Shown piece after piece: positions 1 to 64,000 of a stretch of DNA of 64,000 nucleotides (its first letter is position 1; each line of letters begins with the position of its first letter). Under the pieces are notes generated by a model that ran no database searches, had not been told where the DNA came from, and saw only the letters and a program-made list of their open reading frames with translations. Made by a program: the position numbers and the translations under genes. The DNA comes from Bdellovibrionales bacterium (lineage in GTDB: Bacteria; Bdellovibrionota; Bdellovibrionia; Bdellovibrionales; JAGQZY01): positions 58,229 through 122,228 of the forward strand of contig JAGQZY010000001.1 in assembly GCA_020435205.1 (NCBI GenBank). The letters run 5' to 3'.

Positions 1-1267
1 AGAACTGCCAATTGTCTTCCTTCAATTTGTATTGCTGTTGCATTTGCTCGTGAATTTCTTCGCCACGAGTCTTTAAAAACTTTCCTTCAGCACTACTATC
101 AGTAAAGCCAGCAAATAACGTGTCACCCGTGATGCCTTGAGTAGTACGAAGTCTTTCCATCTCCTCTTTAGAGGGGAGGGCTGAGTGATTGCCTTGCTCA
201 GCTTCCATCTCAAGGCCCCAACCTTTTAGGGTATGAACAATGACAATGCTTGGGCGCCGTTGATCTTTTTTTGACTCTAAAAAAGCTTCCTGAAGTTTTT
301 CATAATCATGGCCACCAAAATCGCGAAGCCCTTCAAAGAGTTCTTTTTCAGAAATGCTGTTCACAAAAGTTTTTAAATTTGTGTGCTTTTGTAAAAAGTG
401 CTTTTTGAGCTCTTTAGGTTCTTTAATAAGTAGCAAAGCTTGTAACTCATAGTCGGCGAGATCATCTTCGAGTAACTTTTTAAAAGAATCCCCACCCTTC
501 TTTTTAAAGAGGGCATCCCTTTTTTTGCCGTGGCGAACTTGAATCACCTGCCAACCATTAGCTGCCATGGTCTTTTCAATACGTTCGTTGTCGGTTCCAC
601 CCATAATGTCTTTATTGGTAATGCGGTGGCCGTCGAGGCTTTGGCGGTTGTAATCGAGGATCCAAGTCAGGTTACCAATTTCACGTTCAGCAAAATCAGG
701 GGTGGCTTCAAATAAGGAGCCTTCGCGGAATTCTGAATCACCAAGTACACACCAAAAGTGGGCGTCAGGAACCTTGTAACCATGTTTTTTAGCAAAGCGA
801 TACGCAAGAGCCAAGTATCCCGCGTTTACAGGCGGGATGCCGACGGTCCCCGATGGAAAAAAGTTGTGGTGATCGGGATCATAAATGGAATGATAACTTT
901 GAAAACCGTGGGGGAACTCTTCATTAGCAAAAGCACGCAGACGGAGCATGGCTTTATCTTTTTCAATCTGAGTCAGCTTGCGTCCATCGGAATCGAAGAG
1001 AAGATCGAGTAAATAATTGAAAGAGTGATCAGCAGGGGAGGCATGGGGTTTGTTGGCAATATGGTCAAATCCCGTTTTCACCAGCAAGTGTAAGGTTCCA
1101 AGAATATGGAGGGCTGAGCTCGAGGCTGAAGAGTGTCCACCCACTTTTGGATCCCCTTTGGCTTTGTCCTTGCGTACATTGGCCTGAAAAATCATCTGGT
1201 TGGCCAGGTAATGGGCGCGAGAAAAGATATTGTTGAGAACCTCGGGTTTGACCGCTGCTTTTGCCAT
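1..1267 (-). CDS. aceE: 2-oxoacid (pyruvate) dehydrogenase E1 component, homodimeric AceE/transketolase-like type. N-terminal ~422 aa only; the gene runs off the window at position 1.
   Basis: My own minus-strand translation from ATG 1267 (SD GAGGTG 4 nt upstream) gives MAKAAVKPEVLNNIFSRAHYLANQMIF... The frame stays open to position 1. It is absent from the ORF track because there is no stop inside the window. The TPP-region motif LGDSEFREGSLFEA...NLTWILDYNRQSLDG resembles AceE GDGEMDEPES...NLxFVINCNLQRLDG. Confidence 0.65.
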   Translation of the reverse strand, partial: MAKAAVKPEVLNNIFSRAHYLANQMIFQANVRKDKAKGDPKVGGHSSASSSALHILGTLHLLVKTGFDHIANKPHASPADHSFNYLLDLLFDSDGRKLTQIEKDKAMLRLRAFANEEFPHGFQSYHSIYDPDHHNFFPSGTVGIPPVNAGYLALAYRFAKKHGYKVPDAHFWCVLGDSEFREGSLFEATPDFAEREIGNLTWILDYNRQSLDGHRITNKDIMGGTDNERIEKTMAANGWQVIQVRHGKKRDALFKKKGGDSFKKLLEDDLADYELQALLLIKEPKELKKHFLQKHTNLKTFVNSISEKELFEGLRDFGGHDYEKLQEAFLESKKDQRRPSIVIVHTLKGWGLEMEAEQGNHSALPSKEEMERLRTTQGITGDTLFAGFTDSSAEGKFLKTRGEEIHEQMQQQYKLKEDNWQF

Positions 1268-1350
1268 AGTTCACCTCTTTAGAATTGCGCGGATTTTAGT
1301 AACAAATAAGGGGCGATGTGAAGCCTTTTTTCAACTCTGGAGACCATTTC

Positions 1351-2202
1351 TTACGTCTCCAGTACAAAATCCCAATCGATCTGTATATTGCCGTTATTAT
1401 TCACAATTCCAGCAGGGGGATTGGGGAAGGGGGCCGCAGCCCGGAAGGCTTCTATCGCTGCATCATCCAGGTCATTATAACCAGAGGCATTCTTGACCTG
1501 CACCCGCACCAGTTCACCACTTTGATCCAAAGTGATCACCAGCCGAGTGATTTTGGCGTTGGTGCTGGCAATGGTCCTTCCTTTGCGGAGAATATGCACA
1601 ATTTTTTCTTTAATTCTTGGTTCCCAATGCTGACGTAACTTATTCTTGATGCGATTATAATAAGAGTAATAAACAAACTCGCGCGTTTTCAATAAAGTCT
1701 CTGCACCAATGACGACATCTTTAAGGTAATCGTCGTTTTGACTCACATCACCTCCGCTAGGGCGTGGCGAATCTGGATTGGGGGCTAGCTTTTCAGCGCT
1801 GAAATCATCGTTGATCATTTTTGGCTTCAAATCATTTAAAGAGAACTTTTTCTTAGGCGGCTTGGTTGGGTTTGGTTTTTGCTTCATCCCTTGATTGGTA
1901 TTGGAGGTGTTTTTGAAGGCCCCAGTTTTTGCTGCACGAGTCTCTTTTAATACATTTTGATCAAACTGACTGAGTTTATATTCATCCACAGGAACTTCGT
2001 CATTAACGGTTTTGTCTTGCTGAACAACCTGTCGCATTTCTGTGGGAGAAGGCAAATCTTTTACATCCACCCATTCGATTTCCACGACGGGATCTTGGTG
2101 TGTGAGTTGGAATTTTTTGTGCACAATTAAAAATGCAAATAACCCCAAATGCAGGAGTAGAGAGATAATAAAAGGCCAACTGCGGATCTTCCTTGTTTCC
2201 AT
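1351..2202 (-). CDS. TonB-family energy transducer-like protein (N-terminal TM helix, Pro/Lys-rich linker, TonB C-terminal domain)
   Basis: ORF 1351..2208; an ATG lies at 2202. It has a TM helix WPFIISLLLHLGLFAFLIV, a linker KPNPTKPPKKK, and a C-terminal part ...GELVRVQVKNASGYNDLDDAAIEAFRAAAPFPNPP typical of the TonB_C fold. Confidence 0.65.
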   Translation of the reverse strand: METRKIRSWPFIISLLLHLGLFAFLIVHKKFQLTHQDPVVEIEWVDVKDLPSPTEMRQVVQQDKTVNDEVPVDEYKLSQFDQNVLKETRAAKTGAFKNTSNTNQGMKQKPNPTKPPKKKFSLNDLKPKMINDDFSAEKLAPNPDSPRPSGGDVSQNDDYLKDVVIGAETLLKTREFVYYSYYNRIKNKLRQHWEPRIKEKIVHILRKGRTIASTNAKITRLVITLDQSGELVRVQVKNASGYNDLDDAAIEAFRAAAPFPNPPAGIVNNNGNIQIDWDFVLET

Positions 2203-2291
2203 CAACAACCTATCGGTTGATAGCCCAGTATTATTAAGGCTTAGAGAAAAATTCTTTGGATTTTCCTCTGGACTTTCGTAAACTTACAGGG

Positions 2292-3023
2292 ATGACCATT
2301 AGAGCCTATGGAGAGACCGACGTCGGTCTTAAAAGAGAGAAAAACGAAGATGCGATCCTGTTGGAGCCAGAAATGGATCTCTTTGTTGTGGCTGATGGTA
2401 TGGGTGGACATAAGGGTGGAGATTTAGCCTCCAAAATGGCGATTGCCTCGGTTAAAGAAGTGGTGGAGACCCATCGCACCGAACACACCTTTCTCTCGCC
2501 ACGGGCTATGATTGAAGAATGTTATGTCGAGGCCAGTCGTCGAATTTTTGAGGCCAGCCAGATGGAAGACCACTACCTTCAAGGTATGGGCACGACCATG
2601 GTCGTGTCCTATGTTCATCAAGGGGATATCTTTATTGGCAATGTGGGTGATTCGAGGGCCTACCTTTTGAATGAAAAATACATGTGGCAAATCACGGAAG
2701 ACCACTCCCTGCTGAATGAGCATATCAAGGCGGGGTTGATTCGCGATGCAGACGCTAAAGACTTCCAGGCAAAAAACATTATAACGCGAAGCGTAGGATT
2801 TGAACGAGAGGTCCGCTGCGATATTTTTCAAAGAAAGATCCAGCCCGGCGACCAATACCTTATTTGTTCTGATGGCTTATCAGGACTGGTGTCTGATGAG
2901 CGCATCCATGAAATTTGTACACTGAACGATATTGAAAACTCTGTGAAAATCCTTATCCAAGAAGCTAAGAAAAATGGTGGGGACGATAATATTACTGTCC
3001 TCATCATTGAGGTTGTTGATTGA
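2292..3023 (+). CDS. PP2C-family Ser/Thr protein phosphatase
   Basis: Start ATG 2292 (MTIRAYGETDVGLKREKNEDA). PP2C motifs are present: FVVADGMGGHKGGDLAS, GDSRAY, SDGL, GGDDNITV. Confidence 0.85.
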   Translation: MTIRAYGETDVGLKREKNEDAILLEPEMDLFVVADGMGGHKGGDLASKMAIASVKEVVETHRTEHTFLSPRAMIEECYVEASRRIFEASQMEDHYLQGMGTTMVVSYVHQGDIFIGNVGDSRAYLLNEKYMWQITEDHSLLNEHIKAGLIRDADAKDFQAKNIITRSVGFEREVRCDIFQRKIQPGDQYLICSDGLSGLVSDERIHEICTLNDIENSVKILIQEAKKNGGDDNITVLIIEVVD

Positions 3024-3074
3024 CGCTGATGGGCGTCATCGTTATAAAATAGCTCTCTCATCATCGGAGCTAAT

Positions 3075-4058
3075 GTGAAGAAAACCTTTACCTTTTTGGT
3101 TCTTTCCAACACCAAACACTCATCAAAAAAGTTCGTGTTTTCCCAGGTTCAGTTGGTCACCGCGGCTATTATATTGAGTTGCTTTGCTTTGGTTGGAATG
3201 GCTGTGGTGTTTGATTACTCTTACCTACTATATAAGGACCACAAAGAAGAGTGGCTACAGGTTGAAAACCAGAAGCTTAAAGACCACCTTGGGCAAATGG
3301 AAGAAAAGTTGAATATCTTAGAAAACGCCTTCCAGCGAGTGGAGCTGTTTTCTAGAAAACTTCGTACGATCACCCAAGTGGATAACCCGGATCGCGAACT
3401 GCAATTGGCCATCGGTCCTGGCGCCCAAATGCAGAAAATCCCACAGTTTAAAGCAGCCCGTGATGCAGCCAGTGTTGATAAACTCGATGAGTTGAACCGA
3501 GTCGAAGAGGATCAAGAAAGTGGCGAGCTTGCCGTCATGGGGATGCGTGATTACGAATCCTTGAGCGTTCGTTTTGACCGGGTCATCGATGAAAGTAAAT
3601 TGCGTGAACAGAACTTACTTGAGCTCTGGCAAAACCTCTCTGACCGGATTGGTCTTTTGAGCGCCACCCCCAGTGTGCAGCCCGTAAGTGGTTGGGTCAC
3701 ATCAGGCTTTGGCTATCGCCGCTCACCTTTTAGCCGTTCTTCTAAAATGCACCATGGGATTGATATCGCCGCTAATTTTGGTTCCAAGGTCCATGCCCCA
3801 GCTGATGGTATTGTCAGTTATGTTGGCTACGATGGTGGCTACGGTAAACTGGTTTCTATTGATCACGGTTACGGCGTAGTCACCCGTTATGGTCACAATG
3901 CACGTATTCACGTAAAGCTTGGTCAAAAAATCAAGCGCGGAGATATTATCTCTGAGGTGGGTAATACCGGTCGGTCCACGGGGCCTCATTTGCACTATGA
4001 AGTTCGAGTCAACGGTATCCCCGTTGACCCACACAAATACATCCTCGACAGAGAATAA
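3075..4058 (+). CDS. M23/LytM-family murein endopeptidase with N-terminal TM helix and coiled coil
   Basis: GTG start with GGAG 5 nt upstream. LytM motifs are present: HHGIDIAANFGSKVHAPADG ... SIDHGYGVVTRYGH ... GNTGRSTGPHLHYEV. Confidence 0.85.
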   Translation: MKKTFTFLVLSNTKHSSKKFVFSQVQLVTAAIILSCFALVGMAVVFDYSYLLYKDHKEEWLQVENQKLKDHLGQMEEKLNILENAFQRVELFSRKLRTITQVDNPDRELQLAIGPGAQMQKIPQFKAARDAASVDKLDELNRVEEDQESGELAVMGMRDYESLSVRFDRVIDESKLREQNLLELWQNLSDRIGLLSATPSVQPVSGWVTSGFGYRRSPFSRSSKMHHGIDIAANFGSKVHAPADGIVSYVGYDGGYGKLVSIDHGYGVVTRYGHNARIHVKLGQKIKRGDIISEVGNTGRSTGPHLHYEVRVNGIPVDPHKYILDRE

Positions 4059-4061
4059 GAT

Positions 4062-4406
4062 TTATTTACAGGTATCGACCGACTTGTCGTAACAGCCAGA
4101 ATAGTTAGGATAGCTTTGGCGACAGGCGCTATTCACATTAAGCACACAGCTGGGAAACTCTTCGCCAGTGTTGGCTTTACACTCGTTCACAGTTTTATCA
4201 AAACAACCCGAGTAGTTAGGATAGTTTATTTGGCAAACTTGGCTGACAGCATCGATACATGTAGAGAAAACATTGGCGGTCATGCTGCAGGTGACTGTGG
4301 TTTTGGTATTGGCTTTAACAACAATGCTGTCGCCACTTTCCAGGTTAATGTCGGCTGCAAGGCCGTTCAGACTCAAAAGAATGGTTAAGATAAAAACTCG
4401 AATCAT
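4062..4406 (-). CDS. Small secreted Cys-rich protein (114 aa) with an internal 2 x ~30-aa duplication
   Basis: Signal peptide MIRVFILTILLSLNGLAA. The repeats are CIDAVSQVCQINYPNYSGCFDKTVNECK and CVLNVNSACRQSYPNYSGCYDKSVDTCK. I do not recognise a family. Confidence 0.55.
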   Translation of the reverse strand: MIRVFILTILLSLNGLAADINLESGDSIVVKANTKTTVTCSMTANVFSTCIDAVSQVCQINYPNYSGCFDKTVNECKANTGEEFPSCVLNVNSACRQSYPNYSGCYDKSVDTCK

Positions 4407-4487
4407 TTGTCCCCCCTTGTTGATTCGCTATGTTTCTAGCAAAAAGTGAGGAGGATTCGAAGGGAATTTCAAAAATGGTGCAAATAT

Positions 4488-4518
4488 AAAAAAAGCCCAG
4501 GCATTGCCTGAGCTTTTT
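4488..4518. terminator. Intrinsic terminator hairpin downstream of rpsI (A-run/T-run flanked, potentially bidirectional)
   Basis: GCCCAGGC-att-GCCTGAGC stem (8 bp including one G-U pair) at 4495..4513, flanked by A7 (4488-4494) and T5 (4514-4518). Confidence 0.7.
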
Positions 4519-4546
4519 GAATACTAGCCGATGAGATGGCTTGAAA

Positions 4547-4942
4547 TTAACGTTTAGAGAACTGAGAAGCTCTACGAGCGCCTTTAAGACCGTATTTCTT
4601 ACGTTCCACCATTCTTGAGTCACGAGTGAGAAGACCAGCCTTCTTTAAGGTATCGCGAAGAGTTTCATCGTACTGGGTAAGAGCACGAGAAATACCATGG
4701 CGAATAGCGCCAGCCTGTCCAGATTCACCGCCACCTTTTACAGTGATCTTAAGGTCCACTTTATTGGATTGTGAAGTGATCTGAAGAGGAAAGACAAGAT
4801 GAGCTTTTGAAGAGGCTCTCTTCATGTATTGTTCCATCTCTTTACCATTGATGGTAATTTTGCCAGTCCCTGTAGACATAAAAACTCGAGCCGAGCTGGT
4901 TTTTCTTCTTCCTGTTGCGTAAAAAATCTTTTCAGCAGCCAT
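4547..4942 (-). CDS. rpsI: 30S ribosomal protein S9
   Basis: 131 aa, ending in ...[29 protein letters not shown], the classic S9 C-terminus. Confidence 0.97.
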
Positions 4943-4957
4943 TAATACTCCTCCCTC

Positions 4958-5389
4958 TTACTGTAAAATCTGAGGGTTTTGGGCTTGGTGAGGATGTTCT
5001 CCACCAGCGTATAATTTTAACTTCTTAATCATTTTGCGACCGAGCTTCGTTTTAGGAAGCATGCCTTGAACCGCATCTTCAAGAATAAATGTTGGATTTT
5101 TAATCAACATTTCTTGAGCGGTGGTTTCTTTTAAAGAACCAAAGAAACGAGAGCGACGGAAATACTTTTTATCCAACCACTTGTTCCCAGAAAGAGTGAC
5201 TTTATCAGCGTTGATGATAACCACCATGTCGCCAGTATCCACATGAGGAGTGTAGGTGGGTTTGTTTTTACCGCTTAAAATCATAGCCACTTGTGTGGCT
5301 AGACGGCCCACACTTTTACCGGTGGCATCGATGACAAACCAATTGCGTTTACTTTCAAAATCTTCGCCTTTTGCATTCCAAGTTTTCAT
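4958..5389 (-). CDS. rplM: 50S ribosomal protein L13
   Basis: MKTWNAKGEDFESKRNWFVIDATGKSVGRLATQVAMILSGKNKPTYTPHVDTGD. The start is placed at internal ATG 5389 (M18 of ORF 4958..5440). Confidence 0.95.
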   Translation of the reverse strand: MKTWNAKGEDFESKRNWFVIDATGKSVGRLATQVAMILSGKNKPTYTPHVDTGDMVVIINADKVTLSGNKWLDKKYFRRSRFFGSLKETTAQEMLIKNPTFILEDAVQGMLPKTKLGRKMIKKLKLYAGGEHPHQAQNPQILQ

Positions 5390-5424
5390 TGCTTCAACCT
5401 TGCTAAATTTAAGAATGAAAACAC

Positions 5425-6210
5425 TTATAATTTTCGGCACTTAATGTCAAGGCTCTGGGGATAGCGAACCGAGGCTAAAAATAGCCCCTGTGGCGGCGCT
5501 GGCGGGCCAGCTTCTGATCGGTCCTCGGCCCTGAGGAGCTGGGAAATGGCCTGTGGCGGCAGCCCCTTTTCGTGGTACCACATGAGAGTTCCTACAATAT
5601 TTCTCACCATTTGCTTCAGAAAGCCATTACCTCGGATATGGAAGTCCACAAAACCGCTATCTCGAGGCACCCAGCGGCAAAGATTGAGGCGGCGGCGCGT
5701 GGAGGACACCGTGGTCCCCTGGGATTGAAAACTGGAAAAGTCATGCTCGCCCAAGAGAAGCTCTGACGCCTCCTGTAAAAATTTCAGGTTTAGCTCGTCC
5801 CGAAAGTGCCAGCTATAGCGGAGAAGGAAAGGGTTTGCCCGCTCACGGCAAAACATTCGATAGACATAGCGCTTTTCCACAGCCGAAATTTGGGCGTGAA
5901 AATCCGAGGGAGCCAATTCCACTTTTTTAATACTGATGGAGGCTGGGGTGAGCCGGTTGAGACTGTAGTGGAGATTCTTCAGGCGCTTGTCGTTAGGCAA
6001 GTCGGCGTGGGCCCACTGGTTAATAGCATGGACTCCGCGGTCGGTGCGGCCAGAGCCGACCACCTTCACTTCTTGATCAAAGATTTTGGAAAGCCTTTCT
6101 TCAAGGACGCCCTGAACCGTGTGGGAATGTTTGGGCTGTTTTTGCCAACCAAAGAAATCAGTTCCATCATAGCAAAGGCAAAAACGGACCCTTTGCAGCT
6201 TAGAAGCCAA
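5425..6210 (-). CDS. truA: tRNA pseudouridine(38-40) synthase TruA
   Basis: RFCLCYDGTDFFGWQKQ...GSGRTDRGVHA (catalytic Asp motif). The TTG start at 6210 overlaps the stop of the upstream barrel gene. Confidence 0.9.
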   Translation of the reverse strand: MASKLQRVRFCLCYDGTDFFGWQKQPKHSHTVQGVLEERLSKIFDQEVKVVGSGRTDRGVHAINQWAHADLPNDKRLKNLHYSLNRLTPASISIKKVELAPSDFHAQISAVEKRYVYRMFCRERANPFLLRYSWHFRDELNLKFLQEASELLLGEHDFSSFQSQGTTVSSTRRRLNLCRWVPRDSGFVDFHIRGNGFLKQMVRNIVGTLMWYHEKGLPPQAISQLLRAEDRSEAGPPAPPQGLFLASVRYPQSLDIKCRKL

Positions 6211-7216
6211 CAGCGAATCCCCCAGTGATCATGTTGGAGGTAAAATCCTTGCGTTCATCCAGACCCACCACTTGGCGGAACTGAAGGTCCAGCCAAGTTT
6301 CTGTGATTCCATACTCAGAGTAAAGAGCTGTTCCATAGCTAAAGTAAGACAGGGAAATCAAAAGGCCAGCCGAAGCCACTAAAACCGGGGCACCACCAAA
6401 ATGATTGGAACCACCATCACTTCGGCGCTCCCAAAAAGTATAGTAGCCAGCGCCACCATCCACATAAGGAACAAAAAGTTGTCCCGGACTAAAACCAAAT
6501 TTATAAGTCACAGTGGCTGTGTTGGGGAAAACCAAGAATTGAAAGGTCTCTTTGGGCTGAATGCCAGGGTTAGATCCCCCAGAGAACTCCCCGTTTCCGT
6601 CACTAAAAAAGAGTCCCGACCCCACTTTAAATAAGAAGTTCCCAAGGAAATCAAAAAGCTTCCATTCATAATCGACATTAAGAATGAAACTCGCCTTGTC
6701 GCCATAGACTTGGGAAAAACCCTTGCTCGGCCCTTGGATATCAGGGGGGCCGTAGACACCGCCACGAAAAGAAAACACAGAGTCCGAGGGTAAAACGGCA
6801 GCATTGTAAATATAGCGGCCATCGGCAGTGACCTTTTGTGGTTTCTCCATAACATCACTGGGAGGATCGATTTTGGACTCTTTAGAGTAGTAATAGGTGC
6901 CGTCGTCATCAAGGTCTTCTGGTTTTTCGATGTCACCCGGAGTTTTGTCAGTGACCTTTTCTCCATCACCGTAATAGTAGATCCCGTCGTCGGAGACCCT
7001 CTGAGGTTGTTCGACACCTTCGATATTTATCGCTGTAGGCTTTTTACTTTTGGTATTGTAAATATAGGTTCCGTTTTTATGCACTTGTGCTGGGGCTTCG
7101 CTGAGTGGGTCTTCCTGTGTCGATGTTGAGGGATAGGGGTACTCGGCAGGGGGGGCCTCTTCTGCAAAGGCACAAAATGAATAGAGAAGACAAAGAAGGG
7201 AAAGTAATTTTATCAT
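6200..7216 (-). CDS. Predicted outer-membrane beta-barrel protein (338 aa) with N-terminal EKPxxVxxDGxYYY repeats; partner of the upstream CFI-box protein
   Basis: Start ATG 7216 with SD GGAGGAAGG. Signal peptide MIKLLSLLCLLYSFCAFA. The C-terminal half has alternating hydrophobic strands and ends ...ITGGFAVGF (terminal aromatic beta-signal). An ATGA overlap links it to the stop of 7213..8625. Confidence 0.6.
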   Translation of the reverse strand: MIKLLSLLCLLYSFCAFAEEAPPAEYPYPSTSTQEDPLSEAPAQVHKNGTYIYNTKSKKPTAINIEGVEQPQRVSDDGIYYYGDGEKVTDKTPGDIEKPEDLDDDGTYYYSKESKIDPPSDVMEKPQKVTADGRYIYNAAVLPSDSVFSFRGGVYGPPDIQGPSKGFSQVYGDKASFILNVDYEWKLFDFLGNFLFKVGSGLFFSDGNGEFSGGSNPGIQPKETFQFLVFPNTATVTYKFGFSPGQLFVPYVDGGAGYYTFWERRSDGGSNHFGGAPVLVASAGLLISLSYFSYGTALYSEYGITETWLDLQFRQVVGLDERKDFTSNMITGGFAVGF

Positions 7217-8625
7217 ACCTTCCTCCCGCGAGCTCTCCACACAAAAAATCCTATACCCAAAAGAATGAAAATAAAGGCCAAATGACTGGTGAAGTGCAAG
7301 GCCAACCCAGCGGCGGCCCAAAGTGGCCACAGCACAACTCGAAACACAGCCTTGCTCTTCGGGTGATTGCGGATCCATTTGGCGATAGGAGGGCTCACGG
7401 TATAATAGGTTTGGATCAACAAGCGGCCAAGGCTAGAGCGCTTTAGGATGCGGTTGCGAAATTTACGGAAAGTTTTTACTTTGGGGCGGAAGGGAGTTCC
7501 ATAGGTGGCGGTTGTAATAAAGCAGTCAAACTCTTCTTCAAGCAAGCCGACCACTTTAGAGGGGCTCGCGATGTGGCAGTTCTGTTGCCAAGCATCGGTA
7601 CTCGTGGTGTCAAAGCACTCTGTGTTCAGGCTAGCCACAGTGTTAGAAATGGAAGTGAAATAGCCAACGTTACCGGCCTCATCAATACTGGCCATGCGAA
7701 ACCAATACTCACTGCCGTTGTTAAGACCCTCGATAGTGTTATCACTCAAACCCAAAGTTTGAAATCCAGTACTTGAGTTTGAGGACACTTTAAAATCTTT
7801 TGACGAAGCCGTTTGTGTATTAGGGAGGGTGCGTTCTGCATAATAAATACGTATAGAAGAAAAATCGACATCACTACTAGTAATGCCAGGGAAGCTCGAA
7901 GGAGCTTTGACGTCCTCAATAAAAACTTTGCCGTCGCCCGGGTAAGCAATAAAGTTGCAAGCCGATAATCCTGAGTAGCTGACGGTGCTTTCACAAAAGG
8001 TGGCCGGGGAGGCGCCACTGTTGATGACAGAAAGCCCTAACTCAATTTGGGTGCTATAGTCATCGATGGTGTCGTCACTATCGGTAGAGGAATCAAAACC
8101 CACCCGAATTCTTTTGGTGCTGGCGGCTGAAGAGCTACAACTGCTCACTCCTAAAACATCATTACAAAGGGTACTCCAGGGAATATAAACAGTGACGGGG
8201 GAGTTGACCTTGGTCGTCTTATTATTTTCAGGGGCGTCACTGCCACTACCATTGCCGGTGGGTGACATGGAGATATCGTCCAACCGGGTTGGGTTCGTGT
8301 CGTCGATGGTGATCAGGGGGGTTCCATAAACAGTGGAAGACTCAAAAGTGATTTTTAATCTTAAGTTTGGATAAATGCTTCGCGAGTTACAAGCCTCGCC
8401 GTCTCCAGCCACCTCACAGGTATCACAAGGGTTGGCAAGATCCGTTGAACTACAGTCAAGACCGCTGACCCTGCCGCCATAAACTTTGGTTACTGTTTGC
8501 GAGTTATCGGTACAAAGTTTACCTGTACAGGTAGAGAACCCACCAATTTGGGTGATTTTAATTTCAGCCAAAGCCTGCGATGAGAACAGTAGAATAATTA
8601 GGCAATAAAAGTGTCTAAGCCCCAT
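7213..8625 (-). CDS. Secreted adhesin-like protein (Cys-rich N-domain, Ser/Thr/Asp-rich region, FN3-like segment) ending in a CFI-box module plus C-terminal TM helix and basic tail
   Basis: Signal peptide MGLRHFYCLIILLFSSQALA. FN3-like segment GSEYWFRMASIDEAGNVGYF. CFI-box module CFITTATYGTPFRPKVKTFRKFRNRIL...GRLLIQTYYTVSPPIAKWI. TM helix and tail LAFIFILLGIGFFVWRARGRKV. Confidence 0.65.
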   Translation of the reverse strand: MGLRHFYCLIILLFSSQALAEIKITQIGGFSTCTGKLCTDNSQTVTKVYGGRVSGLDCSSTDLANPCDTCEVAGDGEACNSRSIYPNLRLKITFESSTVYGTPLITIDDTNPTRLDDISMSPTGNGSGSDAPENNKTTKVNSPVTVYIPWSTLCNDVLGVSSCSSSAASTKRIRVGFDSSTDSDDTIDDYSTQIELGLSVINSGASPATFCESTVSYSGLSACNFIAYPGDGKVFIEDVKAPSSFPGITSSDVDFSSIRIYYAERTLPNTQTASSKDFKVSSNSSTGFQTLGLSDNTIEGLNNGSEYWFRMASIDEAGNVGYFTSISNTVASLNTECFDTTSTDAWQQNCHIASPSKVVGLLEEEFDCFITTATYGTPFRPKVKTFRKFRNRILKRSSLGRLLIQTYYTVSPPIAKWIRNHPKSKAVFRVVLWPLWAAAGLALHFTSHLAFIFILLGIGFFVWRARGRKV

Positions 8626-8643
8626 GGGAAAAGCTTGTCACGT

Positions 8644-9663
8644 TTAACTAAGCTTGTCAAAAATCCTTTGGGCAATAAGCAACCCGTTGGCAGCCGCGCC
8701 TCGCTGGAGATTATCGGCGACCACCCACATCATCCATGTGTTCTCAAAGCCAGGATCCTTGCGGAGTCGACTGACAAACGCGTTGGTTTCCCCTTGCACT
8801 TCTCGGTAACTATGAAAACTCTTCTCTGAGTTGTGGGGGAGGTAGCTAATGAAGTCGCATGCCTGCAAAGCTTTCTCAATAGTGGCGCGGTCCACGTCCC
8901 TGTTGAGGGTCACCCAACAAGCCTCACCGTGGGCGTTCATAGTGGGCACTCTCACGGTGAAAGCAGAAATTTTTAGGCCAGGAAGATCCAAAATCTTCTT
9001 GGTTTCTTGCATGATTTTGATTTCTTCTGAACAAAATCCTTCGTCATTAAAAGAACCAATTTTAGGTTGGCAATCAAAAGCTATAGGTAAAATGAATGTT
9101 TTCCCAGGCTGCAAGTTTTCGCCCCTGAGGACCTGTTGACTTTGATTAACAAGATCCTCAATACCCTCTTTGCCAGCGCCGCTGACGGATTGATAACTGG
9201 CAACCCGAACTTCTTCGATGCCAAATTCTTTTAAAGCCTCAAGCGCCATGACCAATTGGATGGTGGAGCAATTGGGGTTGGCGATGATCTGGGGGGTGGT
9301 AGCCGAAGCGATGTGATGAAAATTAATTTCTGGTACAACCAAAGGTGTCGTGGGATTCATGCGATAGGCGGCTGAATTATCAATGGCAATGGCTCCGTCT
9401 TCGACAGCTTTTGGGGCCCATTCCTTACTAATATCATCCCCTGAAGAGAAAAAGACCACGTCAAGACCTTTGAAGCAGCCATTTTCTAAAACTTGGCATG
9501 CAAAGCTTTGATCCCTAAAATTGATGGAGCGACCTTTTGATTTTTCGCTGGCAAAAAGGCGAAGTTCAGTGAAGTTATATTCTGACTTTTCAAGAAGTTG
9601 AATAAAAGTCTCACCAACAAGGCCTGTGGCCCCAACAATTCCTACCGCGATTGAACGACTCAT
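8644..9663 (-). CDS. asd: Aspartate-semialdehyde dehydrogenase
   Basis: VGIVGATGLVGETF NAD-binding motif; active-site region IIANPNCSTIQLVMAL; 339 aa. Confidence 0.92.
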   Translation of the reverse strand: MSRSIAVGIVGATGLVGETFIQLLEKSEYNFTELRLFASEKSKGRSINFRDQSFACQVLENGCFKGLDVVFFSSGDDISKEWAPKAVEDGAIAIDNSAAYRMNPTTPLVVPEINFHHIASATTPQIIANPNCSTIQLVMALEALKEFGIEEVRVASYQSVSGAGKEGIEDLVNQSQQVLRGENLQPGKTFILPIAFDCQPKIGSFNDEGFCSEEIKIMQETKKILDLPGLKISAFTVRVPTMNAHGEACWVTLNRDVDRATIEKALQACDFISYLPHNSEKSFHSYREVQGETNAFVSRLRKDPGFENTWMMWVVADNLQRGAAANGLLIAQRIFDKLS

Positions 9664-10433
9664 TTATTTTTCCTCACTCTGGCTCTTCTCTTCTTTTGTG
9701 TTTTGTGAAACAAACCTAGGACAGCGCCTAGGATGGCATAGGCAAAGAAAAGTACAAATAACATAACTTCGGGCTCGGCAGCCACGATAAATAGGATAAG
9801 AACCCCTATGACTAGGTAGGTGAAAGGTTGTCTCCGTTTAAAGTTAAGATCTTTGAAGCTTTTATAACGAAAATTGCTCACCATGGTTAGGCCAAGCATA
9901 AAAGTCATAAATAGAAGCAACCAATTGTGACTCGCATCCAGCTCGAGCTTGGTAAAACAAAGGACGGAACTGGCAACAATACCTGCCGCCATAGGGATCG
10001 GCAGTCCTTGGAAGTGGCTACTTTCATCAGCGGATTGCACATTAAAGCGCGCCAGACGTAAAGCTCCGCAGGCGACGAAAACGAAGCTAGCCAGCCAGCC
10101 CACCCGACCAAAAGGTTGTAGGGCCCAAAGGTACATGATGAGGGCCGGTGCCATACCAAAACTGATCAGGTCACAAAGAGAGTCATACTCGGCGCCAAAG
10201 TGACTAGAGGTGCGAGTCAATCTGGCCACCCGCCCATCGAGTAGATCAAAAACGGCGGCAGCGACGATAGCGTAAGAGCCAACAAGATATTCACCACGAA
10301 TGGCAAGGATAATAGCCATAAAGCCAAAAAACATATTCGTTGTCGTTAACAGATTCGGAAGAAGATAAATGTTAGAGCCTGGCGGTGGCTTTTTAGGAGC
10401 ACCGTTTTGGCGAGAAAAGTTTGTTTCGCTCAC
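9660..10433 (-). CDS. pssA: CDP-diacylglycerol--serine O-phosphatidyltransferase (CDP-alcohol phosphatidyltransferase family)
   Basis: Motif DLLDGRVARLTRTSSHFGAEYDSLCDLI (DGx2ARx8Gx3Dx3D); polytopic membrane protein. Confidence 0.8.
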   Translation of the reverse strand: MSETNFSRQNGAPKKPPPGSNIYLLPNLLTTTNMFFGFMAIILAIRGEYLVGSYAIVAAAVFDLLDGRVARLTRTSSHFGAEYDSLCDLISFGMAPALIMYLWALQPFGRVGWLASFVFVACGALRLARFNVQSADESSHFQGLPIPMAAGIVASSVLCFTKLELDASHNWLLLFMTFMLGLTMVSNFRYKSFKDLNFKRRQPFTYLVIGVLILFIVAAEPEVMLFVLFFAYAILGAVLGLFHKTQKKRRARVRKNK

Positions 10434-11083
10434 ACTAAGCCTCCAAAAAGAAAAAAGAGGCCCGACAACAAAATGGCACTTAAGACAGGCTGAGTGAGAT
10501 TGTCATCCAGTCCCCAAATCGGAACCAGTTCAGCAATGGCTCCAATGAGACCGGCGAGGAAAGTCACAACCAAAATATGATCCAACATAATCCCATGGCT
10601 TTGAAAATAAAAATAGGCCGCTACTGAACAAAATAAAAAAGCCGCTACTGAACCTTGCAAGCTCTTGTTTCCAATTAATTTATCATGTCCAAAAAGAAGG
10701 CCAAACAAACTTGCCGTGGGGTCGCCAACAGCGAGAAAGAGGACTGCCAGTGCAACAATTGGAGTTGGAAATAAAAAGAAAATGATTCCGCAGCCAACCA
10801 CAAGGTGAGTTGTTCCCGATAAGCGAAAGGCCTCTCTTTTGCGAAGAACTGGGTTGAAAACCTTAACCGCCCATCGGTTTACGGGTTTCGAATACTGTCG
10901 TCCAAAATCCAAAAGTAAAATGGAGCTGCCAAGGATGCCGTAAATCCAAAGACAAGTGGTGAAAGAAAATTGGTCGAGGAGAATAAACATGGCCATCACG
11001 CCCGTGAAGTGGAATATCTTTCGAGTTAAATGCAAATCTTGCTGGCTTTTTAGGCGTAACATTTTGGCACCCAGTGTTAACAC
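10430..11083 (-). CDS. Polytopic membrane protein of the CTP-dependent dolichol/phytol/diacylglycerol kinase (cytidylyltransferase-like) superfamily
   Basis: Multi-TM protein. The motif GNKSLQGSVAAFLFC resembles the KS(L/W)EGS motif of the family. A 4-nt overlap links it to pssA. Confidence 0.5.
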   Translation of the reverse strand: MLTLGAKMLRLKSQQDLHLTRKIFHFTGVMAMFILLDQFSFTTCLWIYGILGSSILLLDFGRQYSKPVNRWAVKVFNPVLRKREAFRLSGTTHLVVGCGIIFFLFPTPIVALAVLFLAVGDPTASLFGLLFGHDKLIGNKSLQGSVAAFLFCSVAAYFYFQSHGIMLDHILVVTFLAGLIGAIAELVPIWGLDDNLTQPVLSAILLSGLFFLFGGLV

Positions 11084-11098
11084 GAATCAATGATCGAA

Positions 11099-11581
11099 TC
11101 AAAGCGCTTTCGTTTCTGAGGGGTTATCGCCTTTTTCTCTTGTGATTTCAACACTATGTTTTTTGCCATCCAAGTCCATGGAAAGGATATTTTTACCATG
11201 GCTGAGGGATACAAAATCGCTGGTCCAGCCTCCGGTGGGCATGGGGAAAATGTCCCCTTGGTTGTTATTGGTTTGGTTTTTGAAAGAACCCACCTTCTTG
11301 CAATTCTCAATCACAAAGCGGGTGGTGGATGCTTGGGTGAGCAGGTGTCGTTTGACATCCAGTTGCTTACAATCAATTTTCACCACAGGTGCCAACTTTT
11401 CTTTGGCAGGTTCAATTTCCTCTTCGACGGAAGCCAGCTTTCTTTGGAAAGGAATCTCTATTCCAGTTCCCATCTGATAGACAATGAAAAGACCATTGCT
11501 GGCTCCCAAAAAACCAATAAGAATGATGGTCCAAAAAGAAATTCGAAAGAAGGCTTTCTTCTCTACAGATGGCTTTCCCAT
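11099..11581 (-). CDS. Hypothetical membrane-anchored protein (160 aa)
   Basis: N-terminal TM helix FFRISFWTIILIGFLGASNGLFIV. No family recognised. Confidence 0.45.
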   Translation of the reverse strand: MGKPSVEKKAFFRISFWTIILIGFLGASNGLFIVYQMGTGIEIPFQRKLASVEEEIEPAKEKLAPVVKIDCKQLDVKRHLLTQASTTRFVIENCKKVGSFKNQTNNNQGDIFPMPTGGWTSDFVSLSHGKNILSMDLDGKKHSVEITREKGDNPSETKAL

Positions 11582-11826
11582 TGGGAAGTTATCGGAAGAC
11601 TAGGCCGGGTCGTTTAATGCCACGAGCTTTGCTGTTTTAATTCGAAACAATGAAATAAAAATAAAAGCGGACTGACTGGTCGATTTTGAGAAGTGATGTT
11701 TTGCTAATTTTTTTTAGAAACCAAAGCACCAAAATAGATTGTTGATAGTTTTAAAATTGGGATTAGCACTTCTTCCCCAGGGCTTAGTCTTTATTTTGCC
11801 AGACTTTTGTCTGGTAAAACAAATGA

Positions 11827-12492
11827 CTAAGACCAACACCAGAGGAACTCCCACCAACTGCACTTGGGCTTACCAACAATGGATTCCGCCACTTTCGATG
11901 GGTTGGTGATATTCGACATGCTATTAAGAATTCGGTAAGACTTTAAGCTATCAGAAAACTCAATGTCCTCATCGCGGATGCGAGTGATGAGCTTTTTGTA
12001 TCCGGCGCTCTCGTCTTTATCGATCAGGGGTTTAATTTCAGCCATCATGTTGTTCAAAATATAAATGTATGTATTTTGATCTCTAAGGAGGGAGGTGTCT
12101 TTCCCGTCTTGGTCGAGGGTTTTAACCCCTTGATCAGCAATCTCTTCTAGGAAACCAAGAATGCCTCCATACTGAGCGGCTACGGCTTCGATATTGGTAT
12201 AGACTGTAGAAGTGGCGTAGTTTTGCTCGGGCTTGGCAAAAACCAGTTCAAGGGACTCGCGAATCATACGGTGGCCATCATCACGGGTGTACTCAACTTC
12301 CCCTTCTTTTTCAAAATCGCCGTCGAGAGGATCCTCCTGCCCTGTGTTCAGAGCTCTTTGGGCTGCATTGAGATTATTGGCGACGATCCGTTGTAGCGTT
12401 TCGATATCCATGACCTTCAGTCGGTCCGATGGGTACTTTAAACTTGCCATACAGAGTGTTGGGGCTAGGATTATCCAGGCGAGTAGTTTCAT
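11827..12492 (-). CDS. Hypothetical secreted protein (221 aa)
   Basis: ATG 12492 is preceded by AGGAGA at a 6-nt spacing. Signal peptide MKLLAWIILAPTLCMA. Trp/Cys-rich C-terminus KPKCSWWEFLWCWS. Confidence 0.5.
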   Translation of the reverse strand: MKLLAWIILAPTLCMASLKYPSDRLKVMDIETLQRIVANNLNAAQRALNTGQEDPLDGDFEKEGEVEYTRDDGHRMIRESLELVFAKPEQNYATSTVYTNIEAVAAQYGGILGFLEEIADQGVKTLDQDGKDTSLLRDQNTYIYILNNMMAEIKPLIDKDESAGYKKLITRIRDEDIEFSDSLKSYRILNSMSNITNPSKVAESIVGKPKCSWWEFLWCWS

Positions 12493-12630
12493 GACACATC
12501 TCCTCATGTTAGGATTATCTAAGGCTCAACCCACAACGTCATTTCGCTTAAGGCCATAAAACGATAGTTTTGTAATTAGCGAAAGCTGTGTAGAATATTG
12601 AGCTATCGAACTTTTTTAAGGGAGGACAGT

Positions 12631-13413
12631 TTGAAAACATTTGCGCGCGTTCTGGTTCTATTAGCCAGCATCGGACTACTAGCTTCATGCTCAGAGTTGG
12701 TAAAGAAAACCATTCAAAATAACCCGGATATTGTATTTGAGGCGATCAAAAAAGATCCTGCTGGATTCATGGAAGTGGTGCGAGACGCTGCCCAGGAAGC
12801 TCAGAAAAAGGAATTTGAAGATGCCGCTAAAAAAGAGCAGGAAGAAAGAGAAGCCGAGTTTAAAGACCCTAAAAAACCAGAAATTGCTTCTAATCGAGCG
12901 GTCTTGGGCTCTGGTGGCGCGCCTGTAACTATTGTTGAGTACTCTGATTTTCAGTGTCCTTTTTGCCGCAGAGGTTCTGATACTGTTGATAAGGTCCTCA
13001 AAGAGTACAGTGGTAAGGTTAAGCTTGTTTTTAAGCACCTTCCCTTAGAAGGGAAGCACCCCAATGCTCGCCGTGGATCTGAGTACTTTGAAGCCATTGC
13101 CTTGCAGGATGCCAATAAGGCCTACGAATTTAAAAAGATGGTTTTTGAAAATCAAAATGATACCTACGGTGATGCTGAAAAGCTCTATAAAGAGCTCGCT
13201 AAAAAAGCTGGCGTTGATATGGGTAAATTAACTAGCGACCTTCAAGGTAAGTCTAGCGACATCGCCAAGATCATCGATTCCGATGTGCAAGAAGCTAACA
13301 AATTTGGTTTCAATGGGACCCCTGGATACTTGATCAATGGTGTTTCTTTAAAGGGAGCCTATCCTTTTGAAGAGTTCAAAAAGATTATTGACCGTCATTT
13401 GGGTCAAAAATAA
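12631..13413 (+). CDS. DsbA-family thiol:disulfide oxidoreductase lipoprotein
   Basis: TTG 12631 follows GGGAGG. Lipobox LLASC. Thioredoxin-fold active site FQCPFC. The ORF-track start 12598 is an alternative. Confidence 0.8.
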   Translation: MKTFARVLVLLASIGLLASCSELVKKTIQNNPDIVFEAIKKDPAGFMEVVRDAAQEAQKKEFEDAAKKEQEEREAEFKDPKKPEIASNRAVLGSGGAPVTIVEYSDFQCPFCRRGSDTVDKVLKEYSGKVKLVFKHLPLEGKHPNARRGSEYFEAIALQDANKAYEFKKMVFENQNDTYGDAEKLYKELAKKAGVDMGKLTSDLQGKSSDIAKIIDSDVQEANKFGFNGTPGYLINGVSLKGAYPFEEFKKIIDRHLGQK

Positions 13414-13437
13414 GCTCCATCCTAAAAGATGGTTTGA

Positions 13438-13467
13438 TAAAAAGCGACCAAGTGGTCGCTTTTTTTA
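13438..13467. terminator. Bidirectional intrinsic terminator between the convergent dsbA-like gene and sfsA
   Basis: AGCGACC-aagt-GGTCGCT hairpin at 13443..13460, with an A5 run upstream and a T6 run downstream. Confidence 0.75.
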
Positions 13468-14202
13468 TAGATTTAATGGCAAGGGTCGATTGGTGAGGCG
13501 AATCTCTTGGGGGCTCATTTCACACACCAATGGGGTGACCTTTACACCATGACTGTGGGCTTTGCGTAAAAGCTTCCCATACTCGGGATCAATTTCATCT
13601 GCAGGAGCAAAGGCTTTACAGTCTTGCCTTTGCACGACGAAAACCATTTCACAGCTGTAACCCTCATCAACAAGATCCATGAGCTCCTGTAAATGCTTTT
13701 GCCCGCGTGTAGAAACCGCATCAGGGAAGAGAGCTTGGCTTTGCTTTTCTAGGGTTACGTTTTTTACTTCAATAAAGTGAAGTGGGGGAACAATGTTTTT
13801 GGCCGACCATTTTTCAATTTCATGAGCTTTACTATCCCAAAGCACCATGTCCATCCGAGATTGTTCGTTGATCTTTACCTCACCTTGCTGCCGATCAAAC
13901 TTCTGCCAATGTTTAAGGGGTTGGGTCTCGAAGAGCTCTCTGACTAACTTGTTGGGTAGTGCAGTGTTCACTCCCACCCAACTTTTAGGAGCTTTTACCA
14001 TTTGCAGTGTGTGCTTCAATTTTCGATTGGGATCGTCTGTTGATGAAAACAAAACCGGACTCTCTGGATCTTTGCATCCCATCATGCTGCCTGTATTTGG
14101 GCAGTGGGCGGTGAGAGTTTCCCCTTGATAATCGATATCAACAAAAAACCGCTTGTAGCGTTTGATGAAGCGGCCTTCTCTAAGTGGTTGGTCAAATTGC
14201 AT
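13465..14202 (-). CDS. sfsA: Sugar fermentation stimulation protein SfsA (DNA/RNA nuclease-fold family)
   Basis: MQFDQPLREGRFIKRYKRFFVDIDYQGETLTAHCPNTGSM, the typical SfsA N-terminus; 245 aa. Confidence 0.88.
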   Translation of the reverse strand: MQFDQPLREGRFIKRYKRFFVDIDYQGETLTAHCPNTGSMMGCKDPESPVLFSSTDDPNRKLKHTLQMVKAPKSWVGVNTALPNKLVRELFETQPLKHWQKFDRQQGEVKINEQSRMDMVLWDSKAHEIEKWSAKNIVPPLHFIEVKNVTLEKQSQALFPDAVSTRGQKHLQELMDLVDEGYSCEMVFVVQRQDCKAFAPADEIDPEYGKLLRKAHSHGVKVTPLVCEMSPQEIRLTNRPLPLNL

Positions 14203-14398
14203 GGAATCCCTTTCGTATTGTGATGGGGTTTATCGCAGTTCCACCCAGGTGACAAGGGGGTGAGCAGGGGGTGTTTTCCACATAAGTATCTAAAAATAAA
14301 AGGCTTTCTTACCACTGCTCAAGTCGGGTTCAAAAGGCCTTATATATAGACAAGACTCCAGCTTAGGTTTAAATAGTCACTAACCTTAAAGGAGAAAT

Positions 14399-15304
14399 AT
14401 GGCGGAGACTAAACCCCATAACCCTAAGCCCTCATGGTTGAAGGTGCGCGCCCCCATCGGTGAGAACTACCAGCAAATCAAAAGTATGCTGGGAAAGCTC
14501 AACTTGGCGACCGTTTGCCAAGAGGCTCGCTGTCCAAATATTGGTGAATGTTGGGCGGGTGGAACAGCCACTTTTATGTTGATGGGTGAAGTTTGCACTC
14601 GTGGTTGCCGCTTCTGTCATGTGAAAACCGGAAACCCGAAAGGTAAAATTGATAATCAAGAGCCGGAGAAGGTCGGGTGGTCTATTTCGCAAATGAACTT
14701 AGATTATGTGGTGATTACATCGGTCAATCGCGACGATATGCCCGATCAAGGTGCAGATCATTTTGGTCGAACTGTTGAAACTATAAAGAAACATAATCCA
14801 AAGCTGATCGTGGAGATTTTAACTCCCGATTTTAGTGGAATTCCTGAGCTGATCGATCGGGTTGTGGACTCTAAGCCTGATGTCTTTGCCCACAATGTGG
14901 AAACGGTAGAAAGACTTACGCCTTCGGTGCGTGACCCAAGGGCTGGATACCAGCAGTCTCTGGATGTTTTAGCGGAAGTTAAAAAGCGGGACTCGCAAAT
15001 GTATACGAAAAGCTCATTAATGCTTGGGCTTGGCGAGACGGATGAAGAGGTCCTACAAGCAATGAAAGATTTAAAAGCAGTGGGTTGTGACGTGATCACT
15101 TTTGGTCAATACTTGCAGCCCACACCAAGACATCTTAAGGTGATAGAGTACATCACACCGGATAAGTTTAAGCACTGGGAGCAAGTGGCGCAGGACATGG
15201 ATTTTCTATACTGTGCGAGCGGGCCCTTGGTGCGTAGCTCTTATAAAGCGGGTGAGTATTTCATGAAGGGCGTCATCGAAAAACGAAGACGCGGTAATGC
15301 ATAA
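14399..15304 (+). CDS. lipA: Lipoyl synthase (radical SAM)
   Basis: CEEARCPNIGEC-type cluster (CQEARCPNIGEC) plus the radical-SAM motif CTRGCRFC. SD AAGGAG is upstream. Confidence 0.95.
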   Translation: MAETKPHNPKPSWLKVRAPIGENYQQIKSMLGKLNLATVCQEARCPNIGECWAGGTATFMLMGEVCTRGCRFCHVKTGNPKGKIDNQEPEKVGWSISQMNLDYVVITSVNRDDMPDQGADHFGRTVETIKKHNPKLIVEILTPDFSGIPELIDRVVDSKPDVFAHNVETVERLTPSVRDPRAGYQQSLDVLAEVKKRDSQMYTKSSLMLGLGETDEEVLQAMKDLKAVGCDVITFGQYLQPTPRHLKVIEYITPDKFKHWEQVAQDMDFLYCASGPLVRSSYKAGEYFMKGVIEKRRRGNA

Positions 15305-15317
15305 TTAAGGAGAGGTT

Positions 15318-16598
15318 ATGGCAACAAAAAATATTGAACTTCCAGAAATTGGTGAGGGTGTTAACGAAGGGGAATTAGTCAGCTGGCTTGTACAACCTGG
15401 TGACACCGTTGAAGTGGATCAAGCCATCGCAGAGCTTATGACTGACAAAGCCACCGTTGAGGTTCCCTCTCCTATTGCAGGAACGGTCAAAGATTTAAAA
15501 TTTTCTGAAGGTGACACCATTGAAGTGGGCGCCACTATGATCACTGTGGAAGAGGGTGCTGGTGCAGCAACAAAAACGGCTCCTGCAAAAACAGAAACGA
15601 AAACCACAACAACAACGACCACGGCTTCAGCGCCCGCTCCCGCGGTAGCCAGTGCTGGCGGAATGTCGACCATCACACCCCCGCCGGCTGACGTCTCTGT
15701 TTTGGCAACGCCAAGCACGCGACGTTTGGCTCGCGAAATGAGCGTGGACATCAATCAAGTCAGTGGAACGGGTCTTGCGGGCCGAGTGACTCGTGATGAC
15801 GTTATGAAATATACAGGTGGTGCTGGCGCTACCGCCGCGGGGCCAGCCATGCCTGTCTCACAGCCCTATATGCCTCCGCAAAACTTCACCACCGGTGGGG
15901 AAGAGCGTGTGCCTTTGAAAGGGATTCGCAAAAAGATTGCTGAAAATATGCAAATGGCTAAACGTATTGTTCCTCACTTTACCTTGATGGATGAAGCGAA
16001 TGTGACGAAACTCATCGAACTTCGCAACGATTTGAAGCCTGCCGCCGAAAAAATGGGTGTGAAGGTGACTTATCTTCCTTTTGTGATGAAGGCTTTAATT
16101 GCTACCGTTCGTGAATTTCCAAAGTTTAACGGCATGATCGACGATGCGGCCCAAGAGATCGTTTTCAAAAAATATTTCAATATTGGTTTTGCGGCTGACA
16201 CTCCCAATGGTCTTTTGGTTCCTGTATTAAAAAATGCGGATCAAAAAACCATTTATCAGTTGAGTGCTGAAATTGTTGACCTCGCTACGCGTGCCCGTGA
16301 CGGCAAGCTTTCTTTGGATGAAATGAAGGGTGCCTGCTTTACGATCACTAACATTGGAAGTGTCGGTGGAACTTATGCCACTCCGATTATCAACCACCCC
16401 GAGGTGGCTATTTTTGGAATGTACAAAATCCAAGAACGCCCTGTGATTGTGAATGGTGAGCTCGATGTGGCCAGTTTCATGAATTTTACAGTGACCTGTG
16501 ATCATCGTTTGATTGATGGTGCTGAGGCGGCTCGCTTTCTTTCAGCATTCATAGAAAGAATTGAACATCCCGGCCGCTTAATGATGGATATGATTTAA
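15318..16598 (+). CDS. Dihydrolipoamide acyltransferase (E2) with one lipoyl domain, a Thr/Ala/Pro linker, a PSBD and a catalytic domain
   Basis: Lipoyl-Lys context ELMTDKATVEV; PSBD ATPSTRRLAREMSVDINQVSGTGLAGRVTRDDV; catalytic motif DHRLIDGAEAARF. Confidence 0.92.
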   Translation: MATKNIELPEIGEGVNEGELVSWLVQPGDTVEVDQAIAELMTDKATVEVPSPIAGTVKDLKFSEGDTIEVGATMITVEEGAGAATKTAPAKTETKTTTTTTTASAPAPAVASAGGMSTITPPPADVSVLATPSTRRLAREMSVDINQVSGTGLAGRVTRDDVMKYTGGAGATAAGPAMPVSQPYMPPQNFTTGGEERVPLKGIRKKIAENMQMAKRIVPHFTLMDEANVTKLIELRNDLKPAAEKMGVKVTYLPFVMKALIATVREFPKFNGMIDDAAQEIVFKKYFNIGFAADTPNGLLVPVLKNADQKTIYQLSAEIVDLATRARDGKLSLDEMKGACFTITNIGSVGGTYATPIINHPEVAIFGMYKIQERPVIVNGELDVASFMNFTVTCDHRLIDGAEAARFLSAFIERIEHPGRLMMDMI

Positions 16599-16614
16599 TT
16601 TTAAGGAGTCTTTT

Positions 16615-18033
16615 GTGAGTCAGTTTGACGTTTGTGTGATTGGAGCGGGACCTGGTGGCTATGTGGCAGCGATTCGTTGTGCACAGCTGGGTTTAAAGAC
16701 AGCTGTTGTTGAAAGAGAAAAGTTGGGTGGTGTTTGTTTAAATGTGGGTTGCATTCCCTCTAAGGCCATGATCTCAGCGGCCTCCATGCTTCATCGTATG
16801 CAACATGATGCCAGTGAAATGGGTTTGGAGTTTTCTGGTAACGTCAAAGTGAACATGCCAAAACTTAAAAGTTGGAAACAAAGTGTGTGTGACCGCATGT
16901 CGGGTGGGGTCGAGCAACTCTTAAAGGGCAATGGTGTTGATATTATTGCCGGTGAAGCTGAGTTTACTAGCCCCACGCAACTTAAAGTGAAAGGTTCTGA
17001 TTCTACCAAATCAATTGAAGCGAAAAACTTTATTGTGGCGACAGGCTCTCGTCCGATTGAGATTCCCGGCTTTGCCTATGATGAAAAGACGGTCCTTTCT
17101 TCCACGGGTGCATTGGACTTGGATAAAATGCCGAAGTCTGTGGTGGTCATTGGTGGCGGATACATCGGTCTTGAAATTGGCGGCTATCTGGCCAAGCTCG
17201 GTGCGGAAGTGGACGTGCTTGAAGCCAATGACGCCCTTTTGAAAGGTGTTGCTGAAAAAGACGTTGTGCAAGTGGTGGCAAAAAACCTTAAAAAACACGG
17301 GGTCAAAGTTCACCTTAAAGCCATGGCCAAAGAATACAAAAAATCGGGTAGTGGTGTTGAAGTCAAAGCTGAAGTGAATGGCGAGTCGAAAACTTTTAAG
17401 GCCGAAAAGATCTTGGTGACCGTTGGTCGCAAGCCTAATTCTGATCAAATGAACTTAAAAGGCATTGGCTTAAACATTGACGAGCGTGGATTTATTAAAA
17501 CCGATGCCCAACGTCGTACCAGTCATCCTAATATTTTTGCTATTGGTGATATTGCTTGCCAACCGATGCTGGCCCACAAAGCCAGTCATGAGGGCGTAAT
17601 GGTCGCAGAGATTATCGCTGGTCAGAATCGCGTTTATGACGCCAAAACAGTACCAGCGGTGATTTTTACCGATCCTGAAATCGCCTCTGCGGGGCTTCTA
17701 GAAAGCGAAGCTAAAGATCGTGGTTTTACTGATTTAAAAATTGCTAAATTTCCTTTTGCAGCTAATGGTAAGGCTGTTTCCCTTATGGAAACTGACGGCT
17801 TTGTAAAAATGATTGCGGATGCGAAAACCAATGTGGTTTTGGGAGTGCACATCGTTGGACCTGAGGCGAGCAACCTCATTTCTGAAGCGGCTCTTGCTAT
17901 CGAAATGGGCGCCACTCTTGAAGATATAGCACTCACGATCCATCCCCACCCCACCCTCGGTGAAACCATGATGGAAGCCGCGGAAGCGACCTTGGGCCAT
18001 GCGATTCACGTGATTCAAAAAACTCGAAAGTAA
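16615..18033 (+). CDS. lpdA: Dihydrolipoyl dehydrogenase (E3)
   Basis: GAGPGGYVAA; redox-active disulfide GGVCLNVGCIPSK; C-terminal HPHPTLGE. Confidence 0.95.
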   Translation: MSQFDVCVIGAGPGGYVAAIRCAQLGLKTAVVEREKLGGVCLNVGCIPSKAMISAASMLHRMQHDASEMGLEFSGNVKVNMPKLKSWKQSVCDRMSGGVEQLLKGNGVDIIAGEAEFTSPTQLKVKGSDSTKSIEAKNFIVATGSRPIEIPGFAYDEKTVLSSTGALDLDKMPKSVVVIGGGYIGLEIGGYLAKLGAEVDVLEANDALLKGVAEKDVVQVVAKNLKKHGVKVHLKAMAKEYKKSGSGVEVKAEVNGESKTFKAEKILVTVGRKPNSDQMNLKGIGLNIDERGFIKTDAQRRTSHPNIFAIGDIACQPMLAHKASHEGVMVAEIIAGQNRVYDAKTVPAVIFTDPEIASAGLLESEAKDRGFTDLKIAKFPFAANGKAVSLMETDGFVKMIADAKTNVVLGVHIVGPEASNLISEAALAIEMGATLEDIALTIHPHPTLGETMMEAAEATLGHAIHVIQKTRK

Positions 18034-18034
18034 A

Positions 18035-18706
18035 ATGCTACCAGAGATCGAAGATTGGGGCCTCATCAGTTATCAAGAGGCCTTTGAAAAGCAAAAGCAA
18101 TATGTGGAAGAAGTCTTAAATGGGGATCGTGCCGATACCCTTGTGTTTTGCCACCATCCTCCTGTAGTCACTCTAGGCCGCGGCACCAAACCCGAAGATG
18201 TGTTCGCCTGGCAAGGAGAAACAGTAGAGGTCAACCGCGGCGGCAGAGCCACTTATCATGGCCCCAACCAAGTGGTGATGTATCCCATCGTTGATCTTTC
18301 TGAAGAATCAAGATTAAAAAAGAAGTTAAAGCCCAAGGATCTTCACGAGTACATGCGCATCCTTGAAGAGGCAGCCATCATGACCATTAAGGATTATCAA
18401 GTGGATGCTGAAGGTCACAGCTTGCAAAAACAGGTCGGGGAGGACAAGGAAGCCGAAGCCACGGGTGTGTGGGTTGGTAACCGCAAAATGGCCTCGATTG
18501 GTATTGCCGTAAAAAAATGGGTGACCAGTCATGGGATTGCCATCAATCTTTTAAAAGATGAGCAGGCCTTTCAGGGCATCAATCCTTGTGGATTCAAAAC
18601 TGAAACTATGGTGAGTTTAAAAGAGCTTTCTGCCAAACGTCCCAAACGCGAAGAATTTCAAAAAGAGCTGGCGAGCAACTTCATCTATCTTATGTACCTT
18701 AAATAA
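18035..18706 (+). CDS. lipB: Octanoyltransferase LipB
   Basis: HPPVVTLGRG...VNRGGRATYHGPNQVVMYPI...KMASIGIAV...GINPCG (catalytic Cys context). It starts 1 nt after the lpdA stop. Confidence 0.88.
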   Translation: MLPEIEDWGLISYQEAFEKQKQYVEEVLNGDRADTLVFCHHPPVVTLGRGTKPEDVFAWQGETVEVNRGGRATYHGPNQVVMYPIVDLSEESRLKKKLKPKDLHEYMRILEEAAIMTIKDYQVDAEGHSLQKQVGEDKEAEATGVWVGNRKMASIGIAVKKWVTSHGIAINLLKDEQAFQGINPCGFKTETMVSLKELSAKRPKREEFQKELASNFIYLMYLK

Positions 18707-18734
18707 AAGTTAAAAAAAATAGAAGGAATTTAAG

Positions 18735-19433
18735 TCACTTTGTAGTGAGGAAGTCGCGACACCATTCCGTGACCGTCTTGGCGGCGGGGCCAATGATGGT
18801 ACGATCAAAAATTTCTGATATGGGAGTTTCTTCAGTATTGAATTCAACTTTGTAGCAGCTTCCCTTGGTCCAATTGACAAAGCCAGCGGCGGGATAAACG
18901 TTGCCAGAAGTGCCAATGGACAAAAAGACATCACAATCGCTGAGGAGCTCTTCGATTTCTGCCATGTGCATGGGCATTTCACCAAACCATACGATGTCGG
19001 GGCGAAGGGAGCTATGGATTCCTTTAGGGTGAGGGGTGGTTTCGTCGAGGTCATCTTGCCAAAAGAAACTTTCTCCAGTTTGCAAACAGCGGATCTTTTG
19101 TAGTTCCCCGTGCATATGGATGATGTTCTCGCTTCCGGCCCTCTCATGGAGGTTGTCTACATTTTGTGTGATGATATGGAAGGAACCTGGGTAGCTTTTT
19201 TCAAATTCAGCGAGTGCCTTGTGGGCTGCATTAGGTTGAATGGCAGGGTCTAAAAGTTGGGCCCGTCGCAGATTGTAGAACTCGTAGACCAGCCGTGGAT
19301 TGCGAGCAAAGGCTTCAGGTGTGGCGACCTCTTCAATGTGGTGGCCCTCCCATAGGCCATCTGCGCCGCGGAAAGTCTTTAGGCCGGAGTCGGCTGAAAT
19401 GCCAGCTCCTGTGAGGACGATGATTTTCTGCAT
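18735..19433 (-). CDS. cobB: NAD-dependent protein deacylase, sirtuin class III (CobB-like)
   Basis: LTGAGISADSGLKTFRG...; the Zn-binding Cys appear reduced; ITQNVDNLHERAG; HG. Confidence 0.85.
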   Translation of the reverse strand: MQKIIVLTGAGISADSGLKTFRGADGLWEGHHIEEVATPEAFARNPRLVYEFYNLRRAQLLDPAIQPNAAHKALAEFEKSYPGSFHIITQNVDNLHERAGSENIIHMHGELQKIRCLQTGESFFWQDDLDETTPHPKGIHSSLRPDIVWFGEMPMHMAEIEELLSDCDVFLSIGTSGNVYPAAGFVNWTKGSCYKVEFNTEETPISEIFDRTIIGPAAKTVTEWCRDFLTTK

Positions 19434-19612
19434 AGCAAAATTACAGAAGTTTTGTGGGCTAAAGTCAAAACAAAACCCATTTTTTGCAATTGTGAGCTGG
19501 ATTATAAATGCAAGATCTCAAAAATATTATTATGATCTCAAGTCTGTGAAAGATAAGAACAGCTATTGATGCTGTTAAAATGGTTTGTTGAATACATTTG
19601 AGGGAGGCTTCG

Positions 19613-20635
19613 GTGAGTTTATTATTGATTCAATTTCTATTTCCTTTGGCTATGGGGCAAGGTCTTGTCCAGCCCATCCCGGCCAAGGCGCCAACGCCTA
19701 AAGATAATCCGCAGACCAAAGAAAAAATTGAGCTAGGGAAGATGCTCTATTTTGATCCCCGCCTTTCCTATGATGGGACCGTCTCTTGTAATACTTGCCA
19801 CAACGTCATGGCCGGTGGCGAAGATGGCCGGTCGGTATCGGTCGGTGTCAATGGCCATAAAGGGGGGCGTGGGGCACCTACAGTGTGGAACTCCGCCTTC
19901 TTGTCAGTGCAGTTTTGGGATGGTCGCGAACCTTCACTAGAGGCTCAGGCCAAGGGCCCCATGATCAATCCCATAGAAATGGGAAATAAAGATCATAAAT
20001 TGGTTATCGATAGACTGAAAAAGATCCCCGGTTACGTGAATGAATTTAAAAAAGTTTTTAAAGGGAAAGATCCATTAAATATTGATAATGTAGCCAAAGC
20101 TATTGCTAGCTATGAGCGCACTTTGATCACGCCAGACGCTCCTTTTGATAAGTTCTTAAAAGGAAATAAAAAGGCCATATCAGCTCAAGCCAAAGCGGGT
20201 TGGGAAACATTCCAAAGTGTGGGTTGCACAACCTGCCATAGTGGTGTGAATTTTGCTGGCCCGACTCTGCCTGAGGGCACTGGGTTTTTTATGAAGTTTC
20301 CTCTCTATCCAAACACTCAGTACGATAAAAAATATAAGTTTACTGAGGATAAGGGTCGCTATGAAGTGACTAAAAAAGATGCCGACATGCACATGTTCCG
20401 AGTGCAAACCTTGCGTAATATTGCTTTGACCACCCCTTACTTTCATAACGGAAAGGTGAATACTCTTGAAGAGGCGGTCCGAGTGATGGGGAAAACCCAG
20501 CTCAACAAAGATTTAAGCGACAAAGAGGTATCTAATATTGTAGCCTTCTTAAAAAGCTTAACTGGAGTTTTTCCAAAACAAACCATGCCACGTCTACCTC
20601 CCACTCCAGGCGTGGTTGTCGTCGACCATAAGTAG
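19613..20635 (+). CDS. Di-haem cytochrome c peroxidase (CCP/MauG family)
   Basis: Two CxxCH motifs (CNTCHN, CTTCHS). FDPRLS...DGRE...PMxNPxEM family signature. GTG 19613 follows SD AGGGAGG. Confidence 0.88.
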   Translation: MSLLLIQFLFPLAMGQGLVQPIPAKAPTPKDNPQTKEKIELGKMLYFDPRLSYDGTVSCNTCHNVMAGGEDGRSVSVGVNGHKGGRGAPTVWNSAFLSVQFWDGREPSLEAQAKGPMINPIEMGNKDHKLVIDRLKKIPGYVNEFKKVFKGKDPLNIDNVAKAIASYERTLITPDAPFDKFLKGNKKAISAQAKAGWETFQSVGCTTCHSGVNFAGPTLPEGTGFFMKFPLYPNTQYDKKYKFTEDKGRYEVTKKDADMHMFRVQTLRNIALTTPYFHNGKVNTLEEAVRVMGKTQLNKDLSDKEVSNIVAFLKSLTGVFPKQTMPRLPPTPGVVVVDHK

Positions 20636-20646
20636 TCCTTTATGGT

Positions 20647-20688
20647 GAGCGGGGTATGCCCCGCTCCACCAAAGTCCTGTCCAGGACT
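20647..20688 (+). terminator. Tandem hairpins downstream of the peroxidase gene (probable terminator; the T-run is weak)
   Basis: GAGCGGGG-tatg-CCCCGCTC (20647..20666) and AGTCCT-gtcc-AGGACT (20673..20688), followed by T-rich gtttcattgtt. Confidence 0.45.
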
Positions 20689-20862
20689 GTTTCATTGTTA
20701 AACATCCCCTAACATTTTTGCTTCAGGCCGAGATTTTTACGACAAAAGGTCAACCATTTTCAAAATAATTCCGAATGGACTTATAACTACTGAAGTTATC
20801 TTTTAGACTAAAAGGACGACTGGTAGGTTTTGCTGATGTGAACCTCGAAAGAGGAGGCCGCG

Positions 20863-21213
20863 ATGGAATATAAGTTGTCGTCTTTTCAGTTTTCTTCGGA
20901 TATTCTCCGTGATGATAAGCATTTTACCATCATGAAGATTAATAGCATTCGCCATAAGTGCCCATCCGATGCTAATTTCACTGGCACCTTTCACCGGAAA
21001 GATAAAATCTATAGCGGTGAAATTCGAATTTTGTTTTCAAAAGGACAGTTCGTATCTCAGGCAACGGCAACGAATATGCAAGAATTACTGAGAGTTCTCA
21101 TAGACCACTTGGAGGACCAAGTGGCCTTATGGAAAGAGATTCGATTTGATCAAAAAGAAACATTTATTGATTACAATCTTCGAACCAATAAAAATAACGC
21201 CACTGGCTCATGA
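20863..21213 (+). CDS. Small protein, possibly HPF/RaiA-like ribosome-associated factor (weak)
   Basis: Strong SD GAGGAGG. The segment GEIRILFSKGQFVSQATATNMQELLRVLIDHLEDQVALWK resembles the HPF segment [32 protein letters not shown]. This is recall-based only. Confidence 0.35.
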   Translation: MEYKLSSFQFSSDILRDDKHFTIMKINSIRHKCPSDANFTGTFHRKDKIYSGEIRILFSKGQFVSQATATNMQELLRVLIDHLEDQVALWKEIRFDQKETFIDYNLRTNKNNATGS

Positions 21214-22476
21214 ATCGGCAGATTCAAAAATAGCGGCAACTCCCATACCTCCACCTGTACAGATAGAGATAAGACCTCGCCCTTTATTATGGCTCAGGAT
21301 TTTTGCCAAAGTGGCGACAATGCGAGTTCCTGTAGCTGCAAAGGGGTGGCCTAATGCCAAACTTCCACCTTTAACATTCATTTTGCTACGATCAATAGTG
21401 CCAAGAGGCTCGTTGCGACCCAAGATTTCCTTGCAATAGCCAGGGTCTTCCCAAGCTTTCAGGGTGCAGAGCACTTGTGCCGCAAAAGCTTCATGAATTT
21501 CATAGAAATCAAATTCTTGCAGTGAAAGTTGATTGCGCTCCAAAAGTTTAGAAACAGCAACAGTGGGTGCCATTAATAATCCAGCTCCAGCAATAAAGTC
21601 GACTGCCGCAGCCTGAGCATCGCGAATATAGCAGGCGACAGGTAAGCCATTTTTCTTGGCGTAGTCTTCTGAACAAAGGAAGGCTGCTGAAGCTCCATCT
21701 GTCATCGCGGTACTGTTCCCGGCGGTGAGCGTTCCCGTAGCCTTGTCAAAAGCCGGTCGCAACTTGGCAAGTTTTTCAACAGTGGTGTCGGGGCGAAGAA
21801 TTCCATCAGCTTCCACACCACTAAAGGGAGTGATTAAGTCATTGTAGAAACCTTCTTCGTAAGCCTTAGCTCCCTTTTGATGGGACTCAAAAGCCAATTG
21901 ATCTTGAGCTTCGCGAGAAATTCCCCATTCTTTAGCCATTAGTTCACAATGATCACCCATGGACTTACCGGTGCGAGGTTCAGTCACTCCGGGTGAAACA
22001 GGTTTGAAGTCTCCGGGGCGAAATTGACTGATCCTAGAAACCATTTCACCCATATTGCGAGCGCGGCTGAGTTGAATGAATTTGTCAGAGGCGCCCCGAG
22101 AAAATTCTAAAGAAACCTTGGTGTTGCTGTCGGATCCTCCCGCAATACCACATTCGATCTGCCCCAAGGCGATTTTGTTGGCTATAGCCATGGTGGCCTC
22201 TAGGCTGGTCCCACAAGCTCGCTGAATATCAAAAGCTGGAGTTTGATTGGAAAGTTTGGATCCTAATACAGCTTCACGTGCTAAATTCCAGTCGGTTCCA
22301 CTTTTTGTAATGGTACCAAGGACAACTTCATCAACTCGGTCAAGATTATAAATATCGGCCACTCTGTTGAGGGTCGCAGTGAGCATGTCTTGGTTGGTTT
22401 GCGAATACTTGGTGAATGACTTTACGAAGGGAATGCGGCTTCCCCCGATAACGGCAACTCTGCGAGTGTTTTGCAT
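21208..22476 (-). CDS. Acetyl-CoA C-acyltransferase (thiolase)
   Basis: Active-site Cys context RACGTSLEA; C-terminal NVKGGSLALGHPFAATG and ICTGGGMG. Confidence 0.9.
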   Translation of the reverse strand: MQNTRRVAVIGGSRIPFVKSFTKYSQTNQDMLTATLNRVADIYNLDRVDEVVLGTITKSGTDWNLAREAVLGSKLSNQTPAFDIQRACGTSLEATMAIANKIALGQIECGIAGGSDSNTKVSLEFSRGASDKFIQLSRARNMGEMVSRISQFRPGDFKPVSPGVTEPRTGKSMGDHCELMAKEWGISREAQDQLAFESHQKGAKAYEEGFYNDLITPFSGVEADGILRPDTTVEKLAKLRPAFDKATGTLTAGNSTAMTDGASAAFLCSEDYAKKNGLPVACYIRDAQAAAVDFIAGAGLLMAPTVAVSKLLERNQLSLQEFDFYEIHEAFAAQVLCTLKAWEDPGYCKEILGRNEPLGTIDRSKMNVKGGSLALGHPFAATGTRIVATLAKILSHNKGRGLISICTGGGMGVAAIFESADS

Positions 22477-22503
22477 AGGTCCTCCTTGGACTTTATAAAA
22501 TAA

Positions 22504-22746
22504 TTAAGATTCAGTGGTCTCTTCGGTAGGTGCTTCAGCTGAAACTTCAGCAGGCGCTTCTTCTGCCGCCGCCTCAACAGGCTCTTCCTTTTTCTTGGGT
22601 ATGCTAACTTTAATCAAACCTTCGGCGCTCAAAATTTTGACTTTTTCTTCGCCGTTGATCCATTTGCCGTCAGCCTTTTTGATAGCAAAACGACCATTGC
22701 GTTTTTTGAAAATTTTCATTTCTTTGGTTTGCTTTACAGTTTCCAT
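22504..22746 (-). CDS. Small hypothetical protein (80 aa): basic N-half, acidic Ala/Glu/Pro tail
   Basis: ATG 22746 follows GGAG at a 6-nt spacing. METVKQTKEMKIFKKRNGRFAIKKADGKWINGEEKV...EEPVEAAAEEAPAEVSAEAPTEETTES. Confidence 0.45.
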   Translation of the reverse strand: METVKQTKEMKIFKKRNGRFAIKKADGKWINGEEKVKILSAEGLIKVSIPKKKEEPVEAAAEEAPAEVSAEAPTEETTES

Positions 22747-22837
22747 TCTACTCTCCTTTAGTATCTGCACAATGGCAGGGATTTCATGGTGAACCTAATA
22801 TATAGATCTGGTCAGAGGAGATGTAAAGCGGCCCCGT

Positions 22838-23374
22838 TCAAAGGTTTGTATCAGAAGTTTCAAGCAAGGTTTTTAGTCGGTCTAGCCCCTCTTGAAGTTG
22901 TGACCCTAACCTCTGCTTAAAAAACAGACCTAACCAACGGCCGAGGGGATAGGGGAGATCACCTTTCATGCCCCAAGTCACCAGAGTTCCATCGTCCTGC
23001 TCGACAAAGCGAAAATAGGCAATAGCTTGGGAGGGGCTTGGTTTTTTAAATTCAAGTTTTGTTTCGATATATTCGCGATCAACGACCCTGGTCAGCGTCT
23101 GGCTGCCTTCGCCAATACGCTCGCCCTTCCATAGTGACTGGCTGCCGACCACTCCTGGAGTGCCTTGAAACTCAAATCGAGCCTGGGGCTCCATTTGATA
23201 CCACGGGCTCCAGTCATTCCAGTCACCGAGATCAACGATTTTTGAATAAACATCGGCGCGAGGCTTGCTAATAAAAATCACTCTGTCTACTTCAAATTGG
23301 CTGGGTAAAAAAAGAGGAACAACAAAGATTAGGGTCAGCACAAAACCAATAAGAACGCCTAGCTTTTTGATCAA
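22838..23374 (-). CDS. SRPBCC (START/polyketide-cyclase-like) superfamily protein with N-terminal TM anchor
   Basis: N-terminal TM helix. The pattern FISKPRADVYSKIVDLGDWNDWSPW is typical of the SRPBCC family. Confidence 0.5.
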   Translation of the reverse strand: MIKKLGVLIGFVLTLIFVVPLFLPSQFEVDRVIFISKPRADVYSKIVDLGDWNDWSPWYQMEPQARFEFQGTPGVVGSQSLWKGERIGEGSQTLTRVVDREYIETKLEFKKPSPSQAIAYFRFVEQDDGTLVTWGMKGDLPYPLGRWLGLFFKQRLGSQLQEGLDRLKTLLETSDTNL

Positions 23375-23442
23375 AACATCCCTCCTATTTGCTAAAGTCT
23401 AACCTGATAGGTTGGGAAAGCAATGTTTCAGGGGGCAGTGAG

Positions 23443-25122
23443 TCAGTCGGGTCGGTTGGAGCGGGCTTCTTTGCCACCACTTTGAGTGGTCGAACAAGCC
23501 ATGGAGATAGGTAGATGGTCGCTCATTAAAAAGGTGTAAGGCTTATAGGGTTCTTGGGCAAGTTTTGGATGAATGGTCTTTTGAATAGAATCTGGAAGAT
23601 CCTCATTTTGATAGAGAATTTGGCATTTTAAGTCGTTAATGATTCCATCGATAAAACTCATGCCCACACTTGGAATTTTGGCACTGTCTTTGAGTTCCGT
23701 ACAAACTTTAAATTTGCCACCATAGGCCGGGTTGTAAAGATCCGTCAGCTGCCCTTCGGAGTCTATGCGTTTGGCGTTTTCTAGTTTAGTCAATTCATCG
23801 TCGATAATCTGATCGAAGTTTTTTGGATCTAGATAATACTCAAATTTATCTGCCATAAAAAAATCAGGAGCAATAAAGTCTTCGGGCTTCGCCGTGGTGG
23901 GATCACATTCGTCACTCGCCCCATTATCTGTGGATAAAATAAAATGGTCGTAATTGTTGCCATATCCGTATCGGTTACTGAGACTGGTCTTTTCCTTAAC
24001 AAGGACTTTGGCGCCTGCCAGATTGCTGACCACATTTTTCCATAGGCGACCGCGATAGCCATCCTCCTCATAGTCGAGATTAAAGTCGCCGGCGATAATC
24101 ACATCTTTATCCTCTTCCCATTGAGCGATATCCGCAGCGGCGCGCACAGCTGAAGTGGCTTCAAAAAAACGGGCCAAATACTTAGCTTCGCCAGAAGATA
24201 TGCCACCTTCTAAAACTTCGCGAATGGTTTCTTCGGAAGCTCCCATTTCATTCATCATGTCTTCAGCCGCTTTTTGACATTCTGTTTTGCACTTGCCCTG
24301 AGAAGTTTCATTGGCGCGAAATTTTAAATGGAGAGTGATATAGTTAAAGTTGAAGTTCTTGCTTTCAAAGCGTGCAGTTAATGGGATTTTATTAAAGTAA
24401 TCCCTCCACACACCCTTGAGAGCCAGTTGGCAAGCATAGGCTTTTTTAGGCTGTTGGTAGGGGCGGATCAGAGGATTTTTCTCGTCACGACGACTAAAGC
24501 CACCTGCATCTTCGCTGTCTAGCCAATTGAGAAGTTTAATATCTTTCAACTTACCGTAGTTTTCTGCACAGTAGGCAGATTCCACAGGCTTCACTTTTTT
24601 ATATCGATAAAAATATCCAAACAATTCGCTGTCAGATCCTTGGGCTGATGGAGCCAAAATAAGACCCCAAGAAGGGTCGCGCTTTTGTAATTCTAAGAGG
24701 AGTTCTATATAGCGAGGAGCATCGTAAGTTTCTTTTGCAGTTTTTAAATCAATTTTTTCTTCTTTGAGTGCGCGCACGGCATTCAAACTCAGCTCAAGAG
24801 ACAAAGCTCTGTTGTGTTGAATTTCAGAAACAGCGAGAACATCCCAAGTCTCGTCAATCAGTTCAGCGACCCAATCGAGACGTTTGAATTTTGTCTCGCT
24901 CAAGCGAAATATATTGAAGCTGCCTAAGCGAACTGAGGTGCTGGGTTTATAGCTTCCCGACTTATGGGGATAGTAGTGAAACATGTCGTTACATTCAGCC
25001 TTTGGAGTTATGAACTCTTTGTTCCACAGGCACTCGCTGAGGGTATTCATGTCCTCTGAGCGGTGGGCTAGAGCTGCTGAAGCCAAACTCAATATAATGA
25101 AGATGAAAAGCAAATGTTTCAC
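23443..25122 (-). CDS. Secreted endonuclease/exonuclease/phosphatase (EEP, DNase I-like) family protein with large insertions
   Basis: Signal peptide MKHLLFIFIILSLASAALA. EEP motifs VRLGSFNIFRL, AVSEIQ, IIAGDFNLDYEE, NYDHFIL and, at the far C-terminus, SDHLPISM. Confidence 0.65.
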   Translation of the reverse strand: MKHLLFIFIILSLASAALAHRSEDMNTLSECLWNKEFITPKAECNDMFHYYPHKSGSYKPSTSVRLGSFNIFRLSETKFKRLDWVAELIDETWDVLAVSEIQHNRALSLELSLNAVRALKEEKIDLKTAKETYDAPRYIELLLELQKRDPSWGLILAPSAQGSDSELFGYFYRYKKVKPVESAYCAENYGKLKDIKLLNWLDSEDAGGFSRRDEKNPLIRPYQQPKKAYACQLALKGVWRDYFNKIPLTARFESKNFNFNYITLHLKFRANETSQGKCKTECQKAAEDMMNEMGASEETIREVLEGGISSGEAKYLARFFEATSAVRAAADIAQWEEDKDVIIAGDFNLDYEEDGYRGRLWKNVVSNLAGAKVLVKEKTSLSNRYGYGNNYDHFILSTDNGASDECDPTTAKPEDFIAPDFFMADKFEYYLDPKNFDQIIDDELTKLENAKRIDSEGQLTDLYNPAYGGKFKVCTELKDSAKIPSVGMSFIDGIINDLKCQILYQNEDLPDSIQKTIHPKLAQEPYKPYTFLMSDHLPISMACSTTQSGGKEARSNRPD

Positions 25123-25314
25123 GGATTTGGTATAGCGACACTCCTATGAGGCGGCAAATCATTGGCAGAAAACCCCCTTTTTTGAAAAGCTTAGGGGGTG
25201 CAAGGGGGATGGGCCTGTAATTCTTTCTCAAAACAAGAACCTAACTAACGCTATGGGCTTTCCGGTGATATCGAAAGACGAGAAATTAATTATCGTACAT
25301 ACCTAGGGGGTATT

Positions 25315-27228
25315 GTGTTTCGTATCGCTTTACTGATTCCACTCTTCTTTATGATGGCTGCGGCTAGCTTGCCAGAGTATCGTCTGCCTTCGCCCAGTGC
25401 AGAAGGGGTCGACGAGGTATCATTATTTCAACAATATTGTGGAAGTAGTGTCGATCCACAATCAGCTGAAATTCCTAGAGTGAACTACGATGATCCCTTG
25501 GTGTGGGCTGCTACAGAAAAGCTAAACACTGTCGCACCAGTCAGTATCTATCTTTATCATCATGTCATCTCAAACTATGGCTTTGCCAAAGGTGTTGATA
25601 AAGATTTTCCATGGGATGTTTATGCTAATACCGATCCTGATGACGATTATGAAAACATTTTGGAGATTTGGGATAATCAACAGTATGGTGAGAAAAAAGA
25701 TTGGGATACTGGTGAATCTGAATTTGATGTAGAGTACCTTAAACGAAAATTTGATTATGAGTACTTTCATAAAAACCCTTCCTATCGCCAGCCTAAAGGG
25801 GTTAAGGGGAATACCCACGCATTTTTGACTTATCTTTGTGGTGAGTTTCGCGATCGCCCGACCTTGATTAAAGAAAAACTCACTTGGTTTAGCCGCATGA
25901 TCAAACTTCCTGTAAAGGCCCAAGAGAAGATCAATGCATCAAAAAATTTAAAGAATATTTGGCTGAAAATTTCTGCCGAATCCTATGCCCCTTACATTAA
26001 ATTTTCTCGCGCCCTTTACGATGCGAAAGAGGCCGCAAATCGAGTGATGGTTCCTCTTGCTAACCTTAAAGTGGACAAACCGGTGCCGGCCTACACCATC
26101 TGCGAAACTAAACATATTTTTACTGAGTACGTAACTAATGGTAATAAAAAGTTTCCTGGATATGAGACCTATATGAAAGGGTTTATGGGAGATGAATTTG
26201 AAACTGGGCTGCCGGATTCAAAAAGTTATAAAATGGCAAAATGTTCTCAGGAAGATCGTGACTATTATTACGACTTCCGAGGGGATTCTAATATTAAGCC
26301 AAACTCTCCAGAATCCAATGCAATGATTTGGCAAGCCAACTCCATTATGCAGCGATGTAAGCGCAATGAAAAAGGCAAGGTCAGTCTTGATCCAAAAGTG
26401 AATAGCGAATGGTTCGATGTTGCTAACTGCTCCGGTTATATGACTAGCCCTTTTTACTCTCGTTGGAATGCAGCTCGTTCAGCACTTGTGACTTGGTTAG
26501 CCTACGACCGTCAGTTTGATGACATTTTTGCTGGGCACGGTTCCTACAGCATTATCTTTAAACCCACTTTAACCCCAGAAACCGAGCCTTTTGGATTTAC
26601 TACTAGTGGCGAAGACTACTGGGGGGTAGGATCACATCTCCTTCCTGAGTGGGTCCAAAATGCGTCCACTTACTGGACACAGTCAGATGCCGGTTTAAAT
26701 GATGTTTTTGAAATTGCTAATGGCAAAACAGGTCAATTGGTTATGGCTTACGAAAGAATCCGTAATGCAGTTGACCGCCACACAGACTGGTACCAAACAG
26801 GTTATGACGATACTCACTTTGAGCCCACACTCACGCGCACGATTGACCAAGCCTTTTCTCCCTTTGTTGCAAGCTCTTATGAAATGAGTGAGTCTGATGG
26901 TTTTACGGCTCCTGGTCTGACGGTGAGAGCTCCGGCAGACAATAAAAAGCAATGGATGTTTGTTTTTCGTGTACACAAAGATAAGTGGTACAACACAGAC
27001 ACTTTGCTAGCAGGTAAACCTCTTGACCTTAATTGGCAGTGGTTCGATGAGACTTCTTTTGGTACTAGCCATTTAGCAGATAGTGAAAGAGCTTGGGACC
27101 GTCTGGGAACAGCCCTTGAAGGTGAAATGGATAGTATTCTTTATCTACACAACATTGAACGTGGTGCTATTAAAGGAATGAGCGGAACTCCTAAAGTTTA
27201 CGATGATGGCTTAGGAGCCACTCACTAA
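25315..27228 (+). CDS. Large secreted hypothetical protein (637 aa), no family recognised
   Basis: GTG start after GGGGG. Signal peptide MFRIALLIPLFFMMAAA. Rich in Trp, Tyr and Asp. Divergent from the EEP nuclease gene. Confidence 0.5.
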   Translation: MFRIALLIPLFFMMAAASLPEYRLPSPSAEGVDEVSLFQQYCGSSVDPQSAEIPRVNYDDPLVWAATEKLNTVAPVSIYLYHHVISNYGFAKGVDKDFPWDVYANTDPDDDYENILEIWDNQQYGEKKDWDTGESEFDVEYLKRKFDYEYFHKNPSYRQPKGVKGNTHAFLTYLCGEFRDRPTLIKEKLTWFSRMIKLPVKAQEKINASKNLKNIWLKISAESYAPYIKFSRALYDAKEAANRVMVPLANLKVDKPVPAYTICETKHIFTEYVTNGNKKFPGYETYMKGFMGDEFETGLPDSKSYKMAKCSQEDRDYYYDFRGDSNIKPNSPESNAMIWQANSIMQRCKRNEKGKVSLDPKVNSEWFDVANCSGYMTSPFYSRWNAARSALVTWLAYDRQFDDIFAGHGSYSIIFKPTLTPETEPFGFTTSGEDYWGVGSHLLPEWVQNASTYWTQSDAGLNDVFEIANGKTGQLVMAYERIRNAVDRHTDWYQTGYDDTHFEPTLTRTIDQAFSPFVASSYEMSESDGFTAPGLTVRAPADNKKQWMFVFRVHKDKWYNTDTLLAGKPLDLNWQWFDETSFGTSHLADSERAWDRLGTALEGEMDSILYLHNIERGAIKGMSGTPKVYDDGLGATH

Positions 27229-27244
27229 AATAAGGGACTCTTTG

Positions 27245-27799
27245 TTACCGAGAGGCCATTGGTTTTAAGTCACCTTTTCGAAAAAAAGTGATTAATAACA
27301 AGGGAAGCATTAACAAGAGGCCACCCGTTTGGGGGCCTTTTTTATTATTGGTGGGAGCGATCATGCCGCAGCCACCCCCTCCGCCCCCAGAGCCTGAGGT
27401 GGAACCATCGGAAGCAGGATCAGAGTTGTTAAGAAACTCATCGCCGTTGCTGGTTCCATCATTGTCGGAATCCAGGTTACCAAATTGGGAATCTGCGAAA
27501 ATCGTTTCTAAGCTATTAGATCCCGTGGCGGGGAGAGAAGAGCCATTGCCGAGTCCCAGGCGGTTGGCGGCACTGCGAAAGTCCTCACCAAAATTATTGC
27601 CACTGATGGTAGCAGAGCCACCTGCGGAGCTGGTATGACAAAGAAGGCAACTTCCCTCTTTGCCGCCCACTCCAGACCCAATTCCATAGTGGGCTTCAAT
27701 AGCCAGCAAAACCCTGGAAGGATTTGTATTCATATAGGACGTCGAAGCAGAGGCCTCAGGAAGGCCAGCCAATAAAATAAAGCCTGCAGTTAAAATCAT
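27245..27799 (-). CDS. Secreted protein with a single CxxCH haem-c motif, a DxDxDG Ca-binding-like motif, a Gly6-Cys stretch and a C-terminal TM/basic sorting-type tail
   Basis: MILTAGFILLAGLPEASA; CLLCH (27635..27649); DSDNDGTSNGDEF; SGSGGGGGGCGMIAPTNNKKGPQTGGLLLMLPLLLITFFRKG. It has no SD of its own and its ATG overlaps the stop of the upstream micro-ORF. Confidence 0.6.
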   Translation of the reverse strand: MILTAGFILLAGLPEASASTSYMNTNPSRVLLAIEAHYGIGSGVGGKEGSCLLCHTSSAGGSATISGNNFGEDFRSAANRLGLGNGSSLPATGSNSLETIFADSQFGNLDSDNDGTSNGDEFLNNSDPASDGSTSGSGGGGGGCGMIAPTNNKKGPQTGGLLLMLPLLLITFFRKGDLKPMASR

Positions 27800-27909
27800 T
27801 TATTTTGGCTTTGTCTGGATTCTTTTCTGCGTTGTTGCAGTCTTTTCTTTCTGCGGCGACGGCGTCTTTCAATAGTTTTTCTACGTTCAGATTTCTTGTG
27901 GGCTCCCAT
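27796..27909 (-). CDS. Unannotated 37-aa hyperbasic micro-ORF (MGAHKKSERRKTIERRRRRKKRLQQRRKESRQSQNK)
   Basis: My own translation. ATG 27909 lies 6 nt after GAGGAGG. Its TGA stop overlaps the ATG of 27245..27799 (ATGA). It is too short for the ORF track. Confidence 0.45.
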   Translation of the reverse strand: MGAHKKSERRKTIERRRRRRKKRLQQRRKESRQSQNK

Positions 27910-27980
27910 GGTGGACCTCCTCGATCCCCCCTATTCAATCTATGGAGGGGGGAGTTGGCAAGCCCAGGCGTGGCGAGACC

Positions 27981-30554
27981 CTAGTAGGAGTAAGTTGAGG
28001 CCATCCCCATGCTTTGCCAACTGAGACTGAGCAAGATTTGGGACCCAGATCGGTCATAACCTCCAGACTCGGTGAGTAGAGAGATATGCCCTGAAAGCCA
28101 AATGGGTCCAATTCCCTGACCAATAGAAGCATCGAGCCAGTTGGATTTGTAAGATTCAGAGATATAAAAATCCACTGAACTGCGATTGATGGTTCGGTAG
28201 GCAAATGACATGAGCAAGGGTTGGCTAGAAAGTCCAGAAAAAGCATACTGACCATAGATCCGAATAGTTGATGTCTCAGGAAGAACAAGGTTCAAGGTTC
28301 CACTTGTTTCAATCACTTCGGGGTCGCGAAAATAGCTGAGCTCCATTTGCAAGCCACTTTTTTGACTACTCCCTGTGGTCCCATAGCCGCTCAGCCCTTG
28401 GGAGGTGTTCATGCCTATACCGGCATATGCGGACAAATATTGAGCCTCCGGTAGCTTTTGGTTAAGTGCTAGATCTTCGTGAACTTCTTTATTAAAGATC
28501 AAACCCCCGCCAAGGCTAAACAGGCTTCCTAGAGGAATCTGCCCGCCCATATCTAAGGACATCTTATTGATTTTTAAAATATCCTTGCTGGTAGAGGTTT
28601 TCTGAGAAAATTCAATGCCACCAGGTAAACCAAAAAAAAGATTAGAAGCTAACTGTAGCGATAGATCACCAATTTCAGTTTTAGTTACAACTTCGCTAAA
28701 AGGAAGTGTTGTCAGTTTCTCTTCTTGCTCAGAAGGGGACTGATAGCGAACTCCAAGCGCAAAGCTGGGGCTTGTGTAGGCAAAGTAGGCCTGAGGATAA
28801 GAAAAACTTTCCTCAACTTTTGTTAAATTGCCCTCACCAGAAAATTGACTGAGCCCATATTGAGCCGCTAGGACAAAACCTGATTGCGAGTCGAGAAGAA
28901 GTGAGGGGTTGTCAGGCGCAATATCTTCAAAGTAATTAGAAATGGCAATATTCGCTTGTGCCCATTGAGGGAAAAGCAAAAAAAGAAATAAAATGAAAAC
29001 AGTCAGTCCCCGTGCCATTGGTAGTACGAGCAGGATGAGTAAAACCAGGGGCCACGGGTTGTCCCAGATAAAGAGGAGCGAGGAAAGAACGACTCGAGTG
29101 GAAGACTTCCAAAAGGGATTCTGTTCGATAAAGTAAGCCATACTGGGGGAATACTGATAGTATTTTTTGATAAACCAGCGACCCATGGCAAACTTTTTTA
29201 AAAAATGATCGCGGATCGAGCGAAAAGCTTCGACTTTGGGATGAAGGGACGAGCCAAAAGCAGCCGTCGCAATAAAGCAATGAAGATCTTTACCTTGTTG
29301 ATCCCCCCCGCAAGAAGGCGTGAAATTGGGATCATAGGGAGTAACGGCCTCACGGTAATTGGCCACGTAGCCGTAATAGGTATTCAGCACGTGAGCGGCG
29401 TTGGCATAACCCTCTCTTCCGAAAGGAATTCCAGAATGAATAATATTTGGGTTAGAAAATTTGCCAATGCGAGTACAGTTAAATCCATTATCTCGACAAT
29501 GATCGGAATAGGACATCACGCTGCGGATTTGATTGACGGTATCGACAAATCCATACTTTTCAGGATGGCTCACTTCTTCAGTAAAATCTAACCCATGTTG
29601 GTAACGATCATGCAGCAAGCTCAAGTTGTGTCCCATTTCATGGGACATGGTATATGCGGGGCAGCCATAAAGATAAACACTATAGCCATAGGCCTCGTTG
29701 AAGTTAATTCGGTTTTGCGAGCCATCATAGGAGGCTGTGTAACCAAGGCCACAATAAGTGGTCGGCGCATCAATAGTCATTTGTACTAAATCGGCACCTA
29801 GTGCATCGCGAGCCGAGGTGACATCTGGAAGAGTGATCAAAGTGGAGAGGTCACTGGACATATCGCCAGCGCTCGTATGAGTCGTTGCACGCACATCAAG
29901 AAGTCGATAGCGAAAATTGATACAACTCTGCTCAAGAGTGTCATTCACCACAACCATATTCGCTTCTAACATAGGTTCTATATTAGAGTTAGTCGCGGCA
30001 TCCGTCGAATAAACTAGGAGAACATCAATAAAATTATCAGAACTTGGCTCTGTAACTGTCGCTCGAGACGAAAGTGATTTTTGTGCGAAAGCCTTGAGAG
30101 ACTCTAGGTCTTCCATTGGATTTTGATGACTTGCTTGCAGTGAACTAATATAAAACTGATTCTTGAGATCTTTTTGCACTCGATAGACTTTTCCTCCTGC
30201 AAAGATCTCGCCGATAACTTGTTTAGCATTAATATTGAGGCTGACGTAGCTACTGGGATCGTGGTCGACTTTGCCAAACCAAATAAACCCACTGCGAGAG
30301 GGAACAATTTTTTGCTTTCTTGCAGTTAAAGTGAAGTTTTTGTCGAGATCAAATTGAATCGTTTCTGAGTCTTTAACTTCAGTAAGGTCCCCGTCAAGAG
30401 TTATGGCTTGTTGGCCTTCTTCGAAATAAGGGCTTTGGGAATATACTGGCTTCAAGCTTAAAATGCTTTTATCAGATCGGATAGAAAATATTTTAGATTG
30501 CGCAGAAACATCAGGGCTCAACAAGAGCACAAACATTATAAACATCAAACTCAT
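27981..30554 (-). CDS. 857-aa fusion protein: signal peptide, propeptide-like region, metzincin (reprolysin-like) Zn-protease, CFI-box module, two hydrophobic segments, and a C-terminal beta-barrel-like domain
   Basis: HEMGHNLSLLHD (29607..29642) plus Met-turn SVMSYS. CFIATAAFGSSLHPKVEAFRSIRDHFL...KKYYQYSPSMAYFI. WPLVLLILLVLPMARGLTVFILFLFLLFPQWAQA. The C-terminal ~320 aa have alternating strands and end ...MGMASTYSY. Confidence 0.7.
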   Translation of the reverse strand: MSLMFIMFVLLLSPDVSAQSKIFSIRSDKSILSLKPVYSQSPYFEEGQQAITLDGDLTEVKDSETIQFDLDKNFTLTARKQKIVPSRSGFIWFGKVDHDPSSYVSLNINAKQVIGEIFAGGKVYRVQKDLKNQFYISSLQASHQNPMEDLESLKAFAQKSLSSRATVTEPSSDNFIDVLLVYSTDAATNSNIEPMLEANMVVVNDTLEQSCINFRYRLLDVRATTHTSAGDMSSDLSTLITLPDVTSARDALGADLVQMTIDAPTTYCGLGYTASYDGSQNRINFNEAYGYSVYLYGCPAYTMSHEMGHNLSLLHDRYQHGLDFTEEVSHPEKYGFVDTVNQIRSVMSYSDHCRDNGFNCTRIGKFSNPNIIHSGIPFGREGYANAAHVLNTYYGYVANYREAVTPYDPNFTPSCGGDQQGKDLHCFIATAAFGSSLHPKVEAFRSIRDHFLKKFAMGRWFIKKYYQYSPSMAYFIEQNPFWKSSTRVVLSSLLFIWDNPWPLVLLILLVLPMARGLTVFILFLFLLFPQWAQANIAISNYFEDIAPDNPSLLLDSQSGFVLAAQYGLSQFSGEGNLTKVEESFSYPQAYFAYTSPSFALGVRYQSPSEQEEKLTTLPFSEVVTKTEIGDLSLQLASNLFFGLPGGIEFSQKTSTSKDILKINKMSLDMGGQIPLGSLFSLGGGLIFNKEVHEDLALNQKLPEAQYLSAYAGIGMNTSQGLSGYGTTGSSQKSGLQMELSYFRDPEVIETSGTLNLVLPETSTIRIYGQYAFSGLSSQPLLMSFAYRTINRSSVDFYISESYKSNWLDASIGQGIGPIWLSGHISLLTESGGYDRSGSQILLSLSWQSMGMASTYSY

Positions 30555-31543
30555 GGATTTACCTTTCTCGCTTTACTTTCTTTAATGAGATCATGAAGGC
30601 GACGAAAAACCTGTTGGCTGGTAATCGCCTTCATACAATGAAAATGCCCTTGTGGACAGGAGTTCCCTCCGTGCACATGGCAGGGCCTGCAATCGAGCTC
30701 TTCATCCTCGACAACCGCGCAACGTTCAAAAGAAGGATAGAAGCCAAACTCTTTGGTAGTGGGTCCAAAAATAGCCAATGTTGGTTTTTTGAAGCCAATG
30801 GAGATATGCATGGGGCCTGAGTCCGTGGTGACGACTGCGGTGGCCTTTTTAATAATAGACATCAACTCCTCAAGACTGGTTTGATTGGAAAAATTGATAA
30901 CTTCCTTTGGCCAGGGTTTATCACCATTACCAACAATAACTACGTTAATCCCATTAAAAATGAGTGTATTTGCTAATTCAAAAAAACCTGGCCACTCTTT
31001 ATTTTTTTGGCTGGCATAGGGGTGAAGGACTATAAAATTTGGAAAGCTGAGTCCGCTCACATCAAGGCCTTCAAAGTCTGGAAAGCGTGGACGTAGCTTT
31101 TCTAGTTCAGGGATTTCAATGTTAAAAGGGGATAAACAGACTTCAGCATATTTTTCGACAACATGCTTGGTGAGTTCACTTTTGTATTTTCTATTTTTAA
31201 CAAAAGCGCGACGCTCTCGCGATTGCTTTTTGATATGGGTAAACCTTCCTTTGACAAAAGCTGCTAAAGAGAAGGACTTCAAGTTTCCTTGAAGATCGAA
31301 TACATAATCATAATCAGGAATGGTTCGATAAAGTTTTATCATCTGAATGATTGACGATTTTGCGGGCAGAGTGAAAATTTGGTGGATGGATCCAAGGCTT
31401 GCAAAAATAGCCTTGCCTCCGGGAGAGGTCAGTACGTCAATTTCAGCCTCAGGGAATTTGCGATGGAAATAGTCGATGACCCCTGTCGACAAAACAATAT
31501 CGCCGGTAGCACTAAATCGAACGAACAAAACTTTCATACTCAT
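30551..31543 (-). CDS. Glycosyltransferase family 9 (heptosyltransferase-like)
   Basis: MKVLFVRFSATGDIVLSTGV..., HPYASQKNKEWP, VTTDSGPMHIS, C-terminal CRPCHVHGGNSCPQGHFHCM. Its TGA overlaps the ATG of the 857-aa gene (ATGA). Confidence 0.75.
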   Translation of the reverse strand: MSMKVLFVRFSATGDIVLSTGVIDYFHRKFPEAEIDVLTSPGGKAIFASLGSIHQIFTLPAKSSIIQMIKLYRTIPDYDYVFDLQGNLKSFSLAAFVKGRFTHIKKQSRERRAFVKNRKYKSELTKHVVEKYAEVCLSPFNIEIPELEKLRPRFPDFEGLDVSGLSFPNFIVLHPYASQKNKEWPGFFELANTLIFNGINVVIVGNGDKPWPKEVINFSNQTSLEELMSIIKKATAVVTTDSGPMHISIGFKKPTLAIFGPTTKEFGFYPSFERCAVVEDEELDCRPCHVHGGNSCPQGHFHCMKAITSQQVFRRLHDLIKESKARKVNP

Positions 31544-31592
31544 AAATTAATTGGGTTAGAGAGAAGGGGCAAGAAAAACTGTCTGGTGAGCA

Positions 31593-32342
31593 CTATTCTC
31601 GACCCTCATTGAGTTCGGCCAGTCTTGCAGCAAAAAAAGTACGTACCTGAAGTTGACGAATCTCAGAAGTTTTGTCCCCGACATGGTCTCGCAGGAAGGT
31701 GAGAGCGGATTCGGAATGTAAGACACTTTCTTTTAGGTTTTCAAGTGTTGCAGGAGAGGTCAGGGCTCGAGGAGGGATACTCTGGCCTATGGATCTTAAA
31801 TGTTGAGCAAAAAGAAATTGAATAAAAGGAACAAAATCGTAGCCCTTCATAGGGACGTCAAAACTTTCGAATAACATAGAGACTATGCTTCTCTCTGGTG
31901 CATCTTTAATATCACTGATTCTTTCTGGAATGCTTTGCAAATCCGCAAGGCTTGGTGAGGGGCAGTTTTCAATGAAGATCTTTTGCTCCTGTGCAAGGTA
32001 TTCCATCATTTTTTTGTCTGTCCAGTCACCTTTAGAAAAATCGATGGCGACTTGAACTTTAAGCAGGAAAGGTTTCTCCTCCGCAAAATAATAGAAAGAA
32101 TAAAACCCATGATGGTCGTCTATTAAGCGTATATGATTGCGTGTATCCTTGATGACAGTGAAAGGATGTTGTTCACTTCGCCACTGAAGAAATTTCTTTT
32201 TTGCGTCTAAATCAGAAGCCCCCCCTGGGCCGCGCCAGGCCATGAACTCAATGATCAATCGCTTGAGTTTCTCTTTAGCCCAGGAATGACCAAGGAGGTT
32301 TTGGCAAAAACCAATCTCCTCGGATGAAACAAGTCTTTCCAT
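31593..32342 (-). CDS. ParB-like nuclease-domain protein (ParBc_2/PF08857-like)
   Basis: IRLIDDHHGFYS (DxHH-type motif) and DIKDAPERSIVSMLFESFDVPMKGYDFVPFIQFLFAQHLR, which resembles the DDPYRSLAG...PFxEFxWADFLR block of that family (from recall). It starts 2 nt after the acs stop. Confidence 0.45.
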   Translation of the reverse strand: MERLVSSEEIGFCQNLLGHSWAKEKLKRLIIEFMAWRGPGGASDLDAKKKFLQWRSEQHPFTVIKDTRNHIRLIDDHHGFYSFYYFAEEKPFLLKVQVAIDFSKGDWTDKKMMEYLAQEQKIFIENCPSPSLADLQSIPERISDIKDAPERSIVSMLFESFDVPMKGYDFVPFIQFLFAQHLRSIGQSIPPRALTSPATLENLKESVLHSESALTFLRDHVGDKTSEIRQLQVRTFFAARLAELNEGRE

Positions 32343-32344
32343 GA

Positions 32345-34312
32345 TTAGGGGCGACTTTCCAGTAGGCGCTCCACAACTCCAGGGTCCGCTAAGGTCGTGA
32401 GGTCCCCAAGGTGCTCTTCCTCGTGGGCTGCAATTTTGCGCAAAATTCTTCGCATTATTTTTCCTGAGCGAGTTTTCGGTAGTTCGGGTGCCCAGTGAAT
32501 GACTTCAGGAGCTGCGAAAGCGCCAATTTCTTTGCGCACATGTTGAGAAAGCTCTGTCTTTAAGTCGTCAGTGTACTGGTGGCCAGCATTCAGAGTGACA
32601 TAGGCATAAATGCCTTGGCCTTTAATCTCATGGGGAATGCCAACAACGGCGGCTTCAGCCACAGCAGCATGACCATCCAGAGCGCTTTCCACCTCCGCAG
32701 TGCCAATTCTGTGGCCAGAGACATTCATGACGTCATCCACCCGGCCCGTCACCCAAATGTACCCATCTTCATCACGTCGACATCCATCGCCAGTAAAATA
32801 ATAGCCTTTGTATTGTTCAAAATATGTTTTTTCAAAACGCTGGTGATCGCCATAGACCGTGCGCATTTGTCCTGGCCATGGAAATTGAAAAGCCAGCACT
32901 CCTTGGGTCGCACCCTCTAACTCCTTGCCAGATTGTGCATCGAGCACCACAGGTTGGGCTCCGAAAAAGGGAAAGCTTGTCGAGCCCGGTTTCATCGGTG
33001 TGGCACCCGGTAGTGAGGTGAGTAAAATTCCACCAGTTTCCGTTTGCCACCACGTATCGACAATGGGGCAGCGTCCTTCACCGACCACGTCGTGATACCA
33101 GCGCCAAGCTTCAGCGTTGATAGGCTCACCGACAGAACCCAAAAGGCGGAGGCTTGAGCGTTTATGCTTTTTAACAAACTCGTCACCTTTGGCAGCAATA
33201 GCGCGAATGGCAGTCGGAGCTGTATAAAAAATGCTAACTTTATGGCGGTCGACCACATCCCAAAAACGACCGGCATCGGGATAGGTAGGAATGCCCTCAA
33301 AAATCACTTGGGTGGCGCAATTGGCCAGCGGGCCATAGGTAATATAAGAGTGGCCTGTGATCCAACCGACGTCGGCTGTGCACCAGTAGATATCTTCAGG
33401 TCGATAATCAAAAATATATTTAAAGGTGGTCGCTGTATAAACCATGTAGCCACCCACTGTATGTAATACCCCTTTGGGCTTTCCAGTGGAACCCGATGTG
33501 TAAAGAATAAAAAGAGGATCCTCAGAATTCATCCAGGTGGGAGGGCAGTCTTCACTAGCGGCATTCATCATTTCTTGCCAGCTCAAATCGCGGTTGGGTT
33601 TCATGGTCAGTGTCTCAGGATATTGGTTGCCAAGGCGTTCAAACATGATGCAGGTTTTGACGTGAAAGCCCTCTTTTTCACAAATATCCATGGCGCTATC
33701 GCTAATGCTTTTTGTAGGGACAAGTTTTTGCCCGCGAAAGCAACCGTCAGCAGTGATCAAAACTTCGCATTTGGAATCTAAGATTCGATTAGCCAAAGAC
33801 TCTGCAGAAAAGCCACCAAAAACCACGGAGTGAACGGCACCAATGCGCGCACAGGCTAAAGTTGCAATCACTAACTCGTTAGTCATGGGCATGTAAAGAG
33901 CGACGCGATCGCCCTTCTTGACCCCACGAGTTTTAAGGACATTGGCAAATTTACAAACCTGCTGATGAAGCTGCTTATAGGTTAAAGTCGAATTGTCGCC
34001 AGGCTCATTGCCTTCAAAGATGAGAGCCGTGCGATCGCCGTTTTTTTCTAAATGTCTATCTAAACAATTATAAGTGATATTCGTGACGCCATCTTCAAAC
34101 CATTCAATTTCAATGGGTCCTTTAGTCATATCGTAATTGTAGGAAAAATCATGAGTGAAGGGTTTTTCCCAATAAAAGTTATCCTTTGCAATTTGACTCC
34201 AAAAACCACCGGGATCAGATACCGATTTTTTGTACATCTCCTGATATTGGTCCATGGACTGAATGTAAGCTTTCTCGGAAAATTCTTTACTTGGATAAAC
34301 CATAGAGTCCAC
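32345..34312 (-). CDS. acs: Acetyl-CoA synthetase (AMP-forming)
   Basis: [38 protein letters not shown]; 655 aa. GTG start 5 nt after AGGAGG. Confidence 0.96.
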
Positions 34313-34584
34313 GGCCCCCTCCTATGAAAATGAAGTTTCAATTGATGCCCAATAAACTATCAATAGCGCCCAGGGACATACAAGGTGGCTTGCTACGCGT
34401 TAGTTTTAGGACCTATAGGCCACGGAAGTAGAGGCGCAGCAAGATCTCCAAACAGCCTAACTTTTTGACGGTTTCATTTTGATGCAGTGGCCTTTAGAGT
34501 ATTTTCCTTTTTATCCAATGTCTAATAGTGAAATAGAGGAAATAGCCCCAGACTTTCATAGGGAAAGCCCCCATCAGACTTCAT

Positions 34585-35136
34585 TTGCTGGGGGGCGAAA
34601 CCGATAAGAAAGGGTTGGAAGAGAGGTGTCATTTGGGATTTTTAACCGCTTATTTTGCACATTTTGTTATTGGCGCAATTGTGACTCTAACCTACTTGGC
34701 CTTTAGAGTTTATCAAGAAAACTCAAAATTCACCAAAGAGCTACAGGTGTTTTTAAACTTAAAGACGGTGTCCTATAACCGTGCCCGTGCTACCAATTCT
34801 GTTCTCAAGACCCGCTTAGCGAATCTGGAGCGTGAAAACCTTCGCCTTAAAAAAAGCATTGAAGTTTTGTCTCAAGACTACAACGCAAAGGCTGAAGTAA
34901 AAGTTTCCTCCAATGACTTTATTGAAAGCCGTTCAGAGGATGTGGAACGCATCGAGCAAGAGCTGAATTCAGTTCGCAAATTGCTCGATGGCGATCTAAA
35001 AACTCAGGTGAAAGATTTTGAGCGGGAGTTGGAGTGGCTCAACAAGCGCCTGGCTGATCTACAAAAACAAATCGAAGGCAAAAGAAGAAAGGCTTTCGAA
35101 TCCCTATCGGCCGCAGATATCAATCGAGCGGCCTAG
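34585..35136 (+). CDS. Membrane-anchored coiled-coil protein (hypothetical)
   Basis: One TM helix (FAHFVIGAIVTLTYLAF) followed by heptad-rich sequence. The start is uncertain: TTG 34633 after GAGAGG is an alternative. Confidence 0.4.
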   Translation: MLGGETDKKGLEERCHLGFLTAYFAHFVIGAIVTLTYLAFRVYQENSKFTKELQVFLNLKTVSYNRARATNSVLKTRLANLERENLRLKKSIEVLSQDYNAKAEVKVSSNDFIESRSEDVERIEQELNSVRKLLDGDLKTQVKDFERELEWLNKRLADLQKQIEGKRRKAFESLSAADINRAA

Positions 35137-35147
35137 CCGTCGTCCTT

Positions 35148-36953
35148 TTATTTTTCTTTTTTGACTTTGCGTTTGTTGGGATCGAGTTCCCGACAGCGTA
35201 AGCGAATATTTTTTGGGGTGACCTCAATAAGTTCACTATCACGAATCCACTCTAGAGCGGCTTCCAAAGTGAGCTTCCGCGGTGGTGTCAACTTAATCCC
35301 TTCATCCGATCCCGATGCGCGAACGTTGGTTAGCTTCTTCTCTCGGCAAATATTGACATTGAGATCTACCGCTTTGTTGGCTTCCCCAATAATCATACCC
35401 ATGTAGACTTCTGTGCCGGGGCCGATGTGCATTTGGCCGCGATCTTCAAGGCCAAAAATAGCATAGGCTGTGGCAACACCTTTGCGATCAGAAATAATAG
35501 CTCCAGTGTGGCGTCCTTCAATTTCCCCGCGGTACTCATCATAACCGCCAAAGTAGGTGTTCAGAAGACCTGTACCGCGAGTGTCTGTGAGGAACTCTGA
35601 TCGATAACCAATAAGGCCGCGAGCGGGTATGCGGAACTCTGCGCGGGTGCGGCCAGAGCCCTTGTTATCAATGTTAATAAGAACACCTTTGCGCTCCCCC
35701 ATTTTTTGAGTGACGGCTCCTAGGTATTCTTGTTCGACATCGATCACAGCCATTTCCATGGGTTCTAAAGTTTTTCCATCTTCTTCTTTAAAAAGAACTT
35801 GAGGTTTGCTGACTAAAAGTTCAAAGCCCTCTCTGCGCATTTGTTCGAAAAGAACAGAGAGTTGCAGCTCTCCTCGGCCAAGGACTTTAAAAGTTTCAGC
35901 GGTATCGGTGGGCTCGACACGAATAGCGACATTGTAAAGAAGTTCGCGTTCTAGGCGCTCCTTGATTTTACGGCTAGTGACTTGTTTTCCCTCAAGCCCG
36001 GCAAAAGGACCGTCGTTTACAGAAACCATGACAGCCACGGTGGGCTCATCCACTTTAATTCTAGGGAGAGGCTTGGGATTGTCGACATTGGTCAGAGTGT
36101 CACCAATAAAAATTTCATCAAAACCAGCAACAATGGCAATGTCGCCAGCTTTGAGTTCGTCCACTTTCACTTTAGCACTGGCTTGGTAGGTAAATAGCGT
36201 GCTGACTTTAATACGTTTTTGATAATTTTCGTAGCAAACAAGGATTTCTTGGCCCAGTTTAATGCTGCCAGAGCGAATACGGCCAATAGCTAATCTGCCA
36301 ACATAATCGTCATAGTCGATGTTGGCTACGAGCATTTGTAGAGGGCCTTCTTCCTCCACTTGCGGAGGCGGGATCTTGTCAACAATCCAATCAAATAAAA
36401 CCTCAAGACTCTCTGTGGGTTTCTCAGGATCTGTCGTCGCCATACCATCGCGGCCAATGGCGTAGATAGTGTCAAAATCGGCTTGCTCTTCAGTGGCATC
36501 AAGGTCGATGAATAGGTCAAATATCTCGTTATGAACCTCATCGATGCGGGCATCTGCGCGGTCAATTTTGTTGATGCAAACAATGATCTTTATATTTTTT
36601 TCTAGGGCTTTTTGTAAAACAAATCGTGTTTGCGGTAGGGGGCCTTCACTGGCATCAACAAGAAGAATGGCGCCATCCACCATATCTAAAATGCGCTCAA
36701 CCTCACCACCAAAGTCACTGTGCCCGGGGGTGTCGACGATATTCACTTTGATGCCTTTATAAATAAAAGAGGCGTTCTTGGCAGCGATAGTAATCCCACG
36801 CTCTTTTTCTAGATCCATGCTATCCATGAACCGTTCGTCCACCTCAGAGTTCTCCCGAAAGGTTCCGCTTTGTTTTAAGAGGTGATCAACAAGGGTGGTT
36901 TTGCCGTGGTCAACGTGAGCAATAATCGCAATATTTCGAATGGGTGTGGACAT
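35148..36953 (-). CDS. typA: Translational GTPase TypA/BipA
   Basis: IRNIAIIAHVDHGKTTLVD, DTPGHSDFGGEV, NKIDR; 601 aa. Confidence 0.96.
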   Translation of the reverse strand: MSTPIRNIAIIAHVDHGKTTLVDHLLKQSGTFRENSEVDERFMDSMDLEKERGITIAAKNASFIYKGIKVNIVDTPGHSDFGGEVERILDMVDGAILLVDASEGPLPQTRFVLQKALEKNIKIIVCINKIDRADARIDEVHNEIFDLFIDLDATEEQADFDTIYAIGRDGMATTDPEKPTESLEVLFDWIVDKIPPPQVEEEGPLQMLVANIDYDDYVGRLAIGRIRSGSIKLGQEILVCYENYQKRIKVSTLFTYQASAKVKVDELKAGDIAIVAGFDEIFIGDTLTNVDNPKPLPRIKVDEPTVAVMVSVNDGPFAGLEGKQVTSRKIKERLERELLYNVAIRVEPTDTAETFKVLGRGELQLSVLFEQMRREGFELLVSKPQVLFKEEDGKTLEPMEMAVIDVEQEYLGAVTQKMGERKGVLINIDNKGSGRTRAEFRIPARGLIGYRSEFLTDTRGTGLLNTYFGGYDEYRGEIEGRHTGAIISDRKGVATAYAIFGLEDRGQMHIGPGTEVYMGMIIGEANKAVDLNVNICREKKLTNVRASGSDEGIKLTPPRKLTLEAALEWIRDSELIEVTPKNIRLRCRELDPNKRKVKKEK

Positions 36954-37035
36954 AAATTCCTCGGTTGTTTGGAAAAAGCTAAGGTACTGGATTTTAGAGC
37001 TTTTTGTCTACCTTTAGGGTGAGATTTTGATTCAA

Positions 37036-37434
37036 TTATTCAAGAAAGTGTTTTTTTTCCTCTTCACTGGGGATGCGGCAGCTATTTCGCTTGCCAAAAA
37101 GAGTGTAGCGGCTTCTCGCCACCCAATCATAGAAGAAATCGGTGATAAATTTGGGAAAGATGGAAAAGGGCAGCAGCAACAAAAGGGGACCCTTGAGGAT
37201 CTTGGCAATCTGAAAAATAGCGGCCGAGCGGTAATAGAGGCGGTGGGGAGTCCACAGCACCACGGAGTGCAGGCGGTCCCTGTCCTTAGGGGAGAGGAGC
37301 TGAGCAGCCCTTTCCCCTTGTAAAGAAGCAATGTAAAGTTTTTGTTGTCGATCTGAGCGAACCACATAGTCGACAAAACCATTACAAAGGTTACAAACGC
37401 CGTCGAAAAAAATTATGGGCTTTTCAGTATCCAT
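37036..37434 (-). CDS. Thiol-disulfide oxidoreductase DCC family (DUF393)
   Basis: MDTEKPIIFFDGVCNLCNGFVDYVVRSD. The start is placed at ATG 37434. The longer ORF-track start would overlap the divergent rlmI-like gene. Confidence 0.7.
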   Translation of the reverse strand: MDTEKPIIFFDGVCNLCNGFVDYVVRSDRQQKLYIASLQGERAAQLLSPKDRDRLHSVVLWTPHRLYYRSAAIFQIAKILKGPLLLLLPFSIFPKFITDFFYDWVARSRYTLFGKRNSCRIPSEEEKKHFLE

Positions 37435-37462
37435 GGTCCTCAATATAGGGTAATTTGCCCCC

Positions 37463-38620
37463 ATGTTAAAGGTTAAACTCTCAAGGGATTTGCGAAGAGA
37501 CATTCTTAGGGGGCATCCTTGGATTTATCGTCAGTCCATCGAGGGTTTTTCTAGCCCCAAGCAAGCCTCTTTAGTGCAAGTTCTTGATCGAAAAGGCCAG
37601 CCTCTAGCTTGGGGCTTTTATGACCCCCATAGCCCTTTGGCTTTGCGGATTCTTTCCTTAGAAAAGAAGCCCCCAAACTTCAAGTTTTTTGAACAGAAAT
37701 TTCTGGCAGCCTTGTATTTACGAAGTGCGGTCACTAATGACCAAACGAACAGTTTTCGCCTTTTCAATGGGGAGGGAGACTTTTTGCCCGGCTTGGTCTG
37801 CGATATTTATCACCAAGTCGCCGTATTGCAGTTTGATGGCCTGGGACCTTTTGAGTTTTGGGACCAGGGCCAAATCGTGGACTGGTTGTTGAAAAATACC
37901 CGTTGTAAAACGGTTGTCATTAAAAGCCAGTCTCGTGAAGACCGAGCTTTTGCGAGTTATGGTGAAGAGCTAACCCATGTCGAGGTCGAAATTTTAGAAA
38001 ATGGCCTGCGGTTTTTGGTTAATCTGGAAAAGGGACAAAAGACGGGATTCTTTTTAGACCAAAGAGAAAACAGACTTTATTTAAAATCCTTTTGTAAAAA
38101 GAAAAGAGTCTTAAACCTATTTAGTTATACGGGTGGGTTTTCCATGTATGCTGGGAGTGGTGGTGCGACTCATGTGGATAGCGTGGATCTTTCTTCGCCA
38201 GCGATAGAGTTTTGTGAGCGCAACTGGGTCCTCAATAGCTTACCTCCACAGATGCACGAAGGGCATGCCATGGATGTCTTTGAGTTTTTAGAAATGGCCA
38301 AAGACCAATGGGATGTGGTGATTGTTGATCCTCCCTCTATGGGATCCTCTGAAAAAAATAAGGACAAAGCCGTCAATGCCTATGTAGATGCTTTCCAAAA
38401 AGCGGCTCGCAAAGTAGGGCCAGGTGGGAGCCTTGTTCTTAGCAGTTGCTCCAGCCATATTAGTTTTTCTGATTTTTTTGAAATTATCGATCAGAGCCTA
38501 TCGAGTGCTCGTCGCAAAGGACAGATCTTGCGGGTCTCCGGGCAAGGTGCCGATCACCCCTTTCCCCATGCGTGCCACGAACTTCGCTACCTGAAGTTTG
38601 TGCACCTTGTGCTGGATTGA
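37463..38620 (+). CDS. Class I SAM-dependent rRNA methyltransferase, RlmI/RlmK-like (PUA plus MTase)
   Basis: LRRDILRGHPWIYRQSI N-terminus; GFFLDQRENR; VIVDPPS. Confidence 0.7.
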   Translation: MLKVKLSRDLRRDILRGHPWIYRQSIEGFSSPKQASLVQVLDRKGQPLAWGFYDPHSPLALRILSLEKKPPNFKFFEQKFLAALYLRSAVTNDQTNSFRLFNGEGDFLPGLVCDIYHQVAVLQFDGLGPFEFWDQGQIVDWLLKNTRCKTVVIKSQSREDRAFASYGEELTHVEVEILENGLRFLVNLEKGQKTGFFLDQRENRLYLKSFCKKKRVLNLFSYTGGFSMYAGSGGATHVDSVDLSSPAIEFCERNWVLNSLPPQMHEGHAMDVFEFLEMAKDQWDVVIVDPPSMGSSEKNKDKAVNAYVDAFQKAARKVGPGGSLVLSSCSSHISFSDFFEIIDQSLSSARRKGQILRVSGQGADHPFPHACHELRYLKFVHLVLD

Positions 38621-38622
38621 GA

Positions 38623-38997
38623 TTAATTCCCTTTATTTTTGTCTTCAGCGTCTAGCTGCTTTTTCACCTCTTCCATATCGAGGGCTTTGACCTTGTCGAC
38701 AAGCTCAACCAAAAGCTCTTCCGGGAGGGCGCCAGGCTGATAAAAAATTTCGTAGCCCTCGCGAATGACCAAGAGTGTGGGTATGGAGCGGACGGCAAAG
38801 TGTTGGGCAAGCTCAAGCTCCTGTTCGGTGTCAACTTTCCCAAAAACCACATCGGGATACTTATCGGAAACTTTTTCGTAAATGGGGGCGAAGCTCTGGC
38901 AGGGTCCGCACCAAGAGGCCCAAAAATCGATGATAAGAATATCATTCTTTTCGTAGGTGTCCTTGAAGTTATCCTTGGTGATCTCCATTGTTGCCAT
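38623..38997 (-). CDS. trxA: Thioredoxin
   Basis: ATG 38997 follows AGGAGA. Active site FWASWCGPCQ. Confidence 0.88.
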   Translation of the reverse strand: MATMEITKDNFKDTYEKNDILIIDFWASWCGPCQSFAPIYEKVSDKYPDVVFGKVDTEQELELAQHFAVRSIPTLLVIREGYEIFYQPGALPEELLVELVDKVKALDMEEVKKQLDAEDKNKGN

Positions 38998-39141
38998 AGT
39001 TTCTCCTCTGGGTCTTTGTGGGGGTAAATGCCCTAAACCCATTAAATGACTTAGAATTCCTAATGTCAAAAGCCATTGTCCTGCGCCAAGGCAATATCGT
39101 TCCCAGAGGCATAATTCTTTGATACAACCAAGAGGTGCCGT

Positions 39142-39687
39142 ATGGCTACCGGGGGGAATATGGTCAGAATCTTAATTTTCAATGCATGGCTATTCACAGT
39201 GAGTTTTGCTGGGGCGGAAGTGGTTTCGCAAAATAAGGATTGGATAGGCGAAAGAGACGTTATGACGATTCTAGGCGTGGAAGGTTGCGTGGCCCAAACG
39301 ACGATCCAAGAAAAAGATCCCTCAGGAGTTTTAACCAATACTTATCGCTTACAAGTGATCAAACTGAAATCCCCCCAGGGTGGTTATAGTAACCCCATCG
39401 TAGTCTCCTTCCCTGACAATGTGTTAAGTGAGGCCTACTTCGAGGGAACGGCGCAAACCAACAACAGCAAAGTGATTTCTCTGACTCTTTTGCAGCCCGA
39501 TAACAATTTGCCGGCGAAAGTGGTGGGAACTCGCTACAGTGATCGTATTGATCTCACTCGGCGTTTACGTCGTGACGATGAGGTCACTATTGGTTTTAAA
39601 GATCAGCAAGATATTGTTAAAAGCGTTCAGTACTCTTTGTCTGGCTCAGCAAAAACCATTCAAGAAACAGGCGAAGCTTGCCAATAG
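39142..39687 (+). CDS. Hypothetical secreted protein (181 aa)
   Basis: SD GAGGTG lies 4 nt before ATG 39142. Hydrophobic N-terminus VRILIFNAWLFTVSFAGA. No family recognised. Confidence 0.45.
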   Translation: MATGGNMVRILIFNAWLFTVSFAGAEVVSQNKDWIGERDVMTILGVEGCVAQTTIQEKDPSGVLTNTYRLQVIKLKSPQGGYSNPIVVSFPDNVLSEAYFEGTAQTNNSKVISLTLLQPDNNLPAKVVGTRYSDRIDLTRRLRRDDEVTIGFKDQQDIVKSVQYSLSGSAKTIQETGEACQ

Positions 39688-39690
39688 TTT

Positions 39691-40293
39691 ATGTTTGAGC
39701 AGAAGCCCTATGCGCCCTCTTGTGACAAAAATACAGACCCCATTTTAGAGGTATTAAAACTTTATTTGCCAGAGCAAAAAAGTTTACTGGAGTTCGGGGC
39801 GGGCACGGGCCAACATGCCATAGCCATGGCTCCCCACTTTCCCAATATAGTGTGGACGATTTCCGATCGAGAAGAAAACCACAAAGGCATTCAGTTGTGG
39901 CTGCAGGATTTTCCTCGAGTCAATCTGCGCGGCCCCCTTTCCTTTGATATTGATAGGGATACTTTTCCCGAGGGCCATTTTGACACAGTTTTTACCGCCA
40001 ACACCCTTCATATTTTGAGTTGGGAGCAAAATTTAAAGCTCTATTCTTTGCTGGGTGAGAGTTTGCCAAATGAGTCTCTTTTCCTAGTGTATGGAGCCTT
40101 CAATTATAATGGGAATTTTACCAGCGAATCCAACCAAAGGTTTGAGCAGTGGTTAAAGAATCGCGATCCTAAAAGTGGAATTCGTGATTTTGAAAGTGTG
40201 TCGTCTGAACTTTTTAAAGTTGGCTTTGATTTGATTCGGGATCACGAGATGCCCGCCAATAATCGTCTGTTGGTCTTCAAAAAATGTCGATGA
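39691..40293 (+). CDS. DUF938-family SAM-dependent methyltransferase-like protein
   Basis: KPYAPSCDKNTDPILEVLK...LEFGAGTGQH...FTANTLHI, as recalled for DUF938. Confidence 0.6.
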   Translation: MFEQKPYAPSCDKNTDPILEVLKLYLPEQKSLLEFGAGTGQHAIAMAPHFPNIVWTISDREENHKGIQLWLQDFPRVNLRGPLSFDIDRDTFPEGHFDTVFTANTLHILSWEQNLKLYSLLGESLPNESLFLVYGAFNYNGNFTSESNQRFEQWLKNRDPKSGIRDFESVSSELFKVGFDLIRDHEMPANNRLLVFKKCR

Positions 40294-40471
40294 AGTTTCA
40301 AGCTGAAACGTCAATTTTTTTTACGACCGTTGTCTAATGCCGATAAATTGTTACTCAACGACAATAGCGTAGATCTCCCATGGCATGAATCCTGCTAATC
40401 CAGTAGGGCAACAAGGGTGTGTTCCTTTGTCGTCATTATTCAAATCAATTCAAGCTTAGGAGGAAAGTGTA

Positions 40472-40894
40472 ATGAAATTGGCTCAGTTTATTTTTTTAGT
40501 TGGTGCTTTAGGTTTAACTGTTTCTTGTGCCCACAAAGAAAAGATGGCTTCACATGATAAACAAAAGACTCAAGTTGCAAAAGTGGAAGGTAAAAAGCAG
40601 GAGGCAAAAAAGGAAGCCCAAGATAAAACTGCCGATGCCTACACTTGTCTTGTCGCTGGTGACACGCGCACAGTTACCATTGATAAAAAAGAAAAGCGTT
40701 GCGAAGTTCACTATTTAAAAAATGGTGAGAGCGAGCAAGTGGCATGGGCGGAAAGCACGCCGAATATTTGTCAGGAGGCTTTTCAAAGTATTCGCACCAA
40801 TATTGAAGGTCGTGGTTTTAAATGCGAAGATGGACTCAATTCTTTGAAGAAAGAAGAGAAGAAACCAGTAGAAACCGCAGCGAATACAAAATAG
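40472..40894 (+). CDS. Lys-rich lipoprotein (140 aa), hypothetical
   Basis: SD AGGAGG. Lipobox LTVSC. Four further Cys residues. Confidence 0.55.
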   Translation: MKLAQFIFLVGALGLTVSCAHKEKMASHDKQKTQVAKVEGKKQEAKKEAQDKTADAYTCLVAGDTRTVTIDKKEKRCEVHYLKNGESEQVAWAESTPNICQEAFQSIRTNIEGRGFKCEDGLNSLKKEEKKPVETAANTK

Positions 40895-40915
40895 TCCATT
40901 GAATCACTGACTGTA

Positions 40916-40952
40916 TAAAAAGAGGACCCTGTTAAAGGCTCCTCTTTTTTTT
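40916..40952. terminator. Bidirectional intrinsic terminator between the convergent lipoprotein gene and the OPT transporter gene
   Basis: AGAGGAcCC-tgttaaa-GGcTCCTCT hairpin at 40921..40945, flanked by A5 and T7 runs. Confidence 0.7.
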
Positions 40953-40957
40953 ATCCT

Positions 40958-42835
40958 TTACATAGAGGTTTCTGCTATGAGCAAGGCAATTCCAACCAAT
41001 GAGCCTCCGGCAATAATGCCGGCCCCAATGGTTTCTTTATTTTCTGTGATTTTTTGATAAAGCCAAGATCTCTTGTCCTCGTGTTTTTTTGCCAAGAGCC
41101 AAAAAATTAGGGAGCCAACAAAAAACTCTAGACTGGTGTGAAAGGGGAGGACAAAGGCAATCCCAAAGGCTACCGGACTGATTGGAAAGCGGCCTTTGGT
41201 TTTCATGCCGGCATATTCAAAGACAATTCCCAAAAGGCCACCCACGGCCACAGCCATTTGTGAAGTGGGATGCAGGGAGCCTAAGCCGTTAGCTAAAACA
41301 TCGGCAACAGCCTTCCATACAGTAGCCCCAGGCATTGGAAACTTATCTGTAGAAAAAACAGAAATATCTCCACCAAACATGGTGTAGAAAACAGGCACAG
41401 CCACTAATCCACCACAAAAAATTCCAATAGCGTGGCCTATGGCTTGGTGGCGTGGTTTTCCACCTAGCATATAAGCCGGCTTAATATCCATGAGCAGGTT
41501 ACTCGCGCTGAGGCTCACCTCAGAGGTGATTCCTGCGCTAATAAGGTTAGTGCCCATGTTACCGGGAGCGAGGACACTATAAGTCACCTGAGTGATTTTT
41601 CCAAGAGCACCGCCAGGAGTAATAGCGGTCAAGCCTGTGGACTTTACGGCCATAATACTCAAGACAAAAACAAAGGGCACAGCAAAGGCCGCCAGCCAAT
41701 AATCAATATCAAACCAAGCATGGCCCATAAGCACAATCACCACTGATAGGAGGGGCACTCCTATATAAGAGACCATCTTTGGAAGTTCGATATGCTCAAG
41801 CACATCTTTTTGTTTCGCTTTCTTGTTTTTCTTAGTTTTAAAAAGTTCCAAAATACTAGAAATGGTGTTGCCAGACATCAAAAAGGAAAACAGAGATGCT
41901 GTCGTCATCATTGCGGCACCACCCCACAAGGCCCACATGGTGATATTTTTAAAACCAGTACCAACAATGACGCCCTGATTGATCATCATGGGTGCTAAAA
42001 TGAAGTAGCAAACGATGCCTCCCAAAAGCATAGATAAGGTGCTGCGAATGGACATCAGCATACCCGTACCCATCATGACAATGGATGAATCCATTTGAAT
42101 GGTTAGATCCTTCATGGGAATGCCGGCAATTTGGGGGGTAGCGAATTTATAAATTATGTCATCCCAGTGGGCGGGAAGAGCTAAAAACTTTATTCCCATT
42201 TTGGCAAGAATGGTTTCTGTACGTAAAAACTCGATGAAAGCGGCAGCAAGGGCACCCACACCAAGAAGCTTAGCTTTTAACACCCCTTCAGCACCGCCCG
42301 ACTCGTGCAGATTATCCAGAACCACGCCGGCGGCGTAACCCTCAGGGAAGGGGAGTTGCTCGTCATTGATGTATCTTTTTTTCAGCGGAAAGGCAAAAAG
42401 CGCACCCAACAAACCCAGCACAACCATCCACCAATAGGCATGCCACATGGGGATCACTTTTCCAGTGACCATCATATAGGCTGGCAAGGAGGCCATCAGA
42501 GGCGAGGTCATATAGCCAGCGCTGGTGGCGATGGATTGCATGGCATTGTTTTCAAGCACTGTCATTTCGTCACCAACTTTAAGACTTGATAAAACTTTGA
42601 AGGTGGCAAAAGACAAAATTACTGAAGTGATTCCCACCCCAAGGGTCCATCCGGTTTGAATGCCGATGTAAAGGTTGGTTAAACTGAGGACGGAGCCAAG
42701 TAAGGCACCGGTGATTGCCGAGCGTATGGTTAATTGGCGCATATCACCACGATAAACATTTTCTAACCACCAACGGTCTTTTTGCTCCAGGGTCCATTCG
42801 CGGATTTGTTCATCGGTGAGTTGCTTAATGGCCAT
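40958..42835 (-). CDS. OPT-family oligopeptide transporter
   Basis: 625-aa polytopic protein. The N-terminus QLTIRSAITGALLGSVLSLTNLYIGIQTGWT is typical of the OPT superfamily. Confidence 0.8.
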   Translation of the reverse strand: MAIKQLTDEQIREWTLEQKDRWWLENVYRGDMRQLTIRSAITGALLGSVLSLTNLYIGIQTGWTLGVGITSVILSFATFKVLSSLKVGDEMTVLENNAMQSIATSAGYMTSPLMASLPAYMMVTGKVIPMWHAYWWMVVLGLLGALFAFPLKKRYINDEQLPFPEGYAAGVVLDNLHESGGAEGVLKAKLLGVGALAAAFIEFLRTETILAKMGIKFLALPAHWDDIIYKFATPQIAGIPMKDLTIQMDSSIVMMGTGMLMSIRSTLSMLLGGIVCYFILAPMMINQGVIVGTGFKNITMWALWGGAAMMTTASLFSFLMSGNTISSILELFKTKKNKKAKQKDVLEHIELPKMVSYIGVPLLSVVIVLMGHAWFDIDYWLAAFAVPFVFVLSIMAVKSTGLTAITPGGALGKITQVTYSVLAPGNMGTNLISAGITSEVSLSASNLLMDIKPAYMLGGKPRHQAIGHAIGIFCGGLVAVPVFYTMFGGDISVFSTDKFPMPGATVWKAVADVLANGLGSLHPTSQMAVAVGGLLGIVFEYAGMKTKGRFPISPVAFGIAFVLPFHTSLEFFVGSLIFWLLAKKHEDKRSWLYQKITENKETIGAGIIAGGSLVGIALLIAETSM

Positions 42836-42944
42836 GGGGCCTCCTCATTTGGGTTTAACTTAGGAAAGGTCAGAATTTAGTCATATATTTGACTTGAATC
42901 AAGCCCTAGGGGGATAATGGCTAAGTCAAAAAATGGGGGCTCAA

Positions 42945-43601
42945 ATGGCTGAAAAGATTCAACTTTATTCTCTGGCAACGCCCAATGGGCAAAAGGTTTC
43001 CATTGCTCTTGAGGAGATGGAGATCCCCTACGATGCCCATCGGATCAATATTCTTGGTGGAGATCAGTTCAGTGAAGAGTTTAAAGCTATCAATCCCAAT
43101 AGCAAAATTCCGGCTATTGTGGACCCACAAGGGCCCGATGGGAAACCTTTAGCGATCATGGAGTCCGGTGCGATCTTGATTTATCTAGCAGAAAAAAGTA
43201 GGCGACTTCTTGCCGAGGATCCAAGATTGAAATCAGAAACTTTACAGTGGCTATTTTTTCAGGTTGGCGGAATCGGCCCCATGTTTGGTCAGTTTGGTCA
43301 CTTTTATAAATACGCTAAAGAAAAATGCGACCATCCTTATCCTTTGGATCGCTATAAAAAAGAAACCCAAAGACTTTTGAGTGTGCTTGATGAGCGCTTG
43401 TCGGAGCGAAGTTTTTTGGTGGGTGATCAGTATAGTATTGCTGACATTGCTATTTTTCCCTGGGTGGGATGTCTGCAGGAGCACTATCAGGCGAAAGATG
43501 TTTTAGGATTAGATAATTTTAAAAATGTAAAGGCTTGGTATGAAAATTGTACTCAGAGGCCTGGAGCTCAACGAGGCGCCAAGGTATGCCCGATAGAATA
43601 G
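42945..43601 (+). CDS. Glutathione S-transferase, Nu-class (YfcG-like)
   Basis: MAEKIQLYSLATPNGQKVSIALEEMEIPYDAHRINILGGDQFSEEFKAINPNSKIPAIVDP resembles the E. coli YfcG N-terminus. Confidence 0.8.
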   Translation: MAEKIQLYSLATPNGQKVSIALEEMEIPYDAHRINILGGDQFSEEFKAINPNSKIPAIVDPQGPDGKPLAIMESGAILIYLAEKSRRLLAEDPRLKSETLQWLFFQVGGIGPMFGQFGHFYKYAKEKCDHPYPLDRYKKETQRLLSVLDERLSERSFLVGDQYSIADIAIFPWVGCLQEHYQAKDVLGLDNFKNVKAWYENCTQRPGAQRGAKVCPIE

Positions 43602-43614
43602 CAGGAGCCCTCCA

Positions 43615-45192
43615 TTGTTTGATAGTTGGTTAAGGAGTCGAAAATTTTTATTTCTGCTCTTTATGGCGCTCATGTATTTTTTGTCTCATTGGATCCATTG
43701 GTCCGATTCCGAGATATGGCCTATATACTTAAGTCAGCACTTGTTCTCTAACCTTATTGATGACTCTCTCATTTACAAATTTACTTTTTACCTAAGCCTC
43801 AAACCACTCTATAGCCTTCCCCTTAGTAATATTGAAACCTTTATGGGGGCTCGTCTGATCTACGCCACAATAGGAATTTATATTGTCTACTTGCTCTATC
43901 AGTTAGCGAATAGAATTTATAAAGATCCTTCCAAGGCCTTTTTAACCGTCATTTTGTTTGTTACCTGTACTTTTTTTATGAGTCGTGGTTTTCGAGTGCG
44001 CGCAGACCTTTTGCTCTGTTTATTCCAACTTTTGCTCATTTTATTTTATTTCAATTTTAGGGAATCTAATAAACTTCTCTGGATCGTGGCTATATTATTG
44101 GTGTTGCCACTGATGCTCTTTAGCTCTCCAAAAGTAATATTCTTCCTCCCGGTCAGTTTGTTGTTTATAGGTGGCCACCTTTATCTTCGAGGTGAAAAAA
44201 AGTTAGAGCTCAAGATCATAGTTGGGGTGCTCTCCCTATCGGCCATTGTTACAGGGCTTTTATTTGTCTTCTTCTTTAAAGAGTTCTTATCGGCCTGGTC
44301 TTATTTTGTGACCTCTTATGGAGTGAGTGGACATGGGGGGGGATTCTTTAACATCAAGTCCTGGCACTATGTCCTTCGCCTTTTTAAGGAGAACCCTATT
44401 TTTATGGGGTTCATTTTAGCTTCGATCTACCTTTCAAAACGAAACCACAAAAGGAATCCTGAACTGATAGCATTAAGGTGGGCAGCCATGCTGTCCTTGA
44501 TCTTTATCTTTATACACAGTGATCGTTTGCCCTTTTTTATATTGGCACTCCTTCCCTTGCCCGTGATCTTGGCGGGAGGAGCTATTGTGGATTTGCTTAA
44601 AGAATGGCAACTTTCCAAGAGAGTGGTGTCGATGCTGATCATGGTTTTACTGGCAAAAGCCAGTGGTTATGCCGTGTATACTTTTTTAAGAAATTACAAC
44701 ACCGATCAAGTGCAAGCCATTCAGCAAATTGAGGGAAGCTTAAAAAGCATGATCCGCGAGCCCACCATTTATGATGGCTTGGGGTTCCTTCCCCGTTATC
44801 CGAAGCTTATACCCTATTATATCACCCGCGATGGTCAGCAGTCGGAATTAGATTTGTTAAAATTTTTAGAATCCAAACGACCAGAAATTGTCTTTTTTTC
44901 TAACCGAATGTTTATTCATTTTCGGCTGGTCATGGATTATCTCAATGAGAATTTTTACATTCCTATTGGCAACGGCATCTATATGAAAGGTCGTTACATG
45001 AGCGAGCTGAGTCCCGAGCAACGCCAGGGTTATAGCCTCTATGCAGGCAGTGATTTTATGGATTTAAAATGGATACCACCAGGGGAGGCTTTTCAGCCGA
45101 AGCCTCTTATGCTCATTGCACCTTTGCCTCCGATTCGCTTACCTGGCGACAAAAGTTTTGCGCGCATATTTGATTACGATAGTCGCTATTAG
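43615..45192 (+). CDS. Polytopic membrane protein (525 aa), possibly a GT-C/ArnT-PMT-like glycosyltransferase
   Basis: About 11 or more predicted TM helices followed by a ~170-aa soluble C-terminal domain, which is a GT-C-like topology. No catalytic motif was confidently identified. It contains a G8 tract at 44335..44342. Confidence 0.35.
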   Translation: MFDSWLRSRKFLFLLFMALMYFLSHWIHWSDSEIWPIYLSQHLFSNLIDDSLIYKFTFYLSLKPLYSLPLSNIETFMGARLIYATIGIYIVYLLYQLANRIYKDPSKAFLTVILFVTCTFFMSRGFRVRADLLLCLFQLLLILFYFNFRESNKLLWIVAILLVLPLMLFSSPKVIFFLPVSLLFIGGHLYLRGEKKLELKIIVGVLSLSAIVTGLLFVFFFKEFLSAWSYFVTSYGVSGHGGGFFNIKSWHYVLRLFKENPIFMGFILASIYLSKRNHKRNPELIALRWAAMLSLIFIFIHSDRLPFFILALLPLPVILAGGAIVDLLKEWQLSKRVVSMLIMVLLAKASGYAVYTFLRNYNTDQVQAIQQIEGSLKSMIREPTIYDGLGFLPRYPKLIPYYITRDGQQSELDLLKFLESKRPEIVFFSNRMFIHFRLVMDYLNENFYIPIGNGIYMKGRYMSELSPEQRQGYSLYAGSDFMDLKWIPPGEAFQPKPLMLIAPLPPIRLPGDKSFARIFDYDSRY

Positions 45193-45950
45193 TTATTGCA
45201 AGCACAGGCCCTTAATGCTGCCGCACTTTGTCCTGCTGCTGTGGTTGCAGCAGAATCTCTGTATCGTGTGCCACTAGCATCTGTGGAGTTGAAGCAGCCT
45301 AGTCCCAGGCCCCAGTTTGAAGAAAAAACAGTACTTCCGTCAGCCCCCATGGCATTCATGACATTTTGACAGTTTGTATTGGACCCACTGGAGCCAGCAT
45401 AGGTTAAAGTCGCCGAGTTATAGCCACCATGAGTTGAACAAACAGTAGTACAAGATTGATTTGAACTTCCATGGTACCAGCAGTAACCACCGTATAAAGT
45501 TCCTGCGCAGGTCACTTTTTCAGAAAATTGCTTCAATCCGCCAGCGCCTGCGCAATACACGTAATTTTGCAAGGTGCTGTCGTAGTAAAACTGGCCAGCG
45601 GTGGCGGCACTACCCGAGCAAGTGCCATTAGCCGTTTCAGTACTGACATCATACCAGGCTCCACCTTTACACATTCTTAAAGCGTTAGAGCCATTGTAGC
45701 TCATCGTGCCATTAGTGCAGGTTCCCCCCAGTGAGGTTCCCTCCACTTTGACCCAAGTGGTGTTATCATTTTTGCAATATTTGAGATCGGTGCCATCCCA
45801 GGATAGCTCGCCAGCAGTGCAAGCCATGGCGTTGTTAGGTAGAAAGAACAAAAAAGTTATAGGCAAAAGGAAGCCGGTGGCTTTTAAAAAGAAAGCCTTA
45901 ATAACAGAGTAGAATTGAGAGCCTTTTGGCTTTAAGGAAAATTGTGGCAT
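45189..45950 (-). CDS. Secreted 14-Cys protein, tandem paralog A
   Basis: Signal peptide ...LLPITFLFFLPNNAMA, then CTAGELSWDGTDLKYC.... It ends RACACNN. Confidence 0.6.
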   Translation of the reverse strand: MPQFSLKPKGSQFYSVIKAFFLKATGFLLPITFLFFLPNNAMACTAGELSWDGTDLKYCKNDNTTWVKVEGTSLGGTCTNGTMSYNGSNALRMCKGGAWYDVSTETANGTCSGSAATAGQFYYDSTLQNYVYCAGAGGLKQFSEKVTCAGTLYGGYCWYHGSSNQSCTTVCSTHGGYNSATLTYAGSSGSNTNCQNVMNAMGADGSTVFSSNWGLGLGCFNSTDASGTRYRDSAATTAAGQSAAALRACACNN

Positions 45951-46031
45951 TGCCCTAGGACTTATCGGTAGTGGGCTTGAGACCTTGAAAAGGTTCTCAA
46001 ATTAAGACAAGGGATCCCTGGCAAAACTTCA

Positions 46032-46781
46032 TTAGTTGTTACAGGCGCAGGCGCGGTTCCCAATAGAATAGGCTCCTCCGGCGGTTGTTGCGCTGGTGTC
46101 CCGGTATCGGGCGTTAGTATCAGGGATAACGAAACAACCCAAATTCATCCCCCAATTTAAACCAGTGGTACTGCCTGTACCAGCCCCCAAAGCATTCAGG
46201 ACATTTTGGCAATTTGCAAGGAGACCATCAGAACCAGCGTAACTCAGTGTGCCCGAGTTATAACCTCCGTGTGTTGAGCAGACCGTGGTACAGGATTGAT
46301 TGTTTGAGCCATAGTACCAACAGTAACCACCAACTAAAATCCCTCCGCAGGTCGCCTTTTCAGAAAATTGTTTCAATCCTCCGGCGCCCGCACAGTAAAC
46401 GTAGTTCTGCAGGGTGCTATCATAGTAAAATTGTCCAGCCGTTGCGGCATTGCCCGAGCAAGTGCCATTGGCTGTTTCTGTGCTGACGTCATACCAAGCC
46501 CCGCCTTTACACATTCTTAAAGCGTTAGAGCCATTATAGCTAATCGTGCCATTAGTGCAGGTTCCCCCCAGTGAGGTTCCCTCCACTTTGACCCAAGTGG
46601 TGTTATCATTTTTGCAATACTTGAGATCGGTTCCATCCCAGGATAGCTCGCCAGCGGTACAGGCCAGAACTAGGGATGGGCTGGTGATTGTGGCGATGGA
46701 AAAAGCGAATAGAAAGCGACTCAAAAAGGATTGAGGGTTTAAAAAAATCTTAAAAAAACAGTTATCACTTAACCTACGCAC
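46032..46781 (-). CDS. Secreted 14-Cys protein, tandem paralog B
   Basis: Same mature N-terminus CTAGELSWDGTDLKYCKNDNTTWVKVEG... and same C-terminus RACACNN. The signal peptide is diverged. The start (GTG 46781 or internal TTG) is uncertain. Confidence 0.55.
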   Translation of the reverse strand: MRRLSDNCFFKIFLNPQSFLSRFLFAFSIATITSPSLVLACTAGELSWDGTDLKYCKNDNTTWVKVEGTSLGGTCTNGTISYNGSNALRMCKGGAWYDVSTETANGTCSGNAATAGQFYYDSTLQNYVYCAGAGGLKQFSEKATCGGILVGGYCWYYGSNNQSCTTVCSTHGGYNSGTLSYAGSDGLLANCQNVLNALGAGTGSTTGLNWGMNLGCFVIPDTNARYRDTSATTAGGAYSIGNRACACNN

Positions 46782-46944
46782 AGCATTCCCATTGGTAAAA
46801 AACCACTCAGTCCTATCGGAAGATTGGTCCTACAACTAAAGGGCAGGTGCTCAAGATGAGACATCCTTCAATTTAAAAGTCCATGGCCAGTGACAAAGGG
46901 GGGCTTTCGCTCTAGAATAGATTTTTATCAACGGAGGTATCAAA

Positions 46945-47238
46945 ATGAGAATTTTACTAGCGATGATTGCACTTGTGACTTTAGGGGCTTGCGCTCACCA
47001 TAAAAGCTGTGGAGACAAGGCCAAGGCTGGACATCACATGAAAAAAGATATGTGGGAAAAGGCTTGGAAAGATATGGACACCAACAATGATGGTAAGCTT
47101 TCTAAAAAAGAATTTACGGATTTTAAAGTGGCCAAGTTTACGGATATGGATACAAACAAAGATGGTTTCGTAACCATGGATGAAAAAAAAGAATTCCATA
47201 AAAAAATGAAAAAAGGGAAATGTAAAGACTGTAAGTAG
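46945..47238 (+). CDS. EF-hand Ca-binding lipoprotein (97 aa)
   Basis: Lipobox TLGAC. Two EF loops: DMDTNNDGKLSKKEF and DMDTNKDGFVTMDE. Confidence 0.7.
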   Translation: MRILLAMIALVTLGACAHHKSCGDKAKAGHHMKKDMWEKAWKDMDTNNDGKLSKKEFTDFKVAKFTDMDTNKDGFVTMDEKKEFHKKMKKGKCKDCK

Positions 47239-47241
47239 TTT

Positions 47242-48102
47242 TTAAAAATGATTCCAAATGTAATCAAGGACAGGGCCAATAGCCTTGTCCTTTTTTTTAC
47301 ATATGAACATGTCAAGGCTATGATCATAGTTGAGGTGATCAAGGTGAATCAGCCGCCCACTTTGAATGTCTTCATTGACGTAGTGGTCGGGAAGCCGCCC
47401 CCATCCTAAGCCTCCAAGGATAAGCTCTTTTTTTGAATCAATATCGCTCACCGTCCATCGCTTTGCTTTTTTTGGAATACCCACACTGGAGTCATCGGGC
47501 AAAGTGCTGCGTTGAATGATCTGAGGGTAGCGAGTCAAATTTTCCAGAGTTTGCTCTTCGCGCGTGGAATGTAAAAATGGATGATCCCAGCCCACCACGA
47601 GTTTTAAGCAGACACTTCCAATTTTTTTTGCATCGAAGTCCAGGGTGTTGTGTAGGTTTTCAAAAATGGCAACATCCACCATATCTTGGTTGAGCATTTT
47701 TTCACCACTCATGATCTCTCGATGAAAAATGATTTCGGTGGCCGGAAATTCGTCAAAAAGCTTTTTTAGGACCGCGTAGATCCGTCGGCTGGGATAAACG
47801 GCTGACGCACTGATGGCCATGCGGGTTTCCACGCCCGAGGCAATTCTTTTGACGTCTTCTTTGAGGTGCTCACTGGCGAGGTAAATTGGGTAGGCTTTGG
47901 TGAGGAAGGCTTGACCTTGCTCGGTCAGGCGAGTGCGGTACCCCGAACGATCCAAAACTGGAAAACCCAATTGCTCCTCGAGTTTATCGATAGAATAGGA
48001 AACAGCGGACTTGGCTTTGTTTAGTTTTTCTGAAGCCCCGCTCAAACTGCCGGAGTTACTAACTGCCTGTAAACACTGAATTTGCTCTAAACTAATATCC
48101 AT
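47242..48102 (-). CDS. LysR-family transcriptional regulator
   Basis: HTH region MDISLEQIQCLQAVSNSGSLSGASEKLNKAKSAVSYSIDKLEEQLGFPVLDR. Start ATG 48102. Confidence 0.82.
   Translation of the reverse strand: MDISLEQIQCLQAVSNSGSLSGASEKLNKAKSAVSYSIDKLEEQLGFPVLDRSGYRTRLTEQGQAFLTKAYPIYLASEHLKEDVKRIASGVETRMAISASAVYPSRRIYAVLKKLFDEFPATEIIFHREIMSGEKMLNQDMVDVAIFENLHNTLDFDAKKIGSVCLKLVVGWDHPFLHSTREEQTLENLTRYPQIIQRSTLPDDSSVGIPKKAKRWTVSDIDSKKELILGGLGWGRLPDHYVNEDIQSGRLIHLDHLNYDHSLDMFICKKKDKAIGPVLDYIWNHF
47266..47298 (+). terminator. Strong intrinsic terminator of the EF-hand gene, embedded in the 3' coding end of the convergent LysR gene
   Basis: 11-bp stem AAGGACAGGGC-caata-GCCTTGTCCTT, running into a T8 run. 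Confidence 0.7.
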
Positions 48103-48208
48103 AAATGTTCTATTTTTAGTACAAGATGTAGGATAATTTGTTCTTTTATTTATGTCAAGTTTTGCTAACCTGAGGTCGAATTTCAACGGATTCTAAAAGG
48201 AGATCAAC

Positions 48209-48781
48209 ATGAAATTTTTAATGAGCCTCAGTGCCATTCTTATGAGTGTTTCGGTGATGGCCGCCGAAATTGATACCAATGCAAGTACCTTTAAGTGGAC
48301 AGGGACGAAAGTGACCGGCAAACATTTTGGAACCCTACCTGTGAAGTCAGCGAGTGTGAAAACCGATAAAAAAGGAAACATCACTGGCGGTGAGTTTGTC
48401 TTGGACATTACCAAGATGACCACAGAAGATTTGACCGGTGAGTGGAAAGAAAAGTTTTTGAAGCATATGAAAAGTGAAGATTTTTTTCATGTGGCAAAAT
48501 GGCCTACAGCCAAGCTAACCATTGATAAGATGGATGGAAAAAAAGCCTATGGAACTTTGAACATTCGCGACAAGTCAGAAAAGGTCACAATCCCTTACAC
48601 AAAAAAGGGCAATGCCTATACAGGAACTTTTAAATTTGATCGCACTAAGTTTGGAATGATCTATGGTTCAGGCGATTTTTTTAAAAACCTAGGTGATAAA
48701 ATGATCCATAATGAAGTGAGTTTGGACTTTAATGTCGTTGTTAAAAAAGAAAAATCTAAAAAACTTGCGGAGAATAATTGA
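48209..48781 (+). CDS. YceI-family periplasmic protein
   Basis: Signal peptide; ...FKWTGTKVTGKHFGT...FDRTKFGM, typical of YceI. Confidence 0.8.
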   Translation: MKFLMSLSAILMSVSVMAAEIDTNASTFKWTGTKVTGKHFGTLPVKSASVKTDKKGNITGGEFVLDITKMTTEDLTGEWKEKFLKHMKSEDFFHVAKWPTAKLTIDKMDGKKAYGTLNIRDKSEKVTIPYTKKGNAYTGTFKFDRTKFGMIYGSGDFFKNLGDKMIHNEVSLDFNVVVKKEKSKKLAENN

Positions 48782-49497
48782 TGAAATCGAATTTAATTCG
48801 CAACGAACAACGGGGCCACGCCAACCATGGATGGCTCCATGCTCGACATTCATTTAGCTTTGGCAGTTATTTTGATCCAAGCAAGATGGGTTTTGGTCGC
48901 TTGCGAGTTTTAAATGATGACACCATCGAGGCGGGGGCGGGGTTTGGTACCCACCCCCACCGCAATATGGAGATCATCACAATTCCTTTGCAGGGGTGTC
49001 TACGCCACAGGGATAGTGGTGGTAATGAAGGACTCATTCGCAATGGCGAAATTCAAGTCATGTCTGCTGGTACAGGGATTCGACATTCTGAATATAATGG
49101 CTCAGATTCCGAGAGTTTGAATCTATTGCAAATTTGGGTGGAACCAGGCAGGGCAGAGGTGGAGCCTCGATACGAACAAGCTCGGTTTGATTACCGCAGC
49201 CGAGCCAATCAATGGCACCAAGTCATTTCGCCTATGGGCTCAGATGAGCCTGGATTAAAAATCCATCAAAACTCCTACATTAATATCGGTTTATTTCATT
49301 CGGGCCAGTCATTAAGTTATGATCTCAAGGGTGGAGATCAGCAGGGTGTTTATCTTTTTGTGATTGATGGTCAATTGGAGATGAACGGACAAACACTCCA
49401 TCGCCGAGATGCCATCGAAATCGCTGACGCAAAGAGTTTTCAAGCCGCGGTTCAGTCAGAGACCGAAGTTTTGTTGATAGAGGTCCCCTTATTTTAA
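48781..49497 (+). CDS. Pirin-family protein
   Basis: GFGTHPHRNMEIITIPLQG...MSAGTGIRHSE. The ATG overlaps the YceI stop (TGATG). Confidence 0.85.
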   Translation: MKSNLIRNEQRGHANHGWLHARHSFSFGSYFDPSKMGFGRLRVLNDDTIEAGAGFGTHPHRNMEIITIPLQGCLRHRDSGGNEGLIRNGEIQVMSAGTGIRHSEYNGSDSESLNLLQIWVEPGRAEVEPRYEQARFDYRSRANQWHQVISPMGSDEPGLKIHQNSYINIGLFHSGQSLSYDLKGGDQQGVYLFVIDGQLEMNGQTLHRRDAIEIADAKSFQAAVQSETEVLLIEVPLF

Positions 49498-49577
49498 GAT
49501 CTTAGGCAAGGTCGAGGCCTTTTTCATTGCCAAGTCAATATTATGTCTACGATGATAGCCCTTTAAAAGGAGGGCCC

Positions 49578-50285
49578 ATGAAAAAATATTTATGGATTCT
49601 TTTATTGGTGGGATGTGCCCATTCCCAAGGTCATAAATCAAAAATGGTTACCCAATCTTTGATGCATCCGGGGCCCCATGCTCCCTACATTCACAAAGAT
49701 GGCGGCATTCACCATGACTTTAGTGATGCGGAAAGGTGGCATAAAGCTTTCGATGACCCCGATCGCGATCTTTGGCAACATCCTCAAGAAGTGATTTCCG
49801 TTATGGATATCCATCCAGGTATGGTTGTGGCCGATATTGGCGCGGGCACGGGTTATTTTTTGCCTCATCTGAGTGAAGCTGTTGGTAAAAAAGGAACTGT
49901 TTTTGCCCTGGATGTAGAAAGCAATCTTGTGAGTTTTATGGAAAACCGTTTGCAAGAAGAAAAGCTTTCTAATGTAAAGGTTCAACAGATTCCCTATGAC
50001 TCACCGGGAGTAAAAGAAAAATCTTTAGATCGAATTATCATTGTGAACACTTGGCATCATATTGGTGATCGGGAAAACTATTCAAAAAAATTAATGCAGA
50101 CCTTAAAAGGAAAGGGGGCCATTTACGTGGTTGATTTTGATCCTGAAGGTGGTGGGCCTGGGCCGAAAGCTTCCCATCGCTTGAGCCCAGAGCAGGTCAT
50201 GGCTGAGCTAAAAACCGCGGGTTTTAAAACTCAGCTCTTGAAAACAGAGCTTCCCCATCAATATATCGTTAAGGCTGTTCGTTAA
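49578..50285 (+). CDS. Class I SAM-dependent methyltransferase with signal/lipoprotein-like N-terminus
   Basis: ATG 49578 follows AAGGAGG. MKKYLWILLLVGC. SAM motif VVADIGAGTGYF. Confidence 0.6.
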   Translation: MKKYLWILLLVGCAHSQGHKSKMVTQSLMHPGPHAPYIHKDGGIHHDFSDAERWHKAFDDPDRDLWQHPQEVISVMDIHPGMVVADIGAGTGYFLPHLSEAVGKKGTVFALDVESNLVSFMENRLQEEKLSNVKVQQIPYDSPGVKEKSLDRIIIVNTWHHIGDRENYSKKLMQTLKGKGAIYVVDFDPEGGGPGPKASHRLSPEQVMAELKTAGFKTQLLKTELPHQYIVKAVR

Positions 50286-51300
50286 CCTTATATTTTTTTA
50301 GGTAGGCATCCGGAGAAAAAAGCATTTTAAAAAATTTTTGCCGGGTGCCACTATTCAGTTCTCTTTTTGGCTGAAACTTCACATGTTGATCGGGGTGATT
50401 TGGGCTGATTTCAATCCCAAACATCCCGCCGATTTCATTGGGGACAATGGCATAGCGAATATCAATAATATAGTTTTCTTGGGTGGGAGATTTTGCCAAA
50501 TAGTCATTGGAGAACCAGCGAAATCTTTCGATATCCTGAGTAAGTTGTCCTTGGGCAAGATTTGAAAAATCCCTTTTGACATTTAATTTGAGTACTGAGG
50601 CGCCAGGAAAAAAGTAGGGTCTCGCCAATACATGCACAGCATCTACGTAAAAAGAGTCTTCAGTTTCATAGACGACTCGCCACAATAAGAGATTGGCAAA
50701 GGAAGGCTTGGCTTCAAGTCGTATGGCTTTATGACCCCTCTCTTTAACTTTTTGCCAAGCCACGGCTTCTGCCCGTTCTCTTTGTAGAACGCCAAGAGCT
50801 AAATAGCATAGACCATAAACAAGGGCGACTCGTCCAAACTTTGGATTCTTCTTTTTGTAGGTTAAAAAAATCAACCCCAAAAGGGGAAGGGTGAAGAAAG
50901 GATCAACTATGGAGATGTTATTCCATGCGATACGGGCATTTGAAAAAGGCCACAGCAGTTGCGTGCCATAGGTAGTGCAACCATCAAGTAGCCCATGGGT
51001 GCCATAACCCAAGAAACAGTAAAGATAGTTCCAAGCAAAGGGGATTTGCTTTCGCCATAAGAGGTGAAAAAACAAAGCGCAAATGAACGCTCCAAAGGGG
51101 ATAAAAAATAAGGAATGGGTGAACTGGCGATGAAATTCTAAAAACAAAAGAGGGTCTTGAGAAGAGCGAATAAGGACATCAAGGTCAGGAGCCATGCCGG
51201 CCAAAAAAGAGACAATAAAGCCTATTCTCAAGTAGGGATTATTTCTCAAAATACCTTGGGGGAGGGTGGCACCAACCACGCCTTGGCTTAATGGGTCCAT
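50269..51300 (-). CDS. Membrane-bound metal-dependent hydrolase (YdjM/YbcI, DUF457-like) with C-terminal extension
   Basis: MDPLSQGVVGA..., HRQFTHSLFF, GTHGLLDGCTTYGTQLLWPFS. Confidence 0.6.
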   Translation of the reverse strand: MDPLSQGVVGATLPQGILRNNPYLRIGFIVSFLAGMAPDLDVLIRSSQDPLLFLEFHRQFTHSLFFIPFGAFICALFFHLLWRKQIPFAWNYLYCFLGYGTHGLLDGCTTYGTQLLWPFSNARIAWNNISIVDPFFTLPLLGLIFLTYKKKNPKFGRVALVYGLCYLALGVLQRERAEAVAWQKVKERGHKAIRLEAKPSFANLLLWRVVYETEDSFYVDAVHVLARPYFFPGASVLKLNVKRDFSNLAQGQLTQDIERFRWFSNDYLAKSPTQENYIIDIRYAIVPNEIGGMFGIEISPNHPDQHVKFQPKRELNSGTRQKFFKMLFSPDAYLKKYKVNEQP

Positions 51301-51391
51301 GGGGTAAAAGTTTACTTCTCCTTTTTATTAAAGACCAGCATAATTAGACAATGGTTTTTAATAAGGAATTCAAAATGAAAAACAATCTTTT

Positions 51392-52147
51392 ATGTTGGGC
51401 TCTATGACTCTTCAAGTGCCAAAAAATATTTTAATTCTTGGTCTGGGCTACACAGGACGATTTCTTTTGCAGACCCGACCTCAAGAATGGTTAAGCACTC
51501 AGGTACTGACAACGTCCCGTTCCCAAGGACAAAACTTTGTCTTTGATCTTTTAGATGAGAGCACTTGGGACCATCTTCCTCCGGTGGCAGGGACAATCAT
51601 TACTTTTCCCCTAGAGCCTTTTGCTAAGGCCAAGTCCTTTTTTGATAAAAAGAAAAATGACTTGGGTCGAATCGTCATCATGGGTAGCACCTCCTGTTTG
51701 CAGATAGATGAGGAGGGGCAAAGGGTCAATGAGGACTGTCCAATTACGCCATCTCTCGATCGAGTGGAGGCTGAACTTTATTTTAAAAGCCAAGGAGCTA
51801 TGCTCGTCTTGGCCTCCGGCATTTATGGACCGGGCAGGAATCCGATCGATTGGGTCAAGAAGGGTTGGGTTGGTCCTAGCGAAAAATATTTAAATCTCAT
51901 TCATGGTGAAGACCTAGCGAGAATCCTGTGGGCTGCATTAAAAATGGGTCAGCCGGGCACAACGTATTTGGCCTCTGATGGTCATCCGCACTCTTGGAAG
52001 AAATTAATTACCCATTGGCAGTCAAAAGGCTTGTTGCCCAATAGGGTTGGAGGCCCCCCTTCGCGCCGAGTGTCTAAAAAAATAGATAGTTCAAAAACCT
52101 TAGAACAGCTATCAATAAGTTTAAATTATCCAGATATATTAGGCTGA
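51392..52147 (+). CDS. NAD(P)-binding Rossmann-fold (SDR/epimerase-like) protein
   Basis: NILILGLGYTGRFL glycine-rich loop; ~250 aa. Confidence 0.5.
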   Translation: MLGSMTLQVPKNILILGLGYTGRFLLQTRPQEWLSTQVLTTSRSQGQNFVFDLLDESTWDHLPPVAGTIITFPLEPFAKAKSFFDKKKNDLGRIVIMGSTSCLQIDEEGQRVNEDCPITPSLDRVEAELYFKSQGAMLVLASGIYGPGRNPIDWVKKGWVGPSEKYLNLIHGEDLARILWAALKMGQPGTTYLASDGHPHSWKKLITHWQSKGLLPNRVGGPPSRRVSKKIDSSKTLEQLSISLNYPDILG

Positions 52148-52149
52148 TT

Positions 52150-52413
52150 TTACAAATGAGTCTCTTTACTGAGATCTTCTTTTTTGATTAGGGAAGCCGT
52201 TTCACTTTTTAAATCATAGACAACTTGTACCCATCCAGAGTGTAGCTGCTTTCGAATGTGCTGCTTTTTTTCCTCGAGGCTGAACTCTCGAATTCCGTAG
52301 TCGGTTCCTTCGCGAAGAATGAACTCTTCGATGAGACCTTCCAAAGCGGGCTCAGACAACTGGTTTGTAGGCACAACAACAAATTCAGCATGGTCAGAAG
52401 AGAGGTTTTTCAT
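52150..52413 (-). CDS. YheU-family protein (UPF0270)
   Basis: LSEPALEGLIEEFILREGTDYG...KKQHIRKQLHSGWVQVVYD resembles E. coli YheU. Confidence 0.7.
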   Translation of the reverse strand: MKNLSSDHAEFVVVPTNQLSEPALEGLIEEFILREGTDYGIREFSLEEKKQHIRKQLHSGWVQVVYDLKSETASLIKKEDLSKETHL

Positions 52414-52474
52414 GCTCTGGTTGTAGCATATTTTCCGCTCCTGCCAATGCAAAGCTTGTGTTATGCTCTAGATC

Positions 52475-52942
52475 ATGGACAAAAACCTCATTTTTAAAAT
52501 GATCATGGAAGAAATGAAGAGAAACTTACAGGTTCTTGTCGATTCTGCCTTAGAGGCCAAGGAGGCCTCGACCAACGAGGAATCCAAACCTGAAAACAAA
52601 TACGATACCCGTGGCCTTGAGGCTTCCTACTTGGCCTCTGGGCAAGCACAAAGAGCTCAACAGCTAAAAGAGAAAATTTTTTATATGGAGCAAGTGCAAC
52701 TAAAAACATTTGGCCCCAAAGACCCTGTTACTATTTCTGCCCTGGTTGAATTGGAAATGGATCAAGGTTTAAAAAAATGGTTTTTTCTCCTTCCTATCGG
52801 TGGACTAACCGTCGAAATGAATGGAGTCAGTGTACAATCCATGACGCAGGAGTCACCCATTGGAGAGGCTTTAGTGAACTCTTTTGTCGACGATGAGATC
52901 GAAGTTAATGGAAAATACTTTTTGATCACGCAGGTGCTTTAA
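52475..52942 (+). CDS. GreA/GreB C-terminal-domain family protein (Rnk-like)
   Basis: ENKYDTRGLEASYLASGQAQRA...SPIGEALVNSFVDDEIEVNGKYFLITQV. Confidence 0.5.
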   Translation: MDKNLIFKMIMEEMKRNLQVLVDSALEAKEASTNEESKPENKYDTRGLEASYLASGQAQRAQQLKEKIFYMEQVQLKTFGPKDPVTISALVELEMDQGLKKWFFLLPIGGLTVEMNGVSVQSMTQESPIGEALVNSFVDDEIEVNGKYFLITQVL

Positions 52943-53505
52943 TGGCGGCGATCATCCGTGATTTGAAAAAGGGGGATATCCCTGCAGTGAAGGACTTCAC
53001 TGATCATAGTATTGGAAAGGGTTACTTTACTTTGGATGAAGTTCAAGATCTCTACCAGCGTTCAATGAAGGATGGAATCATGTGTTCCCAGGTGCTGATC
53101 GAAGATGGAAAAATCTTAGGGGTGAGGATCACTTTGCCGCCCGGTCATTGGCAGTCTGGAAAAGGCCAGGGCCTCAACGAGGCCAAGTGGGCTCATCCCA
53201 AAAAAGATACGGCTTATTTTCAATCCCTCTTTATTGATCTGCAGCATACAGGTCAAGGATGGGGAAAAAAACTTTCATTGCGATCGATCGATCGATTAAA
53301 AGAGCTTGGAGCTCTTGGGGTCCTTTGTCATTCTTGGAAAGAGTCCCCCCATAATTCATCCCGTCGCTATTTAGAATCTATTGGGTTTCGTTGGATCGCA
53401 GACCACCCCATGTACTGGCATGAGGTGAATTATCAATGCACTCGCTGTGGTCAACCTTGTGTATGCACAGCCCAAGAAATGTACCTCGACATTTCCTCAC
53501 TTTAG
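52942..53505 (+). CDS. GNAT-family N-acetyltransferase
   Basis: FIDLQHTGQGWGKKL (Q/RxxGxG/A motif). The ATG overlaps the upstream stop (TAATG). Confidence 0.6.
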   Translation: MAAIIRDLKKGDIPAVKDFTDHSIGKGYFTLDEVQDLYQRSMKDGIMCSQVLIEDGKILGVRITLPPGHWQSGKGQGLNEAKWAHPKKDTAYFQSLFIDLQHTGQGWGKKLSLRSIDRLKELGALGVLCHSWKESPHNSSRRYLESIGFRWIADHPMYWHEVNYQCTRCGQPCVCTAQEMYLDISSL

Positions 53506-53521
53506 AGGAATACTTTTTAAC

Positions 53522-54691
53522 ATGGCGACATCCTATTGGTTAGATCGTAGTAGTGATCACAAAGCAAAAACTTTTGATATTCTCATTGTTGGTGGTGGAA
53601 TCACTGGAGCATCCACAGCCTTTTGGTTAAAGAAAGAAGATCCAAATTTAAAAATTGCTATCCTTGAAAAAAGCCGACTCGCTTTTGGCGCTAGCGGGCG
53701 CAACGCAGGGTTTATCACTTGTGGATCAGTGGAACACTTTAATCGAATGGTTTCCAAACATGGTGAAGCTCAAGCTTTAGAAATTTGGAAGTTTGCCGAG
53801 ACCAATATGTCTCTATTGAAAGAGCATATTATTGAAAATGAAAAATCCTTAGAGTTTGAACAGCGAGGAGCTTACTCTTTAGCCGCGGAGTCGGCAGAGT
53901 TTAATGAGTTAAAATCGGTCGCTCAACTCATGAACCGGTTGAATATTGGGAATGAAGTTCTTGGAAGTGACCAGGTTGAAAAAAGATTGGGTGCTTTTGG
54001 TTTTGAGGGAGGCATTCGTTACCTTAAAGATGGAGCCATTAATCCCTATAAACTGGTGAAAAAAATTTTTGATAAATCCGGTTGTGAGTTCTTTGATCAA
54101 ACCGAAGTGTTCGCTATTGAAAGCTCAACCGCGGGTGATCGTATTGTGAAGACTGACAATGGTGTTTTCCATGCATCAATTGTTGTTCTTTGTACGAACG
54201 GATATAGTGGCAACTTGAGTTCTTACTTTAAGGACAAAATTTATCCAACTCGTGGGCAAATCATGATGGTAGAGCCGGTAGAACCTTTTATGGACGGACC
54301 CTGTTACGCCAATTTCTATTTAGATTATTTCAGGCAATTGGCAGATGGCTCGTTATTAATCGGTGGTTTTCGCCAGCTTGAAAAGGAAACGGAAGTGGGA
54401 TACTCGGATCACATTACTGATGTGATTCAATCGGCCCTTCATGATTTTGTTCAAAAGCACCTGCCTCGTTTCAAAGACAAAAAAATCACCCATCGTTGGG
54501 CTGGAATTATGGGATTTTCTCAAGATGGAGAGCCTATGATTGGTGCTTTGCCTGAAGACAATCAGGTGTTTTTCTGTGGTGGTTTTACGGGTCATGGAAT
54601 CGGTTTAGCTTTTCATTCTGGGAAGTGTTTATCAGATTTAATATTTGGCCATCCTATTCCCGAGTGGATATCTGCACGGCGCTTCCCCTAG
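53522..54691 (+). CDS. FAD-dependent oxidoreductase (DAO family)
   Basis: DILIVGGGITGASTAFWL dinucleotide-binding motif; C-terminal GGFTGHGIG. Confidence 0.75.
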   Translation: MATSYWLDRSSDHKAKTFDILIVGGGITGASTAFWLKKEDPNLKIAILEKSRLAFGASGRNAGFITCGSVEHFNRMVSKHGEAQALEIWKFAETNMSLLKEHIIENEKSLEFEQRGAYSLAAESAEFNELKSVAQLMNRLNIGNEVLGSDQVEKRLGAFGFEGGIRYLKDGAINPYKLVKKIFDKSGCEFFDQTEVFAIESSTAGDRIVKTDNGVFHASIVVLCTNGYSGNLSSYFKDKIYPTRGQIMMVEPVEPFMDGPCYANFYLDYFRQLADGSLLIGGFRQLEKETEVGYSDHITDVIQSALHDFVQKHLPRFKDKKITHRWAGIMGFSQDGEPMIGALPEDNQVFFCGGFTGHGIGLAFHSGKCLSDLIFGHPIPEWISARRFP

Positions 54692-54758
54692 GACCAAGGT
54701 CGAGGAAGGCTGTCTTTTAGTCTAAAGACTCCCTATCATAGTCAGTTGGGAGGGAAGC

Positions 54759-55544
54759 ATGAAAATTGTTGATACTATGCCCTTAGAGTTTTTTGGAGAG
54801 GTCTCTATTTATTTTGGGGTCGGGGTTGAAGTGGTCATGGCACTCCTATTGGGTGGGCTGATTGGCTACGATCGCGAGAAAAAATTTAAATCGGCAGGTA
54901 TCAAAACAAATATTCTCATTTGTATTGGCGCGACTCTATATACCACGATTGGTATGATGGTTTCCGCGGGGACCAGTGGCGTTGCCGATCCGAATCGAAT
55001 GGCAGCACAAATAGTGAGTGGGATTGGTTTTCTTGGAGCCGGTGCCATTATTCAAGGACGCGGCAATGTGATGGGGATGACCACAGCCGCCATGATCTGG
55101 GTGGTGGCAGCCGTTGGCTTTGCTGTGGGGGCTGGTTACCCATTCACTGCGGCTTTATTCACCTTAACGGTTCTTGTGGTCATGAAATTAATCAGCCCTG
55201 TTTATCGCTATCTCGAGCAACATAGTGAATATGAATACTATCAATTGCAGGTTCTCTCCCGGGGTTCAGTGAAGAGGACCATCCGTGGAATCATCAACAA
55301 TTTTAACTTGGATATCGATGAGATGTTCGAGGAACAATTCAATGGAAAAAAGGGGCGTCGAATCCTTAACCTTTATATGCTGGCCCACCGCCGTCATATG
55401 GAAAGAGTGGTTATGGAAATCCGCTCAGCCCTCAATGTGGATAAGGCGGTATATTTCACAGTGGCAGAAATGGACGCGGAAGAGGAAGCCAGAGCCAACA
55501 AGGAAAGTTCAAAAGCCAGCACCGTGAAAAAGGAAATCTCCTAG
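54759..55544 (+). CDS. MgtC/SapB-family membrane protein with C-terminal ACT-like domain
   Basis: LLLGGLIGYDREKKFKSAGIKTNILICIGATLYT. Confidence 0.85.
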   Translation: MKIVDTMPLEFFGEVSIYFGVGVEVVMALLLGGLIGYDREKKFKSAGIKTNILICIGATLYTTIGMMVSAGTSGVADPNRMAAQIVSGIGFLGAGAIIQGRGNVMGMTTAAMIWVVAAVGFAVGAGYPFTAALFTLTVLVVMKLISPVYRYLEQHSEYEYYQLQVLSRGSVKRTIRGIINNFNLDIDEMFEEQFNGKKGRRILNLYMLAHRRHMERVVMEIRSALNVDKAVYFTVAEMDAEEEARANKESSKASTVKKEIS

Positions 55545-55619
55545 CCGCGCTGGATTTTTCCTGACGGGCGTGATATCCCTTGGGATCCCTAGGCCTGAGC
55601 TTAAAAAGGATACGCCCCC

Positions 55620-56255
55620 ATGCCCATAAAAGGTTTGCTTGATCAATGTTTTGCGGAAAGTGAGCTCAAAGAGTTCCAGCGCGGCGATTTGATTTACCGG
55701 CAGGGTGAGCATCCCCATAGTCTTTTTCTATTAGAGGAAGGTTTGGTTGGACTACTAAGATATTCAGTCAAAGGGCAAGAGCACCTTTTGCGTCTTTTTC
55801 AGGCCGGCCAGGTATTAGGACATCGTTCCATTATTGCCGATGAGGAATACCATGCCACTGCTCGCTGCATAGAACCCTGTAAGCTGAGGGTGATTCCTCG
55901 GCAACGATTCGAGGGTTGTATTGGCCAACATCCAGAGGCTTCTCAATTTATGATGAGGTCCTTAGCTAGGGATTTGCGTCGAGCCGAAGTGCGTAGCATT
56001 GTTGTTACCGATAGTGAAGTCTTGGCTCGGGTAGCAGCGACACTCCTCTATTTCAAAGGCCTTAATCCTGAACATCATTGGACAAGAACTGAGATTGCAA
56101 ACTACTGTGCCAGCCGAACACCCACAGTCATTAAGGCCCTTGGTGAGCTAGAAAAGCGAGGCCTAATTGAACAAAAGGGTCGCGAAATCAATATATTGAG
56201 CCAAGAAGGCTTGTGTAGCCTCACTGACGAATCAGAAATCGCCTCCACATTGTAA
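55620..56255 (+). CDS. Crp/Fnr-family transcriptional regulator
   Basis: cNMP-binding-like fold (LFLLEEGLVGL...) and C-terminal HTH TRTEIANYCASRTPTVIKALGELEKRGLI. There is no N-terminal Fnr Cys cluster. Confidence 0.75.
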   Translation: MPIKGLLDQCFAESELKEFQRGDLIYRQGEHPHSLFLLEEGLVGLLRYSVKGQEHLLRLFQAGQVLGHRSIIADEEYHATARCIEPCKLRVIPRQRFEGCIGQHPEASQFMMRSLARDLRRAEVRSIVVTDSEVLARVAATLLYFKGLNPEHHWTRTEIANYCASRTPTVIKALGELEKRGLIEQKGREINILSQEGLCSLTDESEIASTL

Positions 56256-56300
56256 GCCAGGTTATAAATAAAAATTCTAACATTCTGATACCTTGTAAGT

Positions 56301-56636
56301 ATGTTTAGCCATTGGATTACGGCCAAGTACTTATACGATTTACTCACCTCAGAACCTGAGTGTGTCCAAGTTTGGGATTTGAGAGCGTCGGAGGATTTTC
56401 GACGTCTCCATATTCCCGGTGCAAAAAAGATCGAGGGGCAACAATTGCTTCCTCTAGTGGAAGAATTTAACCAAGACATTCTGATTGTTGTGGTGGGCGA
56501 AGAATCCCAGTTAAAAAATTTAGTGGACCATTTTCTTAGTTATGACAATGTTATTTTTTTAGGGGACGGTTTAGAGTCCTGGCTCAGCTCTGGATACCCT
56601 GTGCAGAGTTTAGAAGGTGAGAGGATGGGGTCATGA
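56301..56636 (+). CDS. Rhodanese-homology domain protein lacking the catalytic Cys
   Basis: DLRASEDFRRLHIPGAKKI. At the expected active-site loop position the sequence is IVVVGEESQ, with Gly where rhodaneses carry Cys. Confidence 0.6.
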   Translation: MFSHWITAKYLYDLLTSEPECVQVWDLRASEDFRRLHIPGAKKIEGQQLLPLVEEFNQDILIVVVGEESQLKNLVDHFLSYDNVIFLGDGLESWLSSGYPVQSLEGERMGS

Positions 56637-57052
56637 ATACGGAATTTTTATTAGCAATGATAGGTGGTGTGCTGATTGGTTTTTCGGCGACAAAAATGTT
56701 TATTCTTAAAGGCCGGGTGGCAGGAATCAGTGGAATTGTTTCTGGAATTTTATTTCCACAAGCAAATGAGTGGATGTGGCGAGTGTTTTTCGCTCTCGGA
56801 TTATTAGGAGGAGGGCTTGTCCTTAGACTTTTTTACCCCCAAGCTCTAGAAAATAATTTTGATAACCCGATGGTCTATACCTTGGTGGGTGGATTTCTTG
56901 TGGGCTATGGCACTTTACTTGGAAATGGTTGCACGAGTGGCCATGGAGTTTGTGGAATATCGCGCCTATCTTTGCGCTCAATTGTGGCCACTGCAACGTT
57001 TATGCTTTTTGGGATACTGACAGTTTATATTATCCAACACGTGGTTTCTTAG
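56633..57052 (+). CDS. YeeE/YedE-family sulfur-compound transporter half-protein
   Basis: [12 protein letters not shown] motif; 4 TM helices. ATGA overlap with the rhodanese-like gene. Confidence 0.75.
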
Positions 57053-57063
57053 GAGGGTTCATT

Positions 57064-57495
57064 ATGGCTCAGAATTTAACAGCCCTTATTTCAGGTTTGG
57101 TCTTTGCCCTCGGGCTTGGAGTTTCAGGGATGACTCAGCCACAAAAAATCGTGGGCTTTCTCGACCTTTTTGGGGACTGGCAACCCGCTTTGATTTTTGT
57201 CATGCTTGGGGCCATTAGCTTTCACAGTTTAATGTATTATTTTTTCAAGCATCGCACATCACCATTGTTGGGTGGCGATTTTCGGATGCCGACTCTCAAA
57301 AATGTGACTCCTCGTTTGGTGATTGGGTCAGCCATTTTTGGAGTGGGTTGGGGTATGGCGGGTTTTTGCCCAGGCCCTGGAATTACAAGTTTGTTTTCGG
57401 GCCAATCAGCAAGCTTTCAATTTGTGGGCGCTATGTTGGTTGGAATGATTATTTTTAAAGTTACTGCACCCTTGGTTCTTGGTGAAGATGGTTGA
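57064..57495 (+). CDS. YeeE/YedE-family second half-protein
   Basis: ATG 57064 follows GGAGGG. Motif GFCPGPG. Confidence 0.7.
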   Translation: MAQNLTALISGLVFALGLGVSGMTQPQKIVGFLDLFGDWQPALIFVMLGAISFHSLMYYFFKHRTSPLLGGDFRMPTLKNVTPRLVIGSAIFGVGWGMAGFCPGPGITSLFSGQSASFQFVGAMLVGMIIFKVTAPLVLGEDG

Positions 57496-57614
57496 ACGTG
57501 AATTGTGAACTCGGTCTCTGTGCTTGTGGATAACCTATTTTCGGGTGGGGTTATTCTTCTTTTTTTAATTATTTTAAAAGAGTGGGCGGATCTTCCAGTG
57601 GTTTTGCTCTCTCT

Positions 57615-57643
57615 CCCCGGCGCCAGGCCGGGGTTCTTTTTTT
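57615..57643 (+). terminator. Strong intrinsic terminator ~120 nt downstream of the YeeE/YedE pair
   Basis: CCCCGGC-gccag-GCCGGGG followed by ttcttttttt. Confidence 0.8.
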
Positions 57644-57697
57644 ACTAAGCCTTATATGATGGGAACTATTGATTATCGGCATTAGCCGTGCTTTTAT

Positions 57698-58765
57698 ATG
57701 TCTATGTCCAATGGTCATCATTGCCATTCAGATTCCAGTGGCCCCAGTCACTGCGCCCCTCAAAAAAGCTTGGATTGGCTCCTATGGGGCTCTCTTGCCA
57801 TCATTCTCCCGAGCTACCTTTTGTTTTATCTCAGTGTTCCGTTGCCTTATTTTTTGCAGCACTTTGTTCATTCCAATGTGGAATTAATGAACACTATGAT
57901 GTGGGGGATTGTTCTTGGGATCTTTTTTGTCGGGGTTTTAAGTTTTGTACCTCGTGAAGCAGTGATCTCGGTGATTGGCTCACCAAGAAGTAAACGAGGC
58001 ATTTTGCGAGCCGCTGTTGCCGGCCTTCTTTTAGATTTGTGTAGCCATGGAATTCTTATGGTGGCTATTAAACTCTACGAGAGAGGGGCTTCTTATGCCC
58101 AGGTCTTGGCTTTCTTAATTGCCAGTCCATGGAACTCACTTTCATTGACGCTTATTCTGGTGGCATTGGTGGGCTTACCTTTAACGACAGCCTTTATTAT
58201 TTTTTCTGCGGTTATTGCCATCGTAACCGGTCTTATTATTAGAAGCTTAGTTTTAGCGGGCCACCTGCCGGCCAATCCTCATGAGGTGGCCCTACCAGAC
58301 AACTACCAGCTTTTGCCAGACCTTAAAAAAAGTTTTGTTGAGGCCTGGAGCCAGCCAGGTTTTTTTAAAAAGTTTCTTCTGAGCAGCCTGAATGACAGCC
58401 GTATGGTTTTGCGGTGGTTGTTTTTTGGAGTGGTGTTGACGGCATCGGTGCGTCTTATTCTCACTCCAGAAATGTATTCTGAGTATCTTGGTCCGTCACT
58501 CTCGGGCTTGGGAATCACCCTATTTGTTGCTACCCTCCTTGAGGTATGTTCGGAAGGGTCGACCCCTTTGGCAGCCGATTTGGTAACCAGAGCCCACGCT
58601 CCAGGAAATGCCTTTGCCTTTTTAATGACAGGCGTATCTACCGACTACACCGAAATTATGTCCCTGCGCTCAGCCACGGAAAGCTGGAAGCTGACTCTTG
58701 CTCTTCCCCTCCTCACCATTCCGCAAGTGGTTTTACTAGCCTGGTTTATCAATTTTTATGGTTGA
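57698..58765 (+). CDS. Permease of the PF03773/ArsP-YraQ type with a His/Cys-rich N-terminus
   Basis: MSMSNGHHCHSDSSGPSHCAPQ, followed by ~8-10 TM helices; LLDLCSHG...EVCSEGSTPLAADL. Confidence 0.6.
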   Translation: MSMSNGHHCHSDSSGPSHCAPQKSLDWLLWGSLAIILPSYLLFYLSVPLPYFLQHFVHSNVELMNTMMWGIVLGIFFVGVLSFVPREAVISVIGSPRSKRGILRAAVAGLLLDLCSHGILMVAIKLYERGASYAQVLAFLIASPWNSLSLTLILVALVGLPLTTAFIIFSAVIAIVTGLIIRSLVLAGHLPANPHEVALPDNYQLLPDLKKSFVEAWSQPGFFKKFLLSSLNDSRMVLRWLFFGVVLTASVRLILTPEMYSEYLGPSLSGLGITLFVATLLEVCSEGSTPLAADLVTRAHAPGNAFAFLMTGVSTDYTEIMSLRSATESWKLTLALPLLTIPQVVLLAWFINFYG

Positions 58766-59478
58766 TATTCAAAAGTGGCTTGTAAGGGCAGGTGGTCAGA
58801 AAGCCATTTCCACTCTTTTCCTTTAATGACGGTGGCTTCTTTTAAAAGAAGACCACGATAGTAGAATCGGTCTAAGTTGACAGTGGGTACAAGACTTGGA
58901 AACGTTTTTAAACTTTGGCAATTATTGAGTTCGACAATATTGGCCTCCTTTAAGGGGTCAGCCAGTGCATGCCGCCAGTCGTTAAAATCCCCTGCCAATA
59001 AAAGAGGTTCATCGCTGGGGATGGCTTCTTCAATCCGCTGGACAATGTGTGAGGCCTGCCTTTGCCGACTCACTTCAAATAAATCTAAATGCACACACAA
59101 AAGATGTAGGGGGGCTCGCAAAGAAGGGATATCTAATTTTACGTGCAAAAGACCACGCTTTGCAAATCGCGATTCAGAGATATCTATATTTTCAGAGAAG
59201 GTAATCGGGTATTTACTAAGAATGCCATTGCCATGATGACCTCTTTGATACTCAGAGTTTTTGCCATACTGATGAAAGGGCCAAATATGATCAGCAATAT
59301 GCTCTAGAGGATGATTACTGGCAGAATAATTTTTTGGATGTTTGCCATGGATTTCTTGCAAAAAAATAATATCCACTCCGAGTGAGGCAAGAAGGTTTTT
59401 GATGCCATCCAATTTATAGGATCTAAGCCAAAAGCTTCGCCCTTTATGCATATTGTAAGTTACAGCCCTAAACGTCAT
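58756..59478 (-). CDS. Endonuclease/exonuclease/phosphatase family protein (YbhP-like)
   Basis: VTYNMHKG, IIFLQEI, LLAGDFNDW, SDHLPL. It starts 1 nt after the PLD gene stop. Confidence 0.8.
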   Translation of the reverse strand: MTFRAVTYNMHKGRSFWLRSYKLDGIKNLLASLGVDIIFLQEIHGKHPKNYSASNHPLEHIADHIWPFHQYGKNSEYQRGHHGNGILSKYPITFSENIDISESRFAKRGLLHVKLDIPSLRAPLHLLCVHLDLFEVSRQRQASHIVQRIEEAIPSDEPLLLAGDFNDWRHALADPLKEANIVELNNCQSLKTFPSLVPTVNLDRFYYRGLLLKEATVIKGKEWKWLSDHLPLQATFEYQP

Positions 59479-59479
59479 C

Positions 59480-60691
59480 CTACATCCAGTTTTTAAAAAA
59501 TAGGATAAGTCGAATCATCAGAATGTTCAACCAACCCACCTTATCAAGGTCTTCCTTTTTCACAGGAGTGGAAGATAGAAGGTCTTCCTCAAATTGTTGC
59601 AGAACCTGCTTTCTTGCTCTTTTCTGAGTAAGGGCAACATCGATTTCTAGGTCGTGCAAAAGGCTACGATGGTTGAGGTTCGTCGACCCAACAATGCAGT
59701 CTTGATCAAATATAAGAACCTTTGCATGAAAAATTTGAGGCTGGTAGGCATAAATCTTAGCCCCGGCCTTCAACAAACTTCGGAAAAAATAGGGCATTAC
59801 CCTTTGAACAATCGGCACATCAGACTTTTCTGTGACAATCATTTTTACAGTCACGCCTCTTTTAGCGGCCTGACAAAGTTCTTTAAGGAGGAAGCTTGTC
59901 GGCACAAAATAAGGAGTCGAAAGACCAATAAAAGACTGAGCTTCTCGAATTCTGCGCAAGATTTCGTTATTCTTCCTTTGTCGAGCGAGAATGTTAAAAT
60001 TGGTGAATATCGTTGAACTTTGTCTATAGTGTTTTTTCCAGCTGGGTTTAAGAATTTTGATTTTAGAAGCCTGTTTAAAAAAAGAGCGCGCCCAGGAAAA
60101 CTCAAAAGAGGCCTTTACTTCTTGTGGGCAGGGCGAGAGGCTCAGTCCGGTTTCTCGCCATGACAGCGATTCCTGCCAAAAATTCATACTGCCAAGAAAG
60201 CAAATCTTGTTATCGATGATGGCTACTTTTTTGTGGGTGCGTCGGTTGGCTTTTAGCCAAAAAGTCACCATTCTTTGGACATTCCACAGATCACTGTAGG
60301 TGAAGCGAGAAAACGGCCAGGGCAGGGGGTGAAAGCTTCGCCATTCAAAATGGTCAAGCTGACCACATAGTCCATATTTTTGAATCCAAGGATGAGATCC
60401 AAACCCATCCACAATAAGGCGAACCTGAACACCCCGACGGCTGGCCAATTTAAGCTTTTCTATTAAAAGTTTTCCTAACTCATCATCAGCAAGAATATAA
60501 GTTTCTACTTCAATGCTTTTTTGGGCCTGGTCGACCTCTTTGAACAAATCGTCAAAATAGATCTGACCAGAAGCATAGACTGTTTCGTTCATAGCCATAA
60601 GAAACAATGAAAGCATACAGAAGGCAAGGGGTGTTAAAAAAAGAGGGGCAAATGCCCCTCTGGCTCGAAGAGGATGGAACGCTATTCCCAC
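59480..60691 (-). CDS. Phospholipase D-family protein, cardiolipin synthase ClsB-like
   Basis: Two HKD motifs: HKKVAIIDNKICFLGSMN and HAKVLIFDQDCIVGSTNLNHRS. The start is uncertain (GTG 60691 or ATG 60616). Confidence 0.75.
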   Translation of the reverse strand: MGIAFHPLRARGAFAPLFLTPLAFCMLSLFLMAMNETVYASGQIYFDDLFKEVDQAQKSIEVETYILADDELGKLLIEKLKLASRRGVQVRLIVDGFGSHPWIQKYGLCGQLDHFEWRSFHPLPWPFSRFTYSDLWNVQRMVTFWLKANRRTHKKVAIIDNKICFLGSMNFWQESLSWRETGLSLSPCPQEVKASFEFSWARSFFKQASKIKILKPSWKKHYRQSSTIFTNFNILARQRKNNEILRRIREAQSFIGLSTPYFVPTSFLLKELCQAAKRGVTVKMIVTEKSDVPIVQRVMPYFFRSLLKAGAKIYAYQPQIFHAKVLIFDQDCIVGSTNLNHRSLLHDLEIDVALTQKRARKQVLQQFEEDLLSSTPVKKEDLDKVGWLNILMIRLILFFKNWM

Positions 60692-60928
60692 GAGTCTTTT
60701 GAATAACGTCCTTAGCCTTTAAGGTGAACGGTCAACACCCCCTTATCCAAGCGGGCTTCCACCTTCTGTCAGGCCATTATCATGGGGGACCATCCATCTA
60801 TTCACTTAAGCAAATGTCTTGCCACATAAGATAAAAAATAAGGTGAGATGGATTGGAACTTGCGACATTCTGTTCAATATTGAGGTGACATTTTGTCGCG
60901 CTTGTATGCGTTATGGGCCTCTAAAAAC

Positions 60929-62248
60929 CTATTGAGTGTCTTTGTGCAATTCTGGCTTTTCTGCGGAAACCTGCCGTCCCTCTTCTTGCTGAACGTAATT
61001 TCGCTCAATGTACTGTACGTGTTCTAAATAATTAGGCAGCAACTCTTTAGGAACGGACTGAGAGGGGGGGAGTTTTACATTGAGCGGATCTTGGTAGCTG
61101 TCATTTTTAAAAAGTTCAAAATGAAGATGAGGGCCCGTCGCAGCCCCAGTGGCACCAACATAGCCAATGACTTGTCCTTGTTCAATACGCGAACCCACTC
61201 TTAAACCGGGCTTAAAGCGACTGAGGTGGAGGTAGCGAGATTTAAAATTTCCTGGATGACGAACCACAATCATTTTTCCTGCACTTCCAAACCTTCCAAT
61301 TTTAGTAACGCGGCCACCACCAATGGAACGTACGGGGGTTCCCCGAGGAGCTCCATAATCCACCCCGTAATGGGGTCTGTAGATTTTCTTGATGGGGTGA
61401 AATCGTCGACGAGAAAAGCGGGAAGTGATCCGACCAAACTTCAGCGGACTCTTCAGAAACATTTTCCGCAAGGACCGTCCTAATTCATCAAAGTGACCAC
61501 GGACCCCTTTGGCTTTATCTTCAAAATAATAAGCTTTGTGGGAATTATCTTGGTTAATGTATTCAGCATGGAGGATATTCCCCCAGCCGACATGTTTACC
61601 TTCAGCTAGTATTTCCTCAGCACTGAATTTCCAACGGTCACCCGGGCGAATCTCTCGGTAAAAGTCCACCTCCCAGGAAAAGACCTCAGCAAGTTCTGTG
61701 ATTAAATAGGGAGGAACTTCGGCCTTCATGCCCGAGGTCCACAGGCTATCCTGCACTTCTCCTTCGTAGGAAAGGATACGAGTTTTCGTTGTCAATTTCT
61801 TTAGCTCGGCAACCCAATTGTCTTCTTTGGGGTAAAGTTCTAATCGTTGAATGTTTGAAATATTAAAAACGACACGGTGGATTTCTTCGGTGGTGGTTTT
61901 TTCAACGGTAAAGCGGGTGCCAGGTGTCACTTGGCTCAAATTATATTCTGGTTTAGCAGCTTTGACGATTTCATTAATTTCTTGTGGAGAGAAGCCCGCC
62001 TCCCGCAAGCTCTCAAATGATGTTGAGTTCTTTTTGATTTCGTACTCTTCTCTCACAACATTGAGAATAGAAGAAATGGCTCCTGATTCTTTGTTGTAGG
62101 GGATTTTCATTTCTTCTGGCTTAAGGGGAATTTGTGATTCCGCACCAGTAATAGGGTCATCGGTGGGCTCGTGAGCACGAGTGCAACCAGAGAAAACCAG
62201 GCTAGCCAACAAAGTGAAAACAATGACGGATTGCCAACTAGTTTTCAT
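60929..62248 (-). CDS. M23-family peptidase lipoprotein (MepM/OapA-like)
   Basis: ATG 62248 follows GAGGG. MKTSWQSVIVFTLLASLVFSGC. HYGVDYGAPRGTPV...VRHPGNFKSRYLHLS...GATGAATGPHLHFEL. Confidence 0.85.
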   Translation of the reverse strand: MKTSWQSVIVFTLLASLVFSGCTRAHEPTDDPITGAESQIPLKPEEMKIPYNKESGAISSILNVVREEYEIKKNSTSFESLREAGFSPQEINEIVKAAKPEYNLSQVTPGTRFTVEKTTTEEIHRVVFNISNIQRLELYPKEDNWVAELKKLTTKTRILSYEGEVQDSLWTSGMKAEVPPYLITELAEVFSWEVDFYREIRPGDRWKFSAEEILAEGKHVGWGNILHAEYINQDNSHKAYYFEDKAKGVRGHFDELGRSLRKMFLKSPLKFGRITSRFSRRRFHPIKKIYRPHYGVDYGAPRGTPVRSIGGGRVTKIGRFGSAGKMIVVRHPGNFKSRYLHLSRFKPGLRVGSRIEQGQVIGYVGATGAATGPHLHFELFKNDSYQDPLNVKLPPSQSVPKELLPNYLEHVQYIERNYVQQEEGRQVSAEKPELHKDTQ

Positions 62249-62738
62249 GTCCCTCATCCAAGTTCTGATTGATAGCTCCATTGTCTTTGGTGTGAGCACT
62301 AGCGGCTCCATGTTTGTAAACCAATTGCCCGCCACTATGGCCCGCAAGGATGATAGGATAAACAGCAGCAATGGATAAAACTGTGCATAGTTTATGGGTC
62401 CATGACAGTTTGGATCGACCCGTTACATACGTGACCGTGTAGGCGATGAGCAAAACTCCAGCCACCCATGGGATTTTTTCACCACGTTCTTCGTGTTCGT
62501 GAACGAGTTTTTTACCAATCTTATCTTCAACGAGATCCTCATCGAACTCTCCAGATTTGACTGCAGCCAATGAAGAAACCAAGTAAAGAGCGGTTAATAC
62601 CACTAAAATTCCCCAAGATTTAGCACTGGCTTTTTTGCACTTTATAGCTCCCCATAGAAACAAGGAAAGAATGGGAATAATTATGGCGAGGGCAATAGGG
62701 AGGTGTACAACCATAGGATGATAGGGGATATCGAACAT
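62238..62738 (-). CDS. DUF2231-like membrane protein
   Basis: HPMVVHLPIALAIIIPILS; 4 TM helices. Confidence 0.5.
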   Translation of the reverse strand: MFDIPYHPMVVHLPIALAIIIPILSLFLWGAIKCKKASAKSWGILVVLTALYLVSSLAAVKSGEFDEDLVEDKIGKKLVHEHEERGEKIPWVAGVLLIAYTVTYVTGRSKLSWTHKLCTVLSIAAVYPIILAGHSGGQLVYKHGAASAHTKDNGAINQNLDEGHEN

Positions 62739-62762
62739 GAACTCTCCTCTCTGTTAGGGGGA

Positions 62763-63119
62763 TCAATCCCCTTGGTAAATGCAACCCGAGGTGCAGGTTT
62801 CTCGAATCACAACTTTCGACAAAGATGGTAAATTGGGTTTAAGCTTTTGCCAAATCCATCTCGCTAAATTTTCACTAGTCGGGTTTTCTAGACCCGAAAT
62901 CTCATTAAGATAGTTGTGATCCAGCTGCTCATAGATGGGGGCAAAAGTTTTTTTAATATCAGCAAAATCCAAGACCCACCCCTGGGGCTGTTGCAGATCT
63001 CCTCGGCAGTGGATCTCCACAAAAAAGGAGTGGCCGTGAATGCGAGAACATTTGTGGTCAGCCGGCAAATTGGGAAGCCGATGGGCCGCCTCAATATTAA
63101 AGATTTTGAAGATTTCCAT
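62763..63119 (-). CDS. queD: 6-carboxy-5,6,7,8-tetrahydropterin synthase
   Basis: MEIFKIFNIEAAHRLPNLPADHKCSRIHGHSF. Start ATG 63119. Confidence 0.85.
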   Translation of the reverse strand: MEIFKIFNIEAAHRLPNLPADHKCSRIHGHSFFVEIHCRGDLQQPQGWVLDFADIKKTFAPIYEQLDHNYLNEISGLENPTSENLARWIWQKLKPNLPSLSKVVIRETCTSGCIYQGD

Positions 63120-63250
63120 GGGGAATCTTGTATCCTTTTGGACTCTAATGCACAAGGTCCAAGACCGAATGGATGGGCGGGCCTTGTAAAAAATATAAGG
63201 CCTTTACCACCCCCTCTCTAAGTTGTAATCTTTGGCTTCTAGGGGGATTT

Positions 63251-63658
63251 ATGAAACTATTGTTGGGCACAATGATCTTAGTGAGTTCCATGTCTTGGGC
63301 GGGTGCCAAAGAAGACAAAAAAGAACCTGGCGCCGAGATGGCTCGCCTTGAGGCTGAGATCAAAACTCTGAGTGCCGACAAATCCTGTAATCAGAATGAG
63401 GACTGCGACAAGGTGGGTATGGGGAATCGCCTATGTGGAGGCCCGGCTTACTTTGAAGTCTTTTCTAAGCTTCATACGAATACTGCAACCATGCAAAAGC
63501 TAGCGGAACAACATCGAAAAGCAGCGCAAGAGTTTAATAAAACTCAAAATTCTGGAATGGTTGGGATTTGCGCTATGGCTCCGGTTCCCGAGGTTTTTTG
63601 CCAATCTGGCCAGTGCGTAGCAAAAAAAGCCAAGATGAGGACCTTAAAGGCCTTTTAA
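63251..63658 (+). CDS. Small secreted Cys-containing hypothetical protein
   Basis: ATG 63251. Signal peptide MKLLLGTMILVSSMSWA. 6 Cys residues. Confidence 0.5.
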   Translation: MKLLLGTMILVSSMSWAGAKEDKKEPGAEMARLEAEIKTLSADKSCNQNEDCDKVGMGNRLCGGPAYFEVFSKLHTNTATMQKLAEQHRKAAQEFNKTQNSGMVGICAMAPVPEVFCQSGQCVAKKAKMRTLKAF

Positions 63659-63730
63659 GCCGGCAAAGACTATAAATCCGCAGAAAAAAACGAGTTTGAA
63701 GCTCCGTCTACTTTTGCTATAGTGCGCGGC

Positions 63731-64000
63731 GTGACGAATCCAATATCTCCTGAACTCTTAATGCCCGCCGGGTCTCCTCAAAAGATGGAGTACGCCTTTG
63801 CCTATGGTGCTGACGCCGTTTATTTAGGTGTTCCTTATTTTAGTTTGCGGGCTCGCGAGAACGAGTTCAATTTGGAAGCCTTGCATGAGGCTCGCAAGAT
63901 GGCCGATGAGCAGGGAAAGAAAATTTATCTCACGGCTAATATTTTCAGTAAAAACCGCAAAATCAAACCCTTTGAAAGTCAATTGGCCCACTGGGTGGAA
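63731..64000 (+). CDS. Peptidase U32 family protein (N-terminal 90 aa; runs off the window)
   Basis: My own translation: VTNPISPELLMPAGSPQKMEYAFAYGADAVYLGVPYFSLRARENEF.... The PELLxPAGS...GADAVY start is typical of U32. It is absent from the ORF track because there is no stop in the window. Confidence 0.7.
   Translation, partial: MTNPISPELLMPAGSPQKMEYAFAYGADAVYLGVPYFSLRARENEFNLEALHEARKMADEQGKKIYLTANIFSKNRKIKPFESQLAHWVE

Follow-up and report, generated by a model that had tools for sequence, protein, structure and literature searches.

The 64-kb stretch of Bdellovibrionales DNA analysed here (the window) carries on its minus strand two overlapping genes: gene A (7213..8625), an ORF whose sequence indicates an exported protein of 470 aa, and gene B (6200..7216), which encodes an outer-membrane protein of 338 aa. 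The pair is part of a co-directional run on the same strand (4490..11083), composed of genes for an unknown 5-TM protein, a pssA-like protein and Asd, then gene A, gene B, truA, rplM and rpsI, and a strong terminator-like hairpin (4518-4490) closes the run after rpsI. Related loci and Bdellovibrio bacteriovorus HD100 have this order as well. Upstream, asd ends 18 nt before gene A; downstream, truA, for which the TTG at 6210 is the sole possible start, shares its first 11 nt with the end of gene B. At the junction itself (GGGAGGAAGGTATGA; coupling site 7213..7227, minus strand), gene B starts with an ATG at 7216-7214 and gene A stops with a TGA at 7215-7213; the resulting ATGA overlap (7216-7213) is preceded by the Shine-Dalgarno-like run GGGAGGAAGG at 7227-7218. 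The original prediction had placed the pair between asd and truA, with both overlaps and this Shine-Dalgarno-like run, and our reading of the junction and its flanks agrees with it on each point.

Features of the two proteins

Gene A starts with a signal peptide (residues 1-20, MGLRHFYCLIILLFSSQALA followed by EIK), continues into a passenger with Cys-rich and S/T/D-rich stretches, includes an FN3-like segment at about residues 226-330, and ends in CFITTATYGTPFRPKV...YYTVSPPIAKWI, hydrophobic segments and the tail RARGRKV, all of which the ORF sequence bears out as originally described. In the NCBIfam search, residues 272-321 gave a weak match to MXAN_2561_fam, and the only match in the Pfam search, to DUF3963, is spurious. 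The C-terminal tag had been named as a CFI-box-CTERM and is indeed this domain: residues 368-435 (7321..7524, minus strand) match NF041770 (CFI_box_CTERM) with 85.5 bits (E 1.6e-24; profile positions 1-68 of 69), above the curated cut-off of 40 bits. Each of the 27 sequences in alignment A3 also matches this profile, and the invariant columns of alignments A2 and A3 comprise Cys368, followed by FRxFRN, G and YY..SP..A. About 55-60 conserved residues, helical in nature, lie between Cys368 and the hydrophobic region. The hydrophobic segment(s) and basic tail (7216..7320, minus strand) would form an N-out/C-in anchor, and gene A shows the complete CFI-box layout, with a signal peptide, the domain at the extreme C-terminus, and then a span and basic residues. 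In the orthologue alignment the passenger contains conserved Cys pairs, implying that it folds and acquires its disulfides in the periplasm.

Gene B has its own signal peptide, of the Sec type like that of gene A (residues 1-18, MIKLLSLLCLLYSFCAFA followed by EE), and terminates in ...ITGGFAVGF, an aromatic beta-signal. Residues 19-145 consist of four hairpin repeats of about 28 aa ([GVI]E.P....DG.YYY; alignment A1 and AlphaFold2), and an EYPYP motif is conserved in alignment A1. The remainder of the protein, residues 146-338 (6203..6781, minus strand), contains eight predicted strands (alignment A1 and AlphaFold2) modelled with pLDDT mostly >85; the top Foldseek match of the model is the OmpA TM domain (E 3e-7, target-normalised TM-score 0.74), with further matches to OmpX, NspA, Ail and OmpW. 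Gene B is thus modelled as an eight-stranded, OmpA/OmpX-like outer-membrane barrel, in line with the barrel expected from its signal peptide and GGFAVGF end, and its approximately 125 N-terminal repeat residues are periplasmic. Two conserved polar clusters, E263-x-R265-x-D267 and D320-x-R322-K323-D324, lie opposite the barrel termini (alignment A1 and the model) and, because the termini of outer-membrane proteins are by rule periplasmic, are probably extracellular. Gene B matches NF053801 (Bd0486 family) with 144.8 bits (E 3.7e-42; curated cut-off 370 bits, a narrow one) and NF040596 (MXAN_2562 family) with 56.6 bits (E 2.7e-15; cut-off 100 bits); as these matches are significant yet below both cut-offs, gene B represents a related subfamily and, with respect to Bd0486, a divergent relative. 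The Pfam search returned neither PF00691 nor any other match in gene B, and signatures of POTRA, ShlB and Omp85 were absent from the Pfam and NCBIfam results.

Conservation of the pair and natural fusions

A CFI-box gene A is found directly upstream of the barrel gene in 30/30 related loci having upstream DNA (28/28 genome loci and 2/2 distant homologues), a count inflated by strict vertical synteny within one lineage; all 29 named loci among the 30 come from Bdellovibrionales and related MAGs. The ATGA stop/start overlap recurs in half of these loci (15 of 30), and several others display different short overlaps (GTGA, TGATG, TAATG or longer), so that most loci retain a stop/start overlap. 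The pair remains intact despite changes in its flanks, namely the inversion of asd and pssA in L022, insertions before truA in L020/L021 and HD100, and an insertion after asd in L030. Genes A and B are joined in a single ORF in no fewer than three lineages (L019, L020/L021 and P0164), and a signal peptide ending in an AxA site persists inside every such fusion (NAYA-E, AIKA-Q and SANA-Q). Since adjacency and stop/start coupling are conserved and Rosetta-stone fusions exist, genes A and B constitute a dedicated functional pair; chance adjacency is unlikely, as had been supposed from the window itself, and the pair is a real unit.

Across related loci, the asd products share about 47-70% identity with the window protein, those of gene B about 32-50% and those of gene A, counting full-length matches, about 28-37%. 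The passenger of gene A is the fastest-evolving part of the block, a pattern expected for an exposed protein. In HD100 the order is asd (Bd0484), Bd0485, Bd0486 ... truA (Bd0491), L13 (Bd0492), and synteny alone suggests that Bd0485 is the counterpart of gene A; we found no published function for Bd0485 or Bd0486 in the literature. The fused protein P0164 combines a passenger of the MXAN_2561 family (E 2e-14, profile positions 10-279 of 304) with a barrel of the MXAN_2562 family (216 bits; cut-off 100), and a CFI box replaces the MYXO-CTERM. P0164 is thus a bridging protein, in which a passenger like that of SgmI is joined through a CFI box to a barrel of the MXAN_2562 type.

CFI-box proteins in the window and at large

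The CFI-box-CTERM is very widespread, with about 28,000 protein clusters containing it, and is C-terminal in ~146/150 of the best representatives. The same tag layout was seen in 80/80 metagenome CFI-box loci, the distance from the Cys to the stop being 76-129 aa. Certain CFI-box proteins from these loci end after the first hydrophobic segment, an ending that a simple topology model does not explain. The expectation that CFI-box genes are followed by a barrel gene held for all related loci but not for CFI-box loci in general: an outer-membrane barrel gene was recognisable downstream in only 3/67 of those with enough downstream DNA, and pairing with a barrel is not a general property of CFI-box proteins. 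Outer-membrane barrel genes do lie downstream of unrelated CFI-box proteins in L085 and L102. We know of no sortase or other processing enzyme for the CFI box, nor of any description of the mechanism of CFI-box-CTERM; within the 64-kb window no CFI-box processing enzyme was found, the multi-span proteins checked belonging to the PMT_2, MgtC and YdjM families or to none. In the MYXO-CTERM (myxosortase) system, the cognate enzyme is MrtX, an intramembrane protease of the CPBP family.

A second CFI-box protein is encoded elsewhere in the window (27981..30554, minus strand; 857 aa). It is composed of a signal peptide, an M12B/Mep72-like metzincin (~174-414), a CFI box (426-493), a membrane span, an internal signal-peptide-like segment (M513-A534, ...LFPQWAQA-N) and a C-terminal domain (535-857). 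Its CFI box is modelled as a four-helix region (pLDDT 86-94). The original prediction had taken it for a fused second copy of the same domain order. The fusion withstood scrutiny, as the partner domain is a separate gene in L001, where the locus holds a split version, P0021 and a 308-aa gene matching the C-terminal domain (E 4e-9). The shared domain order did not: the CFI box alone is common to this protein and gene A (42% identity over 69 aa), similarity of the C-terminal domain to gene B was undetectable by sequence comparison, and that domain represents a different, nearly orphan family.

Relation to known systems and role of the barrel

TraA and TraB of Myxococcus xanthus are an outer-membrane exchange receptor and its partner outer-membrane protein. 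Their ORFs have four bases in common (PMC3325183); the two proteins form 1:1 complexes, each reaching the outer membrane independently, and AlphaFold puts TraA atop the TraB barrel (PMC12045341). In MXAN_5598, an adhesin is naturally fused to an outer-membrane barrel, with a MYXO-CTERM between the two, and MYXO-CTERM proteins require the type II secretion system (PMC11980579). Genes A and B resemble TraA/TraB in that the product of the upstream gene is a Cys-rich surface protein, exported by Sec, with a Cys-containing C-terminal tag, helix and basic tail, the downstream ORF, with its four-base overlap, encodes an outer-membrane beta-barrel protein, and a single-ORF natural fusion of the architecture is known (MXAN_5598). 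However, the tag here is a helical CFI-box-CTERM of ~70 aa instead of the short tripartite MYXO-CTERM, whose invariant Cys immediately precedes the helix, whereas that of gene A is far from the span. Moreover, gene B has eight strands and N-terminal periplasmic repeats, and, unlike TraB, possesses neither TSP3 repeats nor an OmpA peptidoglycan-binding domain. The likeness is one of architecture; we claim no sequence homology, and membrane fusion and kin recognition are not implied.

Another comparable system is the SgmI (MXAN_2561)/MXAN_2562 pair of M. xanthus, reported to be apparently co-transcribed with similar fitness profiles and implicated in type-IV-pilus-dependent motility. Gene order is identical, gene B matches the MXAN_2562 family (NF040596) significantly, and the FN3 part of gene A matches MXAN_2561 (NF045522) weakly; this part is the only one in which the Bdellovibrionales passenger is homologous to SgmI (hhalign E about 6e-4). 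On the other hand, SgmI has no counterpart of the distal Cys-rich domain of gene A, the tag differs, both window proteins score under the curated cut-offs, and the Bdellovibrionales barrels carry an added periplasmic repeat region. The resemblance to Bd0485/Bd0486 includes both gene order and the strong match of gene B to the Bd0486 family, although by the NCBI rule gene B, with 144.8 of the 370 bits, is a non-member. The better analogy is the myxobacterial tagged receptor with its cognate barrel (TraA/TraB, SgmI/MXAN_2562, MXAN_5598), not a secretion channel.

We consider it probable that genes A and B form an envelope or cell-surface module consisting of a C-terminally tagged surface protein and its cognate outer-membrane barrel. 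Gene A would be exported by Sec and first held in the inner membrane, with its passenger outside and its tail in the cytoplasm. An N-out/C-in topology for the CFI box follows from the natural fusions, since their basic tail is succeeded by a signal peptide that has an AxA cleavage site. BAM would insert the barrel into the outer membrane in a separate step, and the two products, made at about 1:1 as their coupling suggests, would then associate. By analogy with TraA on the TraB barrel, gene B may serve the passenger as a dock or anchor in the membrane and not as a channel. The CFI-box Cys may also be lipidated and the anchor cleaved, as in MYXO-CTERM proteins, in which case a different machine, for instance the type II secretion system, would transfer the protein to the surface; this analogy is weakened by the position of the Cys ~55-60 residues before the span and by the lack of a tripartite tag. 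The module is constitutive core-genome equipment of Bdellovibrio-like bacteria, and it most likely has an adhesin or receptor role.

The original prediction had instead likened the pair to type Vb secretion, the barrel being a dedicated channel for the CFI-box protein, as TpsB is for TpsA. Coupling, adjacency and fusions are also expected of a transporter and its substrate, and an exported passenger genetically coupled or fused to an outer-membrane barrel is a feature shared with two-partner (type Vb) secretion and type Va/Ve autotransporters; in the 857-aa protein, the larger partner domain (~320 aa) would even leave room for a wider barrel. Nevertheless, gene B is modelled with eight strands and finds its best matches among OmpA-TM, OmpX, NspA, Ail and OmpW, whereas type Vb relies on a 16-stranded Omp85 barrel, POTRA domains and a TPS domain, none of which was matched in the Pfam and NCBIfam searches. 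A translocating chain cannot fit an eight-stranded barrel, and the lumen is too small for a disulfide-rich protein of 350 aa, whose conserved Cys pairs imply that it folds in the periplasm. To our knowledge, a membrane span and an internal signal peptide, such as separate passenger from barrel in the A-B fusions, never occur in autotransporters. Together with the independent arrival of TraA and TraB at the outer membrane (PMC12045341) and the dependence of MYXO-CTERM proteins on type II secretion (PMC11980579), this makes a translocator very improbable. We regard the total absence of a functional link as the least probable reading: the 30 loci apparently represent one lineage with the same pssA-asd-...-truA-rplM order, so that ATGA could be ordinary operon packing between co-inherited neighbours, four-base overlaps being frequent in bacterial operons. 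Yet independent in-frame fusions keep the internal signal peptide, the pair persists through local rearrangements, the homologous Myxococcus barrel has as its partner a tagged FN3 protein of matching mutant fitness, barrel genes recur beside the unrelated CFI-box proteins of L085 and L102, and the 857-aa protein and L001 offer a second split and fused pair.

A further alternative, rather unlikely in our view, is a trans-envelope tether, in which gene A would stay in the inner membrane and its passenger reach across the periplasm to the N-terminal hairpin repeats of the barrel, bind them and so connect the two membranes, as a core envelope-integrity device. The lack of a known CFI-box sortase, and the nature of the CFI box as a sizeable conserved helical domain and not a short cleavage motif, speak for it, as do the ~125 conserved periplasmic residues of gene B with their four repeats and EYPYP motif; the pair is moreover universal in the lineage, is embedded in a housekeeping cluster (pssA, asd, truA, rplM) and, in HD100, is not predation-regulated. 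Against this, P0164 and the SgmI family suggest a surface-sorted passenger, P0164 and the MXAN_2562 profile do without periplasmic repeats, which would hence be inessential to the module, the passenger diverges rapidly in the manner typical of exposed proteins, and conserved polar clusters occupy the presumed extracellular end of the barrel.

On the preferred reading of a docked surface protein, a small barrel beside a surface protein is to be seen as its partner and not as a secretion pore, which corrects a misreading. The widespread, uncharacterised CFI-box-CTERM gains a testable context, the same passenger-plus-barrel module being seen with either a MYXO-CTERM, whose processing is now understood, or a CFI box, and the natural fusions fix the topology of the latter with the passenger outside and the tail inside. 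A bolder joint proposal, to which we attach little probability, is that the CFI box genuinely acts as a sorting tag, functionally interchangeable with MYXO-CTERM, and that the Bd0485/Bd0486-type pair is the universal constitutive surface receptor-plus-dock of Bdellovibrio-like predators. If so, CFI-box sorting would entail modification of the Cys, removal of the span and display at the cell surface, the tag swap of P0164 and the internal signal peptides would offer a first way into the topology and function of the CFI box, and the Bd0485/Bd0486-type pair, homologous to SgmI/MXAN_2562, would become a candidate prey-contact or pilus-associated adhesin. In the model predator itself, Bd0485/Bd0486 represent a conserved, constitutively expressed envelope pair that is easy to knock out.

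Gene pair between asd and truA

The exported CFI-box protein (gene A) and the outer-membrane barrel (gene B) are encoded within a tight co-directional run on the reverse strand, which begins with the gene of an unknown five-span protein (10430-11083) and continues through a pssA-like CDP-alcohol phosphatidyltransferase gene (9660-10433), asd (8644-9663), gene A (7213-8625, 470 aa), gene B (6200-7216, 338 aa) and truA (5425-6210) to rplM and rpsI; the sole strong terminator-like hairpin of the run (4518-4490) is located 3' of rpsI. The gene A product starts with a good signal peptide (…SSQALA/EIK), followed by a passenger which is Cys-rich and S/T/D-rich and contains an FN3-like segment, and its residues 368-435 match the NCBIfam model CFI_box_CTERM (NF041770; 85.5 bits, cut-off 40). 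Gene B possesses its own signal peptide (…FCAFA/EE) and ends in …ITGGFAVGF. At the junction of the two genes, GGGAGGAAGGTATGA, three bases are common to the gene A TGA and the gene B ATG, and truA can start only at a TTG (6210) that overlaps with the stop of gene B. Every detail of the sequence observation on the pair in the original prediction (the ORFs, the C-terminus quoted for gene A, the signal peptides, the overlaps and the end of gene B) was borne out.

A scan with the gene B alignment, in which each species was represented by one genome, yielded 29 loci from MAGs labelled Bdellovibrionales, Bdellovibrionia, Bdellovibrionaceae or Pseudobdellovibrionaceae. A gene A homologue was found by tblastn directly 5' of the barrel in 28/28 loci with upstream DNA, and the CFI-box model is satisfied by each of the 27 gene A relatives in the alignment. 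The usual order in related loci is pssA-asd-A-B-truA-rplM, and the pair remains intact despite changed flanks, be it an inversion of asd and pssA (L022), an insertion before truA (L020/L021) or an insertion after asd (L030). P0019 and P0020, the two barrel homologues that are most distant, belong to the same gene block, and the genes 5' of them end in CFVATAAYGS… CFI boxes. Of the proteins in the block, the gene A passenger evolves fastest, a pattern that would fit surface exposure: full-length gene A matches are ~28-37% identical to the window protein, as against ~32-50% for gene B, ~47-70% for asd and ~62-83% for pssA.

The published gene table of Bdellovibrio bacteriovorus HD100 lists asd (Bd0484), two hypothetical genes (Bd0485 and Bd0486), Bd0487-Bd0490, truA (Bd0491) and L13 (Bd0492). 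Since Bd0485 lies between asd and Bd0486, it is by synteny the counterpart of gene A. In this table four genes, Bd0487-Bd0490, are inserted between the Bd0486 barrel gene and truA, the same position as that of the L020/L021 insertion. We also considered Bd0487 as the gene A orthologue and ruled it out, as it is Bd0485 that adjoins asd and Bd0486, Bd0487-0490 being an insertion. At 30 min of predation, Bd0487 shows 7.4-fold induction, in contrast to the neighbouring Bd0485 and Bd0486, the expression of which is unchanged (ratios of 0.87 and 0.91, respectively; HD100 published table).

The A/B junction is ATGA in 15 related loci, GTGA, TGATG, TAATG or a longer overlap in several more, and a short gap in the remaining ones. 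A single ORF encodes both A and B in L019, in L020/L021 (two assemblies, the sequences of which differ) and in P0164, a representative-library protein of 655 aa. Each of these fusions carries a basic tail past the CFI-box span and then a typical signal peptide, complete with AxA site (…SVSPNAYA/EED in L019, …SFSPAIKA/QGY in L020 and …GVLKSANA/QYL in P0164). Following Rosetta-stone logic, such single-ORF fusions point to a functional link between A and B. Judging from the same sequences, the tail of the CFI-box protein would have to lie in the cytoplasm, and the spans past the passenger would have to be odd in number, because a barrel located 3' of it in the fusions could otherwise not be exported. 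Two CFI-box proteins are fused head-to-tail in P0029 (1661 aa) and P0031 (1331 aa), where a basic stretch and then an internal signal peptide again come after the first CFI box and span, as in the A-B fusions.

Further along, between rpsI and an M23 peptidase gene, a gene without family match (4062-4406, reverse strand) encodes a protein of 114 aa that carries a signal peptide and in which a Cys-rich unit (…SYPNYSGC[FY]DK[ST]V..CK) is duplicated.

The barrel and its distribution among CFI-box genes

Gene B matches two NCBIfam models, 'Bd0486 family outer membrane beta-barrel protein' (E 3.7e-42) and 'MXAN_2562 family outer membrane beta-barrel protein' (E 2.7e-15), both under the curated cut-offs; exact-sequence look-up returned no record, and a search of 5.8 billion clusters retrieved only 20 homologues. 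Their alignment displays a conserved EYPYP motif directly past the signal peptide, 3-4 repeats of ~28 aa each ([GVI]E.P….DG.YYY) and a well conserved C-terminal stretch of ~190 aa. The part of gene B with EYPYP at the mature N-terminus and then four hairpin repeats (residues 19-145; 6782-7162, reverse strand) has no Pfam family match, and long acidic linkers stand in for the repeats in more distant relatives (L028-L030).

With this alignment as input, AlphaFold2 modelled residues 146-338 as eight long strands (pLDDT mostly >85) and the N-terminal repeats as four hairpins of low confidence. Foldseek searches of the PDB matched gene B to the OmpA transmembrane domain (E 3e-7, target-normalised TM-score 0.74), and also to OmpX, NspA, Ail, the OprF N-domain and OmpW. 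Gene B is hence predicted to be a small barrel of eight strands that is extended at its N-terminus into the periplasm; Pfam and NCBIfam searches detected neither POTRA nor Omp85 features in it. The polar clusters with the highest conservation, E263-x-R265-x-D267 and D320-x-R322-K323-D324, are located at the barrel end away from the termini, which by the usual OMP rule would be extracellular. One ORF of a Bdellovibrionales MAG (L011, 5830-7485; P0004, 532 aa) contains two complete barrel domains in tandem.

A literature search for 'CFI-box-CTERM' returned no papers. The CFI-box profile retrieved 28,675 clusters at E <= 1e-3, with the box forming the very C-terminus of ~146 among the best 150, and the distance from the Cys to the stop is 76-129 aa throughout the best 80 metagenome CFI-box loci. 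The CFI-box proteins of L040, L041, L042, L046, L095, L098 and L103 stop 76-82 residues past the Cys, without a second hydrophobic segment and basic tail, and represent either a shorter anchor variant or truncated genes. In L075, L083 and L087 the next ORF starts 0-1 nt past the CFI-box gene, and in L087 its product has a similar hydrophobic/basic C-terminus. Within the 64-kb window, no sortase-like enzyme was found among the multi-span proteins.

When 67 CFI-box loci with at least 500 nt downstream were inspected for a barrel gene next to the CFI-box gene and on the same strand, a recognisable one was present in three: a gene B-like barrel overlapping by 17 nt (L035) and barrels matching Pfam OMP_b-brl that start 109 nt (L085, E 1e-15) and 136 nt (L102, E 1e-9) past the stop. 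The barrel is not a general CFI-box partner. Judged from these 3/67 loci, the barrel partner is nevertheless recurrent, probably above chance, and it tracks particular passengers rather than the tag.

Myxobacterial counterparts and proposed mode of action

A weak MXAN_2561 match in gene A accompanies the MXAN_2562 match in gene B. The MXAN_2562 barrel gene lies downstream of sgmI, with which it is apparently co-transcribed and has a similar transposon fitness profile, and SgmI has been implicated in type-IV-pilus-dependent motility (2026 preprint). In the P0164 fusion almost the whole passenger matches MXAN_2561_fam (E 2e-14), a CFI box occupies the position of the MYXO-CTERM tag (a myxobacterial C-terminal sorting tag), and the barrel, at 216 bits, exceeds the MXAN_2562 cut-off. 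The same module thus occurs with either tag; the Bdellovibrionales passengers, by contrast, have the FN3 part alone in common with P0164.

The best studied system to which the pair appears analogous is TraA/TraB, where traA encodes a MYXO-CTERM receptor and traB, which overlaps traA by four bases (PMC3325183), an outer-membrane barrel with an OmpA domain (PMC3325183, PMC12045341, PMC11980579). TraA and TraB each reach the outer membrane independently and form 1:1 complexes, in which TraA, according to AlphaFold, sits on top of the TraB barrel (PMC12045341). A natural fusion with an internal tag, MXAN_5598, is also on record (PMC11980579). In the current model of MYXO-CTERM processing, Sec export and inner-membrane anchoring via the tag helix precede Cys lipidation; the CPBP protease MrtX then cleaves the protein, which reaches the surface in a T2SS-dependent manner (PMC11980579).

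In the mechanism that the evidence favours most, A and B would be made in ~1:1 amounts; once exported, A would initially be retained in the inner membrane by its C-terminal span, B would be inserted into the outer membrane, and the two would then join in a TraAB-like complex, with the small barrel serving as a dock or anchor and not as a channel. We lean towards this model as a whole. CFI-box cleavage and Cys lipidation may be supposed solely from the tag swap with MYXO-CTERM, and this supposition is weakened by the CFI-box Cys being ~55-60 residues before the span, which differs from the MYXO-CTERM architecture.

The main competing explanation, that the periplasmic repeats of B hold the pair as a permanent tether from the inner to the outer membrane, strikes us as rather doubtful. 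The original prediction of a type Vb-like passenger/translocator pair fares worse and is improbable, given that the barrel is small and 8-stranded and carries none of the POTRA/Omp85 features. That A and B are mere syntenic neighbours seems very improbable in view of the single-ORF fusions and of the pair staying together where the flanks differ.

Much of this module is already catalogued or described: its families bear NCBIfam names, and the Myxococcus analogues and fusions have been published. New are the CFI-box version of the module, its universal occurrence at a fixed position across Bdellovibrio-like genomes, the natural tag swap of P0164 and the topology evidence provided by the internal signal peptides.

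A second CFI-box protein and its surroundings

The second CFI-box protein of the window (857 aa; 27981-30554) opens with a signal peptide and an M12B/Mep72-like metzincin, to which the CFI box (residues 426-493, E 3.5e-22) and a hydrophobic span are joined; MARG and a signal-peptide-like segment (…LFPQWAQA/N) then lead to a C-terminal domain of ~320 aa ending in …STYSY. In the AlphaFold2 model of residues 420-857, the CFI-box region consists of four helices leading into a membrane helix (pLDDT 86-94), for which no similar solved structure was found; the C-terminal domain has pLDDT <50. The latter looks beta-rich; a home-made beta-amphipathicity score was discarded because even the known barrel was not separated from soluble controls by it. 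The domain has no Pfam, NCBIfam or PDB-sequence matches; a homologue search with the C-half of the fused protein was dominated by CFI-box words, and one with the C-terminal domain alone retrieved one fragment only (88% identical).

BLASTP and hhalign detected no homology between this domain and gene B, so that the originally proposed common domain order does not hold in terms of homologous domains. Its homologue P0021 (534 aa) ends past the CFI-box anchor, and a separate 308-aa gene, 1 base past the P0021 stop, matches the C-terminal domain (E 4e-9, 27% identity over 256 aa). Together with the 857-aa fusion, these two genes represent an independent split/fused pair; this second, unrelated partner is likewise new.

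On the reverse strand, the stop of a GT9 LPS heptosyltransferase-like gene (30551-31543; best match E 2.9e-29, under cut-off) directly adjoins the ATG of the gene for the 857-aa metzincin/CFI-box protein, an arrangement suggestive of co-transcription with LPS-core functions. Also adjoining the fused gene is that of a 184-aa protein (27245-27799, reverse strand) with a CxxCH haem-binding motif (SCLLCH), a D/G/S-rich region, the motif GGGGGGCG, a hydrophobic stretch (GGLLLMLPLLLITFF) and a basic tail; it has no significant family (NCBIfam matches weak, E of at least 0.003; Pfam none), and its C-terminus looks like another Cys-containing sorting tag. Elsewhere on this strand, two tandem genes (45189-45950 and 46032-46781) encode paralogues with 74% identity, which are rich in Cys, are apparently secreted and share an unusual C-terminus, RACACNN.

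Follow-up and report, generated by a model that had tools for sequence, protein, structure and literature searches.

A predicted two-part precursor of a CFI-box metzincin protease and an outer-membrane barrel in a Bdellovibrio-like bacterium

Results

Organization of the ORF at 27981..30554

The ORF at 27981..30554 on the minus strand of the window (the 64-kb stretch of DNA that was analysed as a whole) belongs to a Bdellovibrio-like bacterium and encodes 857 aa without any interruption of the reading frame. Its start ATG overlaps the stop codon of the upstream GT9 heptosyltransferase gene (ATGA), and a Shine-Dalgarno-like AGAAAGG lies upstream of the start. The encoded parts were, in order, a signal peptide, a beta-rich pro-domain, a reprolysin-like metzincin, a CFI-box module, a membrane helix, a short loop, a signal-peptide-like segment ending in AQA|N, and a predicted beta-barrel of about 14 strands. 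The features are as follows.

30501..30554, minus strand: N-terminal signal peptide (aa 1-18, MSLMFIMFVLLLSPDVSA|QS), predicted by reading the sequence; the model has a helix at aa 3-11
30045..30500, minus strand: beta-rich pro/N-domain (aa ~19-170), from AlphaFold2 and Foldseek
29355..30032, minus strand: reprolysin-like (M12B-type) metzincin catalytic domain (aa ~175-400), from Pfam, motif and Foldseek
29076..29279, minus strand: CFI-box module (aa 426-493), internal, from NCBIfam NF041770
29016..29054, minus strand: predicted CFI-box-CTERM anchor membrane helix (W501-M513), followed by the loop MARG, from hydrophobicity and homologues
28953..29006, minus strand: putative internal signal peptide retained from the barrel (L517-A534; core LTVFILFLFLLF, then PQWAQA), from alignment with stand-alone barrels
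27984..28952, minus strand: predicted outer-membrane beta-barrel of ~14 strands (aa 535-857), from AlphaFold2 and Foldseek
27981..27983, minus strand: stop codon of the fused ORF

The initial annotation had described a single uninterrupted ORF with a signal peptide, a pro/N-domain, a metzincin site with its Met-turn, a CFI-box module, two hydrophobic segments and a C-terminal barrel. Reading of the frame and of the N-terminus, domain HMM searches and structure prediction agreed with this order; in the HMM searches, Reprolysin and NF041770 were found above their thresholds and the barrel was without a model. The pro/N-domain was present as claimed, but its length of roughly 290 aa was not retained. 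Since the protease family models begin at about aa 175, it should rather cover aa ~19-170.

Three Pfam models matched the protease above their gathering thresholds (given in brackets): Reprolysin_5 at 36.2 (27), Reprolysin_3 at 33.6 (22.4), and Reprolysin_4 at 25.6 (22). The zinc motif HEMGHNLSLLHD was found at aa 305-316 (29607..29642), with Ser at the Gly position of the family consensus HExxHxxGxxH(D), and the Met-turn SVMSYS was found at aa 345-350. Seven residues of these motifs (H305, E306, H309, H315, D316, M347, and Y349) were invariant in a 20-sequence alignment. In the AlphaFold2 model, the pro-domain strands lay at aa 43-141 with a pLDDT of 80-90. Foldseek matched the metzincin domain to CpaA (6o38) and ADAM17, and the pro-domain region together with the catalytic domain to the same two domains of ADAM17. 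The NCBIfam equivalog models for Mep72 (NF052434), with a cut-off of 645 bits, and CpaA (NF033511), with one of 750, scored 90 and 24 bits, respectively. Judged by these scores, the protease is related to the Mep72 and CpaA families and is a member of neither.

An internal CFI-box module

The CFI-box-CTERM domain is already catalogued as NCBIfam family NF041770, and the literature library that was searched contained no paper with the terms 'CFI-box' or 'CFIATAA'. The module of the fused ORF matched NF041770, its Cys motif included, at 78 bits (cut-off 40). It begins at the invariant Cys426 (CFIATAAFGS), which is followed by predicted helices (aa 427-498, pLDDT 74-90 in AlphaFold2). C426, F427, A429, A431, R448, G458, Y465, and P470 were invariant in the 20-sequence alignment. 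The 64-kb window contains only two CFI-box modules, and BLASTP aligned them without gaps at 29 of 69 identical residues (E = 5e-20), in agreement with the count that had been made by hand.

The membrane helix and basic residues that characterize NF041770 correspond here to W501-M513 and the following MARG. In the window protein this helix is short (~13 hydrophobic residues) and the loop holds one Arg; in the homologues the loop is a strongly basic cluster (RKK, RARKRKK, KRR and similar). Canonical CFI-box proteins end with the membrane helix and the basic tail, and their stop codon follows 95-116 residues after the Cys. The box of the fused ORF is not at the extreme C-terminus; 341 residues extend beyond its basic loop.

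The C-terminal domain is a predicted outer-membrane barrel

The C-terminal 323 aa were modelled confidently by AlphaFold2 as an all-beta domain (pLDDT 84, pTM 0.82), for which DSSP counted ~14-16 strands. The best structural matches in Foldseek were outer-membrane barrels, with TM-scores of 0.62 for CymA and 0.54 for FadL at 10-13% identity. The likeness to these 14-stranded channels was one of fold only, with no sequence-family match, and neither Pfam nor NCBIfam had a model that matched the barrel. A conserved N-terminal segment (consensus xVAxPSxF...NPA) contained the invariant N549-P550. The structural model thus points to an outer-membrane barrel as the C-terminal domain. Only 42 representatives of the barrel family were found among 1.84 billion proteins, which makes it a rare family.

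The fusion is conserved and has split orthologues

About 20 full-length homologues (23-34% identity) from independent assemblies shared the fused architecture; those with a named host were all from Bdellovibrionota, and their NCBI records read merely 'hypothetical protein'. Lengths were identical inside clusters. The six members of one 90%-identity cluster (from NCBI, JGI, ENA, and Logan assemblies) were each 880 aa long, and another fused member was found on at least seven contigs. Furthermore, the frame across the junction remained hydrophobic and conserved. A lost stop codon or a frameshift in an assembly or sequence that really holds two genes would fit the occurrence of split versions of the same pair in other genomes, but such an artefact would have to recur in about 20 divergent homologues and to leave a conserved hydrophobic junction in frame, and it hardly deserves consideration. 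The fusion is genuine and conserved, and its reality also follows from the relatives in which the same two parts are adjacent genes.

Ten of the 42 family representatives were stand-alone barrels. A reprolysin gene ending in CFI-box-CTERM lay directly upstream in all six loci that could be read (L005, L006, L009, L089, L090, and L091), and the protease-to-barrel gap ranged from -8 to +14 nt. True split orthologues of the same protease and the same barrel therefore exist, adjacent and often overlapping, and the Rosetta-stone claim of the initial annotation is sustained by this survey of architectures. Since the pair is fused in some genomes and encoded by adjacent, overlapping genes in others, there is a strong genetic case for cooperation of the CFI-box protease with the barrel. 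Fused and split forms interleaved in a crude tree, which suggests repeated fusion or split events.

The junction resembles an internal signal peptide

The junction has two hydrophobic segments, W501-M513 and L517-F528; AQA|N535 comes after the second. The stretch L517-A534 aligned column-for-column with the N-terminal signal peptides of the stand-alone barrels; this alignment shows the homology of the second hydrophobic segment to a signal peptide. Cleavage by signal peptidase I is predicted between A534 and N535. In all 34 fused and stand-alone sequences of the alignment, the -1 residue of this site was A, S or G, and the site (A|Q-V-A-x-P) stood 13-16 residues ahead of the invariant NP(A/S). 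All fused members had a small-x-small pattern there, with Leu or Ile at -3 in a few. Model confidence was low at aa 511-534 in AlphaFold2.

An internal translation start for the barrel was rejected; neither a Shine-Dalgarno site nor a conserved Met was found before the barrel part. The barrel must thus be translated within the fusion. It could be argued that the precursor stays uncut and tethers the envelope, with an inner-membrane helical hairpin, a periplasmic protease, and an outer-membrane barrel in a single chain. Cleavage is deduced from conservation alone, and Leu or Ile is a suboptimal -3 residue, which would suit such a chain. However, a small-x-small site occurs in every fused member, and it is homologous to that of a true N-terminal signal peptide. 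Moreover, only ~24 residues separate the predicted cleavage site from the first strand of the barrel model, and this linker is conserved as the barrel's own N-terminus in the stand-alone forms. Since the linker is this short, an uncut protein could hardly span the periplasm. We consider the tethering chain improbable and infer that the precursor is cut at the predicted site.

A second CFI-box protein and barrel in the window

The other CFI-box module of the window belongs to a pair of genes at 6200..8625.

7213..8625, minus strand: comparison gene 1, a secreted protein of 470 aa with a canonical CFI-box-CTERM at its end (NF041770)
6200..7216, minus strand: comparison gene 2, a small barrel of the Bd0486/MXAN_2562 type (NCBIfam)

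The box of gene 1 (7321..7524) scored 85.5 bits with NF041770; its passenger matched MXAN_2561 weakly (MXAN_2561_fam, E = 0.006) and is not a protease. Gene 2 likely starts with MIKLL at 7216, where it overlaps the upstream stop codon (ATGA), and is preceded by the Shine-Dalgarno sequence GGGAGGAAGG. The initial annotation had regarded this pair as the split form of the 857-aa architecture. When the two barrels of the window were aligned, BLASTP gave no significant match and hhalign a probability of 0.2%, so that a relation between them was rejected. Likewise, the NCBIfam models for Bd0486/MXAN_2562 gave nothing at E <= 1 for the barrel of the fused ORF, and a local HMM built from barrels of this type had its sole match in the window at 6203..7432. 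Because the two barrels are unrelated, the comparison of split and fused genes inside the window is an analogy only, and the pair at 6200..8625, with a barrel of another family and a passenger that is not a protease, is an analogue rather than the split form.

The block pssA-asd-CFI gene-barrel-truA was syntenic among Bdellovibrionota loci, and the nine loci of the Bd0486 type thus count as one syntenic orthologous locus, not as nine independent observations. An independent fusion was found in locus L050, where an MXAN_2561-like passenger, a CFI box, and an MXAN_2562-type barrel are encoded by one ORF. A literature search returned no relevant paper on Bd0486; Bd0487, a candidate CFI-box gene, has been reported to be induced during predation.

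Is the barrel tied to the protease or to the CFI box? In each of the ~27 cases, the ~14-strand barrel family was linked to one and the same family of proteases. With this barrel, protease and CFI box were always found together, and the linkage to the box is therefore inseparable from that to the protease. CFI boxes occur in more than 600 genomes; CFI-box proteins were also found in monoderm bacteria and archaea, and neither barrel family was nearby in ~69 non-Bdellovibrionota CFI-box loci; a CFI box thus needs no barrel in general. These data, together with CymA and FadL, both solute channels, as the nearest folds, would suit an uptake channel that serves the protease and imports the products of degraded prey or environmental protein, the fusion securing co-expression. 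Nevertheless, in the window (6200..8625) and in L050, an unrelated barrel family is likewise overlap-coupled to a CFI-box protein that is not a protease, and the NCBIfam names MXAN_2561 and MXAN_2562 indicate a similar coupling to a MYXO-CTERM protein in Myxococcus. These couplings with non-protease tagged proteins make the sorting tag, not the protease, the recurring element. We regard the uptake channel as unlikely, though less so than the tethering chain.

The initial annotation had also drawn a parallel to the autotransporter and two-partner layouts of type V secretion. A barrel that translocates the N-terminal passenger of the same chain in cis, the CFI box being a novel linker, would account for the passenger-then-barrel order in one ORF and for the split versions, which resemble the Va and Vb layouts; NalP and EstA were also among the weaker Foldseek matches. 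Beyond the gene layout, the parallel fails on barrel fold and on topology. The TM-scores of NalP and EstA were 0.43-0.44 (0.62 for CymA), the Pfam autotransporter, POTRA, and TPS models were all without a match, and two membrane-spanning hydrophobic segments with a cytoplasmic loop separate the passenger from the barrel. A covalent linker through the pore is ruled out, since the passenger remains attached to the inner membrane and the barrel, re-exported by a signal peptide of its own, is probably released by cleavage. A mechanism of this type is very improbable.

Neighbourhood of the CFI-box loci

No sorting enzyme was found next to the fused gene, whose neighbours encode a GT9 glycosyltransferase, an acetyl-CoA synthetase, BipA, a thiolase, and similar proteins. 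A 184-aa protein was rejected as a conserved neighbour, the copies in the window and in L004 being unrelated. All-against-all clustering of the neighbours of 79 CFI-box loci yielded mainly antisense shadow ORFs, one syntenic Bdellovibrionota block and a lead to pssA, and no protease-like sorting enzyme. Promoter and terminator sites in 27100..31700 were no more numerous than in shuffled sequence.

Discussion

Proposed precursor model

From these sequence comparisons, we favour the view that the 857-aa protein is a two-part precursor, from which signal peptidase would cut the barrel free and leave the protease anchored, and that the barrel is the partner of the CFI-box protein; this is somewhat better than an even prospect. 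The gene would have arisen when two neighbouring genes, coupled in translation, were fused in frame. The first would have encoded a secreted reprolysin-like metalloprotease held in the inner membrane by a CFI-box-CTERM module at its C-terminus (invariant Cys, helical region, membrane helix, and basic tail), and the second a dedicated outer-membrane barrel of ~14 strands with its own signal peptide. In the fused form, the basic tail of the anchor may double as the positively charged start of the barrel signal peptide. The N-terminal part would be exported by Sec until the anchor helix stops the transfer, a short loop would stay in the cytoplasm, and the internal signal peptide would re-initiate export. 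Signal peptidase I would then cut after AQA534, and the BAM machinery would insert the free barrel in the outer membrane. The outcome would be the same two proteins as in the split loci, in fixed 1:1 amounts.

By analogy with TraB and TraA, the barrel may be the outer-membrane partner of the CFI-box protein, as an anchor, a shuttle or a translocator. It is a tentative extension of this model that Bdellovibrionota, and perhaps Myxococcota, have a minimal, private surface route, in which each protein with a C-terminal Cys-containing tag is co-produced, in some cases within a two-part precursor that signal peptidase cuts, with its own outer-membrane barrel, which receives the tagged, possibly lipidated, end and carries or anchors it across the outer membrane. 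If so, this way of exporting proteins through the outer membrane would differ in principle from type II, V, and IX secretion. The fused proteins would also show a conserved bacterial internal signal peptide that joins products for two different membranes. The family itself seems to be a precursor that bacteria have conserved with the internal signal peptide still in place, and few bacterial examples of this organisation are documented. It bears on how C-terminally tagged proteins reach or hold the outer membrane and offers a simple two-part test system. Surface proteases are directly relevant in these hosts, which are predatory or related Bdellovibrionota. Moreover, the family marks an annotation gap, with no Pfam or NCBIfam model for the barrel and fused proteins named only as hypothetical.

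Relationship to known systems

The initial annotation knew of no description of this architecture. The CFI-box protease/barrel fusion variant indeed appears to be unpublished; however, the Bd0486 and MXAN_2562 barrels are already NCBIfam families (NF053801 and NF040596), and a parallel is known in MXAN_5598. The closest published precedent is TraA/TraB of Myxococcus xanthus together with this fused protein. TraA and TraB are encoded by overlapping ORFs, and MXAN_5598, an adhesin fused to an outer-membrane barrel, its MYXO-CTERM tag lying internally, has been set against the split pair and read by its authors as a fusion of two genes (PMC11980579). Like TraA, the protease half is a putative surface protein with a C-terminal sorting tag of invariant Cys, membrane helix, and basic tail, and in split form its barrel partner comes from an overlapping downstream ORF. 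As in MXAN_5598, natural fusion has made the tag internal and placed the barrel after it, and the split orthologues are adjacent or overlapping. Compared with TraA, the tag is a 69-residue CFI-box module instead of a short MYXO-CTERM, and the passenger is a metzincin protease; compared with TraB, the ~14-stranded barrel has no OmpA domain and no existing model. Neither OmpA nor MYXO-CTERM matches were found in the fused protein with Pfam and NCBIfam. MYXO-CTERM proteins are processed by the myxosortase MrtX, and their export by type II secretion has been proposed. For MXAN_5598, we found no analysis of whether an internal signal peptide is retained and its cleavage site conserved, as documented here.

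The systems of NF041770 proteins with Bd0486/MXAN_2562 barrels share the CFI-box module, and in Bdellovibrionota an overlapping barrel gene follows it. Their parts are those of 6200..8625 in the window and of the nine syntenic loci, fused in L050. The 857-aa ORF differs from them in its barrel family and in the internal position of its CFI box.

As in type V systems, a secreted passenger at the N-terminus and an outer-membrane barrel at the C-terminus belong to one polypeptide, and equivalents made of two genes occur elsewhere, but in the fused protein a hairpin in the inner membrane and a probable site for signal peptidase lie between passenger and barrel. Type Va proteins have a 12-stranded translocator and a pore linker; here, the Pfam Autotransporter model did not match, and fold and strand number differ. 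Type Vb systems have an Omp85-type 16-stranded TpsB, POTRA and TPS domains, for which neither the fused protein nor the scanned split partners gave a Pfam or NCBIfam match.

PorV of type IX secretion is a FadL-like 14-stranded barrel. It binds the C-terminal sorting domain at ~1:1 and holds proteins at the outer membrane (PMC5562754). Unlike the barrel described here, PorV has many substrates, to which it is neither adjacent nor fused, and the type IX C-terminal domain is a beta-sandwich, whereas the tag here is a module of Cys, helix, and membrane helix. A cleaved internal signal peptide is also found in FbcH, the cytochrome b-c1 precursor of Bradyrhizobium japonicum, where it releases a second exported protein. 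FbcH and the fused protease-barrel are unrelated proteins of different compartments, and both FbcH products stay at the inner membrane.

The fused ORF carries a reprolysin-like protease and a catalogued CFI-box domain

The features under comparison were as follows.
27981..30554 (-): fused ORF, 857 aa, with protease, CFI box, membrane helix, signal-peptide-like segment and barrel.
7213..8625 (-): CFI-box gene of the comparison pair.
6200..7216 (-): barrel gene of the comparison pair.

The fused ORF was open without interruption over 857 residues, as the initial annotation had described. Three Reprolysin models of Pfam matched residues 187-368, each above its gathering score, and the Mep72-like and CpaA-like matches of NCBIfam at approximately 175-414 were both sub-threshold. 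The reported metzincin site was confirmed, since the zinc motif HEMGHNLSLLHD and the Met-turn SVMSYS were both present and their key residues were invariant in a 20-sequence alignment. The catalytic domain begins near residue 175; therefore, the pro-domain is about 150 residues, not the roughly 290 assigned previously. The full-length model (pLDDT 77.8, pTM 0.70) confirmed the domain order, and its best protease matches were the type II secretion substrate CpaA and ADAM17 including its pro-domain.

Residues 426-493 were covered by NF041770, the 'CFI-box-CTERM domain' of NCBIfam, with 78 bits (cut-off 40). The match was clear, and the CFI box is therefore a domain already catalogued, whose usual place is the C-terminus. 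The two CFI boxes of the window gave a gap-free alignment with 29 identities over 69 residues (E = 5e-20), in agreement with the earlier hand alignment, and no third one was found within the window.

The C-terminal domain is modelled as an outer-membrane barrel

The C-terminal domain had no match in Pfam or NCBIfam. When residues 535-857 were modelled from a seven-sequence alignment, an all-beta barrel of about 14-16 strands was obtained (pLDDT 84, pTM 0.82), and the Foldseek search against the PDB returned outer-membrane barrels only, which bears out the proposed barrel. The top superpositions were the 14-stranded CymA (TM-score 0.62) and FadL (0.54); an uptake channel tied to the protease remains a rival reading. 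The autotransporter barrels NalP and EstA reached just 0.43-0.44. The proposed mirror of the autotransporter and two-partner dichotomy thus did not hold, and a type V-like mechanism in cis is contradicted by both fold and topology.

The fusion recurs within a small family

A word-indexed search recovered six full-length homologues of 812-889 residues and 23-34% identity, with the parts in the same order. When the barrel domain was searched exhaustively as a profile, just 42 proteins were found among 1.84 billion representative proteins: 17 were full-length fusions (812-957 residues) that ended in the barrel, 3 were N-terminally truncated fragments still bearing the CFI box, and 10 stood alone, with 308-345 residues and a barrel starting at about residue 20. 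A single fused protein was seen on at least seven contigs (ENA, NCBI and Logan assemblies), and a 90%-identity cluster of fused proteins held six members from four sources, each of 880 residues. Because of this repeated recovery on independent assemblies and the constant cluster length, an assembly artefact is excluded. The named fused members, all annotated as 'hypothetical protein', came from Bdellovibrionales, Pseudobdellovibrionaceae and Oligoflexia metagenome-assembled genomes (MAGs), all of the phylum Bdellovibrionota; the best genome match was a Bdellovibrionales MAG (L010).

The same protease and barrel also occur as adjacent genes. At all six readable stand-alone barrel loci (L005, L006, L009, L089, L090 and L091), a reprolysin-like protease gene lay directly upstream, with a gap of -8 to +14 nt, and the protease ended in a CFI-box-CTERM domain, a membrane helix and a basic tail. 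At a seventh locus on a short contig (L008), the upstream frame ended in a hydrophobic stretch and a basic tail. These split loci are direct Rosetta-stone evidence inside a single orthologous family, and the fusion claimed by the initial annotation was thereby substantiated. Fused and split forms were interleaved in a crude neighbour-joining tree without support values, which suggests multiple fusion or fission events in the barrel family.

The comparison pair shares the layout, but not the parts

The initial annotation had viewed 6200..8625 as the split version of the same order. The layout agreed, but the parts did not: the two barrels of the window were unrelated by BLASTP and by profile-profile comparison (probability 0.2%), and the passenger of the pair was a non-protease with a weak match to MXAN_2561. 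Its barrel matched the Bd0486 and MXAN_2562 families. In B. bacteriovorus HD100, gene numbering places Bd0487 beside the barrel gene Bd0486, which makes it a candidate for the CFI-box gene orthologous to 7213..8625; Bd0487 is reported to be induced 7.4-fold 30 minutes into predation and to have a signal peptide (PMC2797640).

The fused version of this second system was found in a MAG labelled Myxococcota (L050:5101-7017 (+)), as a single 639-codon ORF. It consisted of an MXAN_2561-like region, a CFI box (99 bits), a membrane helix followed by the basic stretch RRRKIK and a signal-peptide-like segment, and an MXAN_2562-type barrel (191 bits, above its cut-off), and is an independent fusion. According to the NCBIfam family name, Myxococcus MXAN_2561 proteins bear a MYXO-CTERM tag; if so, the CFI box and MYXO-CTERM look interchangeable before the same kind of barrel.

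The junction retains a putative internal signal peptide

The junction of the fused ORF reads NPWPLVLLILLVLP-MARG-LTVFILFLFLLFPQWAQA|NIA, that is, a membrane helix, a short loop and a signal-peptide-like segment with a hydrophobic core and a small-x-small end. In the canonical CFI-box gene 7213..8625, RARGRKV comes after the terminal membrane helix, and a stop codon then closes the frame. The gene behind it begins with MIKLL at an ATGA overlap, has the ribosome-binding site GGGAGGAAGG upstream, and encodes a signal peptide and the barrel. The fused ORF reads as this layout minus the stop codon, and no ribosome-binding site was found before its internal Met.

When 24 fused proteins were aligned with the N-termini of 10 stand-alone barrels, the stand-alone signal peptides coincided exactly with the second hydrophobic segment of the fusions. 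The common site, typically A|Q-V-A-x-P, lay 13-16 residues ahead of an invariant NP(A/S), and the -1 residue was A, S or G in 34/34. The precursor is probably cleaved internally, on four counts. All fused members keep the predicted site, and a true N-terminal signal peptide is the homologue of this segment. No internal start is conserved, and the linker to the first strand, only about 24 residues long, is part of the conserved N-terminus of the barrel. An uncleaved precursor that tethers across the envelope remains the alternative to such processing.

The best-supported reading is that the fused ORF encodes a two-part precursor. Sec export would be started by the N-terminal signal peptide, and the protease and CFI region would reach the periplasm; transfer would be halted by the anchor helix, leaving the basic loop cytoplasmic, and restarted by the internal signal peptide, after which the barrel would be freed by signal peptidase I and put into the outer membrane by BAM. 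By analogy with TraA/TraB and with PorV of type IX secretion, the barrel may retain the tagged protein at the outer membrane or act as its carrier there.

In the searched library, no paper with 'CFI-box' or 'CFIATAA' was found. The architecture is nevertheless not wholly undescribed as had been supposed, since a kindred arrangement is published in the myxosortase paper: in MXAN_5598 the MYXO-CTERM tag is internal, with an outer-membrane barrel and then an OmpA domain behind it. The authors read MXAN_5598 as two fused genes, compared it with the overlapping ORFs of TraA and TraB and stated that C-terminal tags are able to function internally (PMC11980579). The fused ORF is of the same kind, but differs in its tag (the CFI box), its protease passenger, its new barrel family of about 14 strands, and the clear evidence that an internal signal peptide is retained and probably cleaved.

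Barrel partnership of the CFI box is lineage-specific

The CFIATAAxGS pattern occurred more than 600 times in species-representative genomes, including the monoderm lineages Dehalococcoidia, Desulfoscipio and Syntrophomonas, and archaeal proteins were among the CFI-box matches of the protein search. HMMs of the two barrel families were run on the best 79 CFI-box loci, from a sample of the 80 best matches. The 14-strand barrel HMM matched only the window and L010. The Bd0486/MXAN_2562-type HMM matched only the window, L050 and nine loci (L015, L021, L026, L030, L043, L046, L051, L056 and L073), which share the syntenic block pssA-asd-CFI gene-barrel-truA-rplM and so count as one evolutionary observation. 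Eight of the nine were labelled Bdellovibrionota and L026 (JBLMWG010000155.1) Bacillota; the latter is probably a mis-binned contig. It showed the Bdellovibrio synteny of asd, CFI gene and barrel, and its barrel was very near that of Bdellovibrio sp. HCB274 (L046). Neither HMM matched the approximately 69 loci of other phyla among the best 79, and the CFI box is therefore considered a general membrane-proximal anchor or sorting module, whose barrel partnership is, on these loci, specific to certain lineages.

In the window, a pssA homologue (phosphatidylserine synthase; 9663..10502 (-)) heads the block pssA-asd-CFI gene-barrel-truA, as in the Bdellovibrionota loci, and in Geomonas and Citrifermentans (L053, L067 and L083, ~700-1650) a pssA homologue lies about 3 kb from CFI-box genes. 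Because NCBIfam holds a model named 'protein sorting system archaetidylserine synthase', this proximity is a lead for a lipid-anchoring link; chance synteny is equally possible.

In an Acidobacteriota MAG, the CFI box (100 bits) of a 1348-codon ORF (L084:3379-7422 (+)) was internal. Behind it came a membrane helix, RRRRTSRRR, a signal-peptide-like segment and some 380 residues that look unlike a barrel; therefore, read-through fusions beyond CFI boxes may extend past barrels. An ORF of about 190 aa recurred immediately upstream of CFI genes in Geobacterales and Nitrospirota loci (L023, L047, L053, L054, L055, L057, L061, L067, L070 and L083). It had no match in NCBIfam and could be a partner gene, or a passenger part in another frame.

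Genes near the fused ORF

Among the genes around the fused ORF were the following.
25315..27228 (+): 637-aa protein with an N-terminal hydrophobic signal, no match in Pfam or NCBIfam.
27245..27799 (-): 184-aa protein just downstream of the fused gene, with a signal peptide and a CLLCH (CxxCH haem-binding) motif.
30551..31543 (-): GT9 heptosyltransferase gene (lipopolysaccharide core type).

The product of 27245..27799 gave weak matches only in NCBIfam. At its C-terminus, a run of Gly and a Cys (GGGGGGCG) precede a hydrophobic helix and RKG, an arrangement similar to the tripartite sorting tags with a Cys to which MYXO-CTERM belongs. The end of the GT9 gene overlaps the start of the fused gene as ATGA, which suggests co-transcription.
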